Shown here in pieces: positions 1 through 64,000 of a stretch of DNA of 64,000 nucleotides (the stretch's first letter is position 1; each line of letters begins with the position of its first letter). The stretch lies in the IMG/VR virus record IMGVR_UViG_3300042868_009074, positions 62,001-126,000 of that record; one strand, given 5' to 3'. Under the pieces are notes generated by a model. The model was not told where the DNA came from. It was given only the letters and a program-made list of their open reading frames with translations, and searched no databases. The position numbers were made by a program, and so were the translations under genes.

Positions 1-18984: not shown

Positions 18985-19388
18985 TAGCTTTCCTTTTTAA
19001 ATTCCTGGAATGTTTTATCACCAACACCAAAGTATTCTCTAGCTAAACCAGATTTTACGATAGCTTCGTTTAGACATTCTCCTGCTTCGTTCCATACTCT
19101 AGCAAGGATTCTTCCATATTTTTCATTTTTATCAAGAATTGTTTCTATTTTAACTTTTTTACCGGCAGCTGTAATCCATTGGTCGGTAAACTCTTTTGCA
19201 GCAAGTCCCATTTTCTTTTCTTCAAGATTTGTAGTACGGCTTTCCGGCGTATTCACGCCATAAAGTCTTACGCTTTTTGGCCCAAACTTTACTTCAAAAC
19301 CAAGATCAACTACGATCTTAAAGGTGTCTCCATCTACTACTTTAATTACTTCTGCATTGTATAAATATACATTAAATTTTTCTGTCAT
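18984..19388 (-). CDS. Thermonuclease (SNase) family nuclease
   Basis: VVDGDT, VRLYGVNTPE, KYGRILA. Confidence 0.9.
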   Translation of the reverse strand: MTEKFNVYLYNAEVIKVVDGDTFKIVVDLGFEVKFGPKSVRLYGVNTPESRTTNLEEKKMGLAAKEFTDQWITAAGKKVKIETILDKNEKYGRILARVWNEAGECLNEAIVKSGLAREYFGVGDKTFQEFKKES

Positions 19389-19389
19389 T

Positions 19390-20193
19390 TTAATCTCTTT
19401 CTATTCCTATATGATCACATGCTTTTCTAAATATTTCTCTACTTATAGGGAAATAGGAATCTGCATGACTGACTCCTTGACCTGGTTTTGGTGTCGATGC
19501 GTGCCAACTGTGCCCTATCGAAACACTTCCATCGTAAACTACATTATACCCTAGATGTCTAGCAAAATATGAACACCAAGTTTCCTCATAATAGTGAGGG
19601 GTAGGAAGAAATGCCCCAATTGCGTCTGGGTATATTTCTCTATATTTTTCATTATTAGTTAGTGCGTCCCATACTTCTCTTCTAACAAAATAGGCAGATC
19701 CTGAAACTGTAACGCACTCTATGCGATCTCTATAAGCGGTATCTTGCGGATCAGGCTCTCTCCATGCTCTATGCTTTGGTTCAGTATTAGTTCCGATAAT
19801 TCCGGCATGGGTGATATAGCCTTGTTCATCTCTTTGCTTTGGTCCAAGAATATGGATTTCAGGATTCTCATCAAAAATCTGTTGAATCTTATAAACATCT
19901 GAGCTTGTCATCCAGATGTCTCCGTTTAGTACAGCTACTATGTCAGAAGATGTTTTACTTGCCATATAGTTTATAGCTGCAGAGTATCCTATATTCTTTC
20001 TAAGATAAGTTCTATCTATTTGATATCTTTCTTCATTTTCCCTAAGCCATGGAATAAAGTCATCTGTTGACTCATTATCCATTATTTGAAGAGTCCATAC
20101 TTTTTCTACTGAGTCTAAATCGGAATGTAACACGTCCAGCATTCTTTGCAGAAGCGGTCTTGTATTATAGTTAACTACACAAAGGTCTATCAT
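19390..20193 (-). CDS. Glycosyltransferase family 2
   Basis: VVNYNT, DNESTD, NIGYSAAIN, LNGD, VSGSAYFVRR, YYEET. Confidence 0.85.
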   Translation of the reverse strand: MIDLCVVNYNTRPLLQRMLDVLHSDLDSVEKVWTLQIMDNESTDDFIPWLRENEERYQIDRTYLRKNIGYSAAINYMASKTSSDIVAVLNGDIWMTSSDVYKIQQIFDENPEIHILGPKQRDEQGYITHAGIIGTNTEPKHRAWREPDPQDTAYRDRIECVTVSGSAYFVRREVWDALTNNEKYREIYPDAIGAFLPTPHYYEETWCSYFARHLGYNVVYDGSVSIGHSWHASTPKPGQGVSHADSYFPISREIFRKACDHIGIERD

Positions 20194-20444
20194 TATATTT
20201 TTCCTACTGTCATATTAAATGCTTCCGACGGATTGATGCCCATATCTAAATAGCAATTAAATTTTTCATTTGCTGCTGATATTGTTTCTTTTTCAAAGAA
20301 CTCTATAAGCCTATTACCGTATTGTATGAAATCAGCTTTTGGTTGATCTTGATCATTAAAACTTTTTCTTTTCGACAAGATGAAACAAGCCAACAAAGCA
20401 GTAGCAATAGAGGTTACTATTAAATTTTCAGTATTCTTCTTCAT
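20193..20444 (-). CDS. Hypothetical protein with N-terminal hydrophobic segment
   Basis: LIVTSIATALLACFIL. Confidence 0.6.
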   Translation of the reverse strand: MKKNTENLIVTSIATALLACFILSKRKSFNDQDQPKADFIQYGNRLIEFFEKETISAANEKFNCYLDMGINPSEAFNMTVGKI

Positions 20445-20670
20445 ATTCCTCCTGAGCTTCACCTGAATGATATGTCTTATTGCACCAATCTTCGATCTGC
20501 AATGCTACATCCATCCAAGCCTGTGATTCATCATCGTTCTGACAAGTTACGGACATATCTGAGTATACCTGGATAATATGATTCATTACCTCTATGTCAG
20601 CTACAAAAAGAGCTTGACCTGGTACAAGTTTAACACTTACCTTTTTCTTATATGACTGCTTTTTAGTCAT
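20428..20670 (-). CDS. Hypothetical protein
   Basis: ORF in the operon; start reassigned to MTKKQ. Confidence 0.6.
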   Translation of the reverse strand: MTKKQSYKKKVSVKLVPGQALFVADIEVMNHIIQVYSDMSVTCQNDDESQAWMDVALQIEDWCNKTYHSGEAQEEYEEEY

Positions 20671-20899
20671 CTGTTTTTTTCTTTCTCTTGTTTGTTTTTT
20701 CTTCTTCAATAGATGGATCTATAGGATATACGCAAAGATTATCGGTATCTGGCTCAAGTGTAATAAATAAAACTATTTTATCCTGTTCAGAATAACCTTC
20801 TGGAGGTGGACTCTCCGCTGCTATTTTCTTTGAAGAACAACCATAGACTTGGCTATGGTTTTTATACATTACTAAATAATTCAGCTTAGATGCTGGCAT
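20663..20899 (-). CDS. Hypothetical protein
   Basis: 78-aa ORF, translationally coupled. Confidence 0.65.
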   Translation of the reverse strand: MPASKLNYLVMYKNHSQVYGCSSKKIAAESPPPEGYSEQDKIVLFITLEPDTDNLCVYPIDPSIEEEKTNKRKKKTDD

Positions 20900-21348
20900 T
20901 ATATTCCCATCTCAATAGTGCTTACTCCGGCTTTGTGCAAAAAACTTTCTACATTTTTCCATTGAAAATAACTTTCATCCTTAACATAATATACTTCTTC
21001 TATTGTACTATTAGCTACAAGCTTTGCGCAAGAAAAACATGGTGGTCCATTTACATATAACTTTGTAGGTTTAGAACTGTAATCAGAATGTAAAAACGCA
21101 TTAGCCTCTGCATGTACTGCTATGCAGTTATCGTAATCAGATCCACTTGCAGACATGTCTTGGAATCTAGGACAACCGCCTTCATCGCAGTGTTGAAAAC
21201 CTCTTGGGCCTCCATTGTAGCCTATTCCGACTATGTGATCGTCTTTGTCCAATAGGACAGCTGCATACTTTTTCTTCCCACATGTCGAGAATATCTTGGC
21301 AGCAGAAAAGCAAAGTTCTACGTATTGTCTATCTTTTCTTTTTAGCAT
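20899..21348 (-). CDS. dCMP deaminase
   Basis: GYNG, VHAEANA and PCFSC zinc-deaminase motifs. Confidence 0.9.
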   Translation of the reverse strand: MLKRKDRQYVELCFSAAKIFSTCGKKKYAAVLLDKDDHIVGIGYNGGPRGFQHCDEGGCPRFQDMSASGSDYDNCIAVHAEANAFLHSDYSSKPTKLYVNGPPCFSCAKLVANSTIEEVYYVKDESYFQWKNVESFLHKAGVSTIEMGI

Positions 21349-21350
21349 AA

Positions 21351-21518
21351 TTACACTAAGGTTAAAGACAGTCCAGCTAATAGTGTTACAGAAAGAATCA
21401 TTGCTATGACTCTAATTCTTACCTTCTTATCTTCAATTGCTTGAAGTACTATCTGAAGACTTACGCTCCATGAAATTAGAATTGCAAATAAAATTATAAA
21501 TAATATTTGTTTAAACAT
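21351..21518 (-). CDS. Small two-TM membrane protein (55 aa, not in ORF track)
   Basis: MFKQILFIILFAILISWSV...IAMILSVTLLAGLSLTLV*. Confidence 0.6.
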   Translation of the reverse strand: MFKQILFIILFAILISWSVSLQIVLQAIEDKKVRIRVIAMILSVTLLAGLSLTLV

Positions 21519-22245
21519 TAGATACATCTACCAATCTAGATATTGATACCGGGAATAAAGGCTGCGCCAAAAGATAAATTGCACTGGCATACTTTTGTAT
21601 TTCTACCTGAGAGTCTTCTGCTAATCTTTGGTTTAAGAATAAGCACACAGACTGTAGACTGCAAGACCACCTATAAGTTACATACATCGAATATGCAGGG
21701 AGAAATAATCTAGCCTGTTCTGGAGCAATCCCATATTCCATCGCAAGGTTATATAGGGCTTCACCTTTTTCACAATAAGCAACTAATTCGCTATGCAATA
21801 AAGACCCTATGAAAGGATCGGCTAACCCCATAGAACCTTGCTTTTTGTCTTCTGGGGCTAAACGCCATTCATCTGAGTTAGGAATATAGAATTCTGGATC
21901 CATAGTTATGTATCTTCTTGAAGATTCATTCCAAGAATCCATAGTGTGATCAGAGCCTACAACATATTTCCAATGTTGTCTGGCAACCATTAGTGGAGCC
22001 TTGAACTCGAATGTCATAAAAGCGTGCCTAAACGGTGACATGTGATTTTCTCTAGCTAAATAGTCTAGTAACTTTGCATCTTTTGGAGTCATTGACTCTG
22101 CCTCTTTAGCAAAAGAAGCTCTTGCAGCGTTTACTACAGAAAGATCAGAACCCATATAGTCTATTAACTTTACGTATCCATGGTCCAATACCTGTATAGC
22201 ACTATTATCTTCTATGTCTGATACTAGCTCAGTAGTCATCGTCAT
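21511..22245 (-). CDS. thyX: Flavin-dependent thymidylate synthase
   Basis: VNAARASF, HMSPF, VARQ and NESSRRY motifs. Confidence 0.92.
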   Translation of the reverse strand: MTMTTELVSDIEDNSAIQVLDHGYVKLIDYMGSDLSVVNAARASFAKEAESMTPKDAKLLDYLARENHMSPFRHAFMTFEFKAPLMVARQHWKYVVGSDHTMDSWNESSRRYITMDPEFYIPNSDEWRLAPEDKKQGSMGLADPFIGSLLHSELVAYCEKGEALYNLAMEYGIAPEQARLFLPAYSMYVTYRWSCSLQSVCLFLNQRLAEDSQVEIQKYASAIYLLAQPLFPVSISRLVDVSNV

Positions 22246-22585
22246 CTTCACTTTCTTCTTCATCATCATCATATGTATCGAATTCTAAATCTATACTATT
22301 TAAGTCTATCATATCATCGATGAAATCAATAGATAATTTATAAATTGTAGATAACATTTCTTGCATATCATCAGTTAGGTCCACTGGAGACTCGTTGATT
22401 ATGCAAAGTATTATTGAATTTATTTCTTGACTTAGTTCATTTAAAGCGTTTAATAAAAGTATGTTTTCTTTAATAGAAGAAAATGTTTCTGATTTAACTA
22501 CAGAATCAAAATCTTCTATATTAGAAAGTTTCATAATTTCAGCAAACGTTTTATTGAAATCATCTTCTTCATTCTTGCCTGACAA
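22229..22585 (-). CDS. Acidic hypothetical protein
   Basis: 118 aa with a D/E-rich tail, GGAG SD, TTG start. Confidence 0.65.
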   Translation of the reverse strand: MSGKNEEDDFNKTFAEIMKLSNIEDFDSVVKSETFSSIKENILLLNALNELSQEINSIILCIINESPVDLTDDMQEMLSTIYKLSIDFIDDMIDLNSIDLEFDTYDDDEEESEDDDDY

Positions 22586-22594
22586 GACGATCTC

Positions 22595-24703
22595 CTAATT
22601 TTTAACGTTATCTTTTATTAACTTGATCTCACATGAATCTGTTGTGCAATATGATTCTCCGATAGCATCAGCTGCCATACCGGCGTAGACTCCAGAGAAA
22701 TCTATTGGGAACAACTTCTTCTCTCCCTCTTCGTGATACTGCTCTTCTGTAATTTGGGTATAAGGCATCTGTGGATAAGTAAAGTTGCCCGAAGGTAAAA
22801 ACGAAACAGTCTTAAGCTGACCATCATACATATGAAGTACAGTCCCCACATGTTCAGATTCTGTTTCTGGGTCAAAAGAAATAGTTACTGAAACTGAGTT
22901 ATCAGACCAGTATCTTTGTGCAACTGCAGCTAAAGACATTTTTTCAAAAATTGTTACATCACGTTCAGCACGTCTTGCATCAGACTTGATTGGAAAGTAA
23001 ACGACAGAAGTTGTATCTGGAGATTCAGCTGCTGGTTCTACCTTATAGTTAGCCATTACAAACAAAGGAAGCATAGGATCATCGTTTGAGAATCTGATTG
23101 TTCTATTGAAGTATTTGCCACCTGGGGTCCAGTGAACACCAGGAGATTCTCCAGCCAGAATTGAAACAGTTCCAGAAGGCTTTACTGTCGTCATCTTGAT
23201 CGACTCGCGAACTCCAAGCCATTCAGAATAGATATTGTCATATCTTTGGACCGTCTTGTAACCTTGATCCATCCATTCTCTGAGAACTGGCATACCGTTA
23301 GTGTCGGCAAAGTCTGCAACACCGGACATTGACGCACCGATTCTACGATTTCTCTGCATGATTGCATTTGTCTCTTCCCAGTGAGTTGGAAGAAGAGTTA
23401 CCGTCTTAGCGTACAGGTATGCAAACTTTAGCGTACGCTTAAAATCTTCGAGAGATTCATGTCTACCTAAGTATGTTTCTACCAAAGTACAGCACTCGTA
23501 AGACTCTAGGGACTGTTCTGCGCATGGATTAAATCCAACAACTCTATGGTCTTTATTATTGGCAGGATCGGCTAGACGACCGTATTTACGTGCCATGTCC
23601 ATCCAGATTACTCCGGGTTCACCATTTCTAGCAATGCCATCAACTATAGGAGTAAGATCTTGGCCAACTGATACTTCGACTGAGTTGTTAGACATCCATC
23701 CCCAACCTGGATTTTGAGAATCATAAGAGTTTCTCTCAGGGAACACTTCAGCATTCTTTAAGTTTAAGAAATCTTGATCATCAATTCTTCCAATCAAAAG
23801 TTCAGCTGAACGTCTAACATTACCTGACACAACACATACTCCAATAAGATTGCCTATGTCTGCAATATCTCTACGGGTTAGTTTATCTCCACTACGTCCA
23901 TCAAATATATTTCTAATTGCGTTGTGCAGCTTGATTAGAGGAGCTGGTCCTGAAGCAGTGCCGCCAAATGTTTGGATTGGACTACCTAATGGTCTAATTA
24001 ATGAGTAGTCAAATTGAATCGTACTCTGCTCTGGTTTAAGGTAAGAGTTAATTAAATCTCCAGTTGCTCTTGCCCAGCTTTCTCTGTCGTCAGCGATAAT
24101 GTCTGTAGTCACCTTCTCTACTGGCTTATATATAGTGAAGTCTTTATCCGCACCCTTGTCGTCAAAGCCAACTCCAACTCCAAGCATCGAGGCTTCCATG
24201 AGGAACATGAATGGTTTAGATGGATTGGCTTTTGACATTTCTGCAGTGCTGACAAATGCACAGTTCTGAAGGGCTGCAGAGTTCTTGTGTACATTGACGA
24301 TCTTGGTACCCATCATCCATAGTCCACGTCCAGGTGGAGTCCACTTAAGGTTGAATAAACGGTCGAAAGCGTCTTTTGCGCTGGCTTGAGCCTTTACATC
24401 ATTCCATGGAAGACGACTTGACTTACAATGGTCTTTTTGCAAAGAATACATTCCATTAATTACTCGCTCACAAACATCAGCCCAAGTCTCTTTTGTCCCA
24501 TCTTCTTTTAATCTAGAATAAGTTCTTAAGAATGTTATTTCACCTACTGAGTTTCCAGCTGCGTCTCTATACCCAAAAGGGGCAATTCTGCTCCTATATC
24601 CATCTACGAAATCATCTGTAAGTCTAAAGGAAAACATTGATGCATTTTTAGTTGAAGCAGATGTAATACCTATGGTGTCTTGAGGTGCTGTTATAATTTC
24701 CAT
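22595..24703 (-). CDS. nrdJ: Class II (adenosylcobalamin-dependent) ribonucleotide reductase
   Basis: RTYSR, PPGRGLW, NCAF, GNVRRSA, NPCAEQ, TTVKPSGT and C-terminal CTTDSC. Confidence 0.93.
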   Translation of the reverse strand: MEIITAPQDTIGITSASTKNASMFSFRLTDDFVDGYRSRIAPFGYRDAAGNSVGEITFLRTYSRLKEDGTKETWADVCERVINGMYSLQKDHCKSSRLPWNDVKAQASAKDAFDRLFNLKWTPPGRGLWMMGTKIVNVHKNSAALQNCAFVSTAEMSKANPSKPFMFLMEASMLGVGVGFDDKGADKDFTIYKPVEKVTTDIIADDRESWARATGDLINSYLKPEQSTIQFDYSLIRPLGSPIQTFGGTASGPAPLIKLHNAIRNIFDGRSGDKLTRRDIADIGNLIGVCVVSGNVRRSAELLIGRIDDQDFLNLKNAEVFPERNSYDSQNPGWGWMSNNSVEVSVGQDLTPIVDGIARNGEPGVIWMDMARKYGRLADPANNKDHRVVGFNPCAEQSLESYECCTLVETYLGRHESLEDFKRTLKFAYLYAKTVTLLPTHWEETNAIMQRNRRIGASMSGVADFADTNGMPVLREWMDQGYKTVQRYDNIYSEWLGVRESIKMTTVKPSGTVSILAGESPGVHWTPGGKYFNRTIRFSNDDPMLPLFVMANYKVEPAAESPDTTSVVYFPIKSDARRAERDVTIFEKMSLAAVAQRYWSDNSVSVTISFDPETESEHVGTVLHMYDGQLKTVSFLPSGNFTYPQMPYTQITEEQYHEEGEKKLFPIDFSGVYAGMAADAIGESYCTTDSCEIKLIKDNVKN

Positions 24704-24713
24704 TTTTCTCCTG

Positions 24714-25421
24714 TTATTTACTACTTATTAATTTTATATATTTTGGATTCAGTTTTTGTAATTCGAGTTGTTTTATCTTAAGAATTTGATCATATGAGTA
24801 TACACTATATATCTCTCTCTCGAAGAAGTATCCGCTTCTCCAATTGAGTATTTTATTTAAAGAGTTCTTATGATTAGTAAAGATATTAGAGATTACAGCT
24901 CCACCATATATTCTTACTAGATTTTGCAGTTTGGTAGTTATTTCTTTTCTATTAGAATCAGTAATTGCTCCACTATTCTCGGCTTCTGCGTACAGCCAGT
25001 TTGAAGCCTGTCTAGTAAGAGGAGAGTAGTCTATTGGATCTATGACTCCAATGTCTAATAGATTTTTTCTATTGTTTTGAATTAAGATATCTTTTTTAAC
25101 CACATCTTGAAGCAGAGAAAACCAGTCTTTTTCTTTAAGCTGGCCCCATGTTGTGCACCAGAATAAAATCAAATGGACAGGATCTGGTATTGTAGTCTTT
25201 TCGTAAGTAGGAAGCAACATTGTGCACGCAATAATTCTTTTGATATCTTCTTTGGAAAGATCCAAGTTTTTATTTTTACTCTCAAGATTTAACCACAACT
25301 GATTTATGTGCTTTGACCAATCACTATCACCTATGTACAAATTGAGATATTTTTGAGCAGTGTCTATGGACAATATCCCCTGTTCGGTGACCTTTGTCAA
25401 TTCCTGTAAAGACATATCCAA
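24714..25421 (-). CDS. Hypothetical protein
   Basis: 235-aa ORF, GAGG SD. Confidence 0.7.
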   Translation of the reverse strand: MDMSLQELTKVTEQGILSIDTAQKYLNLYIGDSDWSKHINQLWLNLESKNKNLDLSKEDIKRIIACTMLLPTYEKTTIPDPVHLILFWCTTWGQLKEKDWFSLLQDVVKKDILIQNNRKNLLDIGVIDPIDYSPLTRQASNWLYAEAENSGAITDSNRKEITTKLQNLVRIYGGAVISNIFTNHKNSLNKILNWRSGYFFEREIYSVYSYDQILKIKQLELQKLNPKYIKLISSK

Positions 25422-25460
25422 TCCTCTTTATCTTTGTTAAAAGATGTAAAACTGCTGTAT

Positions 25461-25504
25461 AAAAATTGAATCCCGTCCTAATCTATATAGGACGGGAGTT
25501 CAAA
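25461..25504 (-). terminator. Intrinsic terminator
   Basis: TTGAAcTCCCGTCCTA-loop-TAGGACGGGATTCAA followed by TTTTT on the minus strand. Confidence 0.75.
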
Positions 25505-25555
25505 TGTGTTGTGCCTATAGAGTATACCACAGGCTATGTTGTTTACCTTGTCGGG

Positions 25556-25849
25556 TTAATGACTTGTTTTATTAAACTTCTTTTTTCTAATATCTTTTTC
25601 CAACAACAGATGAACAGTTAATCCTGTCCATATTATTATTGGTATTAAACTCTTTAATGGCTTCTCGGTATTTCTCCAAAATGCTCTAGTCAAGGTTTCT
25701 GCCTTCTGTGTTTTTATTGCATAAGCATCATATGCTATGACACTAGCTAGAAGAAAAGCCCATGCAATATTACCAGAAAGTTCATCTCCCTTTTTTAATA
25801 CTATAGGATTAGAATAGTAATTAGAGAGCTTTTGAAGAGGCGACGCCAC
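25556..25849 (-). CDS. Small membrane protein
   Basis: Two hydrophobic segments (IAWAFLLASVIAY; LIPIIIWTGLTVHLLL); start uncertain (GTG 25849). Confidence 0.55.
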   Translation of the reverse strand: MASPLQKLSNYYSNPIVLKKGDELSGNIAWAFLLASVIAYDAYAIKTQKAETLTRAFWRNTEKPLKSLIPIIIWTGLTVHLLLEKDIRKKKFNKTSH

Positions 25850-26456
25850 GCCACTCTTGAACTTTGTTTTTGCCATAGTTGTTATCATAGCCGGTTGGGA
25901 TTGCTTGTCCAAATTCTGTTGGGAATACTTTAGCACTTGCTACACCCTGATATTCATCTGGTCTAAAGAGACCAAAAGTAGATGGTGCACCCTGTTCATC
26001 AGTTCTTGCAGCGTGACCAGTGTTTGCGAAAGCCTGAGCTGATGCAACACCCTTGAATGTGTACTGACGAACCTTGTAATCGTTTTCTCTCTCTACGTGT
26101 CCAAAGGCTGTAGGGAAGGCCTGAGCCCCCGCAAGACCTTTATATTCCATAGGGCGGAATCTAGCACCGTCGTAAGTAGCAGTACCGTCAGGGAAGGTCC
26201 CAGCAAGAGGATGGATATAGAGGGTTGATCCGTTAAAGATCTGCGACAAGAATACATCACCGGGGAAGTATCCAGTACCTGGCGTGTGGTTATTGTCTGG
26301 GGCACCATCTAAGATATGACTTGTGCCATATAGTGGGTAATATGAATAAGTTCCGGTACCTTTGGATTTTCCTGAAAGAGAGGTGTATGGATTAACCATC
26401 TCATTTGTATTTTGACCCTTTAAAACTGGTCTTGGTCCTACGTAAAATGTAGCCAT
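25821..26456 (-). CDS. Hypothetical (putative virion) protein with four internal repeats
   Basis: Strong AAGGAG SD; repeats KGLAGAQAF, KGVASAQAF, QGVASAKVF, RGVASSKAL. Confidence 0.75.
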   Translation of the reverse strand: MATFYVGPRPVLKGQNTNEMVNPYTSLSGKSKGTGTYSYYPLYGTSHILDGAPDNNHTPGTGYFPGDVFLSQIFNGSTLYIHPLAGTFPDGTATYDGARFRPMEYKGLAGAQAFPTAFGHVERENDYKVRQYTFKGVASAQAFANTGHAARTDEQGAPSTFGLFRPDEYQGVASAKVFPTEFGQAIPTGYDNNYGKNKVQEWRGVASSKAL

Positions 26457-26489
26457 TTCATTCTCCTTATGCGAGTGTCATCGTGTATG

Positions 26490-26499
26490 TATATAGTAA
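26490..26499 (-). promoter_or_regulatory. Putative late-promoter motif TTACTATATA
   Basis: Identical 10-mer also at 28239-28248 and 41025-41034, each 28-42 nt upstream of a start codon in the virion module. Confidence 0.5.
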
Positions 26500-26523
26500 A
26501 ATAGGTTTTGTTTTTTTTAATCT

Positions 26524-27786
26524 TTAATTATACTTAATTATTAGGTCGGAAAGAACGGGTGAAGTTCCGTCACCTAACTGATTTAAAGTTACTTCTACCC
26601 AGACAGAAGTCGAACCATTTGGATTCTCTTCTGTGTATATTCCAGAATCCTTGTAAATTATTCTATAGCTGAAAGCAGTTGGGATTAATTCTTCTGGTAC
26701 GTTATAAATTTTAGGTATAACGTCTGTTACTTCATATATAAGAGTGTCTTGAGGTGCTGTAAATTTAATAATGGTTCTACCCGATGGCATGAAGCTATCT
26801 GACCTTATGTCTAGGTCTGAAAGACCGTAGGTATATACGTATTTACCATTTTCTTTAATATAGTTTCTCTGTCTCATATTTATTCTTAAACCAGTTATGT
26901 TTACTGGTGGCAAGTAAAAGCCAACGGGACCAGAATTAAGTATTACATCAGATCCAGATATAGACCAACCGCCAGGAGGAATCTTTCCAATAGCTTCACT
27001 TACTCCATCATATAATTTGTTAAAGTTAAGAGGCACCCAGGTATCTTTAGGGGTTAAACTAGGGTTTTGAGTAGAGGTGTACTCAATTGAAAGAATGTCA
27101 ACTCCGAAAATAGGGTAAGGAGTAAGGGCAACAAAATTACTATTATCGTTACCACCATATGAAGTCGGTATTTTAATGTACAAATAGGTCTGAGCATTCA
27201 GGCCCATTGCGCTATCGACTATTATGTTTCTCTTCCAGAACTTATCAGAGTTATCTAGAACGGCGTTATAGACAGGTGTTGTATCTATGACTGCACCTGG
27301 TTTATCAACGCTTACAAATACATTGTCAACTTTAGTCTCAAAAAAGTTTGGCACTACTTGACCTATAAAACTATTAAAGAACTTGATCTTAGAGTGCGAA
27401 GCACCGTCTATCTTTGGAAGAGTGAGTATATTATGTATGTAATCAAAGCTTAAAATATCAGAACTAGAGATTGCAAAATCTGTATTCAACATTGAAACTG
27501 GGTCTAATTGAGAGTAATTATATATAGAAAGCTTCTTCTGCCCAGAAGCGGAACTTTCTATTGCGTTTAGCCTATCCTCTATATCCCCAATGGCTTGTGA
27601 CATAAACAAGTGGTCTTTGAGCACTCTTTCAAAAGCCTGCTTTAGCTTTTGATCCAGGATTCCGGACCTATTGTACAACTGAACCAGGTCCTGGTAGTTT
27701 TGCTCTATTTTAAGATTAAAATCAGAACTATTAACTGGACCATTATATTGAGTCGTGTTTTTTTCTGTGTTTGTATACTCTGGCAT
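26524..27786 (-). CDS. Putative virion structural protein
   Basis: 420 aa; N-terminal YNGPVNSSDFN plus coiled coil, C-terminal SPVL strand shared with neighbours. Confidence 0.65.
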   Translation of the reverse strand: MPEYTNTEKNTTQYNGPVNSSDFNLKIEQNYQDLVQLYNRSGILDQKLKQAFERVLKDHLFMSQAIGDIEDRLNAIESSASGQKKLSIYNYSQLDPVSMLNTDFAISSSDILSFDYIHNILTLPKIDGASHSKIKFFNSFIGQVVPNFFETKVDNVFVSVDKPGAVIDTTPVYNAVLDNSDKFWKRNIIVDSAMGLNAQTYLYIKIPTSYGGNDNSNFVALTPYPIFGVDILSIEYTSTQNPSLTPKDTWVPLNFNKLYDGVSEAIGKIPPGGWSISGSDVILNSGPVGFYLPPVNITGLRINMRQRNYIKENGKYVYTYGLSDLDIRSDSFMPSGRTIIKFTAPQDTLIYEVTDVIPKIYNVPEELIPTAFSYRIIYKDSGIYTEENPNGSTSVWVEVTLNQLGDGTSPVLSDLIIKYN

Positions 27787-27793
27787 GATGAGC

Positions 27794-28211
27794 CTATTGT
27801 CTTTCTAACCTGTTGACCCTGTACATAGCTTTGGCTAAGCGAGATGACAGGTAATCCATTGTTTGCACTTCTTTAATTTCCTTATAAGTCGATGCTGTTT
27901 TCCATTTTGAATAAAAAGTTAAATCATCGATTAAACCAGAATTTATTGATAAAACCCTAGATCCGGTCTTGTTTTAAGGAGGTAAAAGTATCGTCAGATT
28001 CTTTGTCTAAAATTAATTTTACCTTATTAAGTATATCTACATCAATGTTTTCTAGTTCGTTAAATAACCTATAGATGTCTAAGTATATTTGATCTGAAGC
28101 TAGGTTTTCCTGATGACTCTTCCTAGGAGATCTATAGTAAGATCTGAACCTTTTAAAAAGAGGTTCTCTTATTTTCAAATTTGTAGTACCATCTGTATAT
28201 GATGTAGGCAT
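27794..28211 (-). CDS. Putative virion protein, 138 aa, needs +1 recoding at CGGA 27962-27965
   Basis: ...LKQD-G-SRVLSINSG...RVNRLERQ*; restored stop lies 7 nt before the next ATG. Confidence 0.75.
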
Positions 28212-28238
28212 TAAATAAACTCCCAATTACTGTTATTC

Positions 28239-28248
28239 TATATAGTAA
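28239..28248 (-). promoter_or_regulatory. Putative late-promoter motif TTACTATATA
   Basis: Second copy of the 10-mer, in an intergenic gap. Confidence 0.5.
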
Positions 28249-28249
28249 C

Positions 28250-30469
28250 TTATGTTGTGGTTGAAGAGGCATTATTTTGCAATAATGTACTAGTTGTTTC
28301 GGCAAATGTTTGTGAGTTTTTAAACTTAATTTTATAAGAATTCAAAACTGGTGTCTCCAAAGGATTTGCTCCTCTTGAAAAATCTGCCCTTAACCTTATT
28401 TTGCCAATTGCAGTAGGACTATTGGTAAAATAGAATATTCTAGAATTTGACTTTATGTTCTTCTTGCTGAGGATCTCTTTATTACCAAAAACATTATCTA
28501 TAGTAAAGACATTATCTGTTGAGGATCTATTGAATCTTAGCTCCAATGGATCGACATAGGTGTAGTACTGGCTATAAACAACTCCATAGTTCAGAATTGA
28601 ATATGTGTCCATAAGGGAGATGGAACCATTAGCGCTACCTGTAGCGTCTATGGTTACTTTAATTCTGTTAATTCCCTTTTGTAATCTCCACTCTATTGTA
28701 TCATAGTCTTTGCCTGAGGGAATAGAATGCGCTGTGTCGTTTATATAAATGCCAACATTCCAAGCCTGGGAGGTCTGATCTTCTTTAACAAATCTATGAG
28801 ATGCAACAATATCATTTGCACAGTATAGTTTAAAGTCTAATATTATACTTACGTTACTTAAATTTGGACCTTGAAAAAATGATGAGTTTGATGATATCTC
28901 AAAAGGAGGAAGTGTATAAGACCTTCTTCTATCTAACCCATTTAATATAGAGTTCCACGTGGTTAGTCCATTAACTTCATTGTATATATTTCCAGAGTAA
29001 GTCACATAACTTCCCGTAACATAATTCACTCCCTCTAATATATAGGGGCTATAAGGGCTATCGAACTGAGGAATTCTTGCTATTCTATAAATTGGGATAC
29101 CAGAATATATAGATTGAGTTGGATTCTCTTCATTAATATTAGATGTTTGAGTAGAAAGAGCCAAAGGAATTTTAGCTACATCTTTTCTTTCATCTGTTAC
29201 AGAATCTAATATTCTTAAAGTATTAACATTAGATCCTTTTAAGTTAACAGTAGAAGAAAAAGAACTATTAACATCAAAAGGCTTAGCTATAGGTATCCAG
29301 TTATAGTCTAAGATAGAGACTTCATTACCCTTATCTTCCGCTATATAATAAGTAATTGATCCATTTGCAGCATTTGTTTCTTCGGCTGTTAGAGTTACGG
29401 CATCTATAACTAAGTTCTTATTATCCGAAGTAGCTAATGATATTGGCTCTGTTATTAATGACCCAGACTTATCATAATACTGTCCACTAATATTTATATC
29501 TCTAATCCCAAATCTATACTTATATTTTTTAGCTGAAGCTGCGTCAACATAATCTGGATCTACTTTTAGTAAAACTAAATCTATTGAAGAAACTGCTCCA
29601 GATTTAAAATCAAATGAAAAAGTATCATAATCAAAAGTGGATTTTTTAGACTTTACCTCAGAATTAGTACCATTTGAATAATTAATTTTAGCATATATAT
29701 CCGTTGGGGAAACCGTATTTAACCTTCCTTCTATCTTTGATACAGAAGTAGTATTAGATATTGGTATATTTATACTAAGGGTTACTAATCCAATCTCATT
29801 AAAATCAAAAACTTTATGCCACTCTGTGTTGGACAGTCCGTCGAATACAGAGCCAAAGAAGGATGAATCGTCAAATGGCTTATTAGAATCTACCAATTGC
29901 CTATTATATGATAATGTATACCTTGGACTATTTGAAGTAACTATATTTGTTGAAAGCATATCAAATACTGCAGAGTTTAATTTTGGTAAAGTTACTTTTT
30001 TATTTATAGTGTCTAAGTAGATCGAAGAAAGATTATAGTCTATATTTTTTCCATTAGAAAAGTTATCAGTTATAGAAGCGTAGAATCCATCAGAATTTTG
30101 ATTTGAGTAGATATGGTCATCTATTTTAGATTCTAATTCCGCTCTTCTTTTTCTTAAATTATCAATTCTATTGTTTAGTGCATTAATCACATCAAACATT
30201 TGTTCTGAATTTTCAAAAATAGAATCATAAAGATTTTCAATATTTAATAGGGAATGCGCCATTCTCTCGTTCATTAAGTCAACATTACTGTATGCCGTAG
30301 ATCTGAATAGCTCTGGCCTTAAAGGTATCGGGCTTCCTGGCTCGTAATTAGAAAAATATTTAGAAAATAAATCTAGAAGATCTTTTTCTGTTGGCTTATA
30401 ACCAGCAGCAAAAAAGTTTTTGTAAACTGTATCTAAGAATTTCTTTTTTTGTATGGAACTTATTGTCAT
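28250..30469 (-). CDS. Putative virion structural protein
   Basis: 739 aa, helical N-terminus then beta-rich; ends TPVLNSYKIK like its neighbour. Confidence 0.7.
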   Translation of the reverse strand: MTISSIQKKKFLDTVYKNFFAAGYKPTEKDLLDLFSKYFSNYEPGSPIPLRPELFRSTAYSNVDLMNERMAHSLLNIENLYDSIFENSEQMFDVINALNNRIDNLRKRRAELESKIDDHIYSNQNSDGFYASITDNFSNGKNIDYNLSSIYLDTINKKVTLPKLNSAVFDMLSTNIVTSNSPRYTLSYNRQLVDSNKPFDDSSFFGSVFDGLSNTEWHKVFDFNEIGLVTLSINIPISNTTSVSKIEGRLNTVSPTDIYAKINYSNGTNSEVKSKKSTFDYDTFSFDFKSGAVSSIDLVLLKVDPDYVDAASAKKYKYRFGIRDINISGQYYDKSGSLITEPISLATSDNKNLVIDAVTLTAEETNAANGSITYYIAEDKGNEVSILDYNWIPIAKPFDVNSSFSSTVNLKGSNVNTLRILDSVTDERKDVAKIPLALSTQTSNINEENPTQSIYSGIPIYRIARIPQFDSPYSPYILEGVNYVTGSYVTYSGNIYNEVNGLTTWNSILNGLDRRRSYTLPPFEISSNSSFFQGPNLSNVSIILDFKLYCANDIVASHRFVKEDQTSQAWNVGIYINDTAHSIPSGKDYDTIEWRLQKGINRIKVTIDATGSANGSISLMDTYSILNYGVVYSQYYTYVDPLELRFNRSSTDNVFTIDNVFGNKEILSKKNIKSNSRIFYFTNSPTAIGKIRLRADFSRGANPLETPVLNSYKIKFKNSQTFAETTSTLLQNNASSTTT

Positions 30470-32692
30470 ACTTGCTCAACCTTTGCAGATAATTTGTATG
30501 AGTGTAAAATAGGTGATATATTAGAACTTGTTGGTTTATTGAATTCTATTTTTACTCTTATTTTTCTAATTTCTCTTGGAACTTTAGGATAGTTAAAATA
30601 TGATACTCCAGGTATTCGGATTGAGCCTTCTACGTTCTCGTTGAAAGACAGTATTTCCGGTATGCCTGAAAATGGATTCTCTATTGGAGAAATTGAAATC
30701 CAATTATTGCCATCATCAGTAGATATATAATACCTTATGTTGTTAATGTCACCAATTGTAGTGCTACCGGTAACTTTATTTGAAGTTTCTGAACTTATCA
30801 TTAATTTTTTTAGATTATATGGAAATTCAAAAGACTTTGAAACTATTTCACCTACATTTGAATATATGTTGTAATGTGGTTGAATAGAGTTGATCGATAT
30901 AGTCCATTTCTTTGCATTGTAAAGCTCGTATTGTTTTTCTAGATTTACATCTTTAGTAAATCTTTGATCTCTGATGTCTAACGTGACTTCTTCTGGCACC
31001 ATATTTAAAAAGTTGATTGCCTGTAGCGCATTTGTAACAAATCCACTCTTTATATATGTTATCTTAGTTTCTGCTGATGTAATGCTGTCGTATCTTTCGG
31101 CATTGGCGATCGACAGTGTTGGTATGTATCTAGTGTCGACTTGAGCTAATGCAGGGTTTAGATAGCTTCCTACTACAGGTTTTCCGTTTATTTGACTTAA
31201 ACCCTTACCTTGAAAATAAACATCAAATGTATTTGGAGTTGCCCATGCTTGTCCTGGAGTTGGTGTTGCGTGATTTATATATTGGCTATATTTGATAACG
31301 TGTTTGGTCAAATATTCATGAGGAAGTACCGCACTTACCCTAACCATTTTTGTAGATTCATTTGTATTTAATTTAAACTGATTGGGTGTTTTAATTCCAG
31401 GTATTAGCTCAGACACATTGTATGAAACTTGTTCATATCCAGTTGATGCTAAAATTTCTGGATTAAACCTACTTTGATTTCTAAACTCTATGGCAGTGGT
31501 AGTAGAAGGTTTCCAGTATAAGTGCTTTACCTTTACATTATTATAGAATTTCTGTTTAAAGTAAACTTTTATAAACTTTGTTTTAATCTCTGGAAAATCA
31601 ATAACGCATTGTTCATAATTGTAATTCTTCATTGATTCTATGGTTTGAGGAACAATGGTATTCCCTATAAAAATTGAACTAGAAATTAAATCTACTACCT
31701 CATTAGTATCTGAATTTACTGCAATTACTTTGTATATTTCTACTTCTGGATATATCATGTCTGCCTGACCGAAAAATGGAACTACTGTTAAGGAATTCAT
31801 TTTTTGCGAACGTTCAGATTCAAGAATTAAAGTCAAATTTAAAGATTGGTCTAAGCCATGATTCGCCCAAGAAGAATACTGAGTTACATCTTGATTATTT
31901 ATTTTTGTTTGTTTAGAATAAAAAAATTCAAACTCTTTAGCTCCGCGTGATGCTCTTTCGCTTGTTGGTATATTTATAGCTTCATACTCAAAGTATGTAT
32001 CTGGTATGTCGTCTATTATGTTTCCTATTAGACCAACTCTAGGGTCTTTTTCAAAATAGTATTTTGTATTAGTATCTACATTTTGAGTATCAAAGACAGC
32101 ATGGTTGTTACCTATCAGTCCATTTGAGTCTTCCTGGTCAATTGATATAGTGCTGACTAACCAAGGTATGGTATTGATTATTGGGAGTTTTGCTGATCCG
32201 TCTTTGACAAGAGCCATTCTATTTGATTTAATTTTATTAATATCTATAAAATCTAGATTGTCAAAAGAATCGCCCATATAGTAGAGATCATTACCAGGGC
32301 TATTTGAGTACATTTGGAGTATGGATACTTTAGACTTGATTCTATTAGTAAAACTTATTTCCTTATCTATTTCTGTATTAAAAAGATTATAGGTGCTTAC
32401 AATCTGCGCACTCTGATAGTCAAGCTGCTTAGCTATTATATTTAGGTCTGAGGCTACACTATTTACGAATTCGTTAAACTTAGAAGATACAGATGGTTCT
32501 CCGCTTTATATATGGGTCATATTTAGATATCTGCAATCCAGAATATCTATCGATATCTGATATAAGCTTATTGTACTGTTCTGACATTTCTTGATATGTA
32601 GAAAATTCATTTTTGTCATACTTAGACAAAAAAGACTGAATATTCTTAACCAATTGATCATAGAATACCGTATTAAAAGATAATTGAGCCAT
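30466..32692 (-). CDS. Putative virion structural protein, 741 aa, needs +1 recoding at CGGA 32500-32503
   Basis: MAQLSF...DPYIK-G-EPSVSSKFNEF..., open through to the 615-aa ORF; start abuts the upstream stop. Confidence 0.8.
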
Positions 32693-32693
32693 A

Positions 32694-35339
32694 TTATAAT
32701 CCTAACATTTTTTCAGAAAATGAATCTAAGTTATTTAATTTCATTTTTACAATAACATTATCTACTGATCCAGGTGAAGATAAGTTATTATAATTATTTC
32801 TAATTATCAATTTAAATCTTATTTTATTGTTAATATAATTATATATAACATTAAAAGGTTGAAGAATTTGTTTATTAAAAATAATATTTTTTCCATTTTG
32901 ATAAAACAATACTTCACTTGTTTCGTAAAATGAAGTTTTTTCAAAGTTTCCTTTTACATAATTTGTCAAGTTTACAGCATACGATCCATCAGATAACTTT
33001 ACCTTTATAGGGCTGTACGAATTATTGTTTAAAGAATTTATAGTGCCCATTCCGGAGGTGTACGATGCAGTTGAGTACTGATCGTAATCTATATATGGTA
33101 ATTGATCTATTGTAACAGAATTATTGGAGTCTGTTTTTACAAAATACTGACCTTGAGATACACCTGAAGACATAGTTGATATTGGAGTATCTGAATATAG
33201 TAATGATATATCTATGTAGTTTTGAGAATAATTACTATCATCGAAATCATATTCAGAAACGTAGATATTATTTTCATTAAAATTAGGTATAAATATAGAA
33301 GAATTAGACACGTTCACAGAATACTGATTAGGGTTTAATAAAATTCCATTTTCATACACTCGTAAAGAGATTGACTTAGGATGAAATCTCAATACGGCAG
33401 TTTTGCTTGTCTTGTTAACAAATAGTACTTCCGAAGATATTTTATCTGCATCATAGGGTATTATTGGTATCCAGTCATTTTCTTGAATTGGATTTTCTTT
33501 AACAGAAAAAGATAACTCATATGAATTTGCGCTTTTTAAGTCTTTAAGATTATTGTTAATTATATCTAGATTTTTATCTACATTAACCTTTGCTTTTAAT
33601 GCCAATATTTTTCCATTAACTGGAATTTTTTTACTAATAAATATTGCTTTATTGTTATAGTCAGCATCTTGTAATGAAGAAAATATTGTTTTACAAAATT
33701 GTATTGACTTTATAGAAAAATTATACTGATAAGAATTAACTTGGTCTTGAGATCCAAGAATTGCTCCGTTATTTTCAAAATTAAGACCAGGGATAATGGC
33801 GTCTGAGCTTCCGGATAACAACGAGTCTCTTGAGTTTGCATTTGACTGTGGTAAAAATCCAGAATTATTCATAGAAGAAATCATTCCATGAGTAGGCGCT
33901 GATCTAGAATCAATAAACATCGTATTATTTATTAAGTTAAATCTTGGTCCGAGAAAATGAAGCACTACTGATTCGGCCATCCTTGAAAGGATAGTTGTAT
34001 TTCTCATGCCATTACTGACGTCTATCTCTTCCTTTGATATGTTAGTGTCCCTAATGCTAGAGTAAACAGTACCTTCCTTTATCGAAGATTGTATTGGATA
34101 TTTATACGTATAATATTCACTATATAAATATTGATTTCTTTTAGCTTCATCAATTGAAGTATTTTTTCTAAAAAAACTTAGAACTAGATCTTGAAAAACA
34201 TTGTGGTCTTTGCTCTTGATCTTTCTATTCTGCATAATGACTTCATGCAGCGCCCTAGCTGTAGCCTCATTACTGGAAGCAACTTGTTCACTTCTAGTGT
34301 AGGTGTCTTGATTAAATATTAAAATTACCTTTTTTACCTTAGACAAAGGAAATGGTATATCGACATTTGAAGACAAACTAATAGGATTGTTTAATAATTT
34401 TTTCAAAGTAAATCCAGAACCAGGAACTGAGGAATTGGATGACTGTTGATCGGCGCTCAAAACTGAAGACTCTATAGCAACCTGCATTAAGGATAATCCA
34501 TCTGACAAATTAGGTGATATTTTAATTGAATCCATTTCTGTATTCTTATTTAATTCAAATTCTACTATAGTTTTTGCGCCCAATAAAGAAGAGTAGTCAT
34601 AGGATATATATTTTTCAATATCCATAGGAAGAGAAGTTAGTATAACTGGAGACTTAACAGAGACACTCCATACCTTAGAATGTTGCGCATCAAATAATTT
34701 TTCCGGGTCGGATGAAGAAGATGCATACTGTGCATAATTTGTCTTTATACTAGTAGACTTAATTAGCCCAACTGCATTTATATACTGAATTGAATCACCT
34801 ATTTTAAATATGCAACTAGATTGATCTACTTGACCGCCACCTGAGATATTACTTGGTAAAGTTGTTCCATCCCTGTCTACATATGGGACTACTACTGAAT
34901 CATACTCATTTGATCCAAGCATATTGTCAAAATTTTCTATATAAGAAAAATTAAATAGGTCGTCTTTTCCTGAGATAAAATTATAGTTATTTATAAAATT
35001 TTCTAGATAACCTATATCTTGTTCTAGTTTTGCTATTCTAGCCAACATAGTATCGGTTAATGAGTTAGCCAATATGCTAATGCCATTACTTGCTTGAAAG
35101 TATCTACTAAACCTGAGATCTAAATCCCTAAACAAATCTACTAGATTCTCAGCGCTAATAGTACTCAGAGGTCTAATCGCAACAGGAGCATAGTCTGCTC
35201 CACCCTGAAAGTTTGAAACAGTTCTCACTAGTTCTGAAAATTGAGCCTTATCTGCTTTTACGTTCTTTATTAAAGAACCTATAGTCTGCCTAGACTTTGT
35301 TGCAAATGTTGTTATTGTATTTGGAAGATAGTTTAACAC
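32694..35339 (-). CDS. Putative virion structural protein
   Basis: 881 aa, GTG start, same architecture as the downstream paralogs. Confidence 0.7.
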   Translation of the reverse strand: MLNYLPNTITTFATKSRQTIGSLIKNVKADKAQFSELVRTVSNFQGGADYAPVAIRPLSTISAENLVDLFRDLDLRFSRYFQASNGISILANSLTDTMLARIAKLEQDIGYLENFINNYNFISGKDDLFNFSYIENFDNMLGSNEYDSVVVPYVDRDGTTLPSNISGGGQVDQSSCIFKIGDSIQYINAVGLIKSTSIKTNYAQYASSSSDPEKLFDAQHSKVWSVSVKSPVILTSLPMDIEKYISYDYSSLLGAKTIVEFELNKNTEMDSIKISPNLSDGLSLMQVAIESSVLSADQQSSNSSVPGSGFTLKKLLNNPISLSSNVDIPFPLSKVKKVILIFNQDTYTRSEQVASSNEATARALHEVIMQNRKIKSKDHNVFQDLVLSFFRKNTSIDEAKRNQYLYSEYYTYKYPIQSSIKEGTVYSSIRDTNISKEEIDVSNGMRNTTILSRMAESVVLHFLGPRFNLINNTMFIDSRSAPTHGMISSMNNSGFLPQSNANSRDSLLSGSSDAIIPGLNFENNGAILGSQDQVNSYQYNFSIKSIQFCKTIFSSLQDADYNNKAIFISKKIPVNGKILALKAKVNVDKNLDIINNNLKDLKSANSYELSFSVKENPIQENDWIPIIPYDADKISSEVLFVNKTSKTAVLRFHPKSISLRVYENGILLNPNQYSVNVSNSSIFIPNFNENNIYVSEYDFDDSNYSQNYIDISLLYSDTPISTMSSGVSQGQYFVKTDSNNSVTIDQLPYIDYDQYSTASYTSGMGTINSLNNNSYSPIKVKLSDGSYAVNLTNYVKGNFEKTSFYETSEVLFYQNGKNIIFNKQILQPFNVIYNYINNKIRFKLIIRNNYNNLSSPGSVDNVIVKMKLNNLDSFSEKMLGL

Positions 35340-35340
35340 G

Positions 35341-38300
35341 TTAGGCCTTTCCCCAATCGACGCCGTCCATGTCTTGTAGCTTGTAAGCTACACCAGCTGT
35401 TAGGTTTCTTTCTATTATACTATATATTTCTTCTGGATTTTCAAAATTATTAATAACTTCCTTAGGAAGTCTTATTATAACAAAACCGCCCTTAGGATAA
35501 GAATGCTGCAAGGGAGGATAGATATCCCAAAAGGATAAAGATTCTTTTATATCACTTAATAGTTTATTTATTCCAAGATCTCCGTATACTCCATTAGACG
35601 TAGAGTCTGAAGACTTAACGCCACCACCTCTAATTCTCATATCCTGCAATGTTATATCTTTAGCTTTAAAGTTATTCATTACATGTATAACAGCAATTGG
35701 TAAGGCAAATGGGTCAAAGTTTACGGAATCATAGGGATCAAAAATTGAATTATCATACGTAAAGTTTATTGGTGTATCATAATTGTAATTTTCAAATAAT
35801 CTCCAAGTATAGCTAGAAGTATTACTGGTCCTATATTCTATTTTAACTGGCTTAATGTAAATGTAAAGAGCTTTATCTGATTCTATTATGTCCTTATTCA
35901 AAAATGGATTTATAGGTATTGGATTTCCGTTTATTTGTTTTAAAGGTATTCCATTTGATACAACTGTATAATCAACGCAAATTAATAATGGGTTAGATGG
36001 AACTATGGTGTCGTAGAAATCTATTATTCCTGTATTGCAATCTATATTTTTTATAGAAGAATTTGGAATTATTTTCCAGTCACTATCACTAATTGAGTCT
36101 TTAACTTTTACTTTTATAATTGATTTTATATATCCAACATTATTATATGATGGCTCATTAATTGAAGCTATCGGAGTTGAAGAAAGTTGTATTTTTCTTG
36201 AAGAAATAATATTTGGAACTTCTTCTACTACATCAATATATGGTCTTCCGAGGAATTTAGACCATGGAATATTTTTCATGGATAATGTTGAATAAGTTGC
36301 TCTTAAAGTCTGTTTTTTATAATTTTTTAATATATCTGTCCAACCATAAGAAGGGTCTATGTAAAAATCTTTAATAAAAGAACCAGAAGATATATAAAGT
36401 GGCCATTGATTAAACTTAGAAGTTTTTCTTTCTATAGAATTAACTCTTATCTTTGTTGAGTTTTTGTATACAACAGAATATACTGGATAAGCTGCTTTCA
36501 TCGGTATTGAAACGGGATTGATAGTAGTTGCCGTTCTTTGCCCTATAAAGTCTACTGAAGTCCCCATATTTCCATCTGCGTCTGTGGCTAAAACTCCGAT
36601 GTATATATTATTAGGACCTCTATTCTGGTATTCTAAGTAAGTTAATACTGAGCCTAAAAATTCTTTTCTTAAATTGTCGTAATAGCCGTAAATATAACCA
36701 CTTGTATCGGCAATCGAGTTAGACAGAATTAAAGATCCGTAGTCTATATTTATCTCTTGATTTACGCTTGGAGTCAAGGAAACTGGTGCCGGTAATACCC
36801 CTATTGGTTTTCCTACTATTCCTGGTGCTTCACTAGGTTGGCACAGTAACAATAAACCATCTAATACAGTAATTGTATTTTTTGAGTTTTTTATTAAAGA
36901 CCCATCTTGTTTTAGCATCCAGTAGCTAGAAACCGGTGCAGGAATACTATTTTGATAAATACCATTTTGGTAGTTCAAAGCTGAAGTAGAGAGAGTCAAG
37001 TTATTGGCAGTTACTACTGCTGATATATTAGATGTACTTCCTATAGATCCGCTAGAGCTTGTTACTGCAGTTACAACTGGATTAGAAACTGTAAAAACTA
37101 GATCTCTATAATTCAATGTAACGTTTGTATCGTAAGTATTAGTGCCGTTTACTGAATGATATGCTAGTGATTTAGTCGAATTAAAATCTATAGTAGTCAA
37201 CGTGGCATCAGAAACTATTTGGTCTGCGTCGTTTGTATAGGTTAATAGTATGTTACTAACCGTATAGGGGGAATCGGTTACTTTTCTTCCAGTTAAATCT
37301 ATAGTTTTTGGAGAGTTAACATTAACATCGTTTTTTGTTCCTGATATTTTAAAGGAAACTGAAAATGGTTTTGTGAATGTTGGCAGTAATGTTTCTACTG
37401 CTGCTGGTGTTACTGCTGGAGCTTGATCATATGATATTCCAAAAGATATATTATCTACAGAATAACCTTCAGCTTTTGTTCCAAATATTCCACCAAGAGA
37501 CCTTCCCTCTAAGGTTATACCAACCCATACGTAAGAAGAGTCTAGTCTATTTACTGGGAATTCCTTAGAGTCCTTAAAGAATAGAGTATCTTTTTTAATG
37601 AGACTAAATTGAGATCCATTTGGTTTACCGTTAGATTTAGCTTTATAAGCTTTAATGGATATTATTTTAATTCCCTGATAAGAACTGGCTCCATCAAAAT
37701 CTCCAGGAGTTATTCTTATAGAAGTAAGCTTTGCATTAAGCGTCGTTGAACTAGCTTCCGTATTGTACTTTTTTGGAATTCTTACATATATAGTGTCCCT
37801 AATAGTTCCTTTTGGTCCATCTTTTCTAGATCCACTAAAACTAATTCTTCTATAACTCTTATCAGAATCAGATAGTTCTGATATTTCTGGGTTATGATGT
37901 TCTGCTATATATTTAATTACTTCTGGGTCTTGTTTTCTAATCTTAGCAACCGCTGCATCAAATGCTTTTCTATTGTTTTTATACAGATCTTTCCACACTC
38001 TTATGAGGTAAGATTTAGTCTCACTGTCCACTCCTCCTTCGGTGTATATCTCATCTTTTTGTTTTTGAAATATAGACATAAATGATTTAGTCTGAGCACC
38101 GAATGCTCCATCTATTTTAATTCCCTTAATTGATGCAATTCCAGAATAGGCCAAAGTATATTGTATATATTTTACGTATTCTCCACTTTTTCTATCCTCA
38201 GGATCTGTTCCATACTGAAGAAAATATTTATTGATGTTTATATCACCACTATAAAAAAAGTTATTTTTTGGAGTACTTATTCTCTGCTCTGAAGGTAAAT

Positions 38301-40983
38301 CTCTTATAACTTCATTATCGTCTACATCTACAGATGAATAACCTTCTGTTGGATAAGCGGTTTCACCCGGTACTGGCACTATTGCAACTGGGTTGGTGGT
38401 TGTTTTCTTGGAATATTGAGCGATTCCAGTTCCTGTAACATTTGCTTGCCAATTTACGTTAAAACCTAATGAGCTTTCAGTTGAACTTATGTAAGAGCTG
38501 TATGTGCTTAGGTTAAATGGATAACTTCTAAATGATGAAGACGTTAAAGATTGAGTAAATCTTTCTTGCATTAAAGAATTGCTGTATTGGATTGGTTTTT
38601 CTTTAATTATGTGAGGACCAAATCCACCTGGTATGGTGAATGGCAAAGAGCTTGATTCTGTGTAGGCAAATAAGTGAGAAGAGTATTGAGTCGGCTGTAT
38701 TCTAAATATCTTGTAAGAACTAGGAATATCGTTAACATCACCGGTTAATTCATTGTTTAATATTGGATTATTATTTGCAAATAAAACATTTTGATTAGTA
38801 ACTTCAACATATAGCTCTATTTTTGATAAGTCTATGTCTTGAAGAAGAATGCTATATTGATCAGGTATTGAGTCATAACAAATTCTCTTATAATAATCTA
38901 TTATTGAACCATAACTAGAAGTTAAATTTCTACAATATTTTCTTACACTAGGATAATTAAGGTCAGTCATTAAAGTGTAATCAGGTTTTTCTTGATCTAT
39001 TAATACAGAACCATTGACTACATAGGATGAATTCCAATTTCCTGTTATATAATACTTAGAAGAACGTATATCTAGAGTTCTTGAAGATTGTATCTTAGAC
39101 AGAGTAGCCACAGATACTGCATTATAGATAATCTTCATTGGACCTTCTATAGCTGCAGTAGGGTTGACTGTAGTCTCGGTAATAGAAGTGGATCCGGAGT
39201 TAGATGTACTTGTGTCATATAAACCAGCAGAAGTGTAAATGTTATTGCAATACTGCATTATTGGAGTTGTTGTCACTAATAGGTTACCCCTGACAAGGGC
39301 ATCGGCTGTTGGTCTATGTTCAGCTGTTACAAACATCGGCTTTGGAGAAGTTGCAGAAGTTACTTCTTTCATCAGTATATTAGAAGTAGTGATATCGGAA
39401 GAGGTAAAATGCCTGTACTGTTTTGGTGATAGTGAAGCAGCGTCTATGCTACTTCCATAAATTCCATAAACAACTGTACTGCCTATTTTTTCAAATATGC
39501 TATCGTTTATTGGCCAAGCGTTTGTTTTCGATTCATCTATAAACATATTGGTAGTATTGTATTGCCAGCTACTAAGAGCTGTTGTAGTGGAACTTATAGA
39601 AAGATAGGGGTAGACTGTAGTTGCTGCATTTGTTGGAAGGCTACTTGACGACAAGTCTAGTACTACAGTACCGTGTTTTGATTCAATAAAGTTTTTAATC
39701 TTTATTCCCTGAGGAGAAGATATCGCTGACGTTGGCGACCAAGCTACTATATCATAAGCATTTAAGTCGGTAACTTCATCTATATTTACTAACCAGTACT
39801 CAGCTTGTGATTTAGTGAATGCAGTTGATGCTAAAGGATTTGTGTAAGTATAAGAAGCCAAGTTAAAACTAGATTTTGCTAATCTAAAAAATATGTATGG
39901 ATTTAATCCGCTATATGTAGAGGAATTTCTAGCATTACTTAAGTCTGCAGAAGTGCACAAGACTGCACAATTTATTTGTCTATCTGTTAAGTTGCCTGCG
40001 GTATCTAATTCTCTTCCATAGTTTACGGAAGAAGTATTGGTATTTGAGTTTACCTTTGCTATTAATCTCCAGTTAAAAGTTTCATATGTCCTATTATCGG
40101 ACAATGCTTTTTTTGGAACAAATACTTGGAATCCATCATTTGCAGTATTGTCAGATACTACTGCATTTGCAGTGCTAACGGAAGGTTTTTTAGCAAATAT
40201 TTTCTTATACCTAGAAGTTGGATCAGCAACTATTGATTCTTCGCTAATTTTATTAAATAAAGAAACTTGATTAATACTTTCTATGTCTTTTAATTTAACT
40301 GAAGAAATAATATTTCCACCATATATTGTAACTTTATCGTATACTAAAGAAAGACCAATTGGATTAGTATCCTTTATAAGGACTATTACTGAATATGGTG
40401 TTGCAGTTCCCCTCTTTATGGAAGATACTCCAATTGGCTGTAGAAGTATTCTGTATTTTTTTATGCCAGTGTTTTTGTCTACGTATTCATCACCATTTTG
40501 ATCTATGACTTTTATTGATTTTGGAAGTTGACTTTCTTCTATAAAATCTGATAAATCATCACTAAAATATAAATGATTTTCAAGTAATGTATAACCTTTA
40601 GATACATAATATGAATGACAAAATGTCTTATCGTTTAGCTGAGCAGCGGAATACTCCATGTCAATATTTCTATCTGACAAAAATATATCACTTATACTTA
40701 TTTCATCAGAGTTAAATACTGTATTTCCAGATAAATCCTCTAATATACCTAGCTCATTTGCAAAGAAAAGTTTTGCACCAGCGCCCTGAGATTGTAGCAA
40801 ATCTGGATTTGAGTTTTCTGGTATAGTTGAAGAAACGTCTGTTATGACTATTGAACTAGATGGTGTTATTTCTTTAGACGAAAACCATTTAAGACCTAGA
40901 CTAGAATCATCTTTAGGAAGGTTTGATATTTTTTTTACGCTAAATTCATTACCATTTTTTGTTTTATCAACAAATTTTTTCAT
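35341..40983 (-). CDS. Large tail/baseplate-associated protein with peptidoglycan-binding domain
   Basis: 1880 aa; VKYIQYTL..IDGAFGAQTK..FQK..GGVDSET PG-binding-1-like motif; C-terminal DMRIRGGG..WDI. Confidence 0.7.
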   Translation of the reverse strand: MKKFVDKTKNGNEFSVKKISNLPKDDSSLGLKWFSSKEITPSSSIVITDVSSTIPENSNPDLLQSQGAGAKLFFANELGILEDLSGNTVFNSDEISISDIFLSDRNIDMEYSAAQLNDKTFCHSYYVSKGYTLLENHLYFSDDLSDFIEESQLPKSIKVIDQNGDEYVDKNTGIKKYRILLQPIGVSSIKRGTATPYSVIVLIKDTNPIGLSLVYDKVTIYGGNIISSVKLKDIESINQVSLFNKISEESIVADPTSRYKKIFAKKPSVSTANAVVSDNTANDGFQVFVPKKALSDNRTYETFNWRLIAKVNSNTNTSSVNYGRELDTAGNLTDRQINCAVLCTSADLSNARNSSTYSGLNPYIFFRLAKSSFNLASYTYTNPLASTAFTKSQAEYWLVNIDEVTDLNAYDIVAWSPTSAISSPQGIKIKNFIESKHGTVVLDLSSSSLPTNAATTVYPYLSISSTTTALSSWQYNTTNMFIDESKTNAWPINDSIFEKIGSTVVYGIYGSSIDAASLSPKQYRHFTSSDITTSNILMKEVTSATSPKPMFVTAEHRPTADALVRGNLLVTTTPIMQYCNNIYTSAGLYDTSTSNSGSTSITETTVNPTAAIEGPMKIIYNAVSVATLSKIQSSRTLDIRSSKYYITGNWNSSYVVNGSVLIDQEKPDYTLMTDLNYPSVRKYCRNLTSSYGSIIDYYKRICYDSIPDQYSILLQDIDLSKIELYVEVTNQNVLFANNNPILNNELTGDVNDIPSSYKIFRIQPTQYSSHLFAYTESSSLPFTIPGGFGPHIIKEKPIQYSNSLMQERFTQSLTSSSFRSYPFNLSTYSSYISSTESSLGFNVNWQANVTGTGIAQYSKKTTTNPVAIVPVPGETAYPTEGYSSVDVDDNEVIRDLPSEQRISTPKNNFFYSGDININKYFLQYGTDPEDRKSGEYVKYIQYTLAYSGIASIKGIKIDGAFGAQTKSFMSIFQKQKDEIYTEGGVDSETKSYLIRVWKDLYKNNRKAFDAAVAKIRKQDPEVIKYIAEHHNPEISELSDSDKSYRRISFSGSRKDGPKGTIRDTIYVRIPKKYNTEASSTTLNAKLTSIRITPGDFDGASSYQGIKIISIKAYKAKSNGKPNGSQFSLIKKDTLFFKDSKEFPVNRLDSSYVWVGITLEGRSLGGIFGTKAEGYSVDNISFGISYDQAPAVTPAAVETLLPTFTKPFSVSFKISGTKNDVNVNSPKTIDLTGRKVTDSPYTVSNILLTYTNDADQIVSDATLTTIDFNSTKSLAYHSVNGTNTYDTNVTLNYRDLVFTVSNPVVTAVTSSSGSIGSTSNISAVVTANNLTLSTSALNYQNGIYQNSIPAPVSSYWMLKQDGSLIKNSKNTITVLDGLLLLCQPSEAPGIVGKPIGVLPAPVSLTPSVNQEINIDYGSLILSNSIADTSGYIYGYYDNLRKEFLGSVLTYLEYQNRGPNNIYIGVLATDADGNMGTSVDFIGQRTATTINPVSIPMKAAYPVYSVVYKNSTKIRVNSIERKTSKFNQWPLYISSGSFIKDFYIDPSYGWTDILKNYKKQTLRATYSTLSMKNIPWSKFLGRPYIDVVEEVPNIISSRKIQLSSTPIASINEPSYNNVGYIKSIIKVKVKDSISDSDWKIIPNSSIKNIDCNTGIIDFYDTIVPSNPLLICVDYTVVSNGIPLKQINGNPIPINPFLNKDIIESDKALYIYIKPVKIEYRTSNTSSYTWRLFENYNYDTPINFTYDNSIFDPYDSVNFDPFALPIAVIHVMNNFKAKDITLQDMRIRGGGVKSSDSTSNGVYGDLGINKLLSDIKESLSFWDIYPPLQHSYPKGGFVIIRLPKEVINNFENPEEIYSIIERNLTAGVAYKLQDMDGVDWGKA

Positions 40984-43900
40984 TATTCTTCCTCATAATC
41001 CTTGATTAAAGAATCGTAATTTTCTATATAGTAAGGAGTGCTACCAAGCATTCCGGACTGATATTGCTCATATCTACTTACGGTAAACCACTTAGGTGGA
41101 GTCCATCTAAGCGTTGTATTTTGGACATCAACTTGATCTCTATTTGCATAATTTATTTTAAAGTTAGGAGTAGCATAAAGATCCCACGATTTACTAACAT
41201 CATAATTAATTATTTCGTTTATTCCTACGTTTGAATTAAAGTTATAATTAATTGCATCGTAATCTTCTAGCCAATAGACTATATCTCCTTCTATAGTAGA
41301 GGGTGTTACTGAAGGATTGGAAGAAAAATCTGACTCTACAGCAACGAACCAGTAACCGGGATCTGTTCTTGAGGTGGATACTATAGGCCCTATCGAGAAT
41401 CTTCCTTGAGAATCAGAATATACAATTCCTGAAAAACGATTATTTGATGGTGCTAATTCAGATGTTGAATATGATACTTCTGTAAATAATTGATAGTTTG
41501 TTCTTGATTTTCTCCAGTATATTACAGATCCTGAGACTGGAACACCATTATCCATTATTAAGCCATTTATGAAAATACTAGATACACCATCTGATTTAAT
41601 AATTTTATTTGATACTTCAGATTTTATTGATTTTCCTGAATTAACAGTTTCAGGAAGTATTTCAATTAAGATATTTTTTGAATAGCCTGTTTTTGAAATT
41701 GTAATAGATCCATAAGTTTCTACTGATACAGCTTGAGTTGAAGTTGCCCTAAAATGTGCGTAACCCTCTTCGTCTGTGGTAACTGTTGATACAGAAGGTG
41801 TTATCTTAGATCCCGAAATATTTAATACCTGATATGGTTTAGGATTTCCGTTAACATCTAAGGAAACAATTGATATGTCTACATAATCTTTTCCGTCATT
41901 AATTACATATTTAGGAGAAACATTAATCTGTAATGAGTTAAAATCGTACTCTTCTGTTACCACTGCAATATATCCATCATCAAGCCACGAAGTTAATGGA
42001 TTTAGATCTATGGAAACAGGTGTTGCCATTTCATAATCAGAAGTTTCATATGTAACATTATAAGAATAGTTATAGTTTGGTGTAGCATCAAAATATACGG
42101 ATGTAACGTAATTATTATTTACTAGCTCTGTGTCTATATAATAAGAATCATGAACCCTATATCCCAATAAGTATTCTCTCTGAGGATTCAACATTATTCC
42201 ACTAGGCGGAGTTGCCATATTGGGAGTAGCAGATAGGTTAGTTGCAACTAACTCACCGGTACTGAGATCCTTTATCGTTAAATTGTATGTGTTTTTATAA
42301 CCTAAATAGAAAGAATTATCCATTTTTGGTTTTAAAATTTCTGTATTATAGAAAGAAAAACTGCCGGGTGTAGCTGTGTCAGAAAATGCTATTTCCTGGT
42401 AAGAACTAACCGGTGTTGAGTGATTATCTATTACTTCAACTATAATTGGAGCACCGTGTGTAGGATTAGACTTCAAGGAAAGTTTATGTAATTTTCCGGT
42501 AAAAGTTTCCTTTACTGGCTTTGCGTATATATACTGTTCTTCTTTGTCAACTGAGATCCAACCTGTTTTTAGCTTAGCATCTATTTTATCGCTAAATAGT
42601 TTTCCTCTAATATTAATGTTAGTAAATGTGGTTGTACCTTTTACCGGATCATAAGTTTCAACGATTGAATCAAGTGGATACTCTATAATTTCGACATGAT
42701 CTAATTGATTGTTTATTGCGTCAGAAATTGAATTTTCTAATACATATGTTCTATTTAAAAATGGTTTTACAACTTTTTGATCTGACCATACAGAAACGTT
42801 TACATCATATGGATCAATTACCTTAATGTTTTCAAAGAAATAATCAAATTTATTTTCATTTGTTAATCCAAATGTGCTAAAAAATGTTTCTCTAGTTATA
42901 GTTGGAAGATCTACAATGTTATTATTTAATCCAGGTATTCTTTCGCCGTTTTCAATACTGTATCTTATGATTCCATTTTCGTCTACTACGCTATTTGTAA
43001 TAGGAGTTGAATATTGCTCAAAAGGATCCCATTCAATTGCGGTAAATGGATACTTTGAACTATCAGCAGTTTTTATGATTATACTATCAGGTGTTGCGGA
43101 AACTGGATATTCTAGTTTTCCAAAATAATAATTAGCGGTTGCTCCAGAATTAGTAGACCCAATGTATCCAAAATTGTTAGTTGCTTGAGAACCTCTGTAT
43201 ACAGAAGCTATTATATTTGGAGAAGCTGGAATAAATACATCTCTATCTATTTCATTATAGTGTGAAACTCCACCATAGATAGATATTGTGTCTTCTTCTA
43301 GCTGACCAGGTGAATCATAAGCGGTATAAGGAATCAGCGTTTCTATGTGAACGGAAACAGGAGTTGCACCTGGTGGGTATATTATGGATGATTTTATTTG
43401 GGAAAGAGGTAGAGAAACACTTGGTGTAGAAGAAGTTGGTGAATCATTTATTGTTAAACTATTCTTGGTGCGAATTGTTTCAAATGTTGATACTTTTTGG
43501 TTATAAAGATTTGATACTATTTTTACACTTGTATTCATATCAAAGTTGGGAGTACTTGCATTTATTTCAGATGTAGAAGATTTTAAAATAATATTAGGTT
43601 TGTGTGAAAACATAGCACTAAAAGAATCAGAGTTTGGAGTAGCATATGTTGTTCCATTCCATAAGCCATTCTTTAGTTTTATATTTTTTATTTTATTATA
43701 AGGTATTTTAGAAGAGGTATAAGCACCGTTAAAGCTGAGCACTAATGGCTGAAGTGAACTCTTTCTCTTTAAGTTTAAGTCAGTGTCAGTAAAACCTTCT
43801 GTATCAAATATTTTGACTTCATGGAATTCTGGGCTAGCAGAACTAGTTGGTGAAAATTGATTTTTTACATATCTTATTATAGTTGTATATATATCAGTGT

Positions 43901-45744
43901 CAGTAGTAACGTTTCCGTATGGAACTAATGTTCCTTCTAGAGTTAAATTAACAGTAGCTAAATTATTATCATAAATAACTTGATTATATTTTGAATAATA
44001 TTCATAATCTACCTTAACGGGAGAATAATCTAAGCTGGTTCCAACTTTTTTCTTTCCTGTTGCTACAAGTATTGTTTGAAATGCTACCGGAGTAGCTGAA
44101 TTGTCTAATACTATTACTTCTGCGTCTGATAGATCTCCTACACCTGGCTGATAATGTATTCCTGTAAAATCATTATTATCATCATAATACCTGGAAGTTA
44201 TTCTATCTACGCCTTCTTGATATTGTCCAGAAGCATCCCATACTGCTTCATTGAATTTAAAGTATCCCCAATGAGTTGGATATTTTTCATTTAAGTTTCT
44301 TACTAAATCTATAAATTTTTGTTTTGGATTACCATCTGCGTAAAAGAACTCTAATGAGCTTTCTATGTCAGTCATTTCCAATACTGTAGGAGTTGCATAC
44401 TCTGCATTGTGATCTGGTGTTGCTCCAAATGCGGTCCAAAGATCGAGTTCTCTTCTTAGTGTTTTTTTAAAACCAGATATATTAGAAGATATTGGATTTT
44501 TAAAAACATCTAATATTCTAAATTTAAAAGAAGAGTTACTCTCTAGGTAGAGTCTATTTAGACCCACTCTAGCACCGTATTCATCAAACCAGTTGAACCT
44601 TTGCATTGCAGCTTGTGCTAAAACAGTTGAACCAGAATTGACACTGTAGGCTACTATGTCATTAAACTTTTGAATAGTTATAATTTGCCTGTTAATAGGA
44701 TTGTGATAATACACGTAATCAGTATCTTTAGCTTCATAAAGATCCGATATCTCATCTACCTTAGTTAGTTCTACATCATCTCCGTATATCTTATTGAAGG
44801 TGTTTGGAACGTTTAATGAAGAGTACATCCAAGCTATCTGATCAAGATCTGCAGTACCAATAAATCTATTTATATTATGTATATCTATCTCAGTGTCAAA
44901 AGAGTCTAAGTTATCCATCAATACTGAGTTGATGAATTTTCCACCAGTACTTTTTGGAATAAATTGATTTTGATCTACCTGATCTTCTGCATCGGAATAT
45001 AACTTTGTCCATGATGGAAATTTCTTTAATATATTCTTAGAAGAATTTGATAAAACGGGACTAATAGGGTCTGCTATTGCTATTTCTATTAGTAATATAA
45101 AATCTAATATAGAAAGATCTACTACCTCGGTATCAAGAATTACTTCAAACTTTGCGTATCTTTTTGCGTCTCTTGCTAATAGTATTGAGCCTAAAGAACT
45201 TGAAGTGGTTGTTGTAGAAAGAAGCCACGGTCCGCTCTAATGAGTCAGATTCGTATACGTTAAGACTATAGAAAACTTGTTCTAATCCACCGTATCTATT
45301 GGTAAATGCCCCTTTAAATGATCTAATATCGACTCTTGAAGTAGTGTCAACGAATCTAAGAATATCCGGCGTTGCAATATCTGAGACAATCTCTCCATAG
45401 TTTGTCTGATAAACCGAGTTTGCTACTGTTGGTGTAGCTAAATCATAATTAGAAAAATCTGGGTCAGTATAGACCAAGAAAGTAGGACTTGCTTCTGGTG
45501 AATCGTTTAGATACAAATAGCTAGGGCTTGAATACTCTGTGCTGTTGATGTAAAAGAATACGTCACCTGTTTTTTCTGTACCAACAAACTTATAGTCTCC
45601 TAATACATTAAGACCAGTTATAGATCTTTTATTGGAAAAGTTTGTATAGTAGTTGTTGGCATAGAGGTCTATTACTTGAGTAGTCCATACTTTTTCATTC
45701 TTGCTAAAGTCATAAGCGTTAAAGCTTAATAGAAAACTCTTCAT
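40983..45744 (-). CDS. Large baseplate wedge/tail protein, 1586 aa, needs +1 recoding at CGGA 45231-45234
   Basis: ...ESDSLE-G-PWLLS...KKFPSWTKLY... open into the 1312-aa ORF; FDEYGARVGLNRL..E.N..FK.RI baseplate-like motif; Ig-like segments; follows baseplate J. Confidence 0.8.
41025..41034 (-). promoter_or_regulatory. Putative late-promoter motif TTACTATATA
   Basis: Third copy, inside the 3' end of the upstream CDS, 42 nt before ATG 40983. Confidence 0.4.
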
Positions 45745-45755
45745 TTATAATGCCC

Positions 45756-46943
45756 TTAAATTGAGTCTAGCCAAATACTGTATTCACAAGTGAGTCCATT
45801 TTCTGGGTGTACATACATAAGTTGCTGAGAAGGCCTACTCATTGAAGAGAAAAACTCTTGTGCGTAGGTATTGTAGCTCTCTGGTGAACCAGATATTCTC
45901 AATGTTGCGCTTCCTATTGTCATCTTGAAAGATTGGTGATAGTGACCCATGAAAACATCATCAAAATGCTCCGGAATTGCACCGTCTTTCCAGCCCATTA
46001 TCTTTTTATAGTAACCATGAAAGGCATTGGGTGAAGGTAATTGATCGCCATGAATTAAAAGGCTGCTATAGCTTCCTATGCTGTCTACGGCATACCAGTG
46101 TCTTTCGCCTTTTCCATCTGGAATATTGAAAGTAATTCTAGGCTCGTCTTTAAATATTAGTCTAAGAATCTGATAAAGAAGTCGATCCATATTAGTCTCT
46201 GGGTCATGCTGCTTTCTTCCTCGGCCACCTACGGCACCATGGTTGCCTATGACTCCAGTAACATGAACGTGCTCAAAATTTTCTAAAGCAGTTTTTAGGA
46301 ACTTGGTTAATATCTCTGGTCCGTTAACGCCTACTTGACGATATAACCCTGAGTCGATTAGATGAGCTTGTCCAGGAAAGATTTCCTCTCCCTCTACAAT
46401 ATCACCTAACATCCAAACATGGAGATCATTTACTGGGTGATGCTTTCTTTGTATCTCAGTAATCTCAAGAAGCTTTTCAGTATATAGTTCTATTCTTTCA
46501 GCAGCTACATTAGAGTTATAGTCAGGAGTAACTTTTCCTAATTGCCAGTCTGCGAATACAGCTACCGCTGTCTCTGGAACTCCTGGTGCAGATTTAATAA
46601 CTGGTTTTTTAGTTGCAGGGACATTGAACGTAGTAAAAGCATCGTATGCTGCTTCATAGATGGCCACTACTGCCTCATCTTTAACGTTCTTATACTTGTC
46701 TGCTAATCTAGCTAATCTTCTGTTCTCTGATCTTAAAAAATCGCTTTTTCCCTCTTCCATATCAGATATAGGAGAAATTATATCTTCTACTACTTCTTTT
46801 TGATCAGTGATATTGGAATCTATTTCTTCTAGTAAAACTTCGCCAGGAAAATCGTCATACCCCTCAGCAAGGTTTCTTGCATGAGTCATGTTGGCAGCCT
46901 TGACGATCTGCTTACGTATTACTGTGTAGAATTTTTCTGACAT
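45756..46943 (-). CDS. Calcineurin-like metallophosphoesterase
   Basis: ADWQLG, LGDIVEG, GNHG, HGD and GHYH motifs. Confidence 0.85.
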   Translation of the reverse strand: MSEKFYTVIRKQIVKAANMTHARNLAEGYDDFPGEVLLEEIDSNITDQKEVVEDIISPISDMEEGKSDFLRSENRRLARLADKYKNVKDEAVVAIYEAAYDAFTTFNVPATKKPVIKSAPGVPETAVAVFADWQLGKVTPDYNSNVAAERIELYTEKLLEITEIQRKHHPVNDLHVWMLGDIVEGEEIFPGQAHLIDSGLYRQVGVNGPEILTKFLKTALENFEHVHVTGVIGNHGAVGGRGRKQHDPETNMDRLLYQILRLIFKDEPRITFNIPDGKGERHWYAVDSIGSYSSLLIHGDQLPSPNAFHGYYKKIMGWKDGAIPEHFDDVFMGHYHQSFKMTIGSATLRISGSPESYNTYAQEFFSSMSRPSQQLMYVHPENGLTCEYSIWLDSI

Positions 46944-46960
46944 TAAAAGCCTTCTTTTTA

Positions 46961-48130
46961 TTAGTAGCCTGAACTACCAATTATAACAGAATATACTCCT
47001 ACTGCGCCAGCTCCCATGTAACTTTTATCATCTGATAATCTATAGTTTACATTTGGTACACTTTTTTTATCTACTGATAAATTATTAACCGTAACACCAA
47101 CTATGAAGTCAGAAGCATATTTAGCTTGTGATTCCATCTCTTGAACCGAGATAGAACTACCAATTGTTAGAGAGTTTAAATATCTTATCAAAAATATTCT
47201 TGCTTGCATTTCAATTGCAGTAGCAGCCTGTGATGATGTGCCTTGCTTTAAAGTCAAGGTAACACTTACGTCTACTGACTTTTTGACAGCGACTCTAGTA
47301 TTAATTCTTATACCTAGTGGTTTTGCTCCACTGACTGCAGTGTAAACTATTTCTGGAATGTTACCTAAAGACGAAGGACTCTCTGGGACTATTAGCAGGT
47401 CACAAGATCCAATCCCGTATGATCCTTCTTTAATCTTGACGTCTTTAACACCTTTAACTGATAAGGCTGCAAATCTTATAGACTCAGCAGTACCGGAACT
47501 ACTTCCTCTAATAGCTGAAACTATTCTTTTTCTATAGTTGTCATCGGCTTCTGCATTTATCGCAGCATAGACTTCCTTAGGGTTTGTACAAAATACTACG
47601 GCCCCTGGAGGTGCTATGAAGTTATGCTTTACTAACGTATCTCTAGCTGCGGTAATCCCAGTATTTTCATATTTGGCCTTTACCGCACCGTACACTGACG
47701 TGGCACCAGATTGTATGAGGACGCTGCCACTGAGTTCATAAGCGTATTGAATGTCATTAAAGTTATCTACGTTATTGTAAACCAACGTTCCAGAAGGAAT
47801 CGTTATATCACTAGAGTACGGTGAGGTCAAATAGAACTGTATATTGGAAGTTATCCTATCTGTGACCAACTCATCAGCTATGCTTCTTCTAGAGACGTTG
47901 TAGAGCTCTCCTATGGCATCTAGGTTCTTACCGGATGCTAGGGCTAGGCTGGATTGTTCTACGCTAATTTTAAAAGAACTATAAAGATCTGCTATTTCAG
48001 TAGTTATAGCTTCAGCAAAAGCTCTGGCTATTGAACCAGGAGATATTGAAGAAATACCAGCGTTTCTCTGCAAGGAGTCTAATGCGTTTATTAGCATCTG
48101 TTCTTTTGTTTTGGTATTCAGGATTGGCAT
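46961..48130 (-). CDS. Baseplate J-like wedge protein
   Basis: PGSIAR, ASGKNLDAIG, EADDNYRKRI, ALSVKGVKDV. Confidence 0.88.
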   Translation of the reverse strand: MPILNTKTKEQMLINALDSLQRNAGISSISPGSIARAFAEAITTEIADLYSSFKISVEQSSLALASGKNLDAIGELYNVSRRSIADELVTDRITSNIQFYLTSPYSSDITIPSGTLVYNNVDNFNDIQYAYELSGSVLIQSGATSVYGAVKAKYENTGITAARDTLVKHNFIAPPGAVVFCTNPKEVYAAINAEADDNYRKRIVSAIRGSSSGTAESIRFAALSVKGVKDVKIKEGSYGIGSCDLLIVPESPSSLGNIPEIVYTAVSGAKPLGIRINTRVAVKKSVDVSVTLTLKQGTSSQAATAIEMQARIFLIRYLNSLTIGSSISVQEMESQAKYASDFIVGVTVNNLSVDKKSVPNVNYRLSDDKSYMGAGAVGVYSVIIGSSGY

Positions 48131-48131
48131 T

Positions 48132-48512
48132 CTAGACTCCTAGGCTCTGTGTTATAGATAGTACAGTCTTTTGATTGAAATCTGAGACTATAAATACATC
48201 AAATCTTATTGAATCCGCTGAAGTCGGGACTGCCTCTATGGATATCTGTCTATTGCCAAAGATGTTTTCCCTCTCAAGGGCAGCTCTTATTAATCTCTTT
48301 CCAAAGTCTCCGGTCTCAGGAGTCTGAGGCATTCCGTACAACATCGATAGGTCGGTTCCTAAATTTGGGTAGATATAGAAGTCACCAGGTTCTGTCATTA
48401 ACCTTAAATAAACTTGCTGAATGTCCTTCTCGCCGGGACTTTGGGTCAAGGCTATATCTCCATTGCCAGTTATTCGTAGGTCCCCAGCTAAATCTATATA
48501 AAAATCAGACAC
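48132..48512 (-). CDS. Baseplate wedge subunit (gp25/GPW-like)
   Basis: GDLRI..NGDI, RLMTEPGD..YPNLGTDL; precedes baseplate J. Confidence 0.8.
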   Translation of the reverse strand: MSDFYIDLAGDLRITGNGDIALTQSPGEKDIQQVYLRLMTEPGDFYIYPNLGTDLSMLYGMPQTPETGDFGKRLIRAALERENIFGNRQISIEAVPTSADSIRFDVFIVSDFNQKTVLSITQSLGV

Positions 48513-49209
48513 TTTTATCCCTTATTGCTTTATCTTTAGATTGGTTAAAGGTATATCCACTTTGCATTAAATTTGTTATATAATCTATAAATTGATTATA
48601 TTTAATTTTTTGATTTTGATTTGAAGGAATGGATTCCCAAGAAGATTTAATTATACTAATTTGATCATCTGTAAAAAGTGATGATGATTCAGACTCCTGG
48701 CTAAAGCCATAGTTATCGGTTATGTCTTTATTGCTGTCTGCAAATTGATAATCACCATTAATAGTAATAGGAGATTCACTATCCTGAGGTTGTTTATCCT
48801 CTGCTATTATGCCGGAAAGGCTTTCTATCAAAAAGTCCATATTTGCAAATGCGGGATTATAATTATCTGAATTAGATTTTACTAAAGCTGGTTCCGCAAA
48901 AGAGTCAGCTGAATGGTTAAAGTCCATAGAGTTCCATTTCAAACCATCTTCTTTGGTGTGAAATCTAATATTGTCGGCAAATAAGGATATTGTTCTAGTT
49001 GCCCCACTAATTACAATCCCAACTCCAGGAACTGAAAATATCTCTATGTCACCAGCGTCGTTTAACCTAATAAAAGAAGAGTTGTCAGGATGAGTAAGGC
49101 CCACCTCTCTAGAGGAAAAGTTCTTTCTTCTCCCTATTTCTTGCATCTCTTTTGGGGCGTCTTTTGCCGTTGATTTATAGCTTTTTGAAAGTGGATCCTG
49201 TACGCTCAT
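48505..49209 (-). CDS. Putative baseplate spike-related protein
   Basis: Beta-rich GLTHPDNSSFIRLNDAGDIEIF segment; position in the baseplate cluster. Confidence 0.5.
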   Translation of the reverse strand: MSVQDPLSKSYKSTAKDAPKEMQEIGRRKNFSSREVGLTHPDNSSFIRLNDAGDIEIFSVPGVGIVISGATRTISLFADNIRFHTKEDGLKWNSMDFNHSADSFAEPALVKSNSDNYNPAFANMDFLIESLSGIIAEDKQPQDSESPITINGDYQFADSNKDITDNYGFSQESESSSLFTDDQISIIKSSWESIPSNQNQKIKYNQFIDYITNLMQSGYTFNQSKDKAIRDKSV

Positions 49210-49210
49210 G

Positions 49211-49576
49211 TTACACTAAAAAATTCGGTATTCCAGTATCAACGCCATAGTTGATTCTAGATTTGGCTTGAAAATTGATATCATTTATAAAAGATATGAT
49301 ATAAGGCCATCTTTCATTATCGTCTCTAAACCCTATTATACACCTTGAACCAGCTGTTGGTGCTACCGTTTGAACCCCTTGTATATCTGGACATGGGACG
49401 TTGTTCATTATCTCTCCCACTGCACCAGACATTTTATCTTCTAGTATTACAACTACTGTATTCGATTTTCTGTCAAAAGACATGACAACAGCAGGCCTAG
49501 GTTTTGTTTGCTGTATTCTAGCTGAGTCTAGGGAATCCGAAATCTTTTTATCAAATTTAGGATAAATGTTAGGCAT
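49211..49576 (-). CDS. Putative baseplate spike OB-fold protein (gp5/gpV N-terminal-like)
   Basis: AVVMSFD..NVP...P..GSRCIIGF pattern. Confidence 0.6.
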   Translation of the reverse strand: MPNIYPKFDKKISDSLDSARIQQTKPRPAVVMSFDRKSNTVVVILEDKMSGAVGEIMNNVPCPDIQGVQTVAPTAGSRCIIGFRDDNERWPYIISFINDINFQAKSRINYGVDTGIPNFLV

Positions 49577-49588
49577 TGTTTGCTCCTT

Positions 49589-64000: not shown

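What the first reader, a model, noticed from the sequence alone, without database searches (positions are those of the whole stretch)
40983..45744. Dispersed Ala-Thr-Pro motif repeated about 14 times in the baseplate protein: candidate modification sequon
Seen: LATP, IATP, GATP (x2), YATP (x3), SATP (x3), TATP, MATP (x2) and DATP, plus several STP/ASP variants. Composition predicts well under one ATP tripeptide in a protein this size. The motif recurs in neighbours (HATPTPGQAWATPN at ~31.2 kb; GTATPY in the 1880-aa protein). The flanks are not repeated, so this is a selected short linear motif rather than a tandem duplication. Inference: these may be O-glycosylation sites for the phage's GT2/RmlB enzymes (virion glycosylation is known in actinophages), phosphorylation sites, or docking sites for an accessory fibre protein.
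Basis: partly seen in the sequence, partly recalled or inferred. Interest (0 to 1): 0.62.

Follow-up and report, generated by a model that had tools for sequence, protein, structure and literature searches.

The report
Conserved Ala/Ser-Thr-Pro motif in baseplate protein
A large baseplate protein of an uncultured freshwater jumbo phage, and all 80 relatives found, carries about 20 scattered copies of the three-residue motif Ala/Ser-Thr-Pro where about one is expected; the motif sits in variable loops and shifts position between relatives, like a modification site, but whether it is modified is untested.

Summary
There are 14 Ala-Thr-Pro (ATP) tripeptides, 2 in ORF A (45145..45744, minus strand) and 12 in ORF B (40983..45236, minus strand), against 0.28 expected. 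The codons vary, so selection acts on the peptide. The true motif is [Ala/Ser]-Thr-Pro. Across 81 family members ATP is 40-fold enriched and STP 11-fold, and 86% of all Thr-Pro dipeptides follow Ala or Ser.

Every homolog down to 27% identity has 6-25 copies. The other baseplate proteins in four phages sit at chance level. The flanks show no internal repeats. The motif is a conserved island in variable, indel-prone loops. About ten sites are widely conserved, the rest turn over, and the count stays near 19.

Its function is untested. My best guess (about 0.4) is a Thr O-glycosylation sequon. GT2 genes are present in 6 of 6 complete genomes of this clade. A structural loop motif (about 0.3) is not excluded.

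Two corrections. The "one protein" is two ORFs joined by a +1 frame break at the genome's rarest codon (CGG), possibly a programmed frameshift. The motifs in neighbouring proteins are not above chance.

The parts
45145..45744 (-). ORF A, 199 aa. It is the N-terminal part of the baseplate protein and holds 2 ATP motifs (residues 103 and 124).
   Evidence: Residues 1-167 align to the N-termini of in-frame (fused) homologs.
40983..45236 (-). ORF B, 1417 codons stop-to-stop. The first canonical start is TTG at 44921 (codon 106). It holds 12 ATP, 5 STP and 2 ASP.
   Evidence: 80 homologs cover it from residue 1.
45226..45246 (-). +1 frame break joining ORF A to ORF B. The sense strand reads GAC TCA TTA GAG CGG ACC. 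The zero-frame CGG is the genome's rarest codon, and the +1 codon GGA is common.
   Evidence: Contigs from four lake runs show the same junction and no indel.
45430..45438 (-). ATP motif (DLATPTV), ORF A residue 103
45367..45375 (-). ATP motif (DIATPDI), ORF A residue 124
44415..44423 (-). ATP motif (FGATPDH), ORF B residue 272. 59 of 76 homologs have [AS]TP here.
44388..44396 (-). ATP motif (EYATPTV), ORF B residue 281. This is the most conserved site (74 of 76) and probably corresponds to the single ATP of Bacillus phage WH1 gp087 (not aligned here).
44088..44096 (-). ATP motif (NSATPVA), residue 381 (35 of 76)
43635..43643 (-). ATP motif (TYATPNS), residue 532 (33 of 76)
43548..43556 (-). 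STP motif (NASTPNF), residue 561 (47 of 81)
43422..43430 (-). STP motif (TSSTPSV), residue 603. It is lineage-specific.
43359..43367 (-). ATP motif (PGATPVS), residue 624 (66 of 75)
43089..43097 (-). ATP motif (VSATPDS), residue 714 (54 of 80)
43002..43010 (-). STP motif (QYSTPIT), residue 743 (42 of 80)
42411..42419 (-). STP motif (NHSTPVS), residue 940 (49 of 74)
42366..42374 (-). ATP motif (DTATPGS), residue 955 (60 of 75)
42222..42230 (-). ATP motif (LSATPNM), residue 1003. It is lineage-specific (9 of 80).
42207..42215 (-). ATP motif (NMATPPS), residue 1008. It is lineage-specific (7 of 80) and lost in the 88%-identical P0002.
42078..42086 (-). ATP motif (FDATPNY), residue 1051 (74 of 81)
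42018..42026 (-). ATP motif (EMATPVS), residue 1071 (62 of 80)
41166..41174 (-). ATP motif (LYATPNF), residue 1355 (61 of 80)
41034..41042 (-). STP motif (LGSTPYY), residue 1399 (62 of 74)
44433..45038 (-). Conserved N-terminal region of ORF B (residues 67-268), matching PHROG 21059 'virion structural protein'. This is roughly the part shared with Bacillus jumbo phages.
41706..41930 (-). Ig-like (Big_1 / intimin-invasin type) domain, residues 1103-1177. It carries no motif in this phage.
   Evidence: Pfam Big_1, 33.5 bits (cut-off 34.9). VIA-align Z 13.2, rmsd 1.6 A over 93 residues to intimin 1f00.
46961..48130 (-). Baseplate J-like wedge protein. It provides the context that identifies this as the baseplate module.
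   Evidence: PF04865 E = 4e-15; PHROG 6
15291..15983 (-). GT2 glycosyltransferase (230 aa), a candidate writer. GT2 genes of similar size occur in related complete genomes; orthology was not tested.
19390..20193 (-). GT2 glycosyltransferase (267 aa), a candidate writer
17155..18165 (-).
   Evidence: PF16363 and PF01370, E about 1e-37
16337..17242 (-). PhyH-family 2-oxoglutarate/Fe(II) dioxygenase lying between the sugar genes
   Evidence: PF05721 E = 2e-25

Best explanation
Shown: [Ala/Ser]-Thr-Pro is a short linear motif under selection. It is specific to this one baseplate-arm protein family in a clade of freshwater jumbo myophages. It lies in variable loops of a chain of beta-sandwich domains. 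About ten sites are conserved, the rest are gained and lost, and the number per protein stays near 19.

Inferred: this is the behaviour expected of a site read by a trans-acting factor. I think the most likely reading is that the Thr is O-glycosylated in the cytoplasm by phage-encoded soluble glycosyltransferases. The small residue before the Thr and the Pro after it would act as the sequon. The result would be a glycan coat on the periphery of the baseplate. The modification itself, the enzyme and the sugar are all untested.
For: Enrichment: 14 ATP against 0.28 expected here. In the family there are 980 ATP (40-fold) and 528 STP (10.7-fold). The permutations APT, TAP, PTA, PAT and TPA occur only 7-41 times each. 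Of 1754 Thr-Pro dipeptides, 1508 follow Ala or Ser.

Residue requirements look like enzyme recognition. Thr is about 6-fold more frequent than Ser in the middle position (1508 against 260) even though Ser is the commoner residue. Val, Ile, Gly and Thr are not accepted at the first position. Lys and Arg are depleted 5- to 20-fold at positions -2 and -3.

Specificity: about 20 motifs in this protein against chance levels in all baseplate neighbours of four phages.

There are no repeated flanks. The motif is an island of low entropy (A 1.81, T 1.38, P 0.99 bits) between flanks that vary more than average (2.1-2.3 against a mean of 2.02) and are prone to indels.

Turnover with constant count: against P0077 at 30% identity, 4 sites are shared and 13 and 14 are unique, with totals of 17 and 18. 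The residues opposite the unique sites are unrelated polar residues. This resembles the shifting sequons of viral glycan shields.

Location: 10 of 13 confidently modelled motif prolines are in coil.

Writers are available. The genome has six GT2-like genes, a phosphoglucomutase/sugar-1-P nucleotidyltransferase fusion, an FkbM methyltransferase and an NDP-sugar dehydratase. GT2 genes occur in 5 of 5 further complete genomes of the clade. None occurs in Bacillus phage WH1, whose homolog has one ATP.

Precedent, from my own knowledge: mycobacteriophage virion glycosylation (Freeman et al. 2023, listed as reference 80 of PMC12582341), and cytoplasmic multi-site glycosylation of the HMW1 adhesin by HMW1C.
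Against: There is no direct evidence that any site is modified. No known bacterial or phage sequon is [AS]-T-P. The enrichment is confined to one protein, although other large exposed baseplate and fibre proteins are present. About ten sites are conserved down to 27% identity, which also fits a structural role. Motif prolines sit in the same kinds of places as the other prolines. The two GT2 genes in the window, which match in size the GT2 genes of relatives, lie among DNA-metabolism genes: DnaB-like helicase, nuclease, DenV, deoxyribosyltransferase and a dioxygenase. They could modify DNA or make polysaccharide. The best-matching GT2 resembles SpsA, a polysaccharide enzyme. The link between GT2 presence and motif richness rests on a single phylogenetic contrast. 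Solvent exposure could not be measured, because the tools return no model coordinates.
Confidence: 0.4

Rival explanations
1. Structural or folding motif. A Thr-Pro turn with a small preceding residue shapes or caps loops at the entrances to beta strands in this particular fold. It would be needed for folding, rigidity or protease resistance of the baseplate arm, with no modification involved.
For: About ten sites are conserved across the whole family, and the best-conserved one probably corresponds to the single ATP of the distant Bacillus phage homolog. Motifs lie in loops, often 0-5 residues before a strand. The enrichment is specific to one fold family. Pro-containing loops lacking Lys and Arg would resist proteases.
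Against: Neighbouring proteins rich in beta-sandwich structure have none. Frequent lineage-specific gains occur in loops that function without the motif in relatives. The immediate flanks vary more than average. The strict need for Thr, but not Val, Ile or Ser, and for Ala or Ser, but not Gly or Thr, is hard to explain by backbone geometry alone. Motif prolines are placed no differently from other prolines.
Confidence: 0.3
2. Docking or ligand motif. The loops carrying [AS]TP are bound by a partner present in many copies, such as an accessory fibre or decoration protein, a chaperone or prolyl isomerase, or a host surface component.
For: The motif is a conserved short island in variable loops and is specific to one protein.
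Against: About 19 binding sites per chain that keep changing position are unlikely for a stoichiometric structural partner. No candidate reader domain was identified. Three residues give little binding energy.
Confidence: 0.1
3. A different modification of the same motif. Examples are Pro hydroxylation, with or without glycosylation of the hydroxyproline, using the PhyH-family dioxygenase encoded between the sugar genes, or Thr phosphorylation.
For: A 2-oxoglutarate dioxygenase sits between a GT2 gene and the sugar dehydratase. From my own knowledge, hydroxyproline glycosylation targets Ala/Ser/Thr-Pro in plants and Thr-Pro in Skp1. Pro is the most invariant residue of the motif.
Against: PhyH is not the prolyl-4-hydroxylase family. 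No kinase was looked for or found. The preference for Thr over Ser points to the hydroxyl-bearing residue. There is no precedent in phages.
Confidence: 0.08
4. Artefact of composition, of a DNA-level word, or of hidden tandem repeats.
For: The protein is rich in Ser and Thr.
Against: The shuffle maximum is 4 against 14 observed. Permutation controls give 7-41 against 980. Synonymous codons vary. hhalign finds no repeats. All 80 homologs share the enrichment.
Confidence: 0.01

Closest known systems
Virion glycosylation in mycobacteriophages (Che8, Corndog, Myrna; Freeman et al. 2023, Cell Host Microbe, cited from memory and from the reference list of PMC12582341)
   Same: Phage-encoded soluble glycosyltransferases are found in the genome together with virion genes. 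O-linked modification of virion proteins takes place in the cytoplasm.
   Different: As I recall, in those phages the sites are on capsid and tail-tube subunits, not on a baseplate protein, and no [AS]-T-P sequon is described. Here modification is only inferred. The host is unknown and the phage comes from a low-GC lake lineage.
Shifting N-glycan sequons of viral envelope proteins (HIV Env, influenza HA) and the HMW1/HMW1C adhesin system
   Same: A short sequon occurs many times in one surface protein. It sits in variable, indel-prone loops. Some positions are fixed, others turn over, and the number is maintained. HMW1C works in the bacterial cytoplasm on about 30 sites of one adhesin.
   Different: Those sequons are Asn-X-Ser/Thr. 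N-X-[ST] is not enriched here (0.97-fold). No GT41 enzyme was looked for.
Bacteroidota general O-glycosylation sequon D-(S/T)-(A/I/L/V/M/T)
   Same: It is a three-residue O-glycosylation sequon on Thr or Ser in surface proteins.
   Different: That sequon is not enriched in this family (1.02-fold). Asp precedes the motif in only 13% of cases. The system is periplasmic, whereas a phage assembles in the cytoplasm.
Mucin-type O-GalNAc preference for Thr-Pro (X-T-P-X-P)
   Same: It shares a strong preference for Thr over Ser, a Pro right after the Thr, and small neighbouring residues.
   Different: A Pro two residues after the motif Pro is depleted here (0.09-fold; 8 [AS]TPxP among 1508 motifs). 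The phage GT2 genes resemble SpsA, not GT27 enzymes.
Baseplate structural protein of Bacillus jumbo phages (0305phi8-36 group; vB_BceM_WH1 gp087, Edson, KLEB27-3)
   Same: The gene lies in the same baseplate module as the baseplate J-like gene: directly after it in WH1, one gene further on here. Sequence similarity is 23-28% identity over residues 58-403.
   Different: The Bacillus proteins are about 536 aa, lack the long beta-sandwich arm and have a single ATP. WH1 has no GT2 gene.

Membership tests
Baseplate wedge/peripheral protein of 0305phi8-36-like jumbo myophages (PHROG 21059) | Sequence similarity to the family profile | tested here: met
   PHROG 21059 E = 1.2e-20 over residues 67-268. 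tblastn to Bacillus phages Edson, WH1 and KLEB27-3 gives E = 2e-14 to 1e-10.
Baseplate wedge/peripheral protein of 0305phi8-36-like jumbo myophages (PHROG 21059) | Position in the baseplate module, downstream of the baseplate J-like gene | tested here: met
   Baseplate_J lies at 46961..48130. The order is the same in WH1 and in three related metagenomic loci. One extra gene (45756..46943) is inserted here.
Bacterial Ig-like domain, group 1 (Big_1; intimin/invasin type) | Pfam gathering score | tested here: not met
   33.5 bits against a cut-off of 34.9, for residues 1103-1177.
Bacterial Ig-like domain, group 1 (Big_1; intimin/invasin type) | The fold | tested here: met
   Model residues 860-957 align to intimin 1f00 with Z 13.2, rmsd 1.6 A and 93 aligned residues.
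Protein O-glycosylation sequon (any system) | A glycan attached to the Thr | not testable with these tools
   This needs mass spectrometry of virions or of co-expressed protein.
Protein O-glycosylation sequon (any system) | A glycosyltransferase encoded with the target | tested here: inconclusive
   GT2 genes are present in 6 of 6 complete genomes of the clade. Their acceptor is unknown, and two of them lie among DNA-metabolism genes.
Protein O-glycosylation sequon (any system) | Sites exposed on the surface | tested here: inconclusive
   Sites lie in predicted loops and in polar, indel-prone alignment regions. No coordinates were available for solvent accessibility.
Bacteroidota O-glycosylation sequon D-(S/T)-(A/I/L/V/M/T) | Enrichment or match of that sequon | tested here: not met
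   502 observed against 493 expected.
N-glycosylation sequon N-X-S/T (HMW1C or PglB type) | Enrichment of that sequon | tested here: not met
   1468 observed against 1521 expected.
Thr-Gln ester-bond Ig-like adhesin domains (Cpe0147 type) | The HxDxxDxxQ catalytic/partner motif (as I recall it) | tested here: not met
   0 occurrences in 81 sequences. The fold hit to 4mkm is only generic Ig-like.
Tandem or dispersed domain repeats carrying a hallmark motif | Detectable homology between the flanks of different motif copies | tested here: not met
   hhalign of the +/-45-residue family profiles gives a best non-overlapping pair at 29% probability.
Programmed +1 ribosomal frameshift (Ty1/Ty3, prfB type) at the ORF A/ORF B junction | A rare zero-frame codon at the shift site, a conserved site, and a product collinear with in-frame homologs | tested here: met
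   CGG is the rarest codon (0.57 per 1000). The same site occurs in a 47%-identical relative. The product is collinear with YESDSL-D-GPWLLS of P0010.
Programmed +1 ribosomal frameshift (Ty1/Ty3, prfB type) at the ORF A/ORF B junction | A fused protein is actually made | not testable with these tools
   This needs the junction peptide by mass spectrometry or a reporter assay. A split gene is the alternative.

The most novel reading that the evidence does not exclude
A clade of freshwater jumbo phages coats one baseplate-arm protein with O-glycans at an evolving [Ala/Ser]-Thr-Pro sequon, written in the cytoplasm by phage-encoded GT2 enzymes. This would be the first defined glycosylation sequon of a phage virion protein, and a phage counterpart of the shifting glycan shields of enveloped viruses.
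Probability: 0.3. Interest if true: 0.8.

Novelty: new variant of a known kind. Interest (0 to 1): 0.6.

Why it matters
Phage virion glycosylation is known from very few systems, and no sequon has been defined for any of them. This is a sharply defined three-residue motif with about 1,500 natural instances in 81 proteins, a clear set of allowed and forbidden residues, and candidate enzymes in the same genomes. That turns "are phage tails glycosylated, and how are sites chosen?" into a direct co-expression and mass-spectrometry experiment that needs no cultured host. If the motif is a sequon, it could serve as a portable tag for glycoengineering and would mark this baseplate protein as being under shield-like selection. 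If it is structural, it is an unusually clean case of a tripeptide reinvented many times in one fold. The conserved +1 frame break at the rarest codon is a separate, testable candidate for programmed frameshifting in a baseplate gene.

Tried and rejected
- DNA-level word or methylation site: rejected, because the codons vary at all third positions.
- Hidden repeats: rejected by hhalign.
- Proteome-wide property: rejected. Outside this protein the genome has 52 [AS]TP against about 36 expected, and no other protein is convincing after multiple testing. The paralogous fibre N-termini share inherited 'SATPNF' copies.
- N-X-S/T, the Bacteroidota sequon, X-T-P-X-P and the ester-bond motif: none is enriched.
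- Link of the SpsA-like GT2 to polypeptide GalNAc-transferases through a weak Glyco_transf_7C hit: rejected, because its PDB relatives are SpsA, chondroitin synthase and similar enzymes.
- The gene 45756..46943 (PHROG 284 'exonuclease'), conserved next to the motif-rich protein: no Pfam, NCBIfam or PDB sequence match. Its role was left open.
- Near-identical DNA in cultured phages: none.
- ESM Atlas look-alikes: none usable.
- Literature searches for an [AS]-T-P phage or bacterial sequon: nothing relevant.
- Freeman 2023 could not be read.
- Variant positions in lake contigs: 14 SNPs in one strain, none in a motif codon, which is too few to be informative.
- The big representative search and complex prediction were not used. 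Homologs were plentiful, and no binding claim is made.
Full report
**What is there**

The window is bases 62001-126000 of a 267,766-bp IMG/VR virus record rated complete, with about 35% G+C. Lake-water metagenomes from 21 studies hold the same stretch. No cultured phage is close. The nearest are Bacillus jumbo myophages of the 0305phi8-36 group, at 23-30% protein identity.

The finding's span holds two minus-strand ORFs, not one. ORF A is 45145..45744 (199 aa). ORF B is 40983..45236, 1417 codons from stop to stop, with its first ATG/GTG/TTG only at codon 106. The surroundings are a baseplate module:
- a Baseplate_J protein at 46961..48130;
- one inserted gene at 45756..46943 (PHROG 284, no Pfam match);
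- then ORF A and ORF B;
- then proteins of 1880, 881, 615 and 739 aa.

The same gene order occurs in three related metagenomic loci. In Bacillus phage WH1 the short homolog gp087 directly follows baseplate J.

**Check of the observation**

ORF A has 2 ATP tripeptides and ORF B has 12. Composition predicts 0.28. In 20,000 shuffles the mean was 0.28 and the maximum 4. A first-order Markov expectation, itself inflated by the motif, is 3.2. The three codons vary freely at their third positions, so selection acts on the peptide and not on a DNA word.

In the rest of the window only three more ATP occur, in roughly 19,000 residues. Across the genome the protein stands alone, with p = 8e-17 for [AS]TP.

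**The motif is family-wide and wider than ATP**

A word-index search returned 80 homologs of 97-27% identity. Every one has 3-19 ATP where 0.1-0.8 is expected.

| Tripeptide (81 sequences) | Count | Enrichment |
|---|---|---|
| ATP | 980 | 40-fold |
| STP | 528 | 10.7-fold |
| ASP | 132 | 4-fold |
| GTP, TTP, VTP, AVP, AAP | – | at or below expectation |
| APT, TAP, PTA, PAT, TPA | 7-41 each | – |

Of 1754 Thr-Pro dipeptides, 1508 follow Ala or Ser. At alignment columns where ATP is common, the alternative is overwhelmingly STP (303), then ASP (24) and SSP (17). Within the closest clade, Ala and Ser toggle while Thr-Pro stays.

The motif is therefore [A/S]-T-P. The median is 19 copies per protein, with a range of 6-25 that includes truncated entries. 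This phage has 17 in ORF B and 2 in ORF A.

The flanks show only soft preferences. Gly, Asp and Ser are favoured just before the motif. Asn, Glu, Ser and His are favoured just after it. Lys and Arg are depleted 5- to 20-fold at positions -2 and -3. Pro is depleted 11-fold two residues after the motif.

**Not repeats, and specific to this protein**

Profile-profile comparison of the +/-45-residue neighbourhoods of all 19 sites found no homology, apart from windows that physically overlap. The best true pair had 29% probability. In three related phages the orthologous protein has 19-21 motifs against about 1 expected (p = 1e-18 to 1e-21). All other baseplate-module proteins together have 6 against 8.5 expected. 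The short Bacillus phage homolog has a single ATP (LYATPDG), probably at the family's most conserved site; I did not align it.

**Conservation and turnover**

| ORF B site | Homologs with [AS]TP |
|---|---|
| 281 | 74 of 76 |
| 1051 | 74 of 81 |
| 624 | 66 of 75 |
| 1399 | 62 of 74 |
| 955 | 60 of 75 |
| 272, 1071, 1355 | 76-78% |

In contrast, 64 of 101 position clusters occur in fewer than ten sequences.

Independent pairwise alignments confirm real gain and loss. Against P0015 (49% identity), 11 sites are shared, 6 are unique to this phage and 9 to P0015. Against P0077 (30% identity), 4 are shared and 13 and 14 are unique, yet the totals are 17 and 18. The residues opposite the unique sites are unrelated polar residues or gaps. 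Even the 88%-identical P0002 has lost one site.

Around well-populated motif columns the entropy falls to 1.81, 1.38 and 0.99 bits at A, T and P. The six residues on either side vary more than the protein average (2.1-2.3 against 2.02), and indels cluster just before and just after the motif.

**Structure**

An AlphaFold2 model of residues 240-1417, built from a 57-sequence alignment, has mean pLDDT 76 and is almost all beta. It matches chains of Ig-like or macroglobulin-like sandwiches. The clearest domain, residues 1097-1197, aligns to intimin and invasin with Z 13 and rmsd 1.6-2.0 A.

Of 13 motif prolines in confident regions, 10 are in coil, 2 in strand and 1 in a short helix. Their median distance to the next strand is 3 residues. 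The other prolines show the same pattern: 31 of 36 in coil, median 4 residues. The motifs are therefore in loops, as a modification site would need, but their placement is not special. Solvent exposure could not be computed because the tools return no coordinates.

**Candidate writers**

The genome has six GT2-like genes.
- Two are in the window (15291..15983 and 19390..20193). They lie beside an NDP-sugar dehydratase/epimerase and a PhyH-family dioxygenase.
- Four form a cassette just upstream of the window. It also holds a beta-phosphoglucomutase/sugar-1-P nucleotidyltransferase fusion and an FkbM methyltransferase, and it lies next to fibre-like genes.

Five further complete or nearly complete genomes of the clade (97-100% by CheckV, three with terminal repeats), whose baseplate proteins are 30-36% identical to this one, each have 2-3 GT2 genes. 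Bacillus phage WH1 has none. That is consistent with the glycosylation idea, but it is a single phylogenetic contrast.

The two GT2 genes in the window, which match in size the GT2 genes of the relatives, lie among a DnaB-like helicase, a nuclease, DenV and a deoxyribosyltransferase. DNA modification is therefore a serious alternative role. The strongest GT2 resembles the polysaccharide enzyme SpsA.

**Interpretation**

The shown facts match what is seen for sequons in viral surface proteins:
- strict residue requirements centred on a hydroxyl residue;
- location in variable loops;
- islands of conservation;
- positional turnover with a maintained count;
- restriction to one exposed virion protein.

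I therefore rank a Thr O-glycosylation sequon first, at about 0.4. A structural loop motif is second, at about 0.3. It explains the deeply conserved sites and the family specificity. It does not easily explain the repeated new gains or the absence from neighbouring beta-sandwich proteins. Docking (0.1) and other modifications such as Pro hydroxylation (0.08) follow.

Known sequons were tested and do not fit. N-X-S/T is at 0.97-fold, the Bacteroidota D-[ST]-[AILVMT] sequon at 1.02-fold, X-T-P-X-P is depleted, and the ester-bond motif is absent.

**Side finding: the frame break**

In-frame homologs read ...VYESDSL-D-GPWLLS... (P0010 and others). Here the sense strand reads TAC GAA TCT GAC TCA TTA GAG CGG ACC GTG G. 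ORF A continues as E-R-T-V for 30 more codons. The conserved continuation (S)GPWLLS lies in the +1 frame, directly after a TAG.

The first 105 codons of ORF B have no canonical start, yet they are conserved and free of stops. They must therefore be translated.

The zero-frame codon at the break is CGG, the rarest sense codon of the genome (47 of 82,700 codons). The +1 codon GGA is common. A relative only 47% identical has the break at the same codon (GAA CGG ACC). Contigs from four independent lake runs carry the junction without any indel.

In a model of a fused homolog the junction falls inside a beta-sandwich that spans residues 1-186. This looks like a hungry-codon +1 programmed frameshift. 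A gene split within a domain is the alternative.

**Verdict**

The specific function is open but directly testable.

Noticed in passing
window 45226-45246 (minus strand); also L012:9990-10040: ORF A and ORF B are joined by a +1 frame break exactly where in-frame homologs read YESDSL-D-GPWLLS. The zero-frame codon at the break is CGG, the rarest codon of the genome. The same site is used in a 47%-identical relative. Four independent lake assemblies show no indel. The break falls inside a predicted beta-sandwich. It is a candidate programmed +1 frameshift or a split gene.
   Followed up: partly
window 45756-46943 (minus strand): A 395-aa gene is inserted between baseplate J and the motif-rich protein in this phage and in three relatives, but not in Bacillus phage WH1. 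PHROG 284 calls it an 'exonuclease'. By eye it has metallophosphoesterase-like motifs (GD..., GNHG, GHYH). It has no Pfam, NCBIfam or PDB sequence match. Its role in a baseplate module is unexplained.
   Followed up: partly
window 12537-20193 (minus strand): This cluster mixes DNA-metabolism genes (DnaB-like helicase, SNase-like nuclease, DenV pyrimidine-dimer glycosylase, nucleoside deoxyribosyltransferase-like) with two GT2 genes, a PhyH-family dioxygenase and an NDP-sugar dehydratase/epimerase. It could be a DNA hypermodification (glycosylated base) module rather than protein glycosylation.
   Followed up: partly
genome 53322-58354 (just upstream of the window; L011:11323-16355): A glycan cassette lies next to fibre-like genes. 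It holds a beta-phosphoglucomutase/sugar-1-P nucleotidyltransferase fusion, an FkbM methyltransferase and three to four small soluble GT2 genes, one of them SpsA-like. With only 2-3 GT2 genes each, the five related complete genomes probably lack it.
   Followed up: partly
window 52936-63999 (minus strand): A giant ORF of more than 3687 aa runs off the window end. Relatives have 3696-3789 aa at the same position, upstream of the baseplate genes. It has no [AS]TP motif at all (0 against 0.68 ATP expected). Its identity was not examined.
   Followed up: no
whole genome; for example genome 48298-51375: The tripeptide TTT is the most enriched in the predicted proteome (104 against 24 expected). It occurs in Thr-rich stretches such as ...ITTTTISPPVTTII... 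in a 1025-aa protein beside the fibre genes. These could be linkers or another modification target.
   Followed up: no
genome 47273-48007 and 257875-259002 (outside the window): Two paralogous fibre-like proteins share an N-terminal segment with 'SATPNFSIDAGGKL.WSSGSAT...' followed by a 'DTTLYRSAADVLKTDD'-type motif. These account for much of the mild ATP excess outside the baseplate protein.
   Followed up: no
L010:9400-10100: The relative that encodes P0051 has a different frame break further upstream in the same N-terminal region (MKRYLLGL... in one frame, ...GDYTFVGTE... in another). N-terminal frame breaks may be recurrent in this gene family, or this one may be an assembly error.
   Followed up: no
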